Shown here one piece after another: positions 1 to 64,000 of a stretch of 64,000 nt of DNA; positions within the stretch are counted from its first letter, which is position 1, and each line of letters starts with the position of its first letter. Both the position numbers and the translations under genes were made by a program. The DNA lies in contig OY762428.1 in the NCBI GenBank assembly GCA_963665665.1, positions 3,328,001 through 3,392,000 on the forward strand, in the 5' to 3' direction. Under the pieces are notes generated by a model. That model was not told the origin of the DNA. It did no database searches and saw only the letters and a program-made list of their open reading frames with translations. This DNA is from Candidatus Kapaibacterium sp. (GTDB taxonomy: Bacteria; Bacteroidota; Ignavibacteria; Kapaibacteriales; UBA2268).

Positions 1-1
1 T

Positions 2-865
2 AAACTGAAACCCGGTAAGATTCAGTATTCAGCCATGTGCTACAAGGACGGCGGAATTGTTGATGACCTTCTTGTTTATTGCATGGAAGATTATTACATG
101 CTGGTTGTAAATGCCGCCAATCTTGATAAAGATTACGATTGGGTAATGGAAAATGCAGAAGGCATGGATGTTGAGATAACAAATGTTTCAGATGAAATAT
201 CCCTTCTCGCAGTTCAGGGGCCTAAATCACTTGATACACTCCGCAAAATTGCAGAAACTGAAATGGATGATATCGAATTTTATAACTATAAGTTCGGTAA
301 GCTTGCCGGCCATGACATGATCCTTTCCAGGACAGGATACACCGGAGAACTCGGTTATGAATTATATTTCCGTGGAAATGAAGCAGACGCGGAAAAGATT
401 TGGAATGCTATATTCGAAGCCGGCGAAGAATTCGGAATAGAACCCGTTGGCCTGGGTGCAAGAGACACTCTCCGCCTGGAAAAAGCATACATGCTTTATG
501 GCAATGATATTGACCAGACAACAAATACACTCGAAGCAGGCCTGGGCTGGATAACCAAGCTTGCAAAAGGCGAATTCAATGCAAGCGACGTACTTGCCAA
601 AGTGAAAGAAGAAGGACTTAAACGTCGCCTGGTTGGTTTTACTATGCAGTCTGAAAAGTTAATCCCGCGCCACAACTATAAAATTTTCAAAGGCGATGAA
701 GAGATAGGTTATGTTACCAGCGGTAACCTTTCACCAATGCTTGAAAAACCAATTGGCCTTGGATATGTAAGGATCGATCAGAAAGAAGTTGGAAATATTA
801 TTGAAATCGAAGCCAGGAAAAAACGCTGGCCTGCTGAAATAATCAAACTTCCTTTTGTTAAGTAA
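2..865 (+). CDS. gcvT: Glycine cleavage system aminomethyltransferase T (5'-truncated by window edge)
   Basis: GGIVDDL, VVNAAN, SRTGYTGELGYE, GLGARDTLRLE motifs; frame open from position 2. Confidence 0.95.
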   Translation, partial: KLKPGKIQYSAMCYKDGGIVDDLLVYCMEDYYMLVVNAANLDKDYDWVMENAEGMDVEITNVSDEISLLAVQGPKSLDTLRKIAETEMDDIEFYNYKFGKLAGHDMILSRTGYTGELGYELYFRGNEADAEKIWNAIFEAGEEFGIEPVGLGARDTLRLEKAYMLYGNDIDQTTNTLEAGLGWITKLAKGEFNASDVLAKVKEEGLKRRLVGFTMQSEKLIPRHNYKIFKGDEEIGYVTSGNLSPMLEKPIGLGYVRIDQKEVGNIIEIEARKKRWPAEIIKLPFVK

Positions 866-970
866 TTTTTCCAAAATTTTGACATCAGGAATCAACGTGA
901 TTTTCAAAATCTTAGTTTTTGATTATTCCGATTCAGTTTCCGACCTCTGCCAAAAACAAGAGTTGTGTGA

Positions 971-1106
971 AGCTCTCCCCGAAGGGGGAGGGCTTTGCAG
1001 CTATGGCGATGTCTCTTTATTTAAATATTTACGATTTGGCATTCTGAAGCGTTGTGAAGAATCCAGTATTTTTTCGGATTATTGATTCTTCGCTGTGCTC
1101 AGAATG
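971..1106. repeat. REP-like palindromes (CTCCCCGAAGGGGGAGGGCTTTG hairpin plus CATTCTGA...GAAGAATC/GATTCTTC...TCAGAATG element)
   Basis: Inverted repeats visible; related copies at 30397-30487, 34518-34545, 61558-62439 and 63988-64000. Confidence 0.7.
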
Positions 1107-1155
1107 ATAATTTTTCTCCCTTTTAAGACACACCCTTTGGGGTGGTCAGGCATGA

Positions 1156-1229
1156 TAATATTTTATTGTTCAGATATGTTGATGTAGTAAAAAATTATTA
1201 ATATAAACGACATATTATTTTATGGCGTT
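1156..1229 (+). repeat. Dispersed ~75-bp intergenic element, copy A
   Basis: ATTGTTCAGATAT core with aligned flanks also at 17342-17411 (+) and 34404-34476 (-). Confidence 0.7.
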
Positions 1230-1280
1230 GTTCTTCTAACCCTTTAATTTATAGTTCCCGCATCAGAGGTTCTTAATCTA

Positions 1281-2243
1281 TTATTTGAAGTAAGAATTTA
1301 TCCGGATAGTCACATTCTCTTTCAGGTTATTGAAGAAAAAACTATAATCCAGCTTATGATATACACCCGTTGGAAACGGAGCTGAACTATATACCGCAGG
1401 ATCAGGTGTTCCGGCTATTAGTGCGCCATTTTCGTCAATCCGGGCATCTGTAAAATTATTGACAGTTGAATCAACTTCCCCGTTTGCATTAAAAAATACA
1501 GCCCCGGTATTTAATTCTTTGGGAGCATATTCATTTGTCCTTGTCCAGTTCAGAGGATTAACACAATTTGCTCCGGGCAATAGAACCGGAGAACCAAAAG
1601 CAGTTTCGGACTGAGTGTTGTATGTTATTATTACTCCTGTATCATCTGCGCATTCTGCAATTTTCAGCCAGTCACATTCGGAAAGGTCTTCATCGGTTAC
1701 GGAATATCCTATCAGATAAGCTGCTACGAGCTTCTTCATCAACTTGTCATTAGCAAATTTATCCTTTATCAATTGAATCAATATCTGTGATCCCTGGCTG
1801 TGTCCGGCCAAAATAAATGGCCTTCCGGCATTCAGGTTAGTAATATAATAATCAAAGGCACGCTCAATATCATTATAGCCGATTGAGTAGAAGGAATTTC
1901 TTTCTTCTGCATTTAAATATAGCCCATCCATTGACATCTGCCGGTAATAAGGAACATAAATATTACATTCCTCATAAAAAATACCGGTCTGCTTCGGTAT
2001 CACTGCCTGAACCAAACTTCTCATCTGATCATCATTAATATCCATATTTTTATTTTCCCGGCCTCCGAACAAAGTCGGATACACGTAAAATACATCAACT
2101 ACTTTATCAGCAACTGAAGGATTGGATGCCCAGTTATAATCATCCGAATAGTCAGGAGTCTGGACTGATTCTGTAGAATTATCACCACAGGAAACAGACA
2201 TGAGCAATATTAGTAAAAGTAAACGGATTATTGTAGTTCTCAT
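1281..2243 (-). CDS. DUF3089-family alpha/beta-hydrolase lipoprotein
   Basis: Lipobox VSC; DVFYVYPT, PYYRQ, GRPFILAGHSQGS (GxSxG), NCVNPLNW, YHKLDY. Confidence 0.85.
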   Translation of the reverse strand: MRTTIIRLLLLILLMSVSCGDNSTESVQTPDYSDDYNWASNPSVADKVVDVFYVYPTLFGGRENKNMDINDDQMRSLVQAVIPKQTGIFYEECNIYVPYYRQMSMDGLYLNAEERNSFYSIGYNDIERAFDYYITNLNAGRPFILAGHSQGSQILIQLIKDKFANDKLMKKLVAAYLIGYSVTDEDLSECDWLKIAECADDTGVIITYNTQSETAFGSPVLLPGANCVNPLNWTRTNEYAPKELNTGAVFFNANGEVDSTVNNFTDARIDENGALIAGTPDPAVYSSAPFPTGVYHKLDYSFFFNNLKENVTIRINSYFK

Positions 2244-2245
2244 AT

Positions 2246-3031
2246 TTATCCAGTATTAGTTGTTTCATTCTTCCTTAAAATCCAGGTAGAACAGATCATA
2301 TCATTCTCAATTAATTTGCATTCCTCAATCTGGTTGGCCATATACCGGTCAAATAAGTCAATACTCCCGGGAAATTGTTCTTTTAATTCGGATATTCTGT
2401 TATTTATGCATTCGTTATTATAATTATTTATCGATTTTATTTTATCGATATCCCAGTATATTTTATCAACTACCTGAAGTGGTGATTCTCTCATTTGCCA
2501 TAAAAGCTCTTTTTCCGTGGGTAAACCTTCTAATCGGGGTTTGCCTTCAGGAGTACATGCAATTTCCATGATACAGTATCCATTCGCATCAATACATTTT
2601 ATTAAGCGGGATATTGTTTCACTAACATTTCCAAGAATTTCAGAATCATATCCATAAAGAACTAAATCATACTTATCTTCTTTGTCTATATATTCTAAAA
2701 TATTACCGGTATGAAATTCAAGCCGGTTATCAAATAACTTTTCAGCAGATACTTTATCAGCAGCTTCAATAAATTCCGGAACAATATCAATTCCCGTGCC
2801 CTGGAAATTCAGCCTTTCAGCAAGATATAAAAGTACAGCTCCCTTTCCGCAGCCAAAATCAATAATTTTTTTTATACTAAGGCTATCTGTATTCCGCTCA
2901 ACAAGGCGGTAAATATATTCAGGAATGCTGCCAAGCTCCGAAAGATCCTGCAGGGAATATGGTATGAATTTTTCCATTTCCTCATCTATCAGGTCAAGTG
3001 AGTCCAGAAATTCTTTATTTGAATTTTCCAC
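2246..3031 (-). CDS. Class I SAM-dependent methyltransferase
   Basis: IIDFGCGKG motif I; GIDI. Confidence 0.85.
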   Translation of the reverse strand: MENSNKEFLDSLDLIDEEMEKFIPYSLQDLSELGSIPEYIYRLVERNTDSLSIKKIIDFGCGKGAVLLYLAERLNFQGTGIDIVPEFIEAADKVSAEKLFDNRLEFHTGNILEYIDKEDKYDLVLYGYDSEILGNVSETISRLIKCIDANGYCIMEIACTPEGKPRLEGLPTEKELLWQMRESPLQVVDKIYWDIDKIKSINNYNNECINNRISELKEQFPGSIDLFDRYMANQIEECKLIENDMICSTWILRKNETTNTG

Positions 3032-3275
3032 GGTTCTCCATACTATTATCGATCATTCAATTTTTAGAAAATACAAAAAAATCCAATATAATTTTTAGAG
3101 GTCTGGCAACGTCTCTTAAAGTGTAAAAACTTTTGGATATTTGAAAAAATAACAAAATTTTAATTTAAATAATTGCAAAACAATTTGTATTATGGGCACA
3201 GCGAAGGATAAATATATCCATGATAACGGGATGATGATAAAATAAGTTTGATAAATTGACTAATATCAGGTTGCC

Positions 3276-3743
3276 ATGGCGAATCCTTTAAAAATATTGA
3301 TACTTCAAAACAGCGATCTTAGAAGAAAGCTTTTTGTCAGATATTTTGAAAATACCTCAGGATTTGATGTTGATTCCTGCTTAACCCCTGATGAAGCCTT
3401 TGAAAAACTCAGTTCGAATAATTACGATATTTTCTTTATCAGCCGGGGCGTTGATACTGAAACTTATGAAAAGAATAAGGAAAGTTTCAGCAACCTGCCA
3501 CTCGAATTCCGCCCGTTCAACGGAGAATCATTTGTCAGGGAAAAGAGAAAAATTTTGAAACCGGATACTCTGGTATTCATGGATACTGATATTATATCAA
3601 TGGAAGGCCTGTCGATTTTTTACAGGGCCGGTGTTGATTATGTGTTTACGAAACTAGAGATAGACGATAAAACTCCCGGATTGATAAGAGATATTTATTT
3701 CAGGCAAATTGAAGAACTAAAGAATATTTCTGATGAAAAGTAA
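3276..3743 (+). CDS. Degenerate CheY-like receiver-domain protein
   Basis: KILIL..., EAFEKL...YDIFF, AGVDYVFTK layout, but acidic pocket and phospho-Asp missing. Confidence 0.6.
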   Translation: MANPLKILILQNSDLRRKLFVRYFENTSGFDVDSCLTPDEAFEKLSSNNYDIFFISRGVDTETYEKNKESFSNLPLEFRPFNGESFVREKRKILKPDTLVFMDTDIISMEGLSIFYRAGVDYVFTKLEIDDKTPGLIRDIYFRQIEELKNISDEK

Positions 3744-3817
3744 TATTAACTATTTTTTGTAAAACGGTCGAAGATAATTTGAAAGAACAAGGTTTTGTTA
3801 AGATAATCGGGAAAAAT

Positions 3818-4273
3818 ATGCAGGAAGAAATAAAAATTTTGATACTCGAAAGCATGGACATTACGAGAAAGCTTTACGGCAGGTACTTTGAAAATAACGG
3901 AAATTTCATAGTAGATACATGCAGGAATTCTGATGAAGCAGCCGAAAAACTAAGCCGGCAAAAATACGACATTCTTTTCAGCTGCAGGGTTACCGACCCC
4001 AAATCATACAAGAAGATCAGGGAAAGATATGATGACCTGATCCTTGATTTTCGCTACTTCGACGGCGAGATATTTATAATGGACAATATTGAGATTTTAA
4101 AACCCGGCACACTGATCATTCTGTATTCCGACACAGTATCCTGGGACGGTACAACGGGGTTTTACAAATGCGGAATAGATTACCTGCTTACAAGGAATGA
4201 AATATGCGAAACCACACCCGAGCTGATAAAGAACCTTTACACGGCCAGATACAGCAGGGCACTAACGGCGTGA
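3818..4273 (+). CDS. Degenerate CheY-like receiver-domain protein, paralogue of 3276..3743
   Basis: Aligns throughout with the upstream ORF (RKL..RYFEN, EKLS..YDI, ILKP.TL, TP.LI); ATG at 3818 preferred. Confidence 0.6.
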   Translation: MQEEIKILILESMDITRKLYGRYFENNGNFIVDTCRNSDEAAEKLSRQKYDILFSCRVTDPKSYKKIRERYDDLILDFRYFDGEIFIMDNIEILKPGTLIILYSDTVSWDGTTGFYKCGIDYLLTRNEICETTPELIKNLYTARYSRALTA

Positions 4274-4357
4274 ATGAATCAATCGACTAATTGGTCTGTA
4301 GGCTGTCTTTTAATAGCATAACAAGCATTTTATTTTATAATTTTTTATTATCGATGA

Positions 4358-4461
4358 ACCACCCCTTTAATCACCTCCACGGGATGGGAATTAACTCCAT
4401 GATATTCATAGAATAAGGATATTCCCCTCCGGCGGAGGGGTGCCCGAAGGGCGGGGTGGTG
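4358..4461. repeat. REP/BIME-like GC-rich palindrome cluster
   Basis: ACCACCCC...CCCCTCCGGCGGAGGGG...GGGGTGGT inverted repeats between convergent genes. Confidence 0.6.
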
Positions 4462-4613
4462 TAAAATACTTTTAGAATAAAGAAACATCACGTTTTTGCA
4501 TTTAAAATTTGTCCCACGATCTTGGGTACCAAAGGATATTTTTCAAAATCACCAATTCAAACCCAACTTTAGATCATTCTCAAATCTTCCAAACAAATTA
4601 TTTTCCAATCTCT

Positions 4614-5777
4614 TTATCCTTTCTTTTTCACCCTTATACCAAAAATAAGCAGCAGGGAGGAAAGGATAATTAGTATTAATGCGGAAATTTGGAAGGCTCC
4701 GGCTACTTCGTGCCTGTCTATCAGGGGCTGGGCTATTATAGGCGACATAAACATCCCCAGGAATGTAAACGAGGATACCAGGCTGACCATCCTGCCGCGC
4801 ATTGCCGGGGCCGTAATGCTCATCATCCATAAATTGCCCGAAGGCATCAGCAGTCCGGCGCCACCGCCTACCAGAACAAGTGATATAATTGCCTCGATGT
4901 AACTGCTACTAAGTGACTCTGCAAAGTACCCCAGTCCCATAAATGCAAATGCAAGGGCATATATAAAGGGATAAATCAGGCGCTTCTTTATCCTGCCGTA
5001 ATTATAAGCCACAATGGAAGACATCAGTGTGGAAAATGATATTGCCAGGCCCGTCATTGTGTTGGTGACGCCCTCCATTTTAGCAAGGTAATAGGGCATC
5101 TGCACGGGCATCAGGTAGAAATATACTATTCCCGTGAATACAAGGAACAAAATCAGTACAATCTTCCCCACAGGCAGTTTACCGCCGGATGAAACCTCCG
5201 AATCATATTCGCTTACTTCCGGCTCGAATAGAAATGCCATAACCATGAATAGTACCGGAACTGAAAAAGCATAGATTAGAAAGGGCATACGCCATTCAAT
5301 ATCGGTCAGCCAGCCGGAAAGAGAAATGAAAAATACTCCGCCAAATCCTATGAAAGACCCCTGCACACCCATAAAGCGATTCCTTTCATCTCCTTTGAAG
5401 TAATCACCCACAAGAGTGGAAGATACCGTCATGATCCCGGAAATTGCCACCCCAAGCAGAAGCCTGCCGCCAAGAATCAGGTAGAGATCGTTCAGGAAAA
5501 AGCCCGAACAGCCCCCGATGCAATATATTATCAGAGAGCTTATCAATACCATTTTTCTGCCGAACCTGTCAATAATAAAACCGGCAAGGGGCGAGAAAAA
5601 CACCACCGGCAGCGCCGGAATTGTAATAATAAGCCTTACCAGCAGGTCGGCATTTTCAATATGCCCGAAGTTGGTGTTTATCTGTGGAAGGGCAGGTGAT
5701 ACAACCGCTCCTGCCATCATGGTCATCATGCTGCTCAGCAGCAGTGTCAGCTTCAGTAATTTATTTTTATTGCCCAT
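4614..5777 (-). CDS. MFS transporter
   Basis: About 12 hydrophobic segments; GFIIDRFGRK motif A. Confidence 0.9.
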   Translation of the reverse strand: MGNKNKLLKLTLLLSSMMTMMAGAVVSPALPQINTNFGHIENADLLVRLIITIPALPVVFFSPLAGFIIDRFGRKMVLISSLIIYCIGGCSGFFLNDLYLILGGRLLLGVAISGIMTVSSTLVGDYFKGDERNRFMGVQGSFIGFGGVFFISLSGWLTDIEWRMPFLIYAFSVPVLFMVMAFLFEPEVSEYDSEVSSGGKLPVGKIVLILFLVFTGIVYFYLMPVQMPYYLAKMEGVTNTMTGLAISFSTLMSSIVAYNYGRIKKRLIYPFIYALAFAFMGLGYFAESLSSSYIEAIISLVLVGGGAGLLMPSGNLWMMSITAPAMRGRMVSLVSSFTFLGMFMSPIIAQPLIDRHEVAGAFQISALILIILSSLLLIFGIRVKKKG

Positions 5778-6140
5778 ATATTAGAAAAACATCTTTAATT
5801 TTTTGCGCTAATCCTACAATGGTTAAAGATATAAAAATATTTCGGATATTTCTCATTTAGGGCGGCAAAGTATTGCAGTTTTAGCCTCCCGAATAAATTC
5901 ATTTGTTCAGAAGTTGCAAATTTACCCTTTAAGTTCCAAATTTTAAGCATTTTCTGCTGCCTGAAATCGAAGTATATATAATTGGATACAACTTTTCGAA
6001 CAAAACAATATATACTTTATAAATCATTGATATACTACTTGCTTTTTTTATTGGCGGGTATCGTTTTAAGTGTTATATTAATGGTTTGAAAATAATATTT
6101 ATTAATTGAACGGATTATTGAACGACCGAACAGGTGAAAG

Positions 6141-7688
6141 ATGAATACAAATATTGATAACTTTGCCCTGACAAACCAAATATCACAAATGACTGGTAAA
6201 AGCAGGAATGAGTTTACACGCGATGACCTGATTGATGTCATCATTAAAAAAGGGATTGAAAGAATTACTTTTAATTACACTGGTATTGACGGGAAAATCA
6301 AAGAATTGAGAATACCAATCTGCAGCCGACAGCAGGCCGAAGTTATTCTTACCGAAGGCGAAAGGGTGGACGGATCCTCATTATTCAAGGGTATGATAGA
6401 CCCCGGAAAATCCGATCTATATGTTATTCCTGTTTACAAAACAGCCTTTATAAATCCTTTCGATGAAAAAAGCCTTAATATGGTTTGCCGTTTCTTAACT
6501 CCCGAGGGCGAACTCGCTGATTTTGCACCTGACAATATACTCGCAAAAGCTGCCGGCGAAATCAAGAAGAAAACAGGAATGGAACTTCATGCCCTGGGAG
6601 AATTGGAATTCTACCTTATGAGCGATCCTGAGAACCGCTCATTCCCTATGCCAAAACAAAAAGGATACCATGCAAGTGCCCCTTATGTAAAATCAGGGCA
6701 TATCCTGAACGAAATGCTCCACCATATTGCGATGATCAGCGGGAACGTGAAATATGCTCACAACGAAGTCGGATTCCTGGATGATGTAAAAAGCGACCAT
6801 AAAGAAATAAACGGCAAAATGGCTCAGCAGGTGGAAATTGAATTTCTGCCCACACCTATCGAAGATACCGGTGATATTCTTGTCCTGTCGCGCTGGATAA
6901 TCAGAAACGTGGCTTTCAGGCATAACTGTGTTGCAACATTTGTTCCAAAACTTGAGATTGGACATGCCGGAACTGGTATGCATGTACACATGATGCTGAA
7001 AAAAGACGGCAAAAATGTAATGGTTGATTCCGACGGAGAACTCAGCGATATAGCTAAAAATGTTATTGGCGGCCTTTGCCACTATGCTACAAGCATCAGT
7101 GCTTTCGGGAATATGGTTTCAGCATCATACCTGCGTCTGGTGCCACATCAGGAAGCGCCCACGAAAGTATGCTGGAGCGCTATGAACCGCTCAGCTCTTG
7201 TTCGTGTGCCACTTGGATGGAATAATGTATGTAACCTGACAAATATTGTAAATCCGAAGCAACCGGATATTTCAAAGACTATTGATTCAAGGCAGACCGT
7301 GGAACTGAGAAGCCCCGACGGAAGCTGTAATTCACATTTATTACTGGCTGCAATAGCAAGCGCCGTGAACTGGGGACTTACAAACGGCAAGGAATCTCTT
7401 GCCAATGCCAAAAATTCACATGTTGTTGGAAATATTCACGACAGCCAGGTATGCTCTGATCTGCCGGAACTGCCTACAAGCTGCGAGGAATCTGCTGAAA
7501 TTCTCCTGCAACATCGCGATCTGTATGAAGAAAGCGGAATGTTCCCGGCAAATGTAATTTCCTATATTGCTTCAGTTCTGAAGAATGAAAATGATGCGGA
7601 ACTTAACAAACGCCTTATGTCGCTTCCTGATGAAGAAAAGCTCCAGGAATCCCGCAGGATAATGCACAGGGATATCCACAGGAATTAA
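6141..7688 (+). CDS. glnA: Glutamine synthetase family protein
   Basis: VDGSS, ELEFY, HNEV, GTGMHVH, SYLRLVPHQEAP, NRSALVRVP, VELRSPD. Confidence 0.9.
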   Translation: MNTNIDNFALTNQISQMTGKSRNEFTRDDLIDVIIKKGIERITFNYTGIDGKIKELRIPICSRQQAEVILTEGERVDGSSLFKGMIDPGKSDLYVIPVYKTAFINPFDEKSLNMVCRFLTPEGELADFAPDNILAKAAGEIKKKTGMELHALGELEFYLMSDPENRSFPMPKQKGYHASAPYVKSGHILNEMLHHIAMISGNVKYAHNEVGFLDDVKSDHKEINGKMAQQVEIEFLPTPIEDTGDILVLSRWIIRNVAFRHNCVATFVPKLEIGHAGTGMHVHMMLKKDGKNVMVDSDGELSDIAKNVIGGLCHYATSISAFGNMVSASYLRLVPHQEAPTKVCWSAMNRSALVRVPLGWNNVCNLTNIVNPKQPDISKTIDSRQTVELRSPDGSCNSHLLLAAIASAVNWGLTNGKESLANAKNSHVVGNIHDSQVCSDLPELPTSCEESAEILLQHRDLYEESGMFPANVISYIASVLKNENDAELNKRLMSLPDEEKLQESRRIMHRDIHRN

Positions 7689-7754
7689 TTTTGAGTGCAG
7701 TAATTTATCAGTATTCAAATTAATATAAAAAATTAAGCGATTCAGAAAAATCCG

Positions 7755-7815
7755 GCCCTCCCCGAATCCTGTAAATGATATTTACCATGGAATTTGTTGG
7801 AAGGGCTTTTTTTTT
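7755..7815 (+). terminator. Probable intrinsic terminator after glnA
   Basis: GCCCTCCCC...GGAAGGGC stem followed by T-run. Confidence 0.5.
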
Positions 7816-8054
7816 AAATAGTAATTCTAATAGACATAATCTTTCTGAATGGTAATATGTTTTTTCGAACAAGCTCTGCTGCCGGATGCTTTTATATCCT
7901 ATATTATTGGGAGATTTTAATACATTTTATTATATTGAAAATTCGATTGATACGAGGTAAAGGTAAAGGCGTTTTACCCGGGACGATTTTTTTACAGCGC
8001 TGCTCCTTCCGTCTGTCAATCAGGTAAGAAAATTGGTGATTTTACAAAAGGAAA

Positions 8055-9758
8055 ATGATGAAAAGAAGTACATCTGTTCTAATTGCAATTGGCCTGTTTT
8101 TAGGTATTGGAAGCGCCTACTCCCAGGTTTTTCCCGATGCCGGCAGGTTTTCGGGAAACTTCCAGGTGGATGCGCAATACTACCAGAAAGACAATGAAAT
8201 CGGTGCTGAAACTGTCCCGGAAGAAAAAATTCTTTCTAATTCATTCTTTAATCTGATTTATAATTTAAACTCTTTTGAAGTTGGTTTCAGATATGAATCA
8301 TATCTTGGGCCGATTTCCGGATTCGATCCCCGCTACGAAGGTAACGGCATTTCTTACCGATATGCTACCTACAGGTCGGATATTATTGATATAACAGCCG
8401 GAAATTTTTATGAGCAGTTCGGAAGCGGTATGATATTCAGGGCATACGAGGAAAGACAGCTTGGATATGACAACGCGATGGATGGTGTTAAAGTTAAGTT
8501 GCGTCCGGTTGACGGCCTGACATTGACGGGTATTATCGGCAAGCAGAGAAATTTCTGGGATCTGGGTAAGGGTCTTGTACGCGGAGCTGACGCGGAATTC
8601 GCGCTGACTGATGTTGTAACGGGACTGGTTCCTGATGAATATTCAATCAATCTCGGAGCCAGTGTTATTTCTAAGTATGAAGATTCTGTTTCAACACAAT
8701 ATGTTTTGCCGGCAAATACACTTGCTTATGCATTGAGAACCGGTATTTTCGGCCCTTCATTTAATGTTGATGCCGAATATGCATACAAGTACAACGACCC
8801 GCATGCTTCTAACCGCTACAGTTATAATCCCGGTCAGGCATTACTTTTAAATGCTTCTTATTTTACCAGAGGGCTTGGTGTGGCGCTTAATCTTCACCGT
8901 GTTGATAATATGGATTTCCGCAGTGAGCGCGGGGCTACATCAAACAGCCTGCTGATTAATTTTATTCCTCCGCTGACCAAACAGCAAACATACAGGCTTG
9001 CTACTGTTTATCCATTCTCGACACAGCTAAATGGCGAAGTGGGAGCACAGGCGGAAATTACTTATAAAATTCCGAAAAAAACACTTCTTGGCGGAAAATA
9101 CGGAACTAATTTAAGCTTTAACTTTTCAGTGATTAAAGCTATTGATTCAACTGCAACAATGATGGATACAGTTAACCACCGTGCACTGGAATATGATGCA
9201 CCCTTCTTCAGTACCGGCGACAGGACTTTCTTCAGGGATCTGAACTTTGCTATCGAGAAAAAATGGAATAAAGAACTGAAAACGAAATTTACATACATAA
9301 ATCAAACTTATGACCGTGATATTGTTGAAAATATGGGGGCTGCCAAATACGGGCAGGTAAAAACGAATATCGCAATTGCTGAAATTCAGTACAAGCTGTC
9401 CAGAACCAACACCATCAGAACAGAGATCCAGCACCTTTGGGCAAGCCAGGATTCAGCAATTACCGAGCAGGATTATACTTATGGCAACTGGCTTGTGGTG
9501 CTTGCCGAATATACTATTTCTCCTTCATTCTATTTTTCCGTATGGGATGAATTCAATTATTTCGACGAGGAAAAATACGGCGAAACTATCGACCGCAGCC
9601 TTCACTACCTGAATGCTTCTTTTGCTTATGTTCACGAAGCCACAAGGGTGTCAATCGGTTACGGACGCCAGCGCGAAGGCCTTCTTTGCGTAGGCGGGGT
9701 TTGCAGGCAGGTTCCGGCTTCAAACGGATTCTTCCTTTCGGTAACAAGTTCCTTCTGA
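8055..9758 (+). CDS. DUF6029-like outer-membrane beta-barrel protein
   Basis: Signal peptide; ITAGNFYEQFGSG; C-terminal GLLCVGGVCRQVPASNG...F. Confidence 0.8.
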   Translation: MMKRSTSVLIAIGLFLGIGSAYSQVFPDAGRFSGNFQVDAQYYQKDNEIGAETVPEEKILSNSFFNLIYNLNSFEVGFRYESYLGPISGFDPRYEGNGISYRYATYRSDIIDITAGNFYEQFGSGMIFRAYEERQLGYDNAMDGVKVKLRPVDGLTLTGIIGKQRNFWDLGKGLVRGADAEFALTDVVTGLVPDEYSINLGASVISKYEDSVSTQYVLPANTLAYALRTGIFGPSFNVDAEYAYKYNDPHASNRYSYNPGQALLLNASYFTRGLGVALNLHRVDNMDFRSERGATSNSLLINFIPPLTKQQTYRLATVYPFSTQLNGEVGAQAEITYKIPKKTLLGGKYGTNLSFNFSVIKAIDSTATMMDTVNHRALEYDAPFFSTGDRTFFRDLNFAIEKKWNKELKTKFTYINQTYDRDIVENMGAAKYGQVKTNIAIAEIQYKLSRTNTIRTEIQHLWASQDSAITEQDYTYGNWLVVLAEYTISPSFYFSVWDEFNYFDEEKYGETIDRSLHYLNASFAYVHEATRVSIGYGRQREGLLCVGGVCRQVPASNGFFLSVTSSF

Positions 9759-9823
9759 TGTAACTATTGTGTAATATAACGGTCTGTTAGATAGAATAAA
9801 AAACAAAAATAGAAAGATAATAA

Positions 9824-10699
9824 ATGAAAAGATATATAAATATACTCAGCCTGATGATGATAAGCGGAATGATTCTGCTATCATCATGCGACGAAGTTGA
9901 CCCGCCATACCTGAAATCCGGCGGCGGATTTGTAGATACAAACGAAGTGGTTCAGAAAATTCTTCTCGAAGAATTTACAGGTATGAAATGCGGCAACTGC
10001 CCAGCAGCACACAGGGAAGCAAAAAGGCTTTCCGATTACTATCCAGGAAGGATAATCCTTGTTGGCCTGCATGCAAAATTCTATGCAAAGCCTGATCCCA
10101 GTCACCCTCTTGACCTGAGGTGCGATGAATCTGAAGAACTGGAAACAAAGTACGGTGCTTTGCAGGCTGGCTTTCCCAAAGGAATGCTGAACAGAATGGA
10201 ACTTAACGGTAACGTTCTTCAGGATCCGGGAAACTGGGATACTGAAATCCCGGCTATTCTGAACCAGGAACCGCCAATGAGTATAGAACTTACTCCATCC
10301 TATGATGAGGCAACCCACGAAATATCTGTGGATGTGGATATTGAATATTTTAAAGCAGGCGAAACAACACATAATCTCTGTGTTTTCATCCTTGAGGATA
10401 ATATTGTAGGTTTCCAGACCGATGATGAAGCCACTCCTTCGGAAATTGAAGATTACGTTCACAGGCACGTACTTCGCGGCTCGATGAACGGAACCTGGGG
10501 CGAGGCTGTTTCTACAACAGCTCCGACAACTGGCGAAATGATAAATAAAACCGTTAAGTTTGTTATTCCCGAAGAAAACAGGCCCGGTGGTGAAAAAGAA
10601 TGGAATGTTGACAACCTGATTCTTGTTGCCTTTGTACATAATTATGACGGCAATTCGGTTGTACTCCAGGCCGAGGAAGCTCACCTTATTGAAGAATAA
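9824..10699 (+). CDS. Omp28-family thioredoxin-like lipoprotein
   Basis: Lipobox SSC; LLEEFTGMKCGNCP (CxxC); YVHRHVLR; LVAFV. Confidence 0.85.
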   Translation: MKRYINILSLMMISGMILLSSCDEVDPPYLKSGGGFVDTNEVVQKILLEEFTGMKCGNCPAAHREAKRLSDYYPGRIILVGLHAKFYAKPDPSHPLDLRCDESEELETKYGALQAGFPKGMLNRMELNGNVLQDPGNWDTEIPAILNQEPPMSIELTPSYDEATHEISVDVDIEYFKAGETTHNLCVFILEDNIVGFQTDDEATPSEIEDYVHRHVLRGSMNGTWGEAVSTTAPTTGEMINKTVKFVIPEENRPGGEKEWNVDNLILVAFVHNYDGNSVVLQAEEAHLIEE

Positions 10700-10724
10700 T
10701 TTTCTGTAAAAAACAATATTTTGT

Positions 10725-10762
10725 AACTGATCCAATGACTACAAGCATTGGATCAGTTTCTT
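10725..10762. terminator. Hairpin terminator between convergent genes
   Basis: AACTGATCCAATG...CATTGGATCAGTT stem. Confidence 0.6.
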
Positions 10763-10975
10763 TATAAGGCAAAAATAATCCCCGAAGCCCAATAAGGAAT
10801 CCGGGGAATAACGGGTATGAACCCTGAATTAAACTTAGTAGAGAATTCCGCGGAAAGCTGCATTTTTTGCTATCCGACTTTGCCTTATACTGTAATCTGT
10901 CAAATTCATTATCGATTAGCCCATGAAATCCGGGCCTTATGAATAAGAATTGTAAAGAAGAACATAATTCCTGCC

Positions 10976-13441
10976 CTAAATGCCGCCCTCGAAATTTGTA
11001 TCCGGGGCCTGTCCGTCCTGCCCGCGCCTGTCGGACTGATAATTATTAATTCGGTATGTCAGCGTTAGGGAGGCTACCGGTTGCTCAGGTGTGAAACCGC
11101 CGTAGGAATGAAGGTTCAGCGTCCTGTTATCGAAAACGTAATCTCCTGTGCTGAATATATCCCTGACGTTAAAGAGAAGCGAGAGCGACCTGTTGAAGAA
11201 GTCCTGCCTGATTGAAGCGCTCATTATGAAAACTTCCTCCTGCTCGCCGTCGGTGATGATCCTGGGGCCTGAGTAGTATCCGTTTAGCTGGAGTACCGTG
11301 GATTTTGAAAAATATACAGTTGCCATTCCGTTCAGGTCGGCTACATTTGTCTGGCGTGTATCAGTGCCGCCGAAATCATCTTTTTCAACAAGATTGTAAC
11401 TATAGTAATTACCTGCAACATAGAATCTCAGCCAATCAAAAGGTGTGGCGTTAACAGATATTTCACCACCGTAGAGATAATCTTTGTCATTGTTATCTGA
11501 TGTCAGAAGTATCCTGTTATCCGGGAGCAGAGTCATTGTTCTGCCAATCAGGTTGTTTGTCTGGCGGTAATATGTTTCAAGAGATATGAAAAATTTACCA
11601 AATCCGTCGCGATAGTTCAGTTCATATGAATCCGTAAACTGTGGTTTAAGATTCGGGTTGCCCTGGCTGATGTAATATTCATCAACGAAATCAGGATATG
11701 GATTCAGCTGCCTGTGATCAGGACGGTAAACTCTTCGGCTGTAGCTTGCCTGGAGTTGTCTTACCTGAGACATGGTCCATGTAAGGTGTGCCGATGGGAA
11801 CAGATTGAACTGATCGAAATCAAAATCCTGTCCGGTAGTTATCTGATGGAGATTCCTTTGGAAATGCTCGCCTCTTAATCCAACCATGAACCCAAGGTCT
11901 TCAATAATCTGGTCTGTATATGTAAGATAAAGTGAGTTTATATAATGGTCGTAATCAGATTCATTTGAATAATTATTATTAATATTCCATACTTCCTGTG
12001 AAGTATCGAAATCCTGGTAAATAAAATCGGATCCTTTGACGAAATAATCGCTTTGCGCACCTGCCTCAATCTTTCCAATTTCTTCGAAAGGAAGAGTATA
12101 GTCAATTTTATATCTAAGATTTGTTCCATCTGCCTCTGTTGCAGATTTGTTCTTGCGAAGAAGATCAACAATTTCAGAATGCCCCTGGTTGCTCTCGCTT
12201 CGGGCCGAACTTCCTTCGGCATCTGCCTGCCAATATGAATAGAGGAAATTTGTACTTATCTTTTGTCCTGCATCATTCAGGTTAATTTCATAGTTCAGGT
12301 ATGAGCTGATATAATTACCATCAACAATATAAAGGTCATCATTTTTGAAGTAGCTTCTGTCCTCATTAAAGGAATTCCACTCGGAATATTCCGTTGGCAT
12401 TATTCTGTCAAATCCGAAATAGCCGTAATCAACCTGTAGCTGCAGGGTGTTATTATCGTTAATATAATAATCGCCACCGCCACGGAGGTTATAGCCTTTG
12501 GAAAAATATGTGCGGTTCATCAGTGACTTTACAAGAAATGTCGTATCATTAGTTACTGTTTCGCGCATAAAATCGCTTACAGGGTGCATTCTTCGGCTGT
12601 TGTAGCTGAATGCCATATTCGTGCTGTAAACAGAATTGCGGTAATTGGAATTCAGGCTTGCAGAATATTTATCCCTTGTTGCGCTTGTCATATTCAGAAG
12701 TCCGCTGAACCCTGACAGCTCATCGCTCTTGGTTATAAGGTTCAGAATACCGGAAACGCCGTCGGGATCGTATTTTGCAGAAGGATTGGTAATGATCTCG
12801 ATACTTTGCAGGGATTCTGCCGGAAGCTGCTGCAACAGATCTTTAGCTGACATCATGGTAGGCTTACCGTCAACAAGGAGAGTAAAGTTCTGGCTGCCCC
12901 GCAGGTATATATTACCGTCAATATCCATCCTGACAGAAGGCACTTTTTCGAGCGCTTCAGCGGCAGTAGCTCCTTTGGCAGCGTCGGATTCCTTGAGGTT
13001 GATAACTTTTTTATCAATTTCATAAGAAACTATATCTTTTTCAGCTTCAACTTTTACCCCCTCCGTTTCGACAATATTCGCCGATAGATGGATTTCCCCC
13101 ACATCCAGCTTCGTCCGGCCGGCCATATTTATACCTTCTTTGAAAAAGGGTTTGTAGCCAATGAAATGTGCCTTCAGCCTGTATTGTACCGGCGGGACAT
13201 TTTCCACCGTAAACAAACCGTCCTTGTCGGTTATAGCCCCGGTAACAACTATAGTATCGCGATAGAGAAGGGATATAGTGGTATATGGAAGCGGCTTGCC
13301 GGTTTCTTTGTCAAGCACTTTGCCTGTAACTTTGCCGTTGTATTTGGGGCGGCCCCCCTGGCCTGTGGATGGGTAAGTGATTGCGGCCAATAAGATTATA
13401 AGAAGTGAAATTCTTAAAAAGTTGATCATGTCAAAAAACAT
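10976..13441 (-). CDS. TonB-dependent receptor-like outer-membrane protein
   Basis: Carboxypeptidase-regulatory-like N-terminus; plug IEIITNPSAKYDPDG; GNPNLKP barrel motif. Confidence 0.85.
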   Translation of the reverse strand: MFFDMINFLRISLLIILLAAITYPSTGQGGRPKYNGKVTGKVLDKETGKPLPYTTISLLYRDTIVVTGAITDKDGLFTVENVPPVQYRLKAHFIGYKPFFKEGINMAGRTKLDVGEIHLSANIVETEGVKVEAEKDIVSYEIDKKVINLKESDAAKGATAAEALEKVPSVRMDIDGNIYLRGSQNFTLLVDGKPTMMSAKDLLQQLPAESLQSIEIITNPSAKYDPDGVSGILNLITKSDELSGFSGLLNMTSATRDKYSASLNSNYRNSVYSTNMAFSYNSRRMHPVSDFMRETVTNDTTFLVKSLMNRTYFSKGYNLRGGGDYYINDNNTLQLQVDYGYFGFDRIMPTEYSEWNSFNEDRSYFKNDDLYIVDGNYISSYLNYEINLNDAGQKISTNFLYSYWQADAEGSSARSESNQGHSEIVDLLRKNKSATEADGTNLRYKIDYTLPFEEIGKIEAGAQSDYFVKGSDFIYQDFDTSQEVWNINNNYSNESDYDHYINSLYLTYTDQIIEDLGFMVGLRGEHFQRNLHQITTGQDFDFDQFNLFPSAHLTWTMSQVRQLQASYSRRVYRPDHRQLNPYPDFVDEYYISQGNPNLKPQFTDSYELNYRDGFGKFFISLETYYRQTNNLIGRTMTLLPDNRILLTSDNNDKDYLYGGEISVNATPFDWLRFYVAGNYYSYNLVEKDDFGGTDTRQTNVADLNGMATVYFSKSTVLQLNGYYSGPRIITDGEQEEVFIMSASIRQDFFNRSLSLLFNVRDIFSTGDYVFDNRTLNLHSYGGFTPEQPVASLTLTYRINNYQSDRRGQDGQAPDTNFEGGI

Positions 13442-13647
13442 CCTGAAAGTGAAACAATACAGATAATACGCTTAACAAATTTATCAGTTTCACAAATTGC
13501 TGATAAATGTGCAAATATTATTAGGCTTAGCTAATCATATTCTTTGATATGTAAATATTGCTTGCAGATAAGAAAAAATTAATATATATTGAACTATTGA
13601 TAGAAATATTATTGTTACACAATTTTTGTAAAGCAGGAGGATATTTG

Positions 13648-14187
13648 ATGAAGAAATTTTTTGCACTTTTCGTAGCAGCGCTACTTTTTGTAGCGGTAAC
13701 AGACAGCCACGCACAGAAAGCATTCAAAAACCCGATGTACCTTGGTGGTGAAGTAGGTATTTCAATGCCACTGGGTGATTTTGGCGACGGCGTTAACATG
13801 GGATTCGGCCTGAATGCCACATTCCAGTACTACTTCCAGAGGAATATGTCAATTGTCGGTTTTCTTGGTTATTGGTCATACGGAACAGATTCTGATGACT
13901 TGACAATTTCAAATATACCTTTCGGAGCCGGTTTTAGATATGAATTCGCCGGAGGTAATATTGTACCATTTATTGGCGGCGATTTATGCTTCAACAATGC
14001 AACAATTAAATACGACAGCGAGTATGGAGAATGGGATGATTCCGAATTGAAATTCGGATTTGCACCCGCAGGCGGTATTATTGTAAAAATGAGTCCGAAT
14101 ATGGATCTGGTTGGAACAGCAAGATTTAATATCATTTCTGATATGAATAACTTTCAGATTACAGGCGGCCTCAGGTTCAGAATGTAA
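13648..14187 (+). CDS. Small outer-membrane beta-barrel protein
   Basis: AGGAGG SD before ATG 13648; signal peptide; amphipathic strands; GGLRFRM end. Confidence 0.8.
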   Translation: MKKFFALFVAALLFVAVTDSHAQKAFKNPMYLGGEVGISMPLGDFGDGVNMGFGLNATFQYYFQRNMSIVGFLGYWSYGTDSDDLTISNIPFGAGFRYEFAGGNIVPFIGGDLCFNNATIKYDSEYGEWDDSELKFGFAPAGGIIVKMSPNMDLVGTARFNIISDMNNFQITGGLRFRM

Positions 14188-14210
14188 TTTTGAAAAATAA
14201 ATTTAAATTA

Positions 14211-14240
14211 GAAAGCTCCGCTTTGCTGCGGGGCTTTTTA
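14211..14240. terminator. Intrinsic terminator
   Basis: AAAGCTCCGC...GCGGGGCTTTT. Confidence 0.65.
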
Positions 14241-14292
14241 ATTCCGGGAGCTGTACGCCCCCGGTTTTTTATAATTTAAAAAAATGAACAAA

Positions 14293-15048
14293 TTACAGTT
14301 CCGCTGCAACGAGCATTTCGTAGTTATCTGTTGTAAGCGGCCGTCCGCGCTCGTAAATGCCAATGTCGCAGCCCATAATATCAATATTCCTGAAATCAAG
14401 TGTTTTCAGCAACCATGTAATCTCTGACGGAGCGTAGTAACGTTCATTACAGTCAACTCTATGCTTATTTCCGTCGTCGTCAGTGAATTCCAGGTCGGAA
14501 TAATCCCTGAAGGTCATAATATTGAAATTACTTTCAAAAGTAGTACCGTCAAGCAGATTCTTATCATGAAAATCCTTTACGGAATGATATAATGGAAATA
14601 AAGCGCTCAGGCATGTAAAAATATACTTCCCGCCATCTTTCAGATGCTTCCTGCTATTACTCAGAATTGCAAAATTCATCTCGTCTGTTTCCATCAGTGA
14701 AAATCCACCTTCGCAAAGCATTATAGCAAAATCAAACTTCCTGCCGAGCGAAAACTCCCTGGCGTCAGCCTGAATGAAATCAATCTTCAGCCCGGCGTTT
14801 TGTGCTTTTTCTCTTGCTTTTTGCAACTGGTTTTCCGAAAGATCGATACCTGTTACATTATAGCCCCTTTTTGCAAGTTCAATAGAATGCCTGCCGGTTC
14901 CGCAGCCGACGTCGAGGATTGTTTTGCTTTTGTCAAAATTCAGTTCTTTCTCCAGAAAATCGCATTCGCCGATAGTTCCCTGTGTAAAAAATTCTTTGTC
15001 GTATGTGTTTGAGTAGTTTTCGAACAATTGTTCATACCATTTTTTCAA
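14293..15048 (-). CDS. Class I SAM-dependent methyltransferase
   Basis: ILDVGCGTGRH, VTGIDLS, FIQADAR. Confidence 0.9.
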   Translation of the reverse strand: MKKWYEQLFENYSNTYDKEFFTQGTIGECDFLEKELNFDKSKTILDVGCGTGRHSIELAKRGYNVTGIDLSENQLQKAREKAQNAGLKIDFIQADAREFSLGRKFDFAIMLCEGGFSLMETDEMNFAILSNSRKHLKDGGKYIFTCLSALFPLYHSVKDFHDKNLLDGTTFESNFNIMTFRDYSDLEFTDDDGNKHRVDCNERYYAPSEITWLLKTLDFRNIDIMGCDIGIYERGRPLTTDNYEMLVAAEL

Positions 15049-15319
15049 TGTTCTGTCCTAAATAAAATTTTATAATATGAAATAAATTCAACTACCGCGG
15101 GAGCCGTATATGGAGATAAAAAAATTAGAGGAGTTACATCATGGGTTTTGATGATTCCTTATAATTTATCCCGGCAAAAACTAAACAAAGCTCCCTGGTA
15201 ATACCGGAGCCGCTAAAGCGTTTTAAGTTTTTCGGAATAAATTATGCTACCGTCATCAAAATCGTTGTTAGTGAAACATGTTATTTATCATGTTAAAATC
15301 AATTGTTACAAATATAAAT

Positions 15320-15350
15320 AAAAAAGCCCCGGAAACCGAGGCTTTTTTTT
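15320..15350. terminator. Bidirectional intrinsic terminator
   Basis: A-run GCCCCGG AAA CCGAGGC T-run. Confidence 0.65.
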
Positions 15351-15376
15351 CAAAGTAATATATGCATAAAGTGATA

Positions 15377-16162
15377 TTAACCTTCTGTATCATCTTCTGT
15401 GGTTTCGAAGCAAGGGCCTTCAAGCTGTGCATACCATTCGTTGAATGCAGCCTGTTCTTCACTTCCGTCTTCAAACATATCGTCAATAGCTGTCAGAAGT
15501 GTATCCAGGCAGTCGCAATAAGCTTCCTGATCGAAAATTTCCATCATTCTTTCTTTTACTGTTTCATGAAGTTCAATCAGGTCCGCGCGAAGTTCTTCTT
15601 TTGTATATTCGCCGGTTTCATCATTGCGGTACTGTTCAATCAAAGCTTTGCGCTGTGCATTTGCCCATTGCATAATTTCCATTCTGTCTTCCATTGATTC
15701 CTGGAATACTTCCCACCTGCATTTGAAATAAGCGCTCATATATTCTTTTACTGCTGTCATCTGTGTTTCGTCAAGATCAAGATTACGAAGCAGGCTGCCA
15801 AGGAAAATACCTGTACGTTTGTGCCTGAAGTCGTTATCTTTTCTGCCTCTGTCATCACGTCCGCCTTTGTCGTCGCGTCCGTGCCTGTCCATCATAACAA
15901 CTGAATAGCTGTCATTTTTCAGTGAAAATTCCAAACCAGTATCGCCGGCCTGAAAATCAAGGATTTCTTCAGCTGCGTCCATTACAAAGAAATTATCAGA
16001 ATCATAATTCACCTGAATTGATTCCACATCACCAGTAGTATCAAGATCGCTGATTACATCTTCGCAGGCTGTGAAGCCGATCATCAGAATCACGGCGAAA
16101 AATGCCGTTACCGCTTTTTGCCAGTTAAATTTTCTCATTGTGAACCTTTCAAAATTAAACAT
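15377..16162 (-). CDS. Acidic helical lipoprotein (Spy/CpxP-like region)
   Basis: Lipobox TAC; LRNLDLDETQ resembles LTxxQ; low-complexity GRDD repeats. Confidence 0.55.
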   Translation of the reverse strand: MFNFERFTMRKFNWQKAVTAFFAVILMIGFTACEDVISDLDTTGDVESIQVNYDSDNFFVMDAAEEILDFQAGDTGLEFSLKNDSYSVVMMDRHGRDDKGGRDDRGRKDNDFRHKRTGIFLGSLLRNLDLDETQMTAVKEYMSAYFKCRWEVFQESMEDRMEIMQWANAQRKALIEQYRNDETGEYTKEELRADLIELHETVKERMMEIFDQEAYCDCLDTLLTAIDDMFEDGSEEQAAFNEWYAQLEGPCFETTEDDTEG

Positions 16163-16577
16163 TTATGATTACAGGGTGTTTTCCATTTTTATTATCACCG
16201 TCTTAGAAACAATTACACTACTCAGTAATATTTGTTAGAAAAAATATTTTAAAAATTTTACATAATATCAACTTCTTAAAGTTATCAGACAAAGATAATA
16301 CTAAATGGTTTAATATTAAAAACACAAAATAATTTTAAAATTTCCCCATTTGGCATTATCATTACATTCAAGATTAATAATTATATCTTTTGTAGATAAA
16401 ATAGTATTTCATGTGCAAACATTTTTACCGAAGCTTCGCTTCAACAAAAAAAAATAATAAAACTTTCCTGCGTCTTTTTGCCTTTTCATGTGTTTTAATA
16501 ATGAAAAGGAATTATGGTTTATTGTCAATGGAAACATTTATTCAATACCGTTAACAATAATTAAATAGGGAAATATC

Positions 16578-17196
16578 ATGAAAAAGATAATTTTATAAAT
16601 CATTTTGTTTATTGGCATTTTTAGCAATTTATATTCATCTGAGGCTATACAATGGGTTAATTATAATTTTGATCTTTGCGGCTTACCTGATAATAGACTT
16701 TCCACTATAATAGCAGAAAAAGACACTCTATGGATTGTATCAGCAGTAGCCATGGGGATTTTTTAAATACGATGGTTCTGATTTTGAACGATTTTATAAA
16801 GAAAATTCAGGACTGCCAACAAACGGTGTTACCTGTATAACAATTGATGATGCCGGAAATAAATGGATAGGAACAGCATACAATGGAGTTGTTGTTTACC
16901 GCGAGGGTGGGGTAATTCTTGGCGTGGAAGAGGGCGGCAGCCTTGCAGGAAAAACAGCCCCCAACCCGGCGGAGCAAACCGTTAATATTGAATATTCCCT
17001 TGCCACTTCCGGAAATGTAAGCATTGATGTTTATTCTTCTGCAGGCAGCCCGGCAGGCAGCTATGACGCAGGCTGGCAGGAAGAGGGCGGCAATAATTAT
17101 ATCATTCCTCTTTCAAATTTCCCGTCCGGCTCTTATTATTATAAAGTTCGCTGCGGCAAACAGCTCGTGAACGGTAGCTTTATAGTAAGGAAGTAG
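16578..17196 (+). pseudogene. Disrupted T9SS cargo (two-component-regulator-type propeller repeats plus C-terminal sorting domain)
   Basis: MKKIIL then in-frame TAA; frameshift near 16755; NSGLPTNGVTCITIDDAGNKWIGT; APNPA...SGSYYY CTD. Confidence 0.75.
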
Positions 17197-17341
17197 GGTT
17201 TTAAACCTTCTCTAAATCTCCTCCTACGGAGCTAAAAACAAATATTAACACTTTCGGCGACGGGCTTCCATCGGATCCCGACAAACCCACGATAAATCGG
17301 GTCAGGCCCAGGAAAGTCCGGGTTTGCGGATGTCAAACACT

Positions 17342-17435
17342 ATAATATTTCATTGTTCAGATATATTGATATGGCAAAATTATTAATAATTCCGACATAT
17401 TGATCTACGGTTTTGTGCTAATAAATCGTTGATTT
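17342..17435 (+). repeat. Dispersed ~75-bp intergenic element, copy B
   Basis: Aligns with 1156-1229 and 34404-34476. Confidence 0.65.
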
Positions 17436-17533
17436 TTCCTACACTGGTCTGGAATTCTGATATTTTGTGGTTAAGTAACAAAAAAACCCTCCTTTAATCG
17501 GGAGGGTTTAATTATTCAATTTTTATGAGCAAA

Positions 17534-19744
17534 TCAATCTTTGGCTTTATTCAAAGGCAGTGTAATCATTACAAGGTTGCCTTCGTTGCCGCCGAATGTT
17601 TCGACTTTTATTGTACCGTTCATCATCCTGATATTTGACGAAGCCTTGGACAGCCTTAGCAGAATATCTTTCTTATCTTCTTTCAGGCCGTCAATAAGGG
17701 AGTTGATATTTTTCTTATAAACTTCTATCACACCTTCAACAAGTTCGTTACCTTCTTCAAAAATTTGAATTTCTGTAGCGCCTTCGTATGGATTTTCCTG
17801 GGCGGTTACCTGTATCATTGACTTATCTTTTCCTTCGGAAAGAGCATAATATATCTCTGAGAAAGTTTCGGTAAGCCTTGCCTTGTCGGCAACAGCCCCG
17901 GGATCGCCGCCTTCGTCCATAAGTTGAACATCAACCTGGCGTTCAATTTCCTGTTTCTCGAATTTATTGCCCAGCAGGTTCTGAGATTCAGATATAATAT
18001 TTTTCATCTTGACGAGAGAAAGCTCTGCTGATTCTTCCTCATCGCTGGCACTGGCCACATCGTCAATATCAGAAACGAATGTAAACAACTCCTCGGAACT
18101 CTTTTCGGCTTCGGATACGAACAGGTCATGTTCTTCTTCACTATCCCAGATTTTTGCAGATAGCAACTGCAGGTAACCCACAATACCGGTCAGGGAGTTC
18201 CTTAACTGGTGGCTGAGTTTTATCATAAAGTAGGATTTGAAAGCACTGGCCTCGCGGGTGAACTGGTCGGCAAGCTGATTTTGCTTGCGCCTGAGTTTGG
18301 CTTCTTCTTCAGCAAGTTTTTCAAGAGTTACATCACGGCCTATACAGTAAATGAGTTCATCCTCGGCCGAGTAAGTAAAGCTCCAGTCAATCCATTTATT
18401 CTCGCCACTAACAGATTTCATAAGGTAAACCTGGCGGATTGTCTGTTCTTCGCCGTTGCCAGTCATTACAGAAGCGAATTTTTTCCTGTCATCATCATCA
18501 ATGAACAGTTTGTCAATATTGTCGCCGATCATTTGTGCAGGATCAAGTTCAAATATTGTTTCCGATGCCGGGTTCATTGATTTCCAATTACCCTGCATAT
18601 CCAGTACGGAAATAATATCTTTTGAAGATTCAACAATACGCCTCTGAGATCTTGTCATTCTTTCTGCCAATTCAACAGCTCGTGCTTTCCTGGTAATAAC
18701 TGACAGCACGAATCCAAAGAACGCAAAGCTGATCAGGAGTGAAATAGCCAGTATAACATAAGGAAGTGACTGCTGGAAAGAACCTCCGAAATCCGGTATG
18801 GATGCGAACCTGACAAGCATATTCCTGTCTGCTACCTTCAGGACTTTTTCATTCATGAAAAGCGGAATACTTCCTTGCTTTTCTTCATCAATATTTTCTG
18901 ATTCATATACAATGTTCTCATCGCCGCTTCCCTTCAGGTCAATTACGCGGAACGTAATACTGGTGTCAGAAGCAACTCCCGAACCAAGAGCCATTTTGAA
19001 GAAAACAGGGGAATCAATTTCCAGGAGCAGTGCCCCGAGATAATTTTTTCTTCTGGATTCAACATCATTTGCAAGAGAATCTTTATAGTAAACAGGGGAT
19101 ATAAGGTAAAAACCGCTTGTATCAGGCTGCCTGATAGTATATACTTCCGTTGCCACCGTCATATTGCTGTCCCGTGCTTTGATAATAGCATTCCATGCAA
19201 TAGAATCAGTAGCATAATCAGTACCGTGCCTGTGCATATTCTTTTCAAGAGGAACAATATATTCAATAGGCATATAAAACGGCCTTACACCATCCGGCCT
19301 GAGTTGGAAATCATAGTAACCCTCGGATCGAACATAATAAACAAAATCATCGTACCAACTGTTTTCTACATAGGGGGCATAGGCGATGGTCAGGATAGAA
19401 GGATATGCCCTGATTGGTATCGAGGCATTAAGCTCGAAAATATCCCTGTTAACCTCTATATGCTCAAAATATAGATTGTTCATTGAAGTATGAACTTTTT
19501 TATCATCCTGAAATTTATAGTTGAGCCTTGTCATAACAGAAGTTACAGCTTTATCAAAAGCCTGCTGCCCGTCGCTTCGAACTTTCTGGTCCATAAGATA
19601 CCATGCTGCTATACTTGCAAGTATGGTTACCAGTAAAATAATATATGCAGGGTAAGTTTTTGATAAACTGAAAACGCCTTTTTTTTGCTTTGATGCCTGC
19701 TGAAGAATTGATTCGTAACTAAAATCAATTTTGTTGTCTGCCAT
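17534..19744 (-). CDS. CHASE-PAS sensor histidine-kinase-like protein with degenerate HATPase domain
   Basis: Two TM helices around a CHASE-like domain; PAS; H-box SHQLRNSLTGI. Confidence 0.8.
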   Translation of the reverse strand: MADNKIDFSYESILQQASKQKKGVFSLSKTYPAYIILLVTILASIAAWYLMDQKVRSDGQQAFDKAVTSVMTRLNYKFQDDKKVHTSMNNLYFEHIEVNRDIFELNASIPIRAYPSILTIAYAPYVENSWYDDFVYYVRSEGYYDFQLRPDGVRPFYMPIEYIVPLEKNMHRHGTDYATDSIAWNAIIKARDSNMTVATEVYTIRQPDTSGFYLISPVYYKDSLANDVESRRKNYLGALLLEIDSPVFFKMALGSGVASDTSITFRVIDLKGSGDENIVYESENIDEEKQGSIPLFMNEKVLKVADRNMLVRFASIPDFGGSFQQSLPYVILAISLLISFAFFGFVLSVITRKARAVELAERMTRSQRRIVESSKDIISVLDMQGNWKSMNPASETIFELDPAQMIGDNIDKLFIDDDDRKKFASVMTGNGEEQTIRQVYLMKSVSGENKWIDWSFTYSAEDELIYCIGRDVTLEKLAEEEAKLRRKQNQLADQFTREASAFKSYFMIKLSHQLRNSLTGIVGYLQLLSAKIWDSEEEHDLFVSEAEKSSEELFTFVSDIDDVASASDEEESAELSLVKMKNIISESQNLLGNKFEKQEIERQVDVQLMDEGGDPGAVADKARLTETFSEIYYALSEGKDKSMIQVTAQENPYEGATEIQIFEEGNELVEGVIEVYKKNINSLIDGLKEDKKDILLRLSKASSNIRMMNGTIKVETFGGNEGNLVMITLPLNKAKD

Positions 19745-19768
19745 TGTGACTCCAAAATGGAATATTCA

Positions 19769-20152
19769 TTAACTGTTTTTCTCGTTGATAACATCCTGAA
19801 CCTGCTGTGCGAAAGTAGCGGTATTGATTGGTTTGGGGATATAAGAATCAAATCCCATCTGCAGATATTTATCCCTGTCGCCTGCTTTTGCAAAGCCTGT
19901 AACAGCAATTATCGTAACATCACTTCCCCCATCAATAGCACGGATATACTCAAGTATTTCTGATCCGTTCAGGTCGGGAAGCAAAATATCAACAATCAAT
20001 GCTTTGGGGAGATTTTCCTTTAACCATTCCAAAGAACTTTTTCCATCTCCGAAATCAATTGTATCATATCCGCTTTTTTTCAGAACTGTGCACAACAGTT
20101 TACGAATCGGCCCGTTATCTTCAATTACACAAATCTTTTCTGTCTTGTTCAT
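19769..20152 (-). CDS. Single-domain response regulator
   Basis: VIEDN, IVDILLPDLNG, IAVTG, YIPKP. Confidence 0.92.
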   Translation of the reverse strand: MNKTEKICVIEDNGPIRKLLCTVLKKSGYDTIDFGDGKSSLEWLKENLPKALIVDILLPDLNGSEILEYIRAIDGGSDVTIIAVTGFAKAGDRDKYLQMGFDSYIPKPINTATFAQQVQDVINEKNS

Positions 20153-20186
20153 TTGATTCTCTGATTTATATTTATAATGCTAACTA

Positions 20187-21590
20187 TCAATTTTCAACAA
20201 CAACAATTTCAACTCTACGGTTCTTTTGGCGTCCTTCTTCAGTATCATTCCTCGCTATAGGCTGCGTAGCACCCCTTCCGGTTGAAAGAATCCTTCTTCT
20301 GGGTATGCCTTTACTAACTAAATAATCCTTTACTTTCTGAGCTCTTTCCCTGGACCTGCTAAAATTCTGGGCAGTTGTTCCTGAGTTGTCCGAGTAACCA
20401 ACTATCCTGACCTCGAAAGACGGATTTGACTTTACTGTTTCAGCAACTTTATCTAAATAAACTTCCAGATCGCTATACAATTCAGTATCCGAAGGCCTTT
20501 GGTATGGAAATCTCTCTGTTTTGTTTGTTTCTAAAGCAATTTCTTCTCCTGGTTCGGCTTCTTCTGCCGGTAATTCAGGTTTTTCTGCTACTTCACCGGC
20601 GATCATAACGTCGGGAGGTGGTATATTTATTACGGCAGCAATAGGTTCCTTACGCTCAAAACCAGGGAAATTTACATCCCGTTCTTCGTCGAGCGAAGCA
20701 AGAATTTCTTCAGGAGCAACGTAATCCGGATTGAAGAACAATGTGTCCTCCCTGATGATATCCGGCCCGAATTTTATAGCCATGCCTGCCCTGAAAGTTA
20801 CTGCATTCCATGAAGAATTAAAATCAGATAAAATTGATGTGCCGGTGTGAATTGAAATATAGGGCGTAAGGTTTACCCTGATACGGTTATTAATATCAGC
20901 AATGTATATATCCCATCCTCCACCAAGATGCAAACCTAAACGTGTATTTATATCTGAAAGAGGCAGCTTCCAATCCTGAAGAATATCTCCTGAATTAACA
21001 AAAGTATGCCTTAGACGCGAATCATTGCCGATGCTGAACTCAAGATCGAGGCCACCAAATGCATGAAGGCCTTCGATACCTAAATTATATCTTACAGATG
21101 GTGATATACTCAGGTGAGTGAACGACATTATTGCCTGGTATTTCAAATCAAGTGTGTCCAGATGAGGAGGGTCGAATTCAGTCTGTGATGTACGGTAGTC
21201 GTAGAAATAAACCTTGAGCGCTCCGGCCCAATGCTTAAGCGGCGGAAGATACTCTACCATGAAACCAATATGAAGCCCGCTTCCCCCGCCATTAGGAAAA
21301 TTCATTAAGGGGTTTGTCTCATCTGATGGCCTGAGCGGGTTGGTTGGGATTTTAAGATCGTTGAAATAGTACTGGAAATTTGGCCCGGCCATAAAACCAA
21401 ACCAATAATCTCCTGCTCTGCGGTTTATTACCACAGTATCTTCTCTCGGAGTGATATACTCGTAATCAATTTCCCCTGCCGGTGCCTGTCCTTTGGCTGG
21501 CATTAAAGAAATTATTGGGAAAAAGAGAATTAATCCATATATTAAAAGTTTGCTCAAAATCGGTTTATCCAAAAACAGACTAAATTTCAA
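20187..21590 (-). CDS. OmpA-family outer-membrane protein
   Basis: GYSDNSG...SRERAQKVKDYL...GRQKNRRVEI. Confidence 0.88.
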   Translation of the reverse strand: MKFSLFLDKPILSKLLIYGLILFFPIISLMPAKGQAPAGEIDYEYITPREDTVVINRRAGDYWFGFMAGPNFQYYFNDLKIPTNPLRPSDETNPLMNFPNGGGSGLHIGFMVEYLPPLKHWAGALKVYFYDYRTSQTEFDPPHLDTLDLKYQAIMSFTHLSISPSVRYNLGIEGLHAFGGLDLEFSIGNDSRLRHTFVNSGDILQDWKLPLSDINTRLGLHLGGGWDIYIADINNRIRVNLTPYISIHTGTSILSDFNSSWNAVTFRAGMAIKFGPDIIREDTLFFNPDYVAPEEILASLDEERDVNFPGFERKEPIAAVINIPPPDVMIAGEVAEKPELPAEEAEPGEEIALETNKTERFPYQRPSDTELYSDLEVYLDKVAETVKSNPSFEVRIVGYSDNSGTTAQNFSRSRERAQKVKDYLVSKGIPRRRILSTGRGATQPIARNDTEEGRQKNRRVEIVVVEN

Positions 21591-21793
21591 TTACAATTTC
21601 TTCCAATTTCTTAAATAACATATTTTGCTGAATATCAAAAATATTATTACCAATAAAGCATATTAAAGTAATTTTGATATAAATTATAAATAATTCAACG
21701 GAGATTTAAAAAATATAATGCTGATATCCTTATATAATTTGTTAACAAAATTTTGTATACAATGAGTTAAAAGATAAAGTGAAAATTCCTTAT

Positions 21794-22369
21794 TTACCTG
21801 TCAATTAGTATATATTTTGTTTTAGATCGGTGAAATTTATTTTTTTCATCACCAATAAATAAATCAATTTCAAATTTACTGTCGCTTACCAGTGAAAATA
21901 CTATACTGAAACTGTTCATTGATTTATCTATCATGTTCTGGAACTGGCCATTGAAGGTTATTGTTCTGGCTTTTCGGTCCAGCTTACCGTATGAAATAAG
22001 CTGATTAGTACTGACGTTGTCTATTGAATATAAGGAATACATTTTCCTGATATTGTCATACCCTATTATATATTTGTAAATCAGGGGATAAGAATCCATT
22101 TCTATTGCTGTTTCAAATTCAATATACCTGCCATCCATCAAAATTTTATTAATCGATTCACCTTTTCCATATTGAGGGGCTCCCTGATCAGCAAAAAGTG
22201 ATATCAGTACCCTGTATTTACCGACAAAATTCAGCAGTATGTTGTGTTCGGGGGCCGGCTGGGTGGATTTGATCTTTTCGATTTCCTGATTTAAGTTGTT
22301 TTGGGAAAATGATATACCGGATGCAATGATAAATAGTATTGCAGGAATAAATATCTTTTTAAAAAACAT
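21794..22369 (-). CDS. DUF1579-like exported protein
   Basis: Signal peptide; PAPEH..L..FVG, ILMDGRYI, GYDN motifs. Confidence 0.65.
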   Translation of the reverse strand: MFFKKIFIPAILFIIASGISFSQNNLNQEIEKIKSTQPAPEHNILLNFVGKYRVLISLFADQGAPQYGKGESINKILMDGRYIEFETAIEMDSYPLIYKYIIGYDNIRKMYSLYSIDNVSTNQLISYGKLDRKARTITFNGQFQNMIDKSMNSFSIVFSLVSDSKFEIDLFIGDEKNKFHRSKTKYILIDR

Positions 22370-22423
22370 AGTAACTCCGAAATTAAATTATTTTTTATTG
22401 TTAACGAAATAGTAATCACAATA

Positions 22424-23770
22424 TTAAAGCAATATTTCATCAAGTATGATACTTGCGCATTGATCCTTTGAAGCACGGGGAAAATTCTTCAGGGAATTGT
22501 CCTTTTTCAGAATTGTAATAGTGTTGTCATCGCCTCCGAATCCGCTACCTTCCTTATTAGCTGAATTAACAATGATCATATCGCAATTTTTTGATATCAG
22601 TTTCTTCCGGCCGTTTTCAACTTCGTCAGCTGATTCAAGAGCAAAACCTACAAGGAATTGTTCGTCTTTTTTCATTGAGCCGAGAGTTTTAAGGATGTCT
22701 TTCGTTTGCTTTAATTCAATTACCATTTTATCACCGGATTCTTCTTTCTTGATCTTGCCTTTTTGGGGATTAACCGGGGTATAATCGGCAACCGCGGCTG
22801 AAAGTATGGCAATATCGCTGTCTGGGAACAAAGAAGTAGCAGCATTATACATTTCTTCGGCAGATCGTACGCTGATTATGTTTACTCCTTCCGGGACGGT
22901 AATGTTTACCGGGCCGGAAACAAGGCTTACATCCATTCCCGCTTCACTGGCAGCTTTTGCTATTGCATAGCCCATCTTTCCGGAAGAATGGTTTGAGATA
23001 AACCTGACGTCGTCAATTCTTTCGATTGTTGGCCCTGCTGTGATAAGTATTTTTTTTCCTTTGAGTTTTGAAATGACCCCAAGATTTTTTTTCATTAGCT
23101 CAAGTTCATAATCAGCATTCCATTTATCTTTTTCAACGGCATCCTGCAATGTTTGATCCGGTTTTGCCAGAATTTCTTCAAAGTTTCCTTCTTTCCGTTT
23201 CCCTACTTTTTTCCGGAATACCTTTTTCAGATAATTTGTTATTGTTTCTAATTCAGGCAGACGTCCCTTTCCGCTAATGCCGCTGGAGAGCTCTCCCTCT
23301 TCGGGAGGAATAATTATTGCTCCATATTTTTTTAAAAGGCGAATGTTCCTTTGGGTAGAGGGATGCTGCCACATTGTTGAATCCATTGCAGGGGATATTA
23401 CAAGTGGCGAGTCCTGCGGGAGTGCTGTTGCAACGGTTGTCAGTGCCGTATCGCAAAGGCCGCTGGCCAGCCTGGATAAAGTTGTTGCCGAACATGGGGC
23501 AATCAGCATCAGGTCTGCCCAATGTGCAAGCTGTATATGCCAGGCTCCGTCACCCTGAAGAGATGGGTCGAACATATCAATAATTACAGGATTCCGGCTG
23601 GTATTGGACAGGGCTGCCGGTGCTACAAATTCTTTTGCCGACGGAGTCATGACAACGCTGACATGGGCATCGGATTTTATCAATTCTCTGACAATAAACG
23701 GAGCTTTATAAGCTGATATGGATCCGCTTACTCCAAGAATGATTTTTTTATTTTTCAGTATATTATCCAT
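22424..23770 (-). CDS. coaBC: Bifunctional phosphopantothenoylcysteine decarboxylase/synthetase
   Basis: GVSGSISAYKA, HIQLAHWAD, ITAGPT.E.ID.VRFISNHSSGKMG, AAVADY, VGFALE. Confidence 0.95.
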   Translation of the reverse strand: MDNILKNKKIILGVSGSISAYKAPFIVRELIKSDAHVSVVMTPSAKEFVAPAALSNTSRNPVIIDMFDPSLQGDGAWHIQLAHWADLMLIAPCSATTLSRLASGLCDTALTTVATALPQDSPLVISPAMDSTMWQHPSTQRNIRLLKKYGAIIIPPEEGELSSGISGKGRLPELETITNYLKKVFRKKVGKRKEGNFEEILAKPDQTLQDAVEKDKWNADYELELMKKNLGVISKLKGKKILITAGPTIERIDDVRFISNHSSGKMGYAIAKAASEAGMDVSLVSGPVNITVPEGVNIISVRSAEEMYNAATSLFPDSDIAILSAAVADYTPVNPQKGKIKKEESGDKMVIELKQTKDILKTLGSMKKDEQFLVGFALESADEVENGRKKLISKNCDMIIVNSANKEGSGFGGDDNTITILKKDNSLKNFPRASKDQCASIILDEILL

Positions 23771-23905
23771 AATATTTCCGTTTTCAAAATTTTAGTATCA
23801 ACAAATATACATAATTGAGACGAAATTATTTTTGTTTTCAAGACGTTAAAAAAGCCTGCGAAATGTAATTACGCAAGCTTTATTCAAAACATTATTCAGA
23901 ATTTT

Positions 23906-26146
23906 TCAATTGTTTCTTTCGTCAAGAACTTTTTTAATGCTCTCGGTGATTTTAGCAAGGTCAGAGGAAATATCCGAGTTTCTGTTGGTTATATTCCTGA
24001 TAACTTTGAAAGATGTGATAATGCTGTTTATTGCCTTGATCTGACTACTAACTGATGATTTAGCGTCTTTTGATAACATTGAAAGTGTTTTTGTATTGTC
24101 AAATACCATCTTGGCTTCGCTGCTTTGCTGTGTGGCAGCTTCCGAGATATTGCTGATCTTGGAATAAATATCCTTAATGCTGTCAGAAATTGTACTCATG
24201 CTTTCATTTACATTTTTTGCAAGTGAATTGCCCTGATTTGATAGATTTACACCCTTTTTAGTTTCGTCCACGGCCTCGCTTACATTCTTTCTTATATCTT
24301 CAACAAGTAAATCAATTTCTTTTGTCATTGAAGCTGTTTTTTCAGAGAGTAGTTTTACTTCATTTGCAACGATAGCAAATCCTTTGCCGTGATTGCCAGC
24401 TCTTGCTGCTTCGACCGATGCATTTAATGCCAGCAGGTTGGATTGCATAGAAATATCACTTATTGATTTTGTCATGGATGCGATTTTATCAACTAAATCT
24501 GAAATTGAATTGATCTCAATATTAATATCATGGATGCTTTTTGTTAAATCGTGGACCATTTTTACTATTTCATTGACGTCCTTTATTCCCTGCTCGGTTT
24601 TCGAAACATTTTCCATTGTAGAATCAGCTGCGCTAACTGAATTCTGAGATACAAGTTCAATACCCTTTGTAAATTCTCCGATGGAGGTTGCTGCATTATC
24701 GATATTAAGGTTCTGATTATCAATAATATTTCTAATATTTTTTACGGTTTCAATATAATCTCTGATTGACGTTTCCATTATTTCAACATTACTCTGCTGG
24801 TTTTGTACTGTATCCAGAAGTTGCGTGAATGTATTGCTCAACTGTTTCTGAACCAGGTCGGAAATTTCGGTTATTTCTTCAATATTGAAATGATGGCAAT
24901 TCTGAGGCTTGTTCAAACCATTAAAAATTGCTATAGCCATATCCTTGCAACTATTATATCCACATGCCGAACAATTATAAATATCATCTTCAGAGAATTT
25001 CTTCATACTTTTAAAGACTTCATCGAGCTGACTTTCATTGGGGATCTTTAAATAATTATTTTCCTGCAGATTTTTATAAGTCCTGCCATATAGGTTGTTT
25101 TTCCAGTATTTGTCAATATTTGATCCTATAGTTTCTTCTGTATCGGAATAATAATCGATTTTCGACCTTTTTCTTTTTTCAATCAGGTTTTCAATTTTGT
25201 CAATAGGTAAATCTTTAGTTAATGTACCCGTCCCACCGTTGCAACCGGCTTCACAATTAAGGCAGTCAACAATCAATGGGGCAACACCTTCCTGAATTGA
25301 TTGCATCAATGAACTTAGATAATGATAAATTGTTGGTACTCCTTCAATTTTTCTTGTCAGCTCAAAAATGTCCGGTACTTCTCTTGCTGCTGTTCTCATA
25401 AGCCCTCCAGGTGATGAGAACAGTGTTGCTCTTTCAGCAGAAGGGCCGTAGAAATCCAACTCGGGGTAAGACAATAAATTGATATTATTTTTATTTAGAT
25501 ATTTATCTATTGACTGGTATGTAATATTGTAATCACCAATACCTGTTTCATCGAATTCCCTTCTTTTGGCGTAGCAGGGTGAAATCACAACTATTTTGTG
25601 GTTTCTATATTCCGGAAAATATTCTTTTATCATTTTAGCACTGTGAAGCATCGGGCTGTCCGCAGGGGCAAGATAAGGGAGAAGTTCCGGCTGATAAATT
25701 TCGATATAAGTAACAATAGCCGGGCAAGGCTGGGCGATAACTGTTTTCAGATCGTTTTGCTTTATTGCTTCAAGATAGGATTTTATTGTTAATTCAGCTC
25801 CGAAACTAACATCAAAAAGAGCATCGATACCCAATGATCTGAACCAACCGTTCAAATTCAGATATTTATCGGGGAAATTGGCTGCAATTGCCGGAGCTAC
25901 TATTCCTACCATTTTTTCTTTTCTGCTTACGGCACTAAGGAATTTATCAAAATCATCAACTCCATACCTGGCATTATGTGTACAGGCATCTATGCAATTG
26001 CCGCATCCAATACACAGATCCGGATTTAAAGTAACAAAATTTCCACTGCCGTCATTACAGAATTTTACCGGGCATGCGCTAATGCACTGATGGCAATTAA
26101 CACACTTGTCCTCGTCCACCATTATTACCTGAGATAGCTTTGCCAT
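23906..26146 (-). CDS. Sensory [FeFe]-hydrogenase-like protein fused to a methyl-accepting chemotaxis domain (group C2-like)
   Basis: Two CxxCxxCxxxC; H-cluster-like AQPCPA / SPCYAKRRE / [11 protein letters not shown]; CSACGYNSC; [25 protein letters not shown]. Confidence 0.85.
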
Positions 26147-26422
26147 AAAAATAACCCAAAATAGTGAAATACATAAATGTTGTTAACTAAATATGCAAAT
26201 ATTTTGAATATCGAAAAAATAAAAATAATTCATATTGCCATAATAATTTAGTTTCAGCAATTATTTATTTCGGGTTCACAACAGTAGTGATAATTTCTTT
26301 CGATAAATATAAATGGGCAACATGAAATATATTATTATCTGTCGGTATAATAATTTTTCCTTGATTAAATCAACAAAAATTTTTAAACTGCATAGTCATT
26401 CCGAAAATTAAAGGGAATTGTT

Positions 26423-28135
26423 ATGTCAGAAAAGAAAAGATCACAACTTATCACGCACGAAGATTATTGGGCTATCTGGATTGGAGCCGCACTTATAATA
26501 ATCGGTATGCTGCTGTACATTCCCGGGCCGCCGGATGAAACTGCTGATTTCGACAAGCTTAATGAAAAAATGGCTAAGGAAGCATCCATAGCAGGTGACA
26601 GCCTGAAAACAATCGGCTGGTATGAAATACTATTCGAAAAAGAGGCAATCAAAGGCAGTTCGGAGCCTGTTGGAAAATTCCTTAAAAATTTATTATCAAA
26701 GCCGCATAAATGGAATAGCAACCCGATACATTCGTTTGTTATGTCTGATGATGCTGCCGATGAGAAAGCAGCATCACTTTCTGCCAGGCTTATTAAAGCC
26801 CGGGATTTGGAATTTCTCACTAAAAGCAAAGCTCTAAAATCACAGGAAGCTGCCATGAATGCAGGTTTCAGGGATTATGATCTTAACCGACAGGTGAGAA
26901 ATGACATTGACCGATGGATAATGGCCCGGGAAGAATTAAAAACAGTGGAAAAGAAAATACCTAAACGAGGGTATAATCAAATAATTTATTTGTTTTTCCT
27001 TGCGATAATTCTTGCAGGATTATTTGGTATCGGCATGATGGCCATGCAACATAATTTTATTAAGTTTTTTGCAGGTTTTTTCTTTATTTTTCTTATTGCC
27101 ACGATAGCTTATTTTATTGCTGCAAATCAAACAATGAGTGAATTAGGCCTGGGGTATGCAATTTGGGCAATATTACTGGGTTTGATAATCAGCAATACTG
27201 TTGGTACACCGAAATTGGTGAAATCTGCTGTACAAACGGAATATTTTATTAAAACCGGCCTGGTTCTTCTCGGTGCGGAAGTATTGTTCGAGAAAATCCT
27301 TCAAATAGGTCTGCCGGGGCTTTTAGTTGCATGGGTGGTTACACCGGTAGTTATTATTAGTTCTTTCACATTTGGCAGAAGGGTGCTGAAAGGAATATCG
27401 AATGAATTGAACATTACAATGAGTTCGGCAGTGTCTGTCTGTGGTGTTTCTGCGGCAATAGCAACTGCTGCCGCGTGCAAGGCGAAGAAAGAGGAGCTGA
27501 CCCTGGCTGTTGGCTTGTCTCTTATATTTACTGCCATTATGATGGTACTTATGCCTGCATTTATCAAGCTGACAAATATGGGTGAAATCCTTGGCGGCGC
27601 ATGGATGGGCGGGGTTATAGATTCTACCGGGGCGGTTGCGGCTGCGGGGGCATTTCTTGGGCCCAAAGCGCTTTATGTTGCTGCAACAATTAAAATGATA
27701 CAGAACATCCTGATTGGGCTGGTTGCGTTTGTTGTGGCTATATACTGGGCTGTAAAAATTGAAAACAAAGATTCCGGAACAAATACAAGCGCCATGGAAA
27801 TCTGGTACAGATTCCCAAAATTTGTTATCGGGTTTGCCGCTGCCAGTATTGTTGCATCAATAGTTTCTGCTTCGCTCGGATCGGATATGGCTTATACTGT
27901 TTTTGATAACGGGGTGATACGCGGATTTACAAAGGGCCTCAGGGGCTGGATGTTCTGCCTGGCGTTTACGAGTATAGGGCTTTCAACTAACTTCAGGGAA
28001 TTAAAAGAACATTTTAAGGGAGGCAAACCTTTCTGGCTTTATATTTTCGGCCAGACCTTCAACCTGCTGCTTACACTGCTGATAGCCTGGCTGGCATTTT
28101 ATATATTATTTCCCGGAATTACTAAACTGATTTAG
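26423..28135 (+). CDS. YeiH/putative sulfate exporter family transporter
   Basis: EYFIKTGLVLLGAE, SVCGVSAAIA, GAWMGGVIDSTGAV, WYRFPKFV. Confidence 0.85.
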   Translation: MSEKKRSQLITHEDYWAIWIGAALIIIGMLLYIPGPPDETADFDKLNEKMAKEASIAGDSLKTIGWYEILFEKEAIKGSSEPVGKFLKNLLSKPHKWNSNPIHSFVMSDDAADEKAASLSARLIKARDLEFLTKSKALKSQEAAMNAGFRDYDLNRQVRNDIDRWIMAREELKTVEKKIPKRGYNQIIYLFFLAIILAGLFGIGMMAMQHNFIKFFAGFFFIFLIATIAYFIAANQTMSELGLGYAIWAILLGLIISNTVGTPKLVKSAVQTEYFIKTGLVLLGAEVLFEKILQIGLPGLLVAWVVTPVVIISSFTFGRRVLKGISNELNITMSSAVSVCGVSAAIATAAACKAKKEELTLAVGLSLIFTAIMMVLMPAFIKLTNMGEILGGAWMGGVIDSTGAVAAAGAFLGPKALYVAATIKMIQNILIGLVAFVVAIYWAVKIENKDSGTNTSAMEIWYRFPKFVIGFAAASIVASIVSASLGSDMAYTVFDNGVIRGFTKGLRGWMFCLAFTSIGLSTNFRELKEHFKGGKPFWLYIFGQTFNLLLTLLIAWLAFYILFPGITKLI

Positions 28136-28152
28136 ATGAACAGGTGTTTATT

Positions 28153-28365
28153 ATGAGAAAATGGTTCAAACTTTTCGCGGCTATTGGCCTGATTGCAATA
28201 TTTATTGTTTACATAGCCCCGTTGATATCAACAATTCCCGGTATGAAGGAAATGACTGAGTCCAACAGGAAAAATGGAATCGATGCAAAAACTCTTTTTT
28301 ATACCGAAACTGAACAGTTCAACAGTACAAGTAATTACATGACAAATATTAACAGGGAAAATTGA
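28153..28365 (+). CDS. Small membrane protein, probably co-transcribed with the transporter
   Basis: One TM helix then GIDAKTLFYTE; starts shortly after the YeiH stop. Confidence 0.6.
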   Translation: MRKWFKLFAAIGLIAIFIVYIAPLISTIPGMKEMTESNRKNGIDAKTLFYTETEQFNSTSNYMTNINREN

Positions 28366-28448
28366 TTAGAAAATGTGCTAAAGAATTGTTTATAGGAAAA
28401 GATCGGGAAAGAACGCTTCAAAACGGGATGGGATTTTGAAGCGTTTCT

Positions 28449-28811
28449 TTAATTTTGGTTTTCACTTCCTGATTTCTCGTCTTTGTTTTGTAAAACTTTA
28501 AGGTTTTCGTCTGTTGCAGGGAGCTTGCTTATTTCATCGTCTAATTTTGGAATATCCGAATCATTTACTGTTTTTTTGTCATACAGTTTGACTACTGGCA
28601 GTTTGGCTGGAACAGATTTGTTTTTTGTAGCAGCCCTTTCAGTTGGAACAACTGTGTTAAAAATCCCTTCATTTGGCAATAGCTGCTTCTGATCCTTACC
28701 CTTAACCATTTCAACATTACTGTATGTATCATCCGTACCAACTGGCATATCCGAACAGGATACCATAGCAAAAAATGCAAACGCTGCGCAAAGTCCGATA
28801 AGCTTCTTCAT
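28449..28811 (-). CDS. Hypothetical lipoprotein
   Basis: GGAGG SD; MKK...VSC lipobox. Confidence 0.7.
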   Translation of the reverse strand: MKKLIGLCAAFAFFAMVSCSDMPVGTDDTYSNVEMVKGKDQKQLLPNEGIFNTVVPTERAATKNKSVPAKLPVVKLYDKKTVNDSDIPKLDDEISKLPATDENLKVLQNKDEKSGSENQN

Positions 28812-29039
28812 AAATCCTCCGTTTGTAAAATATATAGTAAAAAATAATTATCAAAAAATATTTAAAATCAATTAATCCTTATCAGGATTCTGAGTTTTGT
28901 GGATGGGTTTAATATTTAGTACGCTGTCATTTTTACTATGTTTCAAAAAAAATAAAAAAAATTGAGATAAATTGGACTTGAGCTTTATATCATAATAGTT
29001 AACTTTGTAGTTAGTAAATTTTATTAACGGGAATAACAG

Positions 29040-30314
29040 ATGTACAGAACTATTATATTGATTTTAAGTTTATTTGCAGTAATTTCCTGCCGTTCGGTTA
29101 ATCCGGAAAAAGCAGTTGTTGATTATCATTCAGCTATGGATATTTTAAAAAAAGGCGATCTTGATTCAGCCTTCATGCTTCTGAATCAGGCAATTGAAGC
29201 TGATCCGGAAATGCATAAAGCATACTATAGCCGTGCTGCAATATTCAATACTTATAAAGGCCAGAAACAAAATGCAATAAACGATCTTGTTGAAACAGTT
29301 CGCCTTAAACCTGATTTTGCCCCGGCTTATCATCTGCTGGGAAGAATTTATATTGATACTGCTGATTATATTAATGCTGCGGAATCCTTTACAAAAGCTA
29401 TTGCTATTGAACCTGATATTAAGGAACACTATTATTTTCGCGGTAAGGCAAACCTGGAAATAAAAAAATTTAACGAGGCTCTGGATGACTTTGAAAAAGC
29501 AATATCAATTGATCCACATTTTGCTCCTGCACTTCTCGAAGCAGGCCACAGCTATCTGAAGATCGGCAAGCCATTTGATGCCATTAAAGCTCTTGACAGC
29601 GCAGAGTTCTACGGAGCATCCAAAATTGACCGTACTTATGAATATAGGGGATTGAGCTATTACTTTGTTAATAATTATGAAGCGGCCCTTAAAGATTTTT
29701 CAAATGCATGCAAGCTGAACCCGAATAACACTACTGCTTTGTTCAACAGGGCAAATGTGAATTCTCTGCTTGGCAACTTAGAAGAAGCAATTGAGGATTT
29801 TACAGCTAATATTGCTTTGGAATCCGACAATGCCCTGCTTTATTTCAGCAGGGGAAACCGATACCACCTGAAGAAAAAATATTATCTTGCTATCAGTGAT
29901 TTCGAAAAAGCCCTGGAACTTAAACCGGGCTATGAAGAAGCATATCTAAATATGGCATACAGCCAGTTTGCTATCGGAAATATTACGCTTACAGAAAAGT
30001 ATCTTGATAGTGCTATTATAACAAATCCGGGCTATAATGAAGCTTTGGAAATGAAAGGTATGCTGCTGAGGGAAACAAACAGGCCTAACGAGAGTTTTAA
30101 GCTGCTCGAAAAATCTATTGAACGCGATCCTGATTATCCATTGTTTTATTTCGAGTTAGCTCTTACATGGGACAGCATTCTCCTTCATGATAAGGCAATT
30201 GACAGCATGGAAACTTTCCTGGAAAAATCAGCAAAAATGGCCAGGCTCAGAGGTAAATATAAAGAAGGAAAGAGACTTATTGAGTTATGGAAGAAAAAAT
30301 ACAAAGCGGAATAA
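29040..30314 (+). CDS. Tetratricopeptide-repeat lipoprotein
   Basis: Lipobox ISC; repeated A..DF.KAI...P TPR units. Confidence 0.9.
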   Translation: MYRTIILILSLFAVISCRSVNPEKAVVDYHSAMDILKKGDLDSAFMLLNQAIEADPEMHKAYYSRAAIFNTYKGQKQNAINDLVETVRLKPDFAPAYHLLGRIYIDTADYINAAESFTKAIAIEPDIKEHYYFRGKANLEIKKFNEALDDFEKAISIDPHFAPALLEAGHSYLKIGKPFDAIKALDSAEFYGASKIDRTYEYRGLSYYFVNNYEAALKDFSNACKLNPNNTTALFNRANVNSLLGNLEEAIEDFTANIALESDNALLYFSRGNRYHLKKKYYLAISDFEKALELKPGYEEAYLNMAYSQFAIGNITLTEKYLDSAIITNPGYNEALEMKGMLLRETNRPNESFKLLEKSIERDPDYPLFYFELALTWDSILLHDKAIDSMETFLEKSAKMARLRGKYKEGKRLIELWKKKYKAE

Positions 30315-30396
30315 TAAATTAAGCTGTTAACTTTTTGGTTACAACTCAGCATAAAGGAAAAATATGTTAACTGTTATAAAAAAAATTCCAAAAAAT

Positions 30397-30487
30397 TGTC
30401 ACTCTGAACGAAGTGAAGAGTCTATTCTTCGTGATTTTATCCAAAAACATGTGGATTCTTCAGTCGCTTCGCTCCATCAGAATGACA
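30397..30487. repeat. REP/MITE-like palindrome
   Basis: TGTCACTCTGA..GAAGTGAAGAGTC...GATTCTTCAGTCGCTTCGC...TCAGAATGACA. Confidence 0.7.
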
Positions 30488-30623
30488 ATTGTGCAATGAT
30501 TCTTTTCAAACAGAATAATATCATCATAGCTGAGTAGTAACACTTTTTGTATGTTTTCCGCCTGGAAAATTTGAAAAAGCCATATGGTGGCTAAAACCAT
30601 TTATTGATATAATATTTTTATAT

Positions 30624-32069
30624 TCAGAAACTAAGCCGGGAACACCAGCTGAAAAAATTGAATTCTTCGAAAAAATTATCTGTTAGCTGCTTGTTTGAAA
30701 TTAAACTGAATTTTTTCAAACATTCATTTCTGATTTTCTCTTTTTTTATTTTACTGTTTGTATTTATAAGCCTTTTAAACATTGTAAACATTATCTTTTC
30801 AATTTCATTTATGGTTCTTTTATGTTTCAATGATTTTGTCCATGAATGAATTTCATTGTCCAATAGCTCGTAATATCCTAACTGGTAGTAGATTATGAAT
30901 GAGTATAGTTTGTAAACCGAATCTTTATATGCCTCGCCCTTTTCAGAATATCTGAATTTCAGGCATGTGAATGCCTCATCATATTTATCGCAGATAATAT
31001 AAGCACGCAGCAATAAAATGATAAGGTAATTAACATCAAACTTCATCAACTTTCCTGAATGTTCTTCAAGAAATTTACGTGCACTTTCCGCTGTTTCCAG
31101 GTTCTTTTCATAATTATTTGTTTTATAATATAGTTCAAAGCTTCTTGTAAAAACAGTTTCCGAGATATATAAATTATCGATTTCAGAATATCTGTTGTCT
31201 TTCAATTCCCGGATAATTGATTCAAATTTATTTTCATCATGATGAAGAGCAATAAAATAAAGATAATTGCTTAGATTTTGCAAAATGGTTTTATTATCGA
31301 AAAGATAAGGATAGTTTTTGATCAAAGAATTCTGTTCACTGATGATCCTGTAACATGCCTGGTAATCCTTAATTAAATAAAACCTCAGGCTATTCGCATA
31401 TAGCCAAAGGTTTTCAGCTTTAACACTCAGGAAATCACCCTTGGAATCAAGCAGGGGATTAGAAAATAATTCCGGATACTTATCGCTATTGATAACTATT
31501 GACGATTGGGAAAATTGGATTTTCTGCAAACGTACGATAATTCTTTTTAAACTATTCAATGTATTTATATTTATAATCAAGTTGTTTCTTTCTTCTTCAA
31601 GCTTTTGTATTTCATCCTTTCCGGTTATGTAACCATATTCAAAATAGAGCATTTCTTCTTTTTCAATTAAAAGCAACAGCAGGTTGAATTCTTCATATTT
31701 GTAGGCTTTTAGTTTCAGCTTCATGATTTTCTTTCCGGCAGCTGATTTCTGATTTTTCAGCATTAGGGCATTTATTTCCTGAATACCTTTTAAAATGGAC
31801 ATATAAATGTTCTTACCGTTATGGTAATCCACAAGTGAATCGATCAGCCTTTGCATCAGATACCTTTTTTCTGCTGATATATATTTTTCTATGTTTTTTG
31901 TTTCAGGATTCTTCTTCAAAATAGACTTCTTAATACAGCTGTATTTGTCAATATGCTCAAATAAACGTATATGATTGGGTTTCTTCCGGCTGCTTTTATT
32001 ATTTGCTGATTTATAATATGCCTTTTCTCTGGAGTTCAGAGACTTAATTAAATTTGTTATTGTATCCAT
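30624..32069 (-). CDS. Hypothetical low-GC alpha-helical protein
   Basis: 481-aa ORF; LIKSL...EKAYYK N-terminus; divergent from a T9SS cargo gene. Confidence 0.7.
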   Translation of the reverse strand: MDTITNLIKSLNSREKAYYKSANNKSSRKKPNHIRLFEHIDKYSCIKKSILKKNPETKNIEKYISAEKRYLMQRLIDSLVDYHNGKNIYMSILKGIQEINALMLKNQKSAAGKKIMKLKLKAYKYEEFNLLLLLIEKEEMLYFEYGYITGKDEIQKLEEERNNLIININTLNSLKRIIVRLQKIQFSQSSIVINSDKYPELFSNPLLDSKGDFLSVKAENLWLYANSLRFYLIKDYQACYRIISEQNSLIKNYPYLFDNKTILQNLSNYLYFIALHHDENKFESIIRELKDNRYSEIDNLYISETVFTRSFELYYKTNNYEKNLETAESARKFLEEHSGKLMKFDVNYLIILLLRAYIICDKYDEAFTCLKFRYSEKGEAYKDSVYKLYSFIIYYQLGYYELLDNEIHSWTKSLKHKRTINEIEKIMFTMFKRLINTNSKIKKEKIRNECLKKFSLISNKQLTDNFFEEFNFFSWCSRLSF

Positions 32070-32232
32070 TTTATCTGTTACTAAAAAGTTATTATATAAT
32101 CAATTGATAAATAGTAATATATAATAAAATTATCATTATATCCACTACTAAAATATAAAAAATAATTCCTTTTAATAAAATCAGAGCTTCAATAGATTAT
32201 GGCAGTATAAATAATTTTTAGGAGATTCAGAG

Positions 32233-34257
32233 ATGAATTTACAGACAAAGAGAACAAATTATATTGCATTATTATTTATAATATTAGGATTTTTTTCATT
32301 AAAATCCGGAGAACAGGCTTTTGCGGTACTTGAAATTTATACTTCCGAAGGATGTTCATCTTGTCCGCCGGCAGATGAATTGCTGGAGCAGCTTAAGAAT
32401 TACGAAACACTAAAAGATAAAAACTTTGTTGCAGTTGCGTATCATGTTACTTATTGGGATTACCTTGGTTGGCCTGACAGATTCGGGCAAAAGCAATTTG
32501 ATGATATGCAGAGTGATTTTTGCAGTTACGCCGGCCTGGATTACAGATATACCCCAATGATAATTGTTAATGGAACTACAACGAGTAATGATGGTAATCA
32601 GATATTATCATTACTTACTCAAAGCCTTGCTGAATCAGAACCTCAGACCGGTATTGAATTATCTGTTCCCGGGCCATGCGGCAGAGAGTTTGAAGTTAGT
32701 TATACTCTGACAGGCATTCAGCCTGGATATGAACTTAGCTTTGTATTGCACGAAAGCAAACTAAGTTCTTCGGTAACAGCCGGTGAAAATAAGGGGAAAA
32801 CGCTGACACATGAAAATGTAGCTATGGTCTGTAAAACGGTTACGGTTGATTCTGAAACAGGAACTGTTATGCTGGAAATCCCCGAAGAATCAAAAATTGA
32901 AAACTGTATGGTATCGGCGTTTGTAAGGGAAATTGACGGGTTTGGAATAATTGCTGCTACAAAAGGTATTGAATTACAGCCGACTTTCAATATTGTTTCG
33001 GAAAATGATAAATATGCTGCATTAAGTGAAGGTGAAACTTTTGTTAGCAGCCTTGAAATTCAGAATTTTCTCGATCAGGATGCCGGGTATGTTATTGAAA
33101 TTGAAAAATCGCCCGACACGCCCGTTGACTGGACTATCGGGCTGAGCGGCAGCAATGTTATTGAAGACGGAAATAAATACAGGCTCAATATCAATGCAAA
33201 ATCTATGGCTACTGCTGATCTGAAACTAACAGCCGGAAGCACATTGGGAGTGGGGGAAGTTAAATTCAAAATTTCTGAAAATATTAGCAAACCACTTAGT
33301 TTCAACCGTGAATTTCAAGCCGTTTCAAAAGAGATGCCCGGTTTCGAGATAATTTCAGCAGCTGACGAGGACAAATATTCAATTTTTGAAGAAATTAGTG
33401 AAGCGGCAGAAAAGCAGGCAGCAATGATTAACAATGAGTTTTTCCTTGATGTTTACAGGGATTTGGAAGGAACTGAATTTCTTGTATGGAATACCGGTGC
33501 AACAGGCGCAATATTGAATGATGAAGGTTTGGTGATTAATGAAATGATCAGGTCGGGTGTTAAAACTCTTATTGTTGGCTCTGTTGGACTGGCCTATCTG
33601 GATATTGCAAGTGAAAACCATGACCTGCTGGCTACTCTCGGACTTGACTGGGATCAGAATTCAAATTTAAAAACTATTAACAGCTACAATATCAATGGTA
33701 TTGACGGAGATCCTGTCAGCGATGGCTTCAGCGCTGTAGGGCTGAAGATTAACGGGGGAGAATCATATCTCCAAAGTCTGAATATTATAAATGATTACGT
33801 TTGTAAACCGATTCTGAAGCTGAATGATGCTGACAAGCATAATATCGGATACAGGTATGAATATGAACTATTAAAAGCTGTTGTACTTAACTTTACTCCA
33901 GGTTCAATTCCAATGAGTTCAAAGAGGCAGGATTTGATTGACAGATGCTTCAACTGGCTGAATGGAACCACTGATATTATCGAATTCTGTGAATATAAAG
34001 ATGATCTGAAAGTTTATCCGACAGTAACTGAATCAACTGTAAAAATTAAAATTGATGTTATTGATATAAATTCCAACGAAAATCAAATAAGAATTGTAAA
34101 CACTGTCGGGCAGACAGTAATGCAAATTCAAATAGAAAATGAAATGTCATCTGAAAATGAAATTGAAGTTGACATATCCGGCCTTTCTGCGGGGCTATAT
34201 TACCTGCTTTATCAATCGGGTGAAAGAAAATTTATATCCGGAGTTGTAAAGCAATAG
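32233..34257 (+). CDS. DUF1223 thioredoxin-like protein with T9SS C-terminal domain
   Basis: EIYTSEGCSSCPPAD, YHVTYWDYLGWPD, YTP, GENKG.TL.H.N; VYPT...LSAGLYYL CTD. Confidence 0.85.
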   Translation: MNLQTKRTNYIALLFIILGFFSLKSGEQAFAVLEIYTSEGCSSCPPADELLEQLKNYETLKDKNFVAVAYHVTYWDYLGWPDRFGQKQFDDMQSDFCSYAGLDYRYTPMIIVNGTTTSNDGNQILSLLTQSLAESEPQTGIELSVPGPCGREFEVSYTLTGIQPGYELSFVLHESKLSSSVTAGENKGKTLTHENVAMVCKTVTVDSETGTVMLEIPEESKIENCMVSAFVREIDGFGIIAATKGIELQPTFNIVSENDKYAALSEGETFVSSLEIQNFLDQDAGYVIEIEKSPDTPVDWTIGLSGSNVIEDGNKYRLNINAKSMATADLKLTAGSTLGVGEVKFKISENISKPLSFNREFQAVSKEMPGFEIISAADEDKYSIFEEISEAAEKQAAMINNEFFLDVYRDLEGTEFLVWNTGATGAILNDEGLVINEMIRSGVKTLIVGSVGLAYLDIASENHDLLATLGLDWDQNSNLKTINSYNINGIDGDPVSDGFSAVGLKINGGESYLQSLNIINDYVCKPILKLNDADKHNIGYRYEYELLKAVVLNFTPGSIPMSSKRQDLIDRCFNWLNGTTDIIEFCEYKDDLKVYPTVTESTVKIKIDVIDINSNENQIRIVNTVGQTVMQIQIENEMSSENEIEVDISGLSAGLYYLLYQSGERKFISGVVKQ

Positions 34258-34300
34258 GGAAACTCCCATTGCCTTTGAAAATTGCAGAGGTTATGGAGTG

Positions 34301-34335
34301 GAAAGCCCGGATCTGTTGTCAGGTTCGGGCTTTTA
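34301..34335 (+). terminator. Intrinsic terminator
   Basis: AAAGCCCGGATCTG...CAGGTTCGGGCTTTT. Confidence 0.65.
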
Positions 34336-34403
34336 ATTTAATTTGTCTGATTGTAATAGTTTTGAACACCGGATATGTAAACGAAAATAAAAGTTTGAAA
34401 TAA

Positions 34404-34545
34404 TACGCCGTAAATCAATACGTTGTTGGTATTAATGGTTTTTACTACAAAATTATATCTGAACAATAAAATTTTAACAAGCCTGATATCCCCAAACCCC
34501 TCCGAAGTAGGGGCTTACTGCAAAGCCCTTCCCTTCGGGGAGTGG
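34404..34545 (-). repeat. Dispersed element copy C plus REP-like hairpin
   Basis: Reverse complement contains CTCCCCGAAGGGAAGGGCTTTGCAG followed by the ATTGTTCAGATAT element. Confidence 0.65.
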
Positions 34546-34800
34546 TAAAATCATGAATTGGAATATTCAATACTGAGGCTTCTAATATTACGAGGATGCT
34601 GGTCAATAAATCAACGATTTATTGAAACATCGAAATATGATAATTGTTATAATTATCAATAAGTTTCACCAATATAAACTTTTAGGAGCTTTGAAGTATT
34701 TATAGGGATATAAAGGTATCAAATAATAATCTCGATAAACAGGGGTAAATAAAAAAACCCGGCCGAAGCCGGGCTGCTTAGGTACTGTTACTAATGATAA

Positions 34801-37101
34801 TTAGTGATTTATGACTACGGGAGTTATACTGATTCCTAAATTGTTGGAAATTTTCACAAAGTAAACACCGGATGCGAAGTTAGCTACATCAATTGTATGG
34901 CTGTTCTGTCCGCCGATTGTATTCACATTTGTTTTAAATACTTCAGCGCCTTTGGAATTAATCAGTGATACTTTTGAAATACCATCCGAGGCTTTGAAAG
35001 TCATATTAATGTTTTCACTGACTGGATTTGGCCATACAGAAATTTCTGCCGGGTTCGGAACATCGTGAACATCTGTTGCTCCTTCAGGCTGAAGAACAAT
35101 ATTTTCATTCAAAGGTTTGTTGTTCTGCAGATCAATCGACTGAACAAATTTCTTATATCCAACTTTATCTGCTACAAGGCTGTAACCACCCTCTTTGATA
35201 TTTTCAAGATTGTAGTTGCCTGATCCGGTACTCTTGTTGTATTTAGCAACATTGCCGTTTTTATCAAGTAAATATATTGATACGCCTGACAGCGTTTCGC
35301 CGATTGTTCCACCCTGGCCACTTGAGCGGACAATACCGCCAACCGAGCCGAATCCGGGAATATCTTCTATATTCTGAAGCATAATTGTAATATCATCAAC
35401 ATTTTCCCTGCCGATTTCAACTCTTGTGGCTTCATCCCATGTCCATACTGCATAATCATTTTCTTTATAGAAACCGGGTGCATAATCCGATGATGCGGGG
35501 AAGGCAAAGAATACATAAGAACCGGGGAACAGGTATTCATACTTAAACTCACCGTTGGAATTTGTTACTACAGCCTGAGCTTCATACATCTCGTTATCAT
35601 CATTGCCCATATTGTCGACCAGGAATGCTATTACAAATGCATTGGCAAGGCCTTCTTCATCAGAATTAACAACGGTACCTGCAATATCAAACCATTCACC
35701 GTTTCCTGTTGAGTCGTCGTCAGGATCGCGGATTTCTTCAGTGAAAATAAAGTTAATACCTGTTAAATCACCGGTTATTACAAGAGAATCTGCTTCAAGG
35801 GGATCGGATTTCTGATCCCAGAATACTGACTGGTATTTGAATCCGGGATGATGTGCTGCTGCGAAATAAGTAAACAGATCAGGAAGAATAACTGAATAAT
35901 TTCCGTCTTCATCTGTTGTAACTGATTTCATTATTTCGCCATAAGTGGAATTCCTGTCGTAGGGATTGCTTTGAAACTCAACAAATGCATAGGGTACTGG
36001 TGTACCGTCTTCAAGTGTTACACTACCGCTGACGGTATAATTATCATAATCCATATCAGCATCAAGAGTCATTGTAATATTTCTTGTTTCGTCACAGTCA
36101 ACTGAAATAATAGTTGCATCTTCAATGGTTTGAGCATTTTCATAGAAAACGGCTCTTCTAAGTATCATGCCGCCCATATCAACAGCAGATTCGATCATAA
36201 GGTAATAATCTCCTTCATCAACCCGGAGAGTAACACTGCCGTTTTCAATTTCACCCCATGCACCCTGCTCGCCACCATAATCTAATGAATCGGCTTTGAA
36301 CATAACAGCATATCCATATTCAATAGGATCGCCGTTACTGTCATTAACAGTAAGGTTTACAGTTGCCGGTGTCTCGCATGTGAATACATAAATATTAAAA
36401 GAAAAATACTGGCTTGTAAGATAATTGTTGTCAGCATCATAAGCTTCAACATTGAAAGAGAACCATAACATACCGGATTCTCTCGGAGTCCAGTTGATTT
36501 CTCCTGTTGTCTGATCAATAACCATGTCTTCAGGTGCTTCTTCAAGTTCAAAAGAGTACCTTACATCATCGAGTTCCGGAACAATTTCAATATCCGGAGT
36601 AAAAGTATAATTACTGTTAATTGTAGCATTGTCAACTGGATAATTATTGATTATCAGATAATAAAAATCATTATTCCAATTTCTTACTTCAAACATCATA
36701 ACAGGTGAACGGTCACTTTCACCGTCATTATTATAGGCTGTCATGTAGCAGTAGTAAATACCTTCATTAAGGGTCATCGGTAGGAATGTCATTCCTGCCA
36801 TTCCTCTTCCTCCCCATACAGAATCCCTTTTGAAATCTGTAATATCAGCATTTAGTTCAAAATTTTCATTGTTATCGGATAAATAGAATCTGAACCCTAC
36901 AGCCTCAGGGTCATCATCGTGGAACCATTGAAGAAATACGCCGGGAGCTTCGTTCCCTTCATCATCTAAATTCATTTCATAAAATGCCCAGTATTCTTCA
37001 ACAGGATCCGGAGTATCAGCAGTTAGTTTCCCTGCCGACAGGACTAACACTACCAGGAGTGTCAGAAACGCACTTGTTTTAAATTTTAATAAACTTCCCA
37101 T
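34801..37101 (-). CDS. T9SS-secreted protein with Ig-like and carboxypeptidase-regulatory-like domains
   Basis: Signal peptide; IDQTTGEINWTP; repeated SG.V..DG.P / TDEDGNY; WPNP...FASGVYFV CTD. Confidence 0.8.
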   Translation of the reverse strand: MGSLLKFKTSAFLTLLVVLVLSAGKLTADTPDPVEEYWAFYEMNLDDEGNEAPGVFLQWFHDDDPEAVGFRFYLSDNNENFELNADITDFKRDSVWGGRGMAGMTFLPMTLNEGIYYCYMTAYNNDGESDRSPVMMFEVRNWNNDFYYLIINNYPVDNATINSNYTFTPDIEIVPELDDVRYSFELEEAPEDMVIDQTTGEINWTPRESGMLWFSFNVEAYDADNNYLTSQYFSFNIYVFTCETPATVNLTVNDSNGDPIEYGYAVMFKADSLDYGGEQGAWGEIENGSVTLRVDEGDYYLMIESAVDMGGMILRRAVFYENAQTIEDATIISVDCDETRNITMTLDADMDYDNYTVSGSVTLEDGTPVPYAFVEFQSNPYDRNSTYGEIMKSVTTDEDGNYSVILPDLFTYFAAAHHPGFKYQSVFWDQKSDPLEADSLVITGDLTGINFIFTEEIRDPDDDSTGNGEWFDIAGTVVNSDEEGLANAFVIAFLVDNMGNDDNEMYEAQAVVTNSNGEFKYEYLFPGSYVFFAFPASSDYAPGFYKENDYAVWTWDEATRVEIGRENVDDITIMLQNIEDIPGFGSVGGIVRSSGQGGTIGETLSGVSIYLLDKNGNVAKYNKSTGSGNYNLENIKEGGYSLVADKVGYKKFVQSIDLQNNKPLNENIVLQPEGATDVHDVPNPAEISVWPNPVSENINMTFKASDGISKVSLINSKGAEVFKTNVNTIGGQNSHTIDVANFASGVYFVKISNNLGISITPVVINH

Positions 37102-37479
37102 TATTAACCTCTCAAAAAAATAAAAAAAACAAAATAATTTGAATATTCGGTTCGTAGTTTTTCAATTCTACTTTAACTACACAGAGCAAAAAAATTTGTG
37201 ACAGGAAAAAATTAAAAAATTTCCCTGCTTCTTTATTCCTGAGGCTTTAATTTCATCAGCGAGGCAATAAGAGAATTGTCAGGAGTATAATTCGTATCAA
37301 TGTCGGAGAGTGAAAAATCAGCTGCTTAGTGTGTATTTTCTTCCCAATTTTTTTTGGGGTTATTATCCATGATAAATTTAAATTCCGGAGATTAAACCCC
37401 TGAATTTAAAATTGTTTTTTTTAAAGAGATTAATAAACTCATCCGAATATTTATAATTTTCGGATGAGTTGAGAGATAT

Positions 37480-38193
37480 TCAATCCTTAACACACCTAAC
37501 AGAAAAACCACAATTAACAGGCCTTGGGCTCCTTGCAATTGAGCGGGCTGAATAAAGCAGTTCCCTGCACAGGCTGCCGTGGCTGATGTTTGAACTTGTC
37601 CACCAGTAACCTTTCAAATTTCGTTGATTAAATTCTCCACCGGGGTCTCTTTTGCCTCCCGGCTGTGCCGAGAACCCGACAGAATCAGTAGCCATTTTGT
37701 TCGGACTTTTCCAAAAACCTGTAAATTCTTCATAAATTCCTGTAGCTTTTAAGGACCCGCCAACACATTGCTGCCTGCCCCTGAAATTATAACTGTTAAG
37801 GTCGGCCGAAACCATTCCAAGGTATTGTTCCAATATATGCCACTCCTCATCCGTTGGAACATGCCATCCGGCGGGGGCTAATCCGCGCGGATCGTTTACT
37901 GCATACCAATTATATAATTTGCCATGAATCCTGTTGTTTTCAATATCATTTGCATAATAGCACCAGGCTCCGGTTTCAGTTTCCGACCATTCTTTCCAGT
38001 CTGTAATCTGTGGGATTGTATCGCCGTTACTGTATGTAACAACATCAATATCCTTCGCCATCCAAACCTGTTCCCCTATCTTTATTTCCCTAAAAGGATT
38101 ATCATCAGTAGATTTTACGGAATCTTCGGAACAGGACAGTAAAGAGAAGATAATTAATAATCTTAATAGAATAAAATAATTAAAGTTTTTCAT
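37480..38193 (-). CDS. Fibrobacter succinogenes major paralogous domain (FISUMP) lipoprotein
   Basis: IGEQVWMA, GKLYNWYAV, APAGWHVPTDEEW, GYWWTSS, GFSVRCVKD. Confidence 0.9.
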   Translation of the reverse strand: MKNFNYFILLRLLIIFSLLSCSEDSVKSTDDNPFREIKIGEQVWMAKDIDVVTYSNGDTIPQITDWKEWSETETGAWCYYANDIENNRIHGKLYNWYAVNDPRGLAPAGWHVPTDEEWHILEQYLGMVSADLNSYNFRGRQQCVGGSLKATGIYEEFTGFWKSPNKMATDSVGFSAQPGGKRDPGGEFNQRNLKGYWWTSSNISHGSLCRELLYSARSIARSPRPVNCGFSVRCVKD

Positions 38194-38244
38194 TATGATT
38201 TCAAACCTTATAAATCTAACCCAGAAAAAAAATTGAAAACTATG

Positions 38245-38273
38245 AAAAAAGCCCCGGCAATCAGGGCTTTTTT
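38245..38273. terminator. Intrinsic terminator
   Basis: A-run GCCC...GGGC T-run. Confidence 0.55.
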
Positions 38274-38291
38274 CAAATCGGTTCTTAATTA

Positions 38292-39011
38292 TTATTGCTT
38301 ATAAGCATCTACATTCTTTTTTATCCTGCGCAGCATCATAGATTCCAGGAATCCGTTTGAATCCCAGAAGTGAACCTGCTCGGTAACGTATTCTTCAAAG
38401 CCGCTGACGTCACCTTTCAGGCGCATATATACGGAGCCGTCTTCCTGCTCACGAACGATAAACTTATACTGGAAACGGCCGGTACTCCAAACGCCGCCTC
38501 GGATGACAGGAACCTTAACACTATATTTTTTCAGGTTTTCCAGTGTGGTATCGCCAACTGCAAAAACACAGAAATCAGATAGAAGAACACCTTTGTAAAA
38601 ACCTTCGTCGTTCTGTGAATATGTTTCCTGCATTGTCATGCAATTTCTTTCTTCAAGTGATTTTTTAATTGCATTCCACACGTCCTCGAACATAACATCG
38701 GTGTAAGTATCTTCATACTTGTCTTTGTAATATTTCATTCTTTCGTCTTCCGATGGCGGAACATCTTCAAGTGCATCGAAAGACGATTCTTCATCATTCA
38801 TATCTTCGCCCTGCATAACTTCTTCCTGCATGGATTCCTCCATCATTTCTTCCTTGGCAGGTTCCTGTTCTTCCACCATCTCTTCCTCTTCCATCATTTC
38901 TTCCTCTTCCATCATCTCCTCTTCCTGGAGATAGTCAGTATTGCCGGAGTACATATCAATACCCCAGAATATCAGCGCTGCGCTTAATAATATCAGTGTT
39001 AGTTTCTTCAT
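38292..39011 (-). CDS. Exported hypothetical protein with Glu/Met-rich repeat linker
   Basis: Signal peptide; EEEMMEEEEMMEEEEMVEE repeats. Confidence 0.75.
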   Translation of the reverse strand: MKKLTLILLSAALIFWGIDMYSGNTDYLQEEEMMEEEEMMEEEEMVEEQEPAKEEMMEESMQEEVMQGEDMNDEESSFDALEDVPPSEDERMKYYKDKYEDTYTDVMFEDVWNAIKKSLEERNCMTMQETYSQNDEGFYKGVLLSDFCVFAVGDTTLENLKKYSVKVPVIRGGVWSTGRFQYKFIVREQEDGSVYMRLKGDVSGFEEYVTEQVHFWDSNGFLESMMLRRIKKNVDAYKQ

Positions 39012-39236
39012 TTCAACTCCGAATAGTAAAATTCACAAATTTGCATAACATAAACCAATAAGAAATTTAATGCTAATCAGCTTAATATGCAAATTGTTTT
39101 TCAGAGCTGAGACTAAAAATGTTGCTCTCTGCTAAATAAATAATTCACAAATGAAGAAATTTGATATTATTATGGCTGTAATCATTATAATTCATTAAAT
39201 TTGACTTTAGTTGGAATAAAAAAAATCGGATGCAAT

Positions 39237-39638
39237 ATGTTTGAATATAAATATAAGGTCGGGTTGGAAGATACTGATGCTGCCGGCGTACTTTTTTTCG
39301 CAAAACAATTTAGTATTATCCATCGGGCCTATGAAGAATTATTGGAATCATGCGGTTTCCCTGTAGAAAAGATTCTTAGAGAAGGAAATTTTGCACTGCC
39401 GATCGTTCATGCGGAATCGGATTATTTAACGCCTGTGAGAATAGGTGATTTCGTATCGATTAATATTGTCCTGAAATCAATTTCCCAAAGTTCATTTATA
39501 TTAAAATACGAAATGAAAATCTCTGATAAATTGGCAGGAACTGCCACTACGGTTCATACATCTGTCAATCCGGCCAACGGAAAGAAAATTGAATTGGAAG
39601 CGGATTTGAAAATTAAACTCCGGGAAATAGCCGGTTAA
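39237..39638 (+). CDS. Hotdog-fold acyl-CoA thioesterase (4HBT/DHNA-CoA hydrolase-like)
   Basis: DTDAAGVLFFA, LPIVHAESDY..P. Confidence 0.85.
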   Translation: MFEYKYKVGLEDTDAAGVLFFAKQFSIIHRAYEELLESCGFPVEKILREGNFALPIVHAESDYLTPVRIGDFVSINIVLKSISQSSFILKYEMKISDKLAGTATTVHTSVNPANGKKIELEADLKIKLREIAG

Positions 39639-39648
39639 CTTATTTTAT

Positions 39649-40782
39649 TTACCCGAGCAATTCCCTGTATAGCAAATGCCCGAATTTTCCGAAGTTTTCG
39701 AAATATCCTGAGAACCACTGGTTCAGAGAAATACCGGCCTCGCGTGATTTTATTAGATCCTCCCGGCTGTCAATTCCACCGGTACGAATCACGTGGAATT
39801 CCTCTATGGGGTTTAACTCTGTTGCTTTTTTCACTGCCAGCGATGCAAGTTCCAGAGAGCATGATTTTAACATCCTGCCGCTAAGCCCGCCGCCGAAAGT
39901 ATCTGTGAAATAGTCAAAAGCGCCTTTTTCATCAGGATTTATATCGGGAGAATATTTATTATAGCACGTAGATGTATTGCCAAAATTCACTCCGTCGAAT
40001 CCCATGTCAATTAGATAATTAACCAATGGGCCAACCTGTTCCTGGTCTGTATCATTAGAAAATTTAACAATTACCGGAACGTGGTGTTTCCTGGATTTCA
40101 GGAAATTATCCCGGATATAATCCAATCGGCGGATCAATGCTTTATCAATATTGTTTTCATCATGAGCGCCATGCTCATGCGTTACGTTTGGGCAGCTCTC
40201 ATTCAATTCAATAAAATCAATACCGGCTTTTTCATAAAGTTTCATTCCTGCAGCAAGGCTAATCAGAGCCTGTTCGCCGCTCTGCCCGGGATCTGAACTT
40301 ACACTGATACCGAAGGGGCAGTTTTTAACCCTTGGTACTTTACTGATCCTGGCAGCTACTGTTTCATGTCCTTCGTTAGGGAGCCCCATCCAGTTGGAAG
40401 CTCCGCCTGATTCAGGATAAGGCATATAAGGGTGTTTTATTCCTTTTTTAGAATTGCCGGTTCTCTTCAGGGCAGTGGTAGTTCCGGCCAGGAAAGCACC
40501 GGCGCCCTGGTTTGCACTTAGCTCATAACCCCTGCCGTATTTGAACATACCTGCTGCATTGAACAGATCGGATGCAAAATGCCGGCCCCACAATGTTACG
40601 GTATTTTCTTCCGGTAATATAAGCCTCTCTGTTGGGACATCCTTAGTTAGAGCATCTAAAAATATTTTTCTTGCCCTTGAGTATATTGCCGAAACCGTGT
40701 ACGGAGGCAACTTCATCATTAAGGGCCGCATTTTACCTTCGAGTCTTGCGGTAATTTCAGGTAGAGTCAAACTACGATCCAT
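39649..40782 (-). CDS. pyrD: Dihydroorotate dehydrogenase-like flavoprotein
   Basis: NAAGMFK, NWMGLPNEG, ELNESCPN, VIVKFS, GNT, GGLSG, TGGIDS. Confidence 0.7.
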   Translation of the reverse strand: MDRSLTLPEITARLEGKMRPLMMKLPPYTVSAIYSRARKIFLDALTKDVPTERLILPEENTVTLWGRHFASDLFNAAGMFKYGRGYELSANQGAGAFLAGTTTALKRTGNSKKGIKHPYMPYPESGGASNWMGLPNEGHETVAARISKVPRVKNCPFGISVSSDPGQSGEQALISLAAGMKLYEKAGIDFIELNESCPNVTHEHGAHDENNIDKALIRRLDYIRDNFLKSRKHHVPVIVKFSNDTDQEQVGPLVNYLIDMGFDGVNFGNTSTCYNKYSPDINPDEKGAFDYFTDTFGGGLSGRMLKSCSLELASLAVKKATELNPIEEFHVIRTGGIDSREDLIKSREAGISLNQWFSGYFENFGKFGHLLYRELLG

Positions 40783-41067
40783 AATTAATTTATAACATCT
40801 TAACAGATTAGCCGGAAAATGATCAATATTAATTAACCACTTCCGGAAAAATTATATCAATTATCATTTCGATATAATTTTATAATTTAAAATTAACTAA
40901 TTTTTGTAAATTTCTTATTATACTTACTTAATTTAGCAGGTATTAAATTGCATAACTAAATTGAAAGTTGATCTTGGTACAATCATATTCACTATTTTAA
41001 GTCTTAATATTCGTAATTTTGATTAAATTAACAAAATATATATGTTACACTAAAATTCGGAAATCGA

Positions 41068-43203
41068 ATGAAATATTTTACCATCCTATTTATTACCATC
41101 TCGATAATTGCCATGAGTTGTACACAAAAAAACGAAACTGTTGAAGAACATCTGAATTATCCCGTAACCAAAAAAGTTGATACTGTTGATGCCTATTTCG
41201 GAACTGAAGTAGCGGACCCGTATCGCTGGCTGGAAGACGACCTGTCTGATGAAACTGCCGCATGGGTAAAAGCCCAGAATGAAGTGACATTTGATTATTT
41301 GGAAAAAATCCCATTCCGCGACAAAATTGCAAAAAGGCTTGAGAAGCTGATCAATTACGAAAGAATTTATGCCCCGGTAAAACATGGGAATTATTATTAT
41401 TTCTATAAGAACAGCGGCCTTCAGAACCAGAATGTTCTATACCGCAGAAAAGTTGACAGCGACAAAGAAGAAGTATTTCTTGACCCCAATAAATTCTCGG
41501 CGGACGGAACTACTTCTCTTGCCGGTACAAAATTCACGAAAGACGGATCGATGCTGGCATATTCCATTTCCGAAAAAGGTTCCGACTGGCGAAAGATAAT
41601 CGTTATAAAAGCTGATTCAAAAGAACAGGTGGGAGATACAATAAAAGATGTCAAATTCAGCGGTATCGCCTGGAAAGGAAACGAAGGCATTTATTATAGC
41701 AGTTACGACAAACCCAAGGACGGCAGTGAGTTTTCTGCAAAAAACCAGTATCATAAATTGTTCTGGCATCAGTTGGGAACTCCCCAAAGCGAAGACAAGC
41801 TCATATTTGGCGGAGAAAAACAGCCGAGGAGATATATTGGCGGAGGAGTTAGCGAAGATGAACGCTTCCTGATAATATCTTCTGCTCAGAGCACGAGTGG
41901 TAATGACCTTTATATAAAAGACCTGACTAAACCGGGCAGCCCGATTGTTCAGGTAGTGGATAATTTTGAGAAATCTCACGGAGTGGTTACCAACGACGGA
42001 AACAGGCTTCTGATACGTACTAATCTTGATGCACCGAACTACAGGCTGATTGAAGTTGATGCTGCTAATCCAAAACCTGAAAACTGGAAAGACCTGATTG
42101 CTGAGACTGAAAATGTTTTATCAGTTTCTTCAGGTGGTGGTAAAATATTTGCCGAATATATGATCGATGTAGCATCAAAAATTTATCAGTATGATATGAA
42201 TGGTAAGCGCGAGCATGAAATTGAGCTTCCGGGGCTTGGCAGTGCCGGCGGTTTTAGTTGCCGCAGGAATGAGAACGAATTATTCTATTCGTTTACATCC
42301 TTTACTTATCCCTCTGTTATTTACAAATATGAAATTGAAACAGGTGAATCCACCGTTTATATGATGCCGAAAGTTGATTTCAAACCGGACGATTACGAAA
42401 CCAAACAGGTGTTTTACAAAAGCAAGGACGGTACTGAAGTTCCAATGTTTATTGTCCATAAAAAAGGTATTAAACTTGACGGCAATAACCCTACCTACCT
42501 TTATGGCTACGGTGGTTTCAATGCCAGTATGACACCCGGTTTCAGTTCACTCAGGATAACATGGCTTGAAAACGGCGGGGTTTATGTATTGGCAAATATT
42601 CGCGGTGGCGGCGAGTATGGTGAAAAATGGCATGTTGCCGGTACAAAAATGCAGAAACAAAATGTATTTGATGATTTCATTGCAGCAGCCGAATACCTGA
42701 TTGATAATAAATATACATCATCGGACAGGCTTGCTATTGCCGGTGGATCAAATGGCGGGCTTCTTGTGGGTGCGGTTATGACCCAAAGGCCTGAGCTTGT
42801 GAAAGTAGCTCTTCCTGCAGTAGGCGTTATGGATATGCTTCGTTACCACAAATTCACAGCCGGAGCTGGCTGGGCCTATGACTATGGAACAAGTGACGAT
42901 TCCGAAGAAATGTTCAAATATCTTCATAAATACTCTCCCTTACATGCCTTGAAAGCGGGTGCAGAATATCCTGCAACGCTTATAACAACTGCTGATCACG
43001 ATGACAGGGTGGTACCGGCACATTCATTCAAATTTGCAGCTACTCTTCAGGAATGTCATAAAGGCAATAATCCTGTTCTTATCAGGATAGAAACCAATGC
43101 CGGCCACGGCGCCGGAACGCCAATCTCGAAAACTATCGAGCAATATGCCGATATATTTGCTTTTACCTGGTATAATATGGGATTTACACCCGAAAAATTA
43201 TAA
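41068..43203 (+). CDS. Prolyl oligopeptidase (S9A) lipoprotein
   Basis: DPYRWLED, YGYGGF, GGSNGGLL, DHDDRV, AGHGAG. Confidence 0.95.
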   Translation: MKYFTILFITISIIAMSCTQKNETVEEHLNYPVTKKVDTVDAYFGTEVADPYRWLEDDLSDETAAWVKAQNEVTFDYLEKIPFRDKIAKRLEKLINYERIYAPVKHGNYYYFYKNSGLQNQNVLYRRKVDSDKEEVFLDPNKFSADGTTSLAGTKFTKDGSMLAYSISEKGSDWRKIIVIKADSKEQVGDTIKDVKFSGIAWKGNEGIYYSSYDKPKDGSEFSAKNQYHKLFWHQLGTPQSEDKLIFGGEKQPRRYIGGGVSEDERFLIISSAQSTSGNDLYIKDLTKPGSPIVQVVDNFEKSHGVVTNDGNRLLIRTNLDAPNYRLIEVDAANPKPENWKDLIAETENVLSVSSGGGKIFAEYMIDVASKIYQYDMNGKREHEIELPGLGSAGGFSCRRNENELFYSFTSFTYPSVIYKYEIETGESTVYMMPKVDFKPDDYETKQVFYKSKDGTEVPMFIVHKKGIKLDGNNPTYLYGYGGFNASMTPGFSSLRITWLENGGVYVLANIRGGGEYGEKWHVAGTKMQKQNVFDDFIAAAEYLIDNKYTSSDRLAIAGGSNGGLLVGAVMTQRPELVKVALPAVGVMDMLRYHKFTAGAGWAYDYGTSDDSEEMFKYLHKYSPLHALKAGAEYPATLITTADHDDRVVPAHSFKFAATLQECHKGNNPVLIRIETNAGHGAGTPISKTIEQYADIFAFTWYNMGFTPEKL

Positions 43204-43575
43204 ATTCTATTTTTGATATTAGGATTGTTTACAATAATTTTATCGATCCGGGGCCTGGCTTCGGATCGATTTTTGTGTAAGCAATTATCAGCAATAATTC
43301 GTCAAAAATCAGTGCTGCCGTTGATTTCTGTTCTTCATCTAAAGAAGTGGCCGAGGAGTTCCGATAAATCGGGGCAGGCAGGAGTGGAGTTCTTCTCTTA
43401 TGCGAAATACTGAAATTTTGCCTTCATTCTCCACTTTGTTTTTCCACCTCCGACCGCTCCGCGGCCACCTCCGCCAGCGGAGGACAGCAAACTTGCTATG
43501 CGCCGCCAATTCTCGGGCCATTCAGGCGGAACGTCGAGGCTTTGCAGCAATTGATAATTAAGATCGAATATTTCG

Positions 43576-44619
43576 TTATCCCAGATGATCATTTTTTCCT
43601 GCAAGCCGTTTAATATCACTTTCCAGCTCGTCCAAATCTCTTTCATGCTCAAGGAACTTCTTCTTTTCATTATACTTATCATATTCCGCCGAGGATTTAT
43701 TTAATGCCTTCCGGTGGCTGATCTTCCCGGCATGTTCAAGAAGCTCCCTGCCGTTGAGCTGCAAAATAATATCCAGCCTTTCAATCCAATCCTTCATATA
43801 CATCGGCGTATGCTGCTGCGCCATTGTTTCAGCAAATGCAAGGTATTGTTCCACTAATAACCCAAGAAGCTTCATCTCATCTTCATTCAGGTAGTTTTTG
43901 GCTATACTGACATCATTTTTCCTGATCTTGTCAGCCGGTTTCCTGTCGAAGGAAATCATTCCCATTAGTGGCAAATCTGCGTTAGCCCTGTTATACACCA
44001 ATTCCGCTGCCGTATTCCTGCTAATTGCCCAAAGCAGCTTGTTTTGAACTATCTTAAAAAACTCAATAGTCTTCTTATCTTTCGGATCATAATCAATACT
44101 TGTTGTATAAATATCTTTGATCTTCTGATAGAAAAACCGTTCTGACAGGCGTATCTCCCGTATCCTGCTTTGAAGCTCGCTGAAGTAATTCATAGCGCTG
44201 CCCGACTTGAAGCGCCCGTCATTCAGAACAAATCCTTTAACTATATATTCTTTTAACCGCTTAGTTGCCCAGATACGAAATCTGGTGCCATTTATTGATT
44301 TTACCCGGTAACCCACGGAAATGATTACATCAAGATTATAATATCTCACATCCCGGGATTGGGTTTTTCCTTTAATAGCTCCATGCCGGGTGGTTGTTCG
44401 GAAATTCCGGACAACCACTTCTTCATCAAGCTCGCCTTCCTCGAATATATGCTTAATATGTTCGCTGATTGTAGCTTTCGATTTATCGAAAAGATCGCAC
44501 AGTTGGGCTTGCGTCAGCCATACGGTTTCATCTTCAAGGCGGACATCAATTTTTATATCACTATTGGCCGACTTATAAATAAGAATTTCACTATTTTCCG
44601 GATTTATTTCTGTATCCAT
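43576..44619 (-). CDS. Virulence RhuM-family protein
   Basis: TVWLTQ, YNLDVIISVGYRV.S..GTRFRIWAT, IREIRLSER.FYQKIKDIY, VQNKL. Confidence 0.9.
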   Translation of the reverse strand: MDTEINPENSEILIYKSANSDIKIDVRLEDETVWLTQAQLCDLFDKSKATISEHIKHIFEEGELDEEVVVRNFRTTTRHGAIKGKTQSRDVRYYNLDVIISVGYRVKSINGTRFRIWATKRLKEYIVKGFVLNDGRFKSGSAMNYFSELQSRIREIRLSERFFYQKIKDIYTTSIDYDPKDKKTIEFFKIVQNKLLWAISRNTAAELVYNRANADLPLMGMISFDRKPADKIRKNDVSIAKNYLNEDEMKLLGLLVEQYLAFAETMAQQHTPMYMKDWIERLDIILQLNGRELLEHAGKISHRKALNKSSAEYDKYNEKKKFLEHERDLDELESDIKRLAGKNDHLG

Positions 44620-44802
44620 ATCCCGCCATTGCCTGTAATTTTATAATTCATTAAATTATCAGAAGTTATACCTGTTATATTTTAAAATAACATCCCTGCT
44701 TCCAGTAATAGAATCTAATCAAAATTTTTATTAAATCCCAATATTTCGTCGCTGCTATAGTGATATTGGAACAGCCGCCGAATGGCCTCTGATTGTTAAT
44801 TA

Positions 44803-45029
44803 TCAATTCTCTATTGGATACCTATCCGAAACAGTGGCGCGCACGTTGCCCAAATGATCTGTTAAATGGTACTGTTTCTCACCAACAATTCTATAAAAAG
44901 CGCTGCCTCGTGGTATTTCACTCGGCGAGTACACAAGTTCTTCCTTCGGCTGGCGAATAGCGAACCTGCCCTGCGCCGCCGAGCCGTATATATCCCACTC
45001 GGAAAGGATGCGCTGGTTTTCAAAGAACG
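44803..45029 (-). pseudogene. RHS core remnant
   Basis: EWDIYGS...GEKQYHLTDHLGNVRATVSD is an RHS core motif; no upstream gene body. Confidence 0.8.
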
Positions 45030-45074
45030 GATATTTGATATATAATTGGTTCAAGATATTAAATACATCACTTG

Positions 45075-45371
45075 CTAATGCCTTGTCACCCAGTACTTTG
45101 GTTCTTTTTTCAAATTCATAACAGCCAAAATAGTGATCATATTTTTTTCATGGGAATATATTAAGCCATAAGGGAAGTTATTCAAAAGATATCTTCGGGT
45201 GCGTTGTGATATCTTTTGCCATGCCTGGGGATAAGATAAAATATTATCAATACCCTTCGTTACTTCCGTCAAAAATTTTGCTCCAAGCCCTTCACTACAT
45301 ATATTATAGTAATCAATAGCGTCGGCCAATTCTTTTGCAGCATCAATATGAAAGCGATAATTCAGGGTCAA
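45075..45371 (-). CDS. RelE/ParE-family type II toxin
   Basis: A..EL.DAIDYY...GLGAKF, RRYLL.NFPYGLIY, ILAVM...KEPKYW. Confidence 0.9.
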   Translation of the reverse strand: MTLNYRFHIDAAKELADAIDYYNICSEGLGAKFLTEVTKGIDNILSYPQAWQKISQRTRRYLLNNFPYGLIYSHEKNMITILAVMNLKKEPKYWVTRH

Positions 45372-45601
45372 ATCCTGTCCGCCATACTTTTTAGAACATC
45401 ATCTCCGGGAATCGTTCCGGCTCTGCCTTTGTTTAAATCATCGAGCCTGTTTTCAGCAAGTTCAGCCCATTTTTTTTCAATTCCGGGATCAATATTATTC
45501 AGGCTTTGCAACAATTCTTCAATTATTTTAATCCTCAATTCTGCAGGCAGCTTATTTGCCGAATCAATGATTTCTCGTGCATTTATCATAGTTATCTCCA
45601 T
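45368..45601 (-). CDS. Addiction-module antitoxin (TIGR02574-like)
   Basis: LP.E.R..IIEELLQSL...W.E.A..R; ATGA overlap with the toxin. Confidence 0.85.
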   Translation of the reverse strand: MEITMINAREIIDSANKLPAELRIKIIEELLQSLNNIDPGIEKKWAELAENRLDDLNKGRAGTIPGDDVLKSMADRI

Positions 45602-45728
45602 TATTCAATTTACATTATTAGACGAAATATACAAAAATTATTTATGATATTTTACCAGGCGATGACAATCAAATTGCAAATATTCATTGCCCGATTGAAT
45701 TATAATATTTTCGCTTCGCTCAACAAAT

Positions 45729-45928
45729 GGATAGAAGCTGGCTGCGGCTTAGCCGCAATTGATAATTGAAAATGAACAATTGAAAATGAAGAGGAATGAA
45801 CAGCCAACCCAATTGTTAATTCTCAATTTTCAATTTTTAATTGGATACGGCTGGCGAATAGCAAACCTGCCATGCGCCGCAGAGCCATATATATCCCACT
45901 CGGAAAGGATGGGTGTTTTCAAAGATCG
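45729..45928 (-). repeat. RHS-derived inter-cassette repeat
   Basis: 64-bp block 45848-45911 matches 44947-45010 and 47271-47334; 32-bp block 45729-45760 is identical to 48734-48765. Confidence 0.85.
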
Positions 45929-45950
45929 GGAAGATAATATATATAATTAA

Positions 45951-46893
45951 TTATATATTATCTCGTATGTTATTATTCAGTTTTTGAAGCAAACCAGAAT
46001 TTTCAATTACTGAAAAAGCAAAGCATTTCCTGCCCAGATCCTTCAGCGATGCGCCTATATGATATAGTTTGTGACCGTCAATTATCAGGAATCTGTCATG
46101 AAATTCCCTGCTCAGCCGTATTGAAAGCTTAGGATACTGGCTGTTAAATTTATCAATATCAGTTTTATTTATTTTATTCTTGTTAGTAATTATTATTACC
46201 CGAACAGATTTTGCTTTTTTCGAGAGCATATCAAGCAAACTATCGTTAATATAATTGTCGATAATCACTATTTGCTCTTTTGCAGTTTTAATCAGGCCGA
46301 TCACAAAGCTATAAGCATCGTATATTTGCCCTTTAAAAAATATCCCCTGTTTTTGCTCTAACGATCTGCTGCCGATAGTATTTAGAACTGCCTCAACCTT
46401 TCTATCTGCTTCCGCCTGCCTGATCTCTACTGTTTCTATCCTTTGGAGCAAACCTGCATTTGCCAAAAGATATTTCCGCATCTCAACAAAAGCATCCATA
46501 ATTCTAATACTTGTGTTAATGGCAGTTTCGCTCCTCAGTACTGCCGCCAGCATTGATACCCCCTGCTCGGTAAAGGTATAAGGGAAATACTTCTTATGTT
46601 TTCCGCGTCCTTTGTTTAAGGTCACATTTTGTGACCTTAAAGATATATTATCAGGATTAGAAGATTGCAACTTCAAATTATTATTACTTTTAGCTATATC
46701 TTGCAGTTTCAAACCCTCATATTCTTCAGCAGTAAGTCGAAACATGAATCGTTCAGGAAACCTTTTAATATTTCTTTTTTACAGCCTGATTAAGGGCTTT
46801 AGTTTCCACGCCATAAAGTTCTGCCAGGTCGCTGTCTGTCATAACCTGCATTCCCCTGACGGTAAATATTTTATCTGTAATATCAATATTCAT
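45951..46893 (-). pseudogene. ORF6N-domain protein with PLD-like C-terminus, frameshifted
   Basis: RGMQVM.DSDLAELYGVETKALNQAVK then one extra A in an A6 run (~46775-46780); PYTFTEQGVSML; FHDRFLIID..LYHIGASLKDLG. Confidence 0.85.
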
Positions 46894-47069
46894 CAATAAT
46901 AATCCCTGCAATAGGTGTGTTGTTATCCGGAACAGTATTTACATAGTGTAGATTATCCATAAGGGTAAAAAACAATTTATTTGCCAAACTTAATTTACAA
47001 ATTTTCTACAAAATATTGAAAAATATGATAATAAAATTATTGATTCACGAAAACGTAAGTCCATAACAC

Positions 47070-47355
47070 CAAAGCCCCAGCGGTTGCTGCCGCCAAAGAA
47101 GAAGCGGCCTTCCTCCATGAAACCATTGTCTGAACTATGATTTTTGGGATGGGCAGGATAATTTGGATAATAAATTGGAACATCCTTTAATCCTTCTTTA
47201 TCCTATACATCCCAGTGCAGAAAACGGAAACAGCCGACCCAATTGTTAATTCTCAATTTTTAATTGGATACGGCTGGCGAATAGCAAACTTACCATGCGC
47301 CGCCGAGCCGTATATATCCCATTCGGAGAGGATGGGTGTGAGTTTTCAAAGAACG
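47070..47355 (-). repeat. RHS-derived inter-cassette repeat
   Basis: Encodes ILSEWDIYGSAAHGKFAIRQP and FMEEGRFFFGGSNRWGF fragments shared with other modules. Confidence 0.8.
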
Positions 47356-47378
47356 TATATTTGTAAATATTTATTAAA

Positions 47379-48035
47379 TTATTGAGTATAATTATCTTCA
47401 ACAACTTTCATTTTCTCTTGATATAATTTTTCAAAAATATCTATCGTATTTAATGTATCCCATTTACCGTCGATATATCTTATTAAATCAATTAAATAAG
47501 AACCCTGCAAAAAACCATATTTAGCGTTATCCCAATAAACAACTCCAATTGAATCAATATAAAAATATCTTGGTATATAGGAAAAAGATCGTTTATCAAT
47601 TTCATCACCATATTCATATTTGTACCACGATGAACAAATAATATCTTTCATTATGATTTGTCTTTTATTTAATGATAAAGTATCAGATTCAACACTTATC
47701 TCAAAATACATATTATCAATTTTATTCAGTGGTAAAACTAAAAAAGTATCTTTCTTGAAAATTGTATTTTTGTTAAAATAGATTGCAGAATCATGTCTAT
47801 TTACTTTTTGAAAAATTAAGGAATTTGAGAAAGCCCCTTTGATATTATAAGAATGAGAACTATTAAAAATTAATACCGTATCTTCATAAGATATTAATTT
47901 ATTCCTTTTAATTTCTTTATCAAAAAGATTTCCATTAATTAGCCATTTTCGATATAAAACAATATCTGGGTTCTCTGTATCTTTACAAGAAAGTATAAAT
48001 AAGAGAAAAAAAACAAAAACAAATATTTTATTCAT
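47379..48035 (-). CDS. Low-GC lipoprotein, putative RHS immunity protein
   Basis: MNKIF...LSC lipobox; TAATG overlap with the RHS tip; very AT-rich. Confidence 0.65.
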   Translation of the reverse strand: MNKIFVFVFFLLFILSCKDTENPDIVLYRKWLINGNLFDKEIKRNKLISYEDTVLIFNSSHSYNIKGAFSNSLIFQKVNRHDSAIYFNKNTIFKKDTFLVLPLNKIDNMYFEISVESDTLSLNKRQIIMKDIICSSWYKYEYGDEIDKRSFSYIPRYFYIDSIGVVYWDNAKYGFLQGSYLIDLIRYIDGKWDTLNTIDIFEKLYQEKMKVVEDNYTQ

Positions 48036-48745
48036 TACTTTTTCCATTTATAATTTTTAAACCCATTATTTAACCATTCTTCAAATTCTTCTAACACATC
48101 CATTTTTGATGGACTATATTTACGATATTTTGTCATAAACGGCTTTATATCAGAAATATTCAGCCCTAATTGATTATTCAAAGCTTCCAGCATTTTTTTA
48201 GCTGACTTATCATAGGTTGTTCCTTTAATCCAAGGTGTACTGTGCAAGGCAGACCATTTGAAAGGTTTTAGATAGTCATAAGTAAATGAATATGGTAAAT
48301 CTGAATTTAGAGCTTCCCATCCCTTTTTGCGCCACGTCAACCAAAAATACGTATACTGATCACCATGTATAAATATCTCATGCATCCAAGTTTCAAACAT
48401 TTGAAAAACACAAAGATCACCTTCTCCTGCCCAATATATTTTATTACCGGTTTATTGTCAAGATAATATACAGCATAATGTTTGGTTATTTCGCCAGCTT
48501 GATCAATAAATGTTATTGGAGAATTTGATGCAAAAGCAAACGGACTTTGCCAAGGGAATAGTTCTTTCTCTGGATCTAAGCTCAAAAATCTCGCTGCCCT
48601 CACATCCAGCATCCTCGCCCTGAAATCAAGACTGTTCCCCGCCCCTTTTATCTTATCATCTTTCTCCATGCCGTTAAAGCCCCACCTGTTGCTGCTACCA
48701 AAGAAAAAGCGGCCTTCCTCCATGAAGCCGAAAGGATAGAAGCTG
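48035..48745 (-). pseudogene. Orphan RHS core end plus C-terminal toxin tip (split over two frames)
   Basis: FYPFG...RWGFNGMEKD...DFRARMLD...RFLSLDP...SPFAFASNSPI.FID..G; second frame MHEIFIHG. Confidence 0.8.
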
Positions 48746-49077
48746 GCTGCGGCTTAGCCGCAATTAACAATTGATAATGGATAATTAATAAATGAAGAGG
48801 AGAGGAGAGAAAATTTTCAAAGAACGTTTGTGCTACTGCTAAATATACAAATAATAGGGGAATAAAACTGCAAAATTTACTATTTATAAACAGGCTCTGA
48901 ATACCGGTTGGGATTGTCCCGGATGTACGGATAAAGTTATTGTTTCAAAAAATTTATAATATTATAATTACTTAGCTAATAACGAGACATTTTCCCGAAA
49001 TCTGCCGGGTTTGGCATATCTTTTATTTCATCAATCATCTGAGCTTGATTTCCAGTTTCCGGTACAGAAGCTTATAA

Positions 49078-50388
49078 CTAATCGATTTCCTCCCTGGGCA
49101 TTGGAAGAATGAATATTATCAGCATACCGGGAATTGTAGCAATGGCACTGAGTATAAATAATGTGGTGTAGCCCCATTCCATTTGAAGCAGGCCGCTCAG
49201 GAATCCTGGAATCATCATGCCCACGGCCATAAACCCTGTTGAAATTGCATAGTGGGTGGTTTTGAACTCGCCCTTTGAAACATACAACAGGTAAACCATG
49301 AAAGCCGTGAAACCAAGGCCGTAGCCAAACTGCTCGATAATGATACAAAGCTGAACCACGGGGTAGAAACTGATCATTGCCGCTTCGCCTGAAAACAGGA
49401 AGCTGAATATTCCAGGATTAAACTGCCACACAGTATCCGGCCTGACTGCCGACATGTAAACATAAAGTAAATTTGGCAGGTTCATGAACAGGGCCATTGG
49501 CCAGATCAATTTTCTAAGTGAGTATTTTTTTATCAATATTCCACCGAGAATACCACCGATTACAAGAGCTATAGTACCAAATGTACCGTACATTATACCA
49601 ACCTGACTAACGCTTATTCCCATTCCTCCGGCATCAGGGCTGTCCATAATAAAAGGTTGCGCCATTTTTACGAGAAGCCCCTCGCCAAGACGATACAAGA
49701 GAATAAATGCCAGAATTGCCACAATTCTTTCCTGTTTGAAGTATTGTCCGAATGCTTTGAAAAACGGAATTGTTCCCTTACTGCTTTTCACAGGGGCATC
49801 GGTTTCAGGTTTGGGCAGTATAAATCTGTGGTATAGCCCGAAAATAACGAAAAGCGCAGCAGCCAGGCCAAAGGCAAAGACCCAGCCGGTTTTGTCCTGT
49901 TCATTTGTACTGATACTTCCGGCAATAACAACAAGTATTCCACTGCCGAAGATCATAGAAAACCGATAGAAAGTTGATCTGATACCCGTAAAAAATGCCT
50001 GTTGTTTTTTGTCTAAGGCATGAAGGTAGTAACCGTCGGTTGCAATATCATGCGTTGCAGACAGAAATGCCCCGGCAGCAAATAGTGCAAGAACAGGATA
50101 GATATACCACGAAAGATTAAGGGCGAGGGCTGCAAGGCCGAAAATAAGGGCCATTGCCAGCTGCATGTTGATATGCCAATTCCTTTTGGTGGAATATGAA
50201 TCCAGCCAGGGAGCCCATAAAGGCTTAAAAGACCAGGGCAGGTACAGAAGGCTTGTATAGCCTATAATATCGTTTGAAGCGCCAAGGGCTTTCAGCATAA
50301 CAACCGACAGATTGTTAATCAGTATATAAGGCAGTCCCTCTGCAAAATATTGGGTGGGGATGTATAACCAGGGATTTCTTTTCTTCAT
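49078..50388 (-). CDS. AmpG-like MFS transporter
   Basis: YFAEGLPY, LPWSFKPLWAP, SATHDIATDGYY, LLYRLGEG. Confidence 0.85.
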   Translation of the reverse strand: MKKRNPWLYIPTQYFAEGLPYILINNLSVVMLKALGASNDIIGYTSLLYLPWSFKPLWAPWLDSYSTKRNWHINMQLAMALIFGLAALALNLSWYIYPVLALFAAGAFLSATHDIATDGYYLHALDKKQQAFFTGIRSTFYRFSMIFGSGILVVIAGSISTNEQDKTGWVFAFGLAAALFVIFGLYHRFILPKPETDAPVKSSKGTIPFFKAFGQYFKQERIVAILAFILLYRLGEGLLVKMAQPFIMDSPDAGGMGISVSQVGIMYGTFGTIALVIGGILGGILIKKYSLRKLIWPMALFMNLPNLLYVYMSAVRPDTVWQFNPGIFSFLFSGEAAMISFYPVVQLCIIIEQFGYGLGFTAFMVYLLYVSKGEFKTTHYAISTGFMAVGMMIPGFLSGLLQMEWGYTTLFILSAIATIPGMLIIFILPMPREEID

Positions 50389-50698
50389 TTGAAAACCAAA
50401 TTTATGTAAAAAACAAATATATGAATATTTTTTCCATCGCTTATTACTGTTCAACTAAGAAGTGATAAATAAGATTTTGTAATTGAATAATTTCGCTTTG
50501 CTGAAAAAAAATTTTGCAGGCATAAGAAATAAGAATAATTTTGAGACTATGGAAAAGTGTTCGTTTTCGAGCATTTCATATTTTATATATATTATTTCAG
50601 GAAAAACAAGTATAAGTTCCCACAAATAATAAAGTAAATTGAATTCCAATACGTCAGAGAAAATTGTAGTAATTAAAATATATTAAAGAAGAAGCAAG

Positions 50699-53854
<3,156 letters not shown>

Positions 53855-53895
53855 ATTTTTTAAAATTCTGATTTTTATAAATCTTCTCACACAAT

Positions 53896-53930
53896 ATTCC
53901 CCTTCCTGCAAGAAGGGGAATCTTTTTTCT
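53896..53930 (+). terminator. secA terminator
   Basis: ATTCCCCTTC...GAAGGGGAAT followed by T-run. Confidence 0.7.
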
Positions 53931-54046
53931 TATACAACCCAAATATTATTATTGATAAACTCATAAAAAATATATATATTTCCGTGGAAATAAGCATTGA
54001 GAAACAACGTTTCAATATATAGTTAATAATTTTATCAGGATGAATC

Positions 54047-54961
54047 ATGCGATACCTGGATCCAAAAAACGATTTAACTTTCAAGAAGATTTTCGGGCAG
54101 AATCCCTTGCTGCTGAAAAGCTTTCTGAATGCCCTGATGCCATTCGAGGAGGAACAATACATTGAAAGCCTTGAATATCTGAATCCTGAACTGGTTCCGG
54201 AAATACCGGTTTTAAAAAATTCCATTGTCGATGTTCGTTGTGTTGACAACAAGGGAAGGCAGTTTATAATTGAAATGCAGATGCTCTGGACAGACAGTTT
54301 CAAGTCCAGGGTGCTCTTCAATGCTTCCAAGGCTTACGTCAGCCAGATAGACAAAGGTATTAAGTTCGAATCACTATGCCCTGTTTACTCGCTAAACCTG
54401 ATAAATGACATATACCTGAAGGATGATCCCGATTATTATCACCACTACAGCATAGTGAATATTGAAAACAGCTCAGAAAAAATTGACGGACTTGAGTTTA
54501 TATTTATAGAGCTTCCGAAATTCAAACCTACTTCAATTACAGAAAAAAGAATGGCTGTATTGTGGCTAAGGTTTCTGACTGAATACGAAGAAAACCTTCC
54601 TGAAATACAGGAATTACGTGAAAGCGAAGAAATTCAGCAGGCTATCCATATTCTCGATAAATTTTCTTATTCACCGGCTGAACTTGCTGCATACGAAAAG
54701 TACTGGGACGCTGTAAGAACCGAAAGGTCAATGCTTTCCGATTCTGAAAAGAAAGGAATTGAAAAAGGTATTAAATTGGGCGAAGCTATTGGAGAAGCAA
54801 GAGGAAAAGAAATTGGAATAAAAAAAGGAGAAAGAAACGAAGCGGAAAAAATTGCAATAAAAAGCGTTGAAGCGGGGCTTCCCAATGAGCTGATAAGCAG
54901 GCTAACCGGACTGACAACCGATGAATTAAGCGCACTAAAAATGAAAATGAAGAATGAATAG
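54047..54961 (+). CDS. Rpn-family PD-(D/E)xK nuclease/putative transposase, copy 1 (304 aa)
   Basis: LDPKNDLTFKKIFG, VDVRC...IIEMQ, FIELPKF, G-x-x-x repeat tail, ISRLTGL. Confidence 0.92.
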   Translation: MRYLDPKNDLTFKKIFGQNPLLLKSFLNALMPFEEEQYIESLEYLNPELVPEIPVLKNSIVDVRCVDNKGRQFIIEMQMLWTDSFKSRVLFNASKAYVSQIDKGIKFESLCPVYSLNLINDIYLKDDPDYYHHYSIVNIENSSEKIDGLEFIFIELPKFKPTSITEKRMAVLWLRFLTEYEENLPEIQELRESEEIQQAIHILDKFSYSPAELAAYEKYWDAVRTERSMLSDSEKKGIEKGIKLGEAIGEARGKEIGIKKGERNEAEKIAIKSVEAGLPNELISRLTGLTTDELSALKMKMKNE

Positions 54962-55166
54962 ATCTGTCTAAAAATACAAATTGCATAAAACAGATAATTT
55001 AATTTTGCCGATAATAAATTATTAGTGATTTTATTGCCGTAATATTTTATTATACAACCAAAATATTATTATTGATAAACTCATAAAAAATATATATATT
55101 TCCGTGGAAAAAAGCATTGAGAAACAACGTTTCAATATATAGTTAATAATTTTATCAGGATGAATC

Positions 55167-56057
55167 ATGCGATACCTCGATCCAAAAAACGATTTAACTT
55201 TCAAGAAGATTTTCGGTCAGAATCCCTTGCTGCTGAAAAGTTTCCTGAATGCCCTGATGCCTTTCGAGGAGGAACAATATATTGAAAGCCTTGAATATCT
55301 GAATCCTGAACTGGTTCCGGAAATACCGGTTTTAAAAAATTCCATTGTCGATGTTCGTTGTGTTGACAACAAGGGAAGGCAGTTTATAATTGAAATGCAG
55401 ATGCTCTGGACAGACAGTTTCAAGTCCAGGGTACTCTTCAATGCTTCCAAGGCTTACGTCAGCCAGATAGACAAAGGTATTAAGTTCGAATCACTATGCC
55501 CTGTTTACTCGCTAAACCTGATAAATGACATATACCTGAAGGATGATCCCGATTATTATCACCACTACAGCATAGTGAATATAGAAAACAGCTCAGAAAA
55601 AATTGACGGACTTGAGTTTATATTTATAGAGCTTCCGAAATTCAAACCTACTTCAATTACCGAGAAAAGAATGGCCGTATTGTGGCTAAGGTTTCTGACT
55701 GAATACGAAGAAAACCTTCCTGAAATTCAGGAACTCCGTGAAAGCGAAGAAATTCAGCAGGCCATCCATATTCTCGATAAATTTTCTTATTCACCAGCTG
55801 AACTTGCTGCATACGAAAAGTACTGGGACGCTGTAAGAACCGAAAGGTCAATGCTTTCCGATTCTGAAAAGAAAGGAATTGAAAAAGGTATCAAATTAGG
55901 CGAAGCTATTGGAGAAGCAAGGGGAGAAAGAAACGAAGCGGAAAAAATAGCAGTTAAAAGCATAGAAGCGGGGCTTCCCAATGAGCTGATAAGCAGGCTA
56001 ACCGGACTGACAACCGATGAATTAAGCGCACTAAAAATGAAAATGAAGAGTGAATAG
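55167..56057 (+). CDS. Rpn-family nuclease, copy 2 (296 aa)
   Basis: Same motifs as copy 1. Confidence 0.92.
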   Translation: MRYLDPKNDLTFKKIFGQNPLLLKSFLNALMPFEEEQYIESLEYLNPELVPEIPVLKNSIVDVRCVDNKGRQFIIEMQMLWTDSFKSRVLFNASKAYVSQIDKGIKFESLCPVYSLNLINDIYLKDDPDYYHHYSIVNIENSSEKIDGLEFIFIELPKFKPTSITEKRMAVLWLRFLTEYEENLPEIQELRESEEIQQAIHILDKFSYSPAELAAYEKYWDAVRTERSMLSDSEKKGIEKGIKLGEAIGEARGERNEAEKIAVKSIEAGLPNELISRLTGLTTDELSALKMKMKSE

Positions 56058-56262
56058 GTCTGTCTAAAAATACAAATTGCATAGAACAGATAATTTAATT
56101 TTGCCGATAATAAATTATTAGGGATTTTATTGCCGTAATATTTTATTATACAACCAAAATATTATTATTGATAAACTCATAAAAAATATATATATTTCCG
56201 TGGAAATAAGCATTGAGAAACAACGTTTCAATATATAGTTAATAATATTATCAGGATGAATC

Positions 56263-57189
56263 ATGCGATACCTGGATCCAAAAAACGATTTAACTTTCAA
56301 GAAGATTTTCGGTCAGAATCCCTTGCTGCTGAAAAGCTTTCTGAATGCCCTGATGCCTTTCGAAGAGGAACAATATATTGAAAGCCTTGAATATCTGAAT
56401 CCTGAACTGGTTCCGGAAATACCGGTTTTAAAAAATTCCATTGTCGATGTTCGTTGTGTTGACAACAAGGGAAGACAGTTTATAATTGAAATGCAGATGC
56501 TCTGGACAGACAGTTTCAAGTCCAGGGTGCTCTTCAATGCTTCCAAGGCTTATGTCAGCCAGATAGACAAAGGTATTAAGTTCGAATCACTATGCCCTGT
56601 TTACTCGCTAAACCTGATAAATGACATATACCTGAAGGATGATCCCGATTATTATCACCACTACAGCATAGTGAATATAGAAAACAGCGCAGAAAAGATT
56701 GACGGACTTGAGTTTATATTTATTGAGCTTCCGAAATTCAAACCTACTTCAATTACCGAGAAAAGAATGGCCGTATTGTGGCTAAGGTTTCTGACTGAAT
56801 ACGAAGAAAACCTTCCTGAAATACAGGAATTACGTGAAAGCGAAGAAATTCAGCAGGCTATCCATATTCTCGATAAATTTTCTTATTCACCGGCTGAACT
56901 TGCTGCATACGAAAAGTACTGGGACGCTGTAAGAACCGAAAGGTCAATGCTTTCCGATTCTGAAAAGAAAGGAATTGAAAAAGGTATCAAATTAGGCGAA
57001 GCTATTGGAGAAGCAAGAGGAGAAGCAAGAGGAGAAGAAATTGGAATAAAAAAAGGAGAAAGAAACGAAGCGGAAAAAATTGCAGTTAAAAGCATAGAAG
57101 CGGGGCTTCCCAATGAACTGATAAGCAGGCTAACCGGACTGACAGCCGATGAATTAAGCGCACTAAAAATGAAAATGAAGAATGAATAG
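56263..57189 (+). CDS. Rpn-family nuclease, copy 3 (308 aa)
   Basis: Same motifs as copy 1. Confidence 0.92.
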   Translation: MRYLDPKNDLTFKKIFGQNPLLLKSFLNALMPFEEEQYIESLEYLNPELVPEIPVLKNSIVDVRCVDNKGRQFIIEMQMLWTDSFKSRVLFNASKAYVSQIDKGIKFESLCPVYSLNLINDIYLKDDPDYYHHYSIVNIENSAEKIDGLEFIFIELPKFKPTSITEKRMAVLWLRFLTEYEENLPEIQELRESEEIQQAIHILDKFSYSPAELAAYEKYWDAVRTERSMLSDSEKKGIEKGIKLGEAIGEARGEARGEEIGIKKGERNEAEKIAVKSIEAGLPNELISRLTGLTADELSALKMKMKNE

Positions 57190-57393
57190 ATCTGTCTAAA
57201 AATACAATTGCATAAAACAGATAATTTAATTTTGCCGATAATAAATTATTAGTGATTTTTTTGCCGTAATATTTTCTTATACAACCCAAATATTATTATT
57301 GATAAACTCATAAAAAATATATATATTTCCGTGCAAATAAGCTTTGAGAAACAACGTTTCAGTATATAGTCAGTAATATTATCAGGATGAATC

Positions 57394-58296
57394 ATGCGAT
57401 ACCTGGATCCTAAAAACGATTTAACTTTCAAGAAGATTTTCGGTCAGAATCCCTTGCTGCTGAAAAGCTTTCTGAATGCCCTGATGCCTTTCGAAGAGGA
57501 ACAATATATTGAAAGCCTTGAATATCTGAATCCTGAACTGGTTCCGGAAATACCGGTTTTAAAAAATTCCATTGTCGATGTTCGATGTGTTGACAACAAC
57601 GGAAGACAGTTCATAATTGAAATGCAGATGCTCTGGACAGACAGTTTCAAGTCCAGGGTACTCTTCAATGCTTCCAAGGCTTACGTCAGCCAGATAGACA
57701 AAGGTATTAAGTTCGAATCACTATGCCCTGTTTACTCGCTAAACCTGATAAATGACATATACCTGAAGGATGATCCCGATTATTATCACCACTACAGCAT
57801 AGTGAATATAGAAAACAGCGCAGAAAAGATTGACGGACTTGAGTTTATATTTATTGAACTCCCGAAATTCAAACCTACTTCAATTACAGAAAAAAGAATG
57901 GCCGTCCTCTGGCTAAGGTTTCTGACTGAATACGAAGAAAACCTTCCTGAAATACAGGAATTACGTGAAAGCGAAGAAATTCAGCAGGCCATCCTTATTC
58001 TCGATAAATTTTCTTATTCACCGGCTGAACTTGCTGCATACGAAAAGTACTGGGACGCTGTAAGAACCGAAAGGTCAATGCTTTCCGATTCTGAAAAGAA
58101 AGGAATTGAAAAAGGTATTAAATTGGGCGAAGCTATTGGAGAAGCAAGGGGGGAAGCCAGAGGTGAAAGAAACGAAGCCGAGAAAATAGCAGTTAAAAGC
58201 ATAGAAGCGGGGCTTCCTAATGAACTGATATGCAGGCTAACCGGACTGACAGCCGATGAATTAAGCGCACTGAAAATGAAAATGAAGAATATATAG
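57394..58296 (+). CDS. Rpn-family nuclease, copy 4 (300 aa)
   Basis: Same motifs as copy 1. Confidence 0.92.
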   Translation: MRYLDPKNDLTFKKIFGQNPLLLKSFLNALMPFEEEQYIESLEYLNPELVPEIPVLKNSIVDVRCVDNNGRQFIIEMQMLWTDSFKSRVLFNASKAYVSQIDKGIKFESLCPVYSLNLINDIYLKDDPDYYHHYSIVNIENSAEKIDGLEFIFIELPKFKPTSITEKRMAVLWLRFLTEYEENLPEIQELRESEEIQQAILILDKFSYSPAELAAYEKYWDAVRTERSMLSDSEKKGIEKGIKLGEAIGEARGEARGERNEAEKIAVKSIEAGLPNELICRLTGLTADELSALKMKMKNI

Positions 58297-58297
58297 A

Positions 58298-58410
58298 TTA
58301 CTTCACAACAACAAGTTTCTTCGAAATGCTTTTTCCTTCGTAATTTATCACAAGAAAATAAATACCCGAGGCAAAGGAGGATAAATCAATATTTTTAGAA
58401 TAGCTGCCAT
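58298..58410 (-). pseudogene. Remnant 3' end of a T9SS cargo gene
   Basis: GSYSKNIDLSSFASGIYFLVINYEGKSISKKLVVVK* is a typical CTD end with no gene body. Confidence 0.75.
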
Positions 58411-58667
58411 TCATAGTATTCGTAATCACCTTTAGCTTCGAAAGTAACCCGATCCAAAACCAAAATTGTATCTGTATAATAATTGAAATAAATCTTTTTG
58501 ATTTTATCATATCCATTAAAATATATATCAAAATCAGCAGTTACAGGTGTTTTGCCCTCGCAGGGATCCGGTTCAACCTTCACCGGGTCGTCCGGGCAGG
58601 CGGTAAGCAGCCACATCAGTGGCAAAACCACCGCGAAGTAATAATATCTGAATTTATTTGGTTTCAT
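58395..58667 (-). pseudogene. Truncated third copy of the tandem lipoprotein
   Basis: Same N-terminus as 58664..59440; breaks off after YEYYEWQL. Confidence 0.85.
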
Positions 58668-59440
58668 TGTTTCACTCCTATGAAAGTATATTCTTTCCTG
58701 TCGTCGTAAGGGCCGGCTTCGTAGTTTACAATAAGCGTCTTATTATCCGCCTGGAGTTCGGCATAGCCGTCAGGCGACTGACATCCGTAACTATAGCAAT
58801 AATCGCTTTTCATAATCGCATATTTATTCAGCCAGCTAATGCTTACAATATTTCCATTGATATTTTCAGGCATAAAAAAACCTCTGTTAATATTGTAAAT
58901 TATCAGGCCTTTAAGCATACCTTCATATTTGACATCAACCCTAAATGTATCAAGAGTATCAGAAGTATGATAACCAAGATAGGAACCAATAATCGCAGCA
59001 GAGTCCAATTCAACTACTGTTATTGTTTTATATACGGTGTCAATTCCGTCGTCGGCGGGGAAGCATAATGTATCAGGCGGATTTTTAACAATAAGCCGCA
59101 TTTTTAATTCGCCCCAGGCTTCTTTGAACTGGAAAATTTCGATTTTATCATTATATATTGTAGGATCATCGCCGAGCTGCCATTCATAGTATTCGTAATC
59201 GCCTTTGGCTTCGAAAGTAATACGATTATAAACCAAAGCAGTATCTGTATGATACTTAAAATAACTCTTTTCAATAACATCATAAGCTATGGTGGAAATA
59301 TCAAAATCAGCAGTTACAGGTGTTTTACCCTCGCATGGGTCCGGTTCAACCTTCACCGGGTCGTCCGGGCAGGCGGTAAGCAGCCACATCAGTGGCAAAA
59401 CCACCGCGAAGTAATAATATCTGAATTTATTTGGTTTCAT
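58664..59440 (-). CDS. Lipoprotein with PKD-like domain, copy 2
   Basis: Lipobox LTAC; VTADF, YEWQLGD; paralogue of 59437..60216. Confidence 0.85.
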   Translation of the reverse strand: MKPNKFRYYYFAVVLPLMWLLTACPDDPVKVEPDPCEGKTPVTADFDISTIAYDVIEKSYFKYHTDTALVYNRITFEAKGDYEYYEWQLGDDPTIYNDKIEIFQFKEAWGELKMRLIVKNPPDTLCFPADDGIDTVYKTITVVELDSAAIIGSYLGYHTSDTLDTFRVDVKYEGMLKGLIIYNINRGFFMPENINGNIVSISWLNKYAIMKSDYCYSYGCQSPDGYAELQADNKTLIVNYEAGPYDDRKEYTFIGVKQ

Positions 59441-60216
59441 TGTTTCACTCCTATGAAAGTATATTCTTTCCTGTCGTCGTATGGGCCGGCCTCGTAGTTT
59501 ACAATAAGTGTTTTATTATCCTCCCGGAGTTCGGCATATCCGTCGGGTGACTGGCTTCCGAAACCATAACAGTAATCGCTTTTCATAATCGCATATTTAT
59601 TTTCCCAACGAATCTGAACAATATTTCCATTGATATTCTCAGGTAAATGAAAACCCCGATTAATGTTGTAAAATACAAGCCCCCTATCCATACCTTCATA
59701 TTTGACATCAACCCTAAATGTATCAAGAGTATCAGAAGTATGATAGCCGATATAGGAACCAATAATCGCGGCTGAATCCCTTTCAATAACTGTTATTGTT
59801 TTGTAAACTGTATCAATTCCGTCGTCATCGGGAAAGCATAATGTATCAGGCGGATTTTTTACAATTAGCCGCATTTTTAATTCACCCCAGGGATTTTTAA
59901 ATCTAAATAATTGTTGATCTCCGGTATAAATTGTGGGATCATCTCCGAGCTGCCACTCGTAGTACTCGTAATCGCCTTTTGCTTCAAAAATAACATAATT
60001 TGATTTTAAAACTGTATCGCTATGATAATAAAAGTTGGATTTACTAATAGCATCATACATTTTCATATATATATCAAAATCAGCAGTTACAGGTGTTTTA
60101 CCCTCGCAGGGATCCGGTTCAACCTTCACCGGGTCGTCCGGGCAGGCGGTAAGGCTGAACATGAGAATAGAAAATAATAATATCTTAAAAATATTTTTGG
60201 TATCGGATAAAAACAT
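59437..60216 (-). CDS. Lipoprotein with PKD-like domain, copy 1
   Basis: Lipobox LTAC; GAGG SD; ATGA overlap with the next copy. Confidence 0.85.
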   Translation of the reverse strand: MFLSDTKNIFKILLFSILMFSLTACPDDPVKVEPDPCEGKTPVTADFDIYMKMYDAISKSNFYYHSDTVLKSNYVIFEAKGDYEYYEWQLGDDPTIYTGDQQLFRFKNPWGELKMRLIVKNPPDTLCFPDDDGIDTVYKTITVIERDSAAIIGSYIGYHTSDTLDTFRVDVKYEGMDRGLVFYNINRGFHLPENINGNIVQIRWENKYAIMKSDYCYGFGSQSPDGYAELREDNKTLIVNYEAGPYDDRKEYTFIGVKQ

Positions 60217-60499
60217 AAAATCCTCAAAAAATTAATGATCAAAACATATCAAATTCCTCAATCCGAAATTGAATGAATTAATAAGCGGGATCCCCGGCAT
60301 TCCCTCAAAACCATTAGTACCAATTGAGATATTAACAGCTACATGTAAGTTAAAGATTTTTATTTTAATAATCAAGAGCCTGGTAAAATAAATTCACTAT
60401 ATTACTCCCGGGTTGTAATCGAAATTACTACACCTAAGAAATAAGATATCTGAAAGGGCCAGAGCTTCATAATTCCAAAGTAGAACTTTGCATGAAATA

Positions 60500-60528
60500 C
60501 TCCTTCCCAAGCCCCGCTTGGGAAGGAG
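60500..60528. repeat. Perfect 13-bp-stem hairpin
   Basis: CTCCTTCCCAAGC CCC GCTTGGGAAGGAG. Confidence 0.75.
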
Positions 60529-60589
60529 GGGAAACTCCCTCTCCAGCACTCTCCCTCCATTCTTCCACTTTAATGAATCGAATAATTTC

Positions 60590-60967
60590 CTTGTTTCAAT
60601 GCTGTTTTGAACCAGAATCCTGATGTTTGGGCTAATCGCTTTGCTGTCGGGGCTTTAAACTGCTATGTCCGGAGGTATTGAAGCATTGTTTGGCCTTATT
60701 GTAGTGAAATCCGGCCTAATTGCTTGCTTGTTCCGCCTTACTGCTCACTTGTTCTGCCTTATTGCTTGCTTGTTCCGCCTTACTGCTCACTTGTTCTGCC
60801 CTATTGCTTGCTTGTTCTGCCTCATTGATGTCTTGTTCCGCTTCATTGCTCACTTGTTATGCCTCATTGATGTCTTGTTTCGCTTCATTACTTGCTTGTT
60901 CCGCCTTATTGAAGTCTTGTTCTGCTTCATTGCTTGCTTGTTCCGCCTCGTTGCTTGCTTGTTTGGC
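60590..60967 (-). repeat. 21-bp tandem array, left (12 conserved units at 60716-60967 plus ~6 degenerate)
   Basis: Minus-strand unit GCRGAACAAG-NNNN-CAAT-NNN. Confidence 0.92.
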
Positions 60968-60997
60968 ATTGAAATCCCAAAGGTAGAGATGAATTAA

Positions 60998-61490
60998 GTC
61001 TTTAGATATAACTAATAATCAAATATATAGCCCAAAATATTAAATATTATACTAATTTTAATAAATATATAGTATTTATAATAATTTATATAATATATCC
61101 AAGTCTTAATATAGTTCATCTAACAAAACTTTTTATATAAATAACTAAATATCTTATACATATAATTAAATAATTGGTATGATTTATTAAATTAGTATTA
61201 TAGACTATTAAATATTAGTATTAACCTATTAATTAATCAGTATATCTAATTTGTTAAAACAATTAAATATATACTTGGATACTCAATATATTTTATAAAA
61301 GAAGAAAGAGAATTTATAAGAAATAGTGATTAATGTCTTGTATAAATTATTTATTTGATTAGTTATATTATTAATATTGTAATTCTATATAATTATTTAA
61401 TAATTCAATAAATATATTTACTACAAATACTTAAATATTTACTAATTCTTATGATATATTTTATTATTCAAGTATTATAAATTATTCAAT
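60998..61490. other. Extremely AT-rich non-coding core
   Basis: Hand count of about 60 G+C in the 460 nt from 61021 to 61480 (~13% GC); no ORF. Confidence 0.9.
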
Positions 61491-61536
61491 CAGCAAAATA
61501 TTTCGGATTCCAACGCTACACAAGCAATCATTACCA

Positions 61537-62444
61537 CCGACCAAGGCAGCAATGACTCCGACCCCTCCCAAACCCTCCCCGAAGGAGAGGGCTTTGAAGA
61601 AGAATAAAGCAACAATAGAATCAAACATTGGTTCTTTGCTTTCGAACATTGGTGCATTGACTCCAACCAAGGCAGCAATAAAATCAAACATCGGTGCAAT
61701 GGCGTCAAACAAGGCGGCAATAACTTAAAACATCTATGCAATAACTCCGACCCCTCCCAAACCCTCCCCGAAGGAGAGGGCTTTGAAGAAGAATAAAGCA
61801 GCAATAGAATAAACCATTGGTTCTTTGCTTTTGACCAAGGCAGCAATGACTTCGACCAAGGCAGCAATGACTCCGACCCCTCCCAAACCCTCCCCGAAGG
61901 AGAGGGCTTTGAAGTAAAACAAGGCAGCAATAGAATAAACCATTGGTTCTTTGCTTCCGAACAAGGCAACAATGGTTTAGACCAAGGCGGCAATAACTTC
62001 AAACATCTATGCAATGACTCCGACCCCTCCCAAACCCTCCCCGAAGGAGAGGGCTTTGAAGAAGAATAAAGCAGCAATAGAATAAACCATTGGTTCTTTG
62101 CTTCCGACCAAGGCAGCAATTGAATAAAACATTTGTGCAATAGCGTCGACCATTGGTACATTGCTTTCGATACTTCCTACCTCCTCCCGCCCCCCTCCTT
62201 CGGAAGGAGGGGGAGTTAATTCTATGTTATTTAACTTCTTATCCCCTCCTAAAGTAGGAGGGGAATACAGGGGTGGTTTTCTTGCTTTGATTTGGAACAA
62301 GGCGTTATTATCTTCAAACAAAGCAGCAATAACTTCGAACAAGGCGGCAATGGCGTCAAACAAGGCAGCAATTGAATAAAACATTAGTGCAATGACTCCG
62401 ACCCCTCCCAAACCCTCCCCGAAGGAGAGGGCTTTGAAGAAGAA
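61537..62444 (+). repeat. 21-bp tandem array, right, with five identical 42-bp hairpin inserts and one 126-bp insert
   Basis: Units like TCGAACAAGGCGGCAATGGCG; inserts start at 61558, 61747, 61873, 62020, 62398; 126-bp insert at 62167-62292. Confidence 0.92.
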
Positions 62445-62521
62445 TGAACGGCTTCCTTTAAAAAAAACAGCGATTTAAGGTGAAATAATCTTAACTTGCA
62501 AAAAATCAAAAGGAGCATCAA

Positions 62522-62809
62522 ATGGCAAACAAACGAAGAAATTACAGTTCAAAATTCAAAATGCAGGTAGCCCTGGAGGCAGTCCAAGAGAGAAAAACAA
62601 TAACCGAGCTGGCATCGGAGTACGGGGTTCATCCAAACCAGATAAGCATGTGGAAAAAGCATTTAAAAGAAAGTGAAAAGGAAGTATTTGAAAACAAGCG
62701 TGGGCCAGGGAAGAATAAAAAAGAAAAAGACGAATCAGTATTATATGAAGAAATAGGCCGGCTAAAAATTGAATTAGACTGGTTAAAAAAAAAATTGGGA
62801 CGTGAGTAA
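62522..62809 (+). CDS. IS3 transposase OrfA (HTH)
   Basis: RRNYSSKFK.QVALEA...ELASEYGVHPNQI..WKK...ELDWLKKK; AAGGAG SD. Confidence 0.92.
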   Translation: MANKRRNYSSKFKMQVALEAVQERKTITELASEYGVHPNQISMWKKHLKESEKEVFENKRGPGKNKKEKDESVLYEEIGRLKIELDWLKKKLGRE

Positions 62810-63647
62810 AGAAGAACGCAGGAAGATGGTAGATGCTGATAATAAAGAAATTAGCATAAGCCGGCAGTGCGAGCTTTTGGGTATTAGCAGGAGCTGTTAT
62901 TATTACAAACCCAAGGGTGAAAGTGAAGCAAATATTCTATATATGAAGCTGATCAAAGAACAATTCGCGATTACTCCATTTTATGGAGCCAGAAAAATGA
63001 CAGCACACTTACGTTCTTTGGGATACCATGTTAACTATAAACGAATCAGGCGATTAATGAAATTATTGGGACTTCGGGCAATATATCCCCAACCGGACAC
63101 GAGCAAACCGAACAAGGAGCACAAAATTTATCCATACCTGTTGAGGGATATGAAAATAAGTCGTCCGGATCAGGTTTGGAGCCTGGATATAACATATATT
63201 CCGATGCGTAAAGGATTTATGTATCTTATAGCAATTATAGATGTTTATAGCAGGTATATCGTCGACTGGGAATTATCGAATAACCTTGAGAAGGAGTTCT
63301 GCATAGATACAATAAAAAGGTCTTTGAAAACCAGGAAACCGGAAATAACAAACACGGATCAGGGCAGTCAGTTCACGAGCAATGATTTTGTGAAAACGAT
63401 TCTGGATGCTGATGTTAAGGTAAGCATGGACGGCAAGGGCCGCGCCTTGGACAATGTTTACATAGAACGCTTCTGGCGGAGCTTTAAATACGAAGACCTG
63501 TATCTGAAGTCTTACGAAGACGGAAAAGAGCTCTATGGCGGTATAAAGGCTTATGTCGATTGGTATAACAACACGAGGCCGCACGCAGGAATTGAATACC
63601 AGATTCCGGCTGAAAAATATATGAACGAACAGCGGTTCGTTAATTGA
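62802..63647 (+). CDS. IS3 transposase OrfB (DDE integrase core)
   Basis: WSLDITY, IDVYSR, NTDQGSQF, DNVYIERFW. Confidence 0.95.
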   Translation: MSKEERRKMVDADNKEISISRQCELLGISRSCYYYKPKGESEANILYMKLIKEQFAITPFYGARKMTAHLRSLGYHVNYKRIRRLMKLLGLRAIYPQPDTSKPNKEHKIYPYLLRDMKISRPDQVWSLDITYIPMRKGFMYLIAIIDVYSRYIVDWELSNNLEKEFCIDTIKRSLKTRKPEITNTDQGSQFTSNDFVKTILDADVKVSMDGKGRALDNVYIERFWRSFKYEDLYLKSYEDGKELYGGIKAYVDWYNNTRPHAGIEYQIPAEKYMNEQRFVN

Positions 63648-63887
63648 AAACTTTGTTGGAAAAGTGAAAAAATGCAATCCGGTAAGCAATTGATAAAAAA
63701 AGAAATAGAAAGGAGAGTGAAAGTTATCCACAATTTCCAGGTTGTTAACAAAAAGAAAAAAAAGTAGCAAAAAAAAGAAAAATTAATATTATTACATATT
63801 TTTTTCTTATTTTATTAGAGAAGAAGTATAGATTAATAAACACCATAAACTATACTTTTATTTGTCTAAGCAATAGGGAGCATTTCA

Positions 63888-63950
63888 GAATAAAGCAGCA
63901 ATGACTTAGAACATTAGTGCATTGCCTTCGACCCCTCCAACCTTCCCCCG
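63888..63950 (+). repeat. Continuation of the 21-bp array beyond the IS
   Basis: TAAAGCAGCAATGACT / TAGAACATTAGTGCATTGCCT / degenerate hairpin start. Confidence 0.8.
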
Positions 63951-64000
63951 ACCGCATCTTTCATACATTATCTGCAAAGTAAGATGGATTCTTCAGTCGC

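Follow-up and report, generated by a model that had tools for sequence, protein, structure and literature searches.

A locus in the chromosome of Candidatus Kapaibacterium sp. is best read, from its sequence, as one copy of a lineage-specific, non-coding and dispersed composite repeat, a mosaic of BIME-like build. We studied this copy within a window of 64,000 nucleotides (GCA_963665665.1 OY762428.1:3328001-3392000) and as one locus in the complete contig, which has 5,458,198 bp and a GC content of 38.6%. The first-pass annotation had described this locus as a possible device; it is no single instance, and we found it to be one of many copies in this genome, with the AT-rich core present at 16 loci and a common leader at 53. 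What is new here is the composite architecture, made of a leader, an AT core and a fixed phase, together with the measurements of constraint on its 21-bp lattice.

The GC content of the window falls to 13-15% over approximately positions 61000-61500, and arrays of 21-bp units lie on both sides of this trough (Table 1). TRF detected 11.9 copies of period 21 on the left (60714-60963), and the right side (61506-62444) proved to be a mixture of 21-bp units and 42-bp hairpin modules. The AT-rich core of about 0.5 kb proposed earlier is real in its low GC content; its size is fixed at 542 bp, and it is itself built of 21-bp units. Two proposed boundaries had to be moved. The distal part of the left array, which had seemed to decay, proved to be a conserved leader, and this places the start of the element near 60561. 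On the right, an insertion sequence interrupts the array at 62444, and the array resumes beyond it. This insertion is a recent chance event in array 2: the IS3-family element has 18 near-identical copies genome-wide with 3-bp target duplications, which here read GAA (62442-62444 and 63888-63890). The H1 hairpin was rejected as a target of this family, as it adjoins only one of the 18 copies. Calculated from the leader anchor, each of the five H1 modules in the window copy lies on a lattice position, and the H2 module was seen again in array 2 of other copies. The window copy lacks the upstream hairpin mosaic of the family, and its homology to other copies begins 8 nt inside the leader; hairpins resembling the one at 60500-60528 build that mosaic in full-length copies. 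The neighbouring genes in the window are ordinary chromosomal genes.

Table 1. Parts of the window copy and adjoining features, with positions counted from the first nucleotide of the window.
Feature	Position	Strand	Description
GC-rich hairpin, terminator-like	60500-60528	-	13-pair stem; just beyond the 5' edge of the element
Leader	60561-60713	+	About 7 diverged lattice units; common to 53 loci at 80-96% identity
Array 1, type A	60714-60963	+	12 units, CCGCCTCATTGCTTGCTTGTT in leader direction; T-rich strand
AT-rich core	60964-61505	+	542 bp, 13-15% GC; diverged AT-rich 21-bp units; non-coding
Array 2, type B mosaic	61506-62444	+	GACCAAGGCAGCAATGACTCC and variants; A/C-rich strand; in lattice register with the leader
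H1 hairpin module	61560-61601	+	Spans two lattice units
H1, other copies in the window	61749-61790, 61875-61916, 62022-62063, 62400-62441
H2 module	62173-62285	+	Two GC-rich hairpins, then GGGGTGGTTTT; stem 62191-62213
IS3-family insertion sequence	62445-63887	+	1443 bp, TG...CA ends; within array 2
IS3-family orfA	62522-62809
IS3-family orfB	62802-63647
Array 2 remnant past the insertion sequence	63888-63950 (end approximate)	+

To place this copy in its family, we carried out a whole-genome census of TRF arrays with at least 4 copies and periods of 8-45. Period 21 accounted for 171 rows and period 42 for 42 rows, and the next commonest period, 12, had 13, a predominance well outside what chance would give. 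Whole-genome TRF reported 288 rows of period 21, and rows with a period that is a multiple of 21 cover 61,022 bp, or 1.12% of the genome. A BLAST search with the core returned 17 rows of at least 530 bp at 80-100% identity, 14 of them ungapped across 542 bp; two of the 17 overlap at one locus, so that they represent 16 loci, the window's own included. Every core copy has the same pair of array types on its two sides, each starting at the core edge in exact 21-bp register, and the core was found only together with an A-type array 1. Other AT-rich islands of about 550 bp were rejected as homologues of the core (60-65% identity, on both strands and at many offsets).

The leader is conserved over approximately 165 bp. 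Where the core is missing, a C- or E-type array 1 follows the leader and passes through a short fixed junction into a B-type array 2; hairpin modules come next and end with a T-run. The order in the family is thus leader, array 1 (A, C or E), optional core and array 2 (B units with H1 and H2 modules). Because the same leader runs from array 1 into array 2 at the core-less loci, the element is one unidirectional lattice. The impression of divergent arrays arises because the array 1 unit is a partial reverse complement of the array 2 unit (15 of 21 positions, consensi read directly). With 39 of the 53 leader loci devoid of a core, two arrays pointing outward from a core, as first proposed, are not supported as the functional logic of the element. 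A hairpin mosaic lies 5' of 50 of the 53 leaders, and in most full copies the upstream GC-rich hairpin modules add 250-580 bp. We scored between 0 and 34 A units per copy, with 5 to 34 in 15 of the 16 copies, and observed runs of identical adjacent units within arrays. This variation in unit number and these identical neighbours point to gain and loss of whole 21-bp units. Short-read contigs of four runs end within the repeats.

We found that the phase of the lattice is held across the element. Measured from the leader start, array 2 has the same offset, 12 of 21, in 48 of the 53 loci; of the 14 core-bearing loci with a detected leader, 13 conform. This constant offset means that the lattice is kept through any sequence that separates leader and array 2, the core among them. 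The consensus of the core is likewise 21-periodic, with autocorrelation maxima at lags 21, 63 and 42. At the level of single units, the skeleton AACA-N6-CAAT that had been ascribed to both arrays was borne out in 253 left-type units, where positions 1-6, 11, 12, 14, 16 and 18 are nearly invariant. The earlier observation that units differ mainly in a 4-nt slot also held: positions 7-10 are the most variable of these 253 units (CAAG 66, TGAG 45, ACAT 44 and ACTT 8), and positions 13, 15, 17, 20 and 21 vary too.

To measure constraint on the lattice, we aligned the 16 cores, with 30 nt on each side, using MAFFT. The resulting 602 columns contained at least 313 substitutions (755 differences from the consensus) and no gap column. 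Conservation in the core was phased at period 21, with only 20 of 5,000 permutations reaching the observed variance of phase means, and was not phased at periods 19, 20 and 22 (4,210, 4,646 and 4,010 of 5,000); period 23 gave 328 and period 42 gave 113 of 5,000. The 53 leaders, taken at 230 nt each, behaved in the same manner: there were no gap columns against at least 170 substitutions in 165 columns, and conservation was phased at 21 (24 of 3,000 permutations) and not at 19, 20, 22 or 23 (2,453, 2,293, 1,131 and 2,952 of 3,000). For DNA of 13-15% GC, these counts, which are absolute and not relative to neutral DNA of the genome, support a strong inference of selection against indels; concerted evolution among the copies could contribute to the indel-free pattern. 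A 10.5-bp AT/GC harmonic was strong in the A and B arrays of the window and present in the D1 and D2 arrays of a second family (see below), absent in C-type arrays, and weak in E-type and most outgroup arrays. As it is missing from several unit families, simple DNA bendability fails to explain the 21-bp lock, and we rejected this harmonic as the general cause of the period. A 7-bp harmonic was not dominant in A, B, C or E arrays.

We infer a function of the element only from this constraint. Our preferred reading, held tentatively and at a little under an even chance, is that an oligomerising factor that binds nucleic acid, probably DNA, reads the lattice in phase, and that the AT core forms a centre able to melt or bend. 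Selection would keep the lattice since such a factor reads the element in phase, and the likeliest substrate would be double-stranded DNA, where 21 bp make two helical turns. Together, the two arrays and the AT core, which melts readily, would provide a long phased binding or wrapping platform, in a role that may be likened to that of BIME/REP clusters that bind nucleoid proteins. Arrays would lengthen or shorten by slippage or unequal exchange, and whole elements would be copied to new sites by a route that the model does not specify. The phased platform suggested in the first-pass annotation thus gains support from the register, the absent indels and the 21-bp-phased conservation.

We next considered genomic placement, treating each open frame of 200 aa or more as a stand-in for a gene. 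Of the 53 loci, 22 lie in convergent contexts, 29 in tandem ones (15 co-oriented, 14 opposed) and 2 in divergent ones. At a distance of up to 1.5 kb, arrays follow the stop of 120 such frames and precede the start of 76. The elements are outside genes, mostly at gene 3' ends and away from promoters. A second, GC-rich family, unrelated in sequence and also of period 21, occupies 27-32 loci with D1 and D2 units; D1 precedes D2 in 11 of 11 two-part loci, the flanks are conserved, and placement is similar to that of the leader family. The spacing of loci along the chromosome was no more regular than random. Leaders are co-oriented with the GC-skew replichores in 22 of 53 cases, and a flip of orientation along the chromosome was rejected (353 of 2,000 permutations). 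Two candidate gene associations were also rejected: arrays followed T9SS-cargo genes in 10 of 150 cases, among the matches listed from 375 candidates, against 110 of 2,858 (p = 0.088), and PDDEXK_2 (19 matches at about 12 loci) lay within 5 kb of an array about 4 times against about 2 expected, by a rough estimate.

Searches beyond this genome did not detect the element in 40 relatives, of which 24 belong to the same family and none to the same genus; these gave short hairpin-module matches only. A pattern for the skeleton had 484 matches in this genome, against 0 for the reversed control, and a single match, in one genome, among 300 other genomes of the class, most of them assembled from short reads, so that repeats of this kind may have been lost. 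A leader pattern had 0 matches in metagenome contigs. Scanning 185,579 species genomes yielded at least 86 stretches; among those listed were coding heptad repeats, cyanobacterial 7-bp arrays and non-coding 21-bp arrays. The same two-part design, with two different unit types in one register across a short junction, was seen, among the matches listed, at three loci, two of them in a Candidatus Kapaibacterium MAG and one in an unclassified MAG. We found no literature on dispersed 21-bp arrays or Kapabacteria repeats in a search of open-access article texts.

This distribution bears on the strongest alternative, which we consider possible but rather unlikely: that the element is a neutral or selfish mosaic repeat bearing minisatellites, with no cellular role. 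Its 21-bp period would then reflect descent from one ancestral array and slippage by whole units, and the absence of indels would reflect young age and in-register gene conversion among copies. The restriction to one lineage is in its favour, and for the occurrence of the skeleton in one of 300 class genomes a young selfish expansion fits as well as function. Placement away from promoters is typical of tolerated repeats, and further points on this side are the copy-to-copy differences in unit number, the tandem contexts without orientation preference, the random-like chromosomal spacing and the tolerated insertion into array 2. However, the hundreds of substitutions without an indel in core and leader are hard to obtain without selection. 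Both parts are phased at 21 and not at 19, 20 or 22, and neither is homogenised in the way the arrays are. That the unrelated D1/D2 family shares both the period and the two-part design also argues against this alternative.

We think it quite unlikely that the element acts as RNA, with transcription starting at the leader or continuing from the gene upstream, and with the repeat RNA serving as a multivalent sponge for an RNA-binding protein or with arrays 1 and 2 forming a long imperfect hairpin. The marked strand asymmetry, with array 1 T-rich and array 2 A/C-rich, would suit such a role, as would the partial reverse complementarity of the two units and the modules of hairpin and T-run that close array 2. 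The upstream gene is co-oriented at 37 of 53 leader loci and 19 of 27 D-family loci (together 56 of 80, p = 0.0005), and at four of four loci cofolding of the arrays gained -36 to -57 kcal/mol, where the reverse-complement control gained -9 to -16. This pairing energy is nevertheless small for 250 nt, and for the window copy a reversed-sequence control did better than the real sequence (-45.5 versus -35.7). We rejected a long dsRNA stem between the arrays on account of this small gain. A consensus fold of the leader is not supported (-1.0 and -9.2, compared with -3.0 +/- 1.8 in column shuffles), with 0 and 4 pairs showing compensatory changes, and Rfam 15 gave 0 matches in the window at gathering score, the one sub-threshold match reaching 22.4 against 42 bits. 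Terminator-like modules also occur 5' of the leader in full copies. Promoter-like sites of the sigma-70 type in the core did not exceed those of shuffles (13 against 8.0 +/- 2.8), a comparison to be read with the caveat that the organism may use other promoters.

Because a heptad of residues corresponds to 21 bp, we examined whether the arrays could be degenerate genes for heptad-repeat proteins, with the AT core as an intergenic region. Several observations could be taken this way. Frame f0 is open through arrays 1 and 2 at core-less loci, often for 200-300 codons; the outward frame 3 of the A array, which encodes heptads of the AEQASNE type, is open in 9 of 15 copies with scored A units; and an ATG lies at the junction of arrays 1 and 2 at core-less loci and at the Candidatus Kapaibacterium MAG locus. 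However, each unit type has two of its three frames open, which makes a shared open frame across the arrays unavoidable. No intact open frame with a start was found to run across the array, many copies having stops. Stops in all three frames are conserved in the leader, we found no conserved start codon in the family loci, and f0 of array 2 has stops in core-bearing copies. In all 16 copies of the core, which keeps the same lattice, every one of the six frames contains 10-26 stops. The stops reported earlier in the outward frames were confirmed (3, 11 and 2 in the window copy).

Patterns of substitution in the arrays are also unlike those of genes. A units vary without codon periodicity, and in 1,049 B-type units the mean entropy was 0.96, 0.87 and 0.90 by codon phase. 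Neither a bias of substitutions to the third position nor common synonymous variants were found: the B-type units have AAT 817 times and AAC 8 times, CAA 752 times and CAG 27 times, and GAC 333 times with GAT outside the ten commonest codons. In their fourth codon the third base is C in 94% of units, and the first two bases vary freely. As synonymous variants are nearly absent and there is no codon periodicity, conservation is at the nucleotide level. Neither of the two array-spanning open frames of the window had a Pfam family match. Coding is thus excluded as far as sequence can show, and genes for heptad proteins are a very improbable explanation. These results uphold the earlier view of a DNA- or RNA-level feature rather than a gene, on the leader and core stops and the lack of codon periodicity, and the check that had been proposed to refute it came out in its favour, with the architecture recurring 16 times in this genome in arrays that are not heptad-repeat frames.

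Plasmid iteron origins and the parC and sopC centromeres consist of phased protein-binding units of about two turns beside AT-rich DNA. An iteron-type replication origin or a partition centromere of an integrated plasmid or mobile element, as the first-pass annotation had considered, would fit the form of the locus, with tandem direct repeats in the 17-22-bp range next to an easily melted stretch. We nonetheless regard this explanation as scarcely tenable, given 16 core-bearing and 53 related copies on one chromosome instead of one or few per replicon, and arrays of 5-34 units, than which the known iteron sets are, to our knowledge, far shorter. The genes beside the 16 core copies are unrelated housekeeping and secreted-protein genes. 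In an ORF scan of the window (37 frames, 35 of at least 180 aa and the two array-spanning ones), none matched Rep, ParA/ParB or related families, and neither an adjacent rep gene nor linked parA/parB or parM/parR genes were found. The scan agrees with the earlier statement that the window holds no Rep, ParAB or cas gene, and the element further differs from CRISPR in that its units stand head to tail without spacers.

The closest known relatives in organization are the BIME/REP clusters of enterobacteria and Pseudomonas, which are mosaic extragenic repeats at many dispersed sites, combine short GC-rich hairpins with other motifs, and are enriched at gene 3' ends and between convergent genes. 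The element described here is likewise dispersed and extragenic, with modular palindromic combinations and a variable number of modules, and is depleted in divergent regions (2 of 53 loci, with 22 of 53 convergent). It differs in that its body is a long 21-bp lattice of up to 34 units per array with a fixed 542-bp AT-rich sub-array. A cognate RAYT gene flanked by the same repeats was not found: the sole clear Y1_Tnp gene of the genome is bordered by a different hairpin family, its own REP, and we rejected a link. Minisatellites (VNTRs) are tandem arrays of 10-100-bp units that vary in number and are usually independent single loci. Our arrays resemble them in that unit number differs among copies and local identical runs point to recent slippage; in contrast, the 53 loci share leader, junction, end modules and lattice phase, and their non-array parts resist indels. 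Cyanobacterial STRRs are dispersed heptamer arrays. In the parts of the sources available, the GGGNATC heptamer arrays of Xanthomonas and Nostoc are described as non-coding and dispersed, those of Xanthomonas (GGGAATC) as avoiding divergent intergenic regions and forming 70-75 inverted array pairs on opposite strands (PMC4692102), and TAACTGA arrays are recorded in Beggiatoaceae, cyanobacteria and some Bacteroidetes (PMC4679880). The inverted Xanthomonas pairs, as far as those parts describe them, follow the same mirrored logic as arrays 1 and 2. The unit of all these arrays has 7 nt, mostly in 2-26 copies and, in the parts available, with no leader or AT core, whereas TRF assigns our arrays periods of 21, 42 or 63 and not 7; unlike the heptamer arrays so described, the 21-bp element has no G-quadruplex potential. 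As described in the material available, BIME/REP and heptamer arrays have no 21-bp unit, leader, AT-rich sub-array or demonstrated lattice constraint.

Returning to our preferred reading of a lattice read in phase by an oligomerising factor, we see a modest chance that the element marks a new kind of chromosomal system. A broader version, which we think unlikely yet worth stating, is that this lineage, and more widely those FCB-group bacteria with period-locked 21-bp arrays, have a chromosome-level system in which a filament-forming or wrapping protein binds the nucleic acid and reads its lattice in phase. The lattice, here divided into a T-rich array, an AT-rich sub-array able to melt and an A-rich array, would itself be the object of selection. 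Whatever its role, the family has practical consequences, as the arrays yield long spurious open frames, a warning for gene callers, and the family offers a practical marker for long-read strain typing. The phase of these composite elements has been preserved through hundreds of substitutions. Were the element selfish DNA, it would be an exceptionally clear example of repeats that rely on helical phase to spread or persist. Were a protein to read the lattice, this would point to a so far unknown means by which bacterial chromosomes are organised or marked, and if the chromosome-level system is real, these lattices would be a bacterial counterpart of functional satellite DNA.

Two-part, non-coding 21-bp arrays in a single register were found in other genomes at four loci, two in a Candidatus Kapaibacterium MAG (L019 and L111) and one each at L094 and L088, all with unit sequences that differ from those of the source genome. 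In the Kapaibacterium record, only two loci were matched by the skeleton pattern. Within the source genome, a repeat of approximately 1.56 kb combines a 200-bp module, AT-rich 21-bp-like units, an AT-rich stretch of approximately 560 bp and a 179-aa ORF without a Pfam family. Two of its six copies are interrupted by the IS3-family element, and the 200-bp module recurs next to many C/E-type arrays (arrays 1 of these unit types). The genome also contains further intergenic AT-rich islands (GC ≤17%) of strikingly similar size, about 550–580 bp, which have no arrays at their flanks and for which homology to the 542-bp core was not demonstrable.

Other features considered alongside the array family (window positions, or G000:C1 coordinates of the source contig)
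Feature	Location	Remarks
IS3-family insertion sequence	window 62445-63887	orfA/orfB, TG...CA ends, 3-bp target duplications
Y1_Tnp (RAYT/IS200-type) gene	L013, source-genome locus (G000:C1:1821817-1822161)	sole clear one in genome
GC-rich D1/D2 21-bp family	G000:C1:235705-236290 and about 27-32 other loci	
Two adjacent lipoprotein-like ORFs, 258 and 259 aa	window 58664-59440, 59437-60216	both minus strand
RhuM-family and ORF6N-domain genes	window 43576-46745	
Four paralogous PDDEXK_2 genes in tandem, ~300 aa each	window 54047-58296	Rpn-type nuclease/putative transposase
AT-rich islands, examples	G000:C1 1193939-1194489, 1732478-1733060, 2358310-2358880, 2399451-2400016	
AT-rich islands, further examples	G000:C1 2666280-2666827, 3764877-3765426, 5074515-5075064	
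~1.56-kb repeat, six copies	L001:1806-3380, source-genome locus (G000:C1:859805-861379), and five other loci	

Two further PDDEXK_2 genes adjoin another core-bearing element (genome 3891397-3893384); across the genome, the 19 PDDEXK_2 matches at approximately 12 loci showed no clear association with the 21-bp arrays. Directly upstream of the window's element lies the lipoprotein-like ORF pair, neither member of which has a Pfam family. Each ORF carries an array of the 9-bp motif AAAAGTATC at a matching internal position (58943-58968 and 59716-59741), which suggests a tandem gene duplication. The RhuM-family and ORF6N-domain genes are possibly a mobile element remnant. The IS3-family element has 18 genomic copies with 98.8–100% identity, and its depth in contigs was approximately 18 times that of the flank in one sample and at or below flank depth in a sample of a second study.

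The D1/D2 family also has 21-bp units and is unrelated to the array family of the window. Its D1 units (CATCCCAACGCTAAGACGGCA) invariably precede its D2 units (CGGGGGAACGCTCGGAAAGCT), and both the 5' and 3' flanks of its loci are conserved. A second genomic Y1_Tnp match is weak and lies within a 1399-aa frame. The hairpin repeats on both sides of the clear Y1_Tnp gene form their own family of the GCTCC-GTAG-GAGC type, with approximately 25 copies; gene and hairpins together are a classical REP–RAYT arrangement, distinct from the array family.

Follow-up and report, generated by a model that had tools for sequence, protein, structure and literature searches.

A tandem-repeat array of Candidatus Kapaibacterium sp. 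and the single 21-nucleotide register of a dispersed composite element

Background

The closest known system is BrickBuilt of Porphyromonas gingivalis, described (Klein et al. 2015, PMC4596501) as a minisatellite-containing MITE that occurs in 19 copies, is intergenic and restricted to its species, and is built of a leader, a spacer-free tandem array of 23-nt units and a tail. Its array is single and direct, its short terminal inverted repeats match those of the IS5 family, and its indels amount to 0-6% (PMC4596501).

The element that we describe here, from a genome of Candidatus Kapaibacterium sp., was likewise found to be multi-copy, intergenic and apparently non-coding, with a leader and a tail around a spacer-free array. 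The two are alike in being dispersed, always intergenic, species-restricted and probably without coding function, in having a copy number in the tens, in belonging to a Bacteroidota lineage, and in combining a leader and a tail with an array of variable copy number whose units are about two helical turns long (23 nt in BrickBuilt and 21 nt here). They differ in that BrickBuilt has a single direct array, whereas the element here has two inverted arrays, an optional 567-bp core and hairpin modules; in that BrickBuilt has IS5-like terminal repeats, whereas the element here is without identified terminal repeats or parent transposase; and in that the arrays here have practically no indels, compared with the 0-6% of BrickBuilt.

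Foldback transposons of Drosophila have long inverted arms made of short tandem repeats in variable number, with or without a central segment. The element here shares with them the inverted tandem-repeat arms and the optional central non-repeated segment, but those transposons are eukaryotic, and the arms here, in an element of only putative mobility, are no more than about 70% complementary (15 of 21 positions, aligned by eye). In REP and BIME mosaics and in REPIN-RAYT systems, GC-rich palindromic hairpins, often in inverted pairs, pile up intergenically at the 3' ends of genes. We take the 42-nt and 126-nt modules described below to belong to REP/BIME-like hairpin families; they too have free copies, as dispersed hairpins, but REP mosaics are not embedded in a minisatellite of fixed period, as the modules here are. 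The palindromic elements of Rickettsia, which are in-frame passengers within coding sequence, and the intergenic mosaics of Neisseria are further classes for comparison.

Results and discussion

The array of the window

We analysed a window of 64,000 nucleotides from a genome that forms a single contig of 5.46 Mb with 38.6% G+C. The original prediction had described, between positions 61537 and 62439, an array of 21-bp units carrying five identical 42-bp inserts and a different, double-hairpin insert of 126 bp, all of them keeping one phase. This description was borne out by the sequence. An exact search of the 64-kb window found the 42-mer exactly five times, always on the plus strand, at 61558, 61747, 61873, 62020 and 62398; the gaps between inserts are of 7, 4, 5 and 5 + 5 units; the double-hairpin insert at 62167-62292 measures 126 nt; and the array, laid out in 21-nt rows from 61537, keeps its phase to 62439. 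The features of the locus are the following, with the strand given where one applies.

60500-60528, minus strand: GC-rich hairpin of 13 pairs from a terminator-like scan, just upstream of the element; a dispersed genomic hairpin repeat
60572-60709: leader of the composite element, one of 53 copies
60714-60963: left arm, D-type, with 11.9 units of 21 nt in the opposite orientation to the right arm
60970-61536: AT-rich core of 567 bp (27 x 21), weakly 21-periodic, with TRF rows at 61133 and 61380
61537-62444: right arm, a B-type array of 21-nt units with modules, interrupted inside a unit by an insertion sequence
61558-61599: first copy of the 42-nt single-hairpin module, equal to the left half of a palindromic element with two hairpins
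61747-61788: 42-nt module, copy 2, exact match
61873-61914: 42-nt module, copy 3, exact match
62020-62061: 42-nt module, copy 4, exact match
62167-62292: 126-nt double-hairpin module, with two perfect 10-bp stems and outer pairing
62398-62439: 42-nt module, copy 5, exact match
62445-63887, plus strand: IS3-family insertion sequence of 1443 bp, with orfA (HTH_Tnp_1) and orfB (rve)
63888-63927: remainder of the right arm after the insertion sequence, being the rest of the cut unit and one whole unit
63928-64000: terminal hairpin module, degenerate, and tail, which continue beyond the window; the same end is found at locus 1462795

The units of the array abut without spacers, and a CRISPR array is ruled out on that ground. 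Besides periods of 21 and 42, TRF reported two of higher order, one of 126 (2.1 copies, 89% matches) and one of 147 (2.0 copies, 88%), with 0% indels throughout, which indicates that part of the local pattern is due to block duplication of module plus units. The IS3-family element ends in TG...CA and lies between duplicated GAA triplets at 62442-62444 and 63888-63890, and a high-depth contig of sequencing reads, 1443 nt long, ends at 62445. Together with the duplication it adds 1446 bases to the array, which is not a multiple of 21; as had been proposed, excising it with one GAA regenerates a 21-nt unit, after which one more whole unit follows. The supposed invariance of the inserts held within the window array and failed genome-wide, where the 73 single-hairpin modules that we counted comprise 29 distinct sequences.

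One register across a dispersed composite element

Genome-wide, TRF returned 861 rows, with period 21 in 288, period 42 in 83 and period 63 in 56. The 138-nt leader at 60572-60709 occurs in 53 genomic copies of 83-100% identity, and sequence conservation reaches about 100 nt further upstream. On the 3' side, each of the 53 leaders is followed first by an array of A- or D-type units and next by one of B-type units; the two abut in 39 of the loci, while in the other 14, the window locus included, the AT-rich core stands between them. Measured from the leader start, the A/D arrays lie at phase 12 wherever they were scored (46/53 loci) and the first B units at phase 20 in every locus (53/53). In loci without the core, the last A/D unit and the first B unit lie 8 or 29 nt apart; in loci with it they lie 575 nt apart, plus or minus whole units, so that the core amounts to 567 nt, or 27 x 21; it is itself weakly 21-periodic in the TRF analysis. 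Because the reverse complements of A and D units resemble B units (15/21 positions in an alignment made by eye), the left arm, formed by the leader and the A/D array, is inverted relative to the right arm. The leader is composed of degenerate 21-nt units oriented like the left arm, and the B-unit matrix scores the reverse complement of the leader end as unit-like.

Counted from the leader to the last unit, the 53 loci together cover 62.5 kb, which is 1.14% of the genome. In many of them the last double hairpin is succeeded by a recurrent tail, and a few leaderless arrays exist beyond these copies, among them the locus at 3529456-3530640, where inverted B arrays of 23 and 29 units flank an AT-rich core. 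This locus is the most symmetric member of the family. In the four loci of the 53 on which folding was tried, ViennaRNA folds the left arm onto the right arm over the whole length on both strands (4/4), with z values for the arm-to-arm folding that run from -3.7 to -17.2 over both strands against dinucleotide shuffles. One near-identical pair of loci that we examined is a segmental duplication including part of a neighbouring gene. The single candidate end motif that was tried occurs on the left side of 21/53 loci, on the right side of 8/53 and on both sides of 4/53, and the flanking 'SRM' hairpin halves were rejected as terminal repeats, being inconsistent across loci. Dispersed inverted hairpin pairs (60480-60570 and 63950-64000 in the window) stand ahead of the leader in many loci and behind the tail in some, and are not consistent boundaries of the element.

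Searching the genome with a unit matrix derived from the units of the window gave about 2400 unit matches. Among consecutive matches at most 600 bp apart, 1511 lie exactly 21 nt apart and one lies 16 nt apart, with no spacing at all of 18-20 or 22-24 nt, and 224 of the 252 non-adjacent consecutive pairs within the same distance are spaced by multiples of 21. This pattern is beyond chance. Neighbouring units nevertheless differ at a mean of 5.2 of their 21 positions, yet only one of the 1512 close spacings deviates from 21. A single register runs from the leader to the last unit in 45 of the 53 loci.

The same holds for the modules. Our census within the 53 loci comprised the modules with both ends, 73 of the single-hairpin and 51 of the double-hairpin kind, and left out 5 single and 22 double modules without the right-end motif, mostly terminal copies. 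Single-hairpin modules measure 42 nt in 66 cases, 43 nt in one, 58 nt in three, 59 nt in one and 75 nt in two; double-hairpin modules measure 126 nt in 48 cases, the rest being one of 125 nt, one of 127 nt and a composite of 259 nt. The module starts in unit phase in 72/73 of the former and 47/51 of the latter. The proposal that insert lengths in other arrays should also be multiples of 21 could be followed within this genome only, in paralogous loci, since no homologous arrays were found elsewhere, and there it agreed with the lengths just given (66/73 at 42 nt and 48/51 at 126 nt). Flanking contexts fall into 52 different classes for the single-hairpin and 42 for the double-hairpin modules, so that spread by block duplication alone is not established.

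The 21-nt grid is thus real and unusual, and it spans the leader, both inverted arms, the AT-rich core and the foreign hairpin modules of one multi-copy element. The window array is the right arm of one of 53 dispersed, apparently non-coding composite elements of fold-back type.

The register is also kept by a second family. An unrelated pair of 21-nt units, types F and E, occupies 29 further loci (235459-236560 is an example); wherever a locus holds both types (12/12), the F array leads into the E array in a single register, and about 250 nt of flank on each side of the F/E loci lie on the same 21-nt grid. Translation of one locus of this family gave no consistent ORF.

Origin of the hairpin modules

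Away from the arrays, the single-hairpin sequence forms the left half of a palindrome of two hairpins with GACC...GGTC ends, whose six full free copies measure 74, 77, 78, 78, 93 and 99 nt, the copies of 93 and 99 nt carrying nested inserts. The 42-mer of the arrays corresponds to this left half; its first 6 nt are those of the unit, and it passes into the next unit by way of the loop sequence of the free palindrome. Free copies of the roughly 100-nt core of the double hairpin are also found elsewhere in the genome, with left flanks that do not belong to arrays. Among copies of the 126-nt module the loops vary and the stems are mostly kept, some copies altering one arm without compensation. 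Predicted folding energies are -13.1 / -21.6 kcal/mol for the 42-mer and -49.2 / -50.9 kcal/mol for the 126-mer.

The hairpin sequences reach beyond this genome. A pattern of 30 nt for the core of the single hairpin, with 28 fixed bases (61564-61593 in the window), is identical in 14 stretches of other genomes, whose carriers include Prolixibacteraceae and Chitinophagaceae (Bacteroidota), Acidimicrobiia and Vogelbacteria MAGs, and the aligned cross-genome copies share 31 invariant columns. In one other genome the core sits in a 75-nt gap between co-directional ORFs, and TRF found no 21-nt array beside it at either of the two loci scanned among the 14. The modules are embedded pieces of common intergenic hairpin repeats and not independent insertions. 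The similarity of the modules and the core to the units in register is weak, with offset 0 ranking 3rd, 3rd and 4th of 21 (shuffle p of 0.004, 0.07 and 0.0045), and suggests, without proving it, that the AT-rich core and the second half of the 42-mer arose in situ from units.

No enzyme linked to the 42-nt or 126-nt hairpins was found in the genome. A gene for a 155-aa protein of the Y1_Tnp family (IS200/RAYT-like), at 1821817-1822161, has another hairpin-repeat family on both sides, and an identification of the modules as REP/REPIN sequences with their RAYT was rejected on this account, the repeat-flanked gene at 1.82 Mb carrying a different hairpin family; the second Y1 transposase match lies inside an open frame of 1399 aa.

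Breaks of the register

The register is broken in 8 of the 53 loci, and in six of these eight the break is due to +16, +17, +33 or +1 nt inside modules, the modules of odd length containing either nested palindromes of 16 and 17 nt within the 42-mer or single-base changes in the hairpin. Past a break the array continues for 1 to 20 units in the shifted phase, and none of the eight breaks is compensated. All the later insertions observed are off the grid (+16, +17, +33, +1 and -1 nt, and the 1443+3 bp of the insertion sequence), and having been left uncorrected they speak against a ruler mechanism.

Mobile sequences have also entered the ends of the arrays. An insertion sequence with a 370-aa DDE_Tnp_1 transposase occupies the same point of the GC-rich hairpin stem that ends four arrays, and a tyrosine-integrase gene (with Arm-DNA-bind_5, SAM-like and catalytic domains) directly follows a truncated terminal hairpin module at two loci. 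Their positions are as follows.

Genome contig, about 997100, 2158350, 2211180 and 2484500: insertions of the DDE_Tnp_1 insertion sequence at array ends
Genome contig, about 98290-99800 and about 626000: tyrosine-integrase element, with the same AT-rich leader at both

The latter may be an integrative element that uses the terminal hairpin as a candidate attachment site. Copies of the hairpin family that flanks the Y1_Tnp gene are inserted in the first hairpin of several terminal 126-nt modules. None of the insertions by the DDE_Tnp_1 element, the integrase element or the Y1_Tnp-linked hairpin family fits the grid.

History or constraint on length

The best explanation overall, which we judge to have an even chance of being right, is that of a lineage-restricted, non-coding, fold-back, minisatellite-bearing composite of MITE-like nature on one 21-nt lattice. 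Under this explanation, pieces of two dispersed hairpin-element families would have been captured rarely, once or a few times, and would have been fused to units at the common 6-nt start. Whole-unit slippage or unequal exchange would then have copied the modules along with the units beside them, and the modules would have spread further as the whole element reached new loci. The register would persist because the arrays change almost only by whole units, and would be neither enforced at insertion nor restored after later breaks. Most likely the element would be selfish or neutral DNA tolerated at the 3' ends of genes, and it may perhaps act as a putative bidirectional structural barrier. Neither a mobilising enzyme for it nor target duplications or terminal inverted repeats could be identified.

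This explanation has weak points. The lengths of 42, 126 and 567 nt are all multiples of 21, whereas those of the free hairpin copies are not, and three such multiples would arise by chance about once in 9000 if they were independent and of random length. Moreover, the strongly diverged leader is still on the grid, and the diverged parts are almost without indels. That diverged units and leader keep the grid looks like a length constraint, beyond mutational bias, and because the exact 42 and 126 nt, the 567-nt core and the scarcity of indels are left unaccounted for, a real constraint on length keeps some probability, though a rather low one. The original prediction had offered either selection on a 21-bp register or a ruler-like mechanism of insertion. 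Its first part gains some plausibility, inasmuch as a rule that holds in 53 loci, for three kinds of module, the leader and the AT-rich core, makes a length constraint or bias plausible; a ruler found no support, the modules being pieces of hairpin elements whose free copies measure 74-78 and about 100 nt and the later insertions lying off the grid. The caution that came with the prediction, concerning the independence of the inserts, was justified in substance, as the rule rests on no more than about two or three module types that are independent.

An alternative to which we assign a rather low probability is that the 21-nt lattice is actively selected for a periodic reader, be it a protein filament, a DNA shape of two helical turns or the fold-back duplex, and that embedded DNA must measure a multiple of 21 to keep the downstream units phased. 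Several observations speak for it: all three kinds of module are multiples of 21, the strongly diverged leader and the AT core keep to the grid, and the units are almost without indels despite 25% divergence. The unrelated 21-nt family of 29 loci, with its one register in 12/12 loci and its flanks on the grid, the dominance of period 21 among the tandem repeats of the genome (288/861 TRF rows) and the coincidence of the most conserved unit positions in both arms (in an alignment made partly by eye) point in the same direction. However, the breaks in 8/53 loci went uncorrected, with up to 20 more units downstream, the A/T content of the unit consensus is without a dominant 10.5-nt harmonic, no candidate gene for a binding protein recurs beside the loci, and the loci are placed like tolerated junk, at the 3' ends of genes. 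Intrinsic curvature was rejected by the same missing harmonic.

In a more general form, and equally doubtful in our judgement, the 21-nt period would be a hard rule, set by a factor that reads or makes DNA two helical turns at a time; a cooperative DNA-binding filament, or slippage or repair with a fixed step, are candidates. Under such a rule the units (A, D, B, AT core, leader and F/E) could drift to almost any sequence, and foreign hairpins would survive in arrays only if trimmed or padded to multiples of 21.

About 1% of this genome is one repeat family on an exact 21-nt grid, with an unrelated second family on the same grid; sequence drifts freely while length is essentially fixed, and an AT-rich core and captured hairpins fit as well. 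If history and whole-unit slippage are all that is behind this, BrickBuilt-type elements gain a well-documented relative; an active constraint on length would imply a hitherto unknown periodic reader of bacterial DNA, and the hard rule, if true, a general and undescribed principle of the biology of bacterial minisatellites. In practice, the loci change fast and can mark strains, they trap mobile elements, and they give rise to spurious gene calls.

Coding potential and transcripts

That the arrays code for protein is possible but unlikely. In its most specific form, which we regard as improbable, this alternative states that the minus strand encodes small heptad-repeat proteins, with one ORF in the B array (V-I-A-A-L-V-E) and one in the A/D array (K-V-K-Q-V-L-S), the hairpins being in-frame passengers and multiples of seven codons preserving the heptad phase. 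In the copies translated, both hairpin modules are indeed open in the minus-strand frame of the B heptads, and the stop of the B frame overlaps the ATG of the A frame in both junction variants. The frame of the A array matches 76 Pfam families of coiled-coil type at E<=0.1, the best being DUF745 (41.3 bits against a cut-off of 33.3). Two minus-strand frames show a mild excess of synonymous-type variation (ratios of 1.40, 1.53 and 2.17), which peaks in the two frames proposed; the depletion of stop codons relative to column shuffles is seen in two frames at once and is not decisive. Gene callers have annotated such ORFs, in that seven database proteins translate arrays of this kind, three from this genome and four from other contigs, but none of the 7/7 has a name.

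Against this reading, four of the six frames are open over the arrays merely because the units have no stop codons, and stops do occur in every frame, at 0.025-0.97 per unit, the B frame still having 46 in 1623 units. The best-looking minus-strand frame of the window is split into ORFs of 76, 76 and 134 aa. The variability of A, D and B units is without 3-periodicity (permutation p of 0.24-0.75), and in one codon the position that should wobble hardly changes (entropy 0.03), although the second position varies (0.60). Conservation does not extend to the start codon; the leader, the best-conserved part, would stay untranslated, with stops in all six frames at the one locus translated and no 3-periodicity in its variation; and perfect stems with free loops in the hairpins are a signature of the DNA or RNA level. 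The stops in every frame, the lack of 3-periodicity and the broken window copy speak against a gene for a heptad-repeat (coiled-coil) protein.

The suggestion that the array yields a long precursor RNA whose hairpins are processing sites freeing small RNAs of variable unit strings is the least probable of all, for although the hairpins are predicted to be stable at the energies given above, a sigma-70-like motif stands at 4/5 of the 42-mer/unit junctions of the window and BrickBuilt segments are reported to show promoter activity (PMC4596501), no Rfam family matches, unrelated genomes that lack the arrays carry this hairpin as an ordinary intergenic one, the element is predicted to fold back on itself and not to expose unit strings, and the folding energy favours no strand consistently. 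The Rfam searches gave no match in the window and, in three other loci, only a miRNA match at chance level. The sigma-70-like motif (TTGAAG, 16 nt, TAGAAT, plus strand) lies at 61594-61621, 61783-61810, 61909-61936 and 62056-62083, while the fifth junction, cut by the insertion sequence, is without it; the motif does no more than match the consensus, and the promoters of this organism may be of another type.

Genomic context and distribution

By a crude ORF call the element is intergenic, and it is restricted in host range. With flanking ORFs taken as the nearest of at least 120 aa in that call, 49 loci have ORFs on both sides, 19 of these pairs being convergent, 26 tandem and 4 divergent. No neighbouring gene family recurs beside the loci, and no match to the element was found in plasmid and phage sequences; an array of iteron or centromere-like type, as on a replicon, was rejected for these two reasons. 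A bias between replichores, suggested initially by 37/53 loci, vanished when origin and terminus were placed by GC skew (22 co-oriented and 31 anti-oriented loci).

A search of 40 relatives from the family and the order did not find the leader, the sole match being a stray of 32 nt, and the two-unit pattern occurs 407 times in its own genome as against one stray occurrence in 400 other genomes of the phylum. As repeats are often lost from draft genomes, these results mean 'not found' and not 'absent'. A protein-guided scan of metagenome contigs and genome contigs gave no homologues of the array, the double-hairpin pattern had 0 matches in metagenome contigs, and the hairpin pattern had 0 matches in viral contigs. 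A search of the published literature gave no description of this element or of the repeats of this organism.

Upstream of the element, three tandem paralogous lipoprotein-like ORFs lie on the minus strand at 58395-60216 of the window, the first of them cut short, with a near-identical signal and lipobox start; the one of the three that was scanned, at 59437-60216, had no Pfam match. They are adjoined, at 57394-58296 on the plus strand, by a 'transposase' gene of the PD-(D/E)XK nuclease family (PDDEXK_2).
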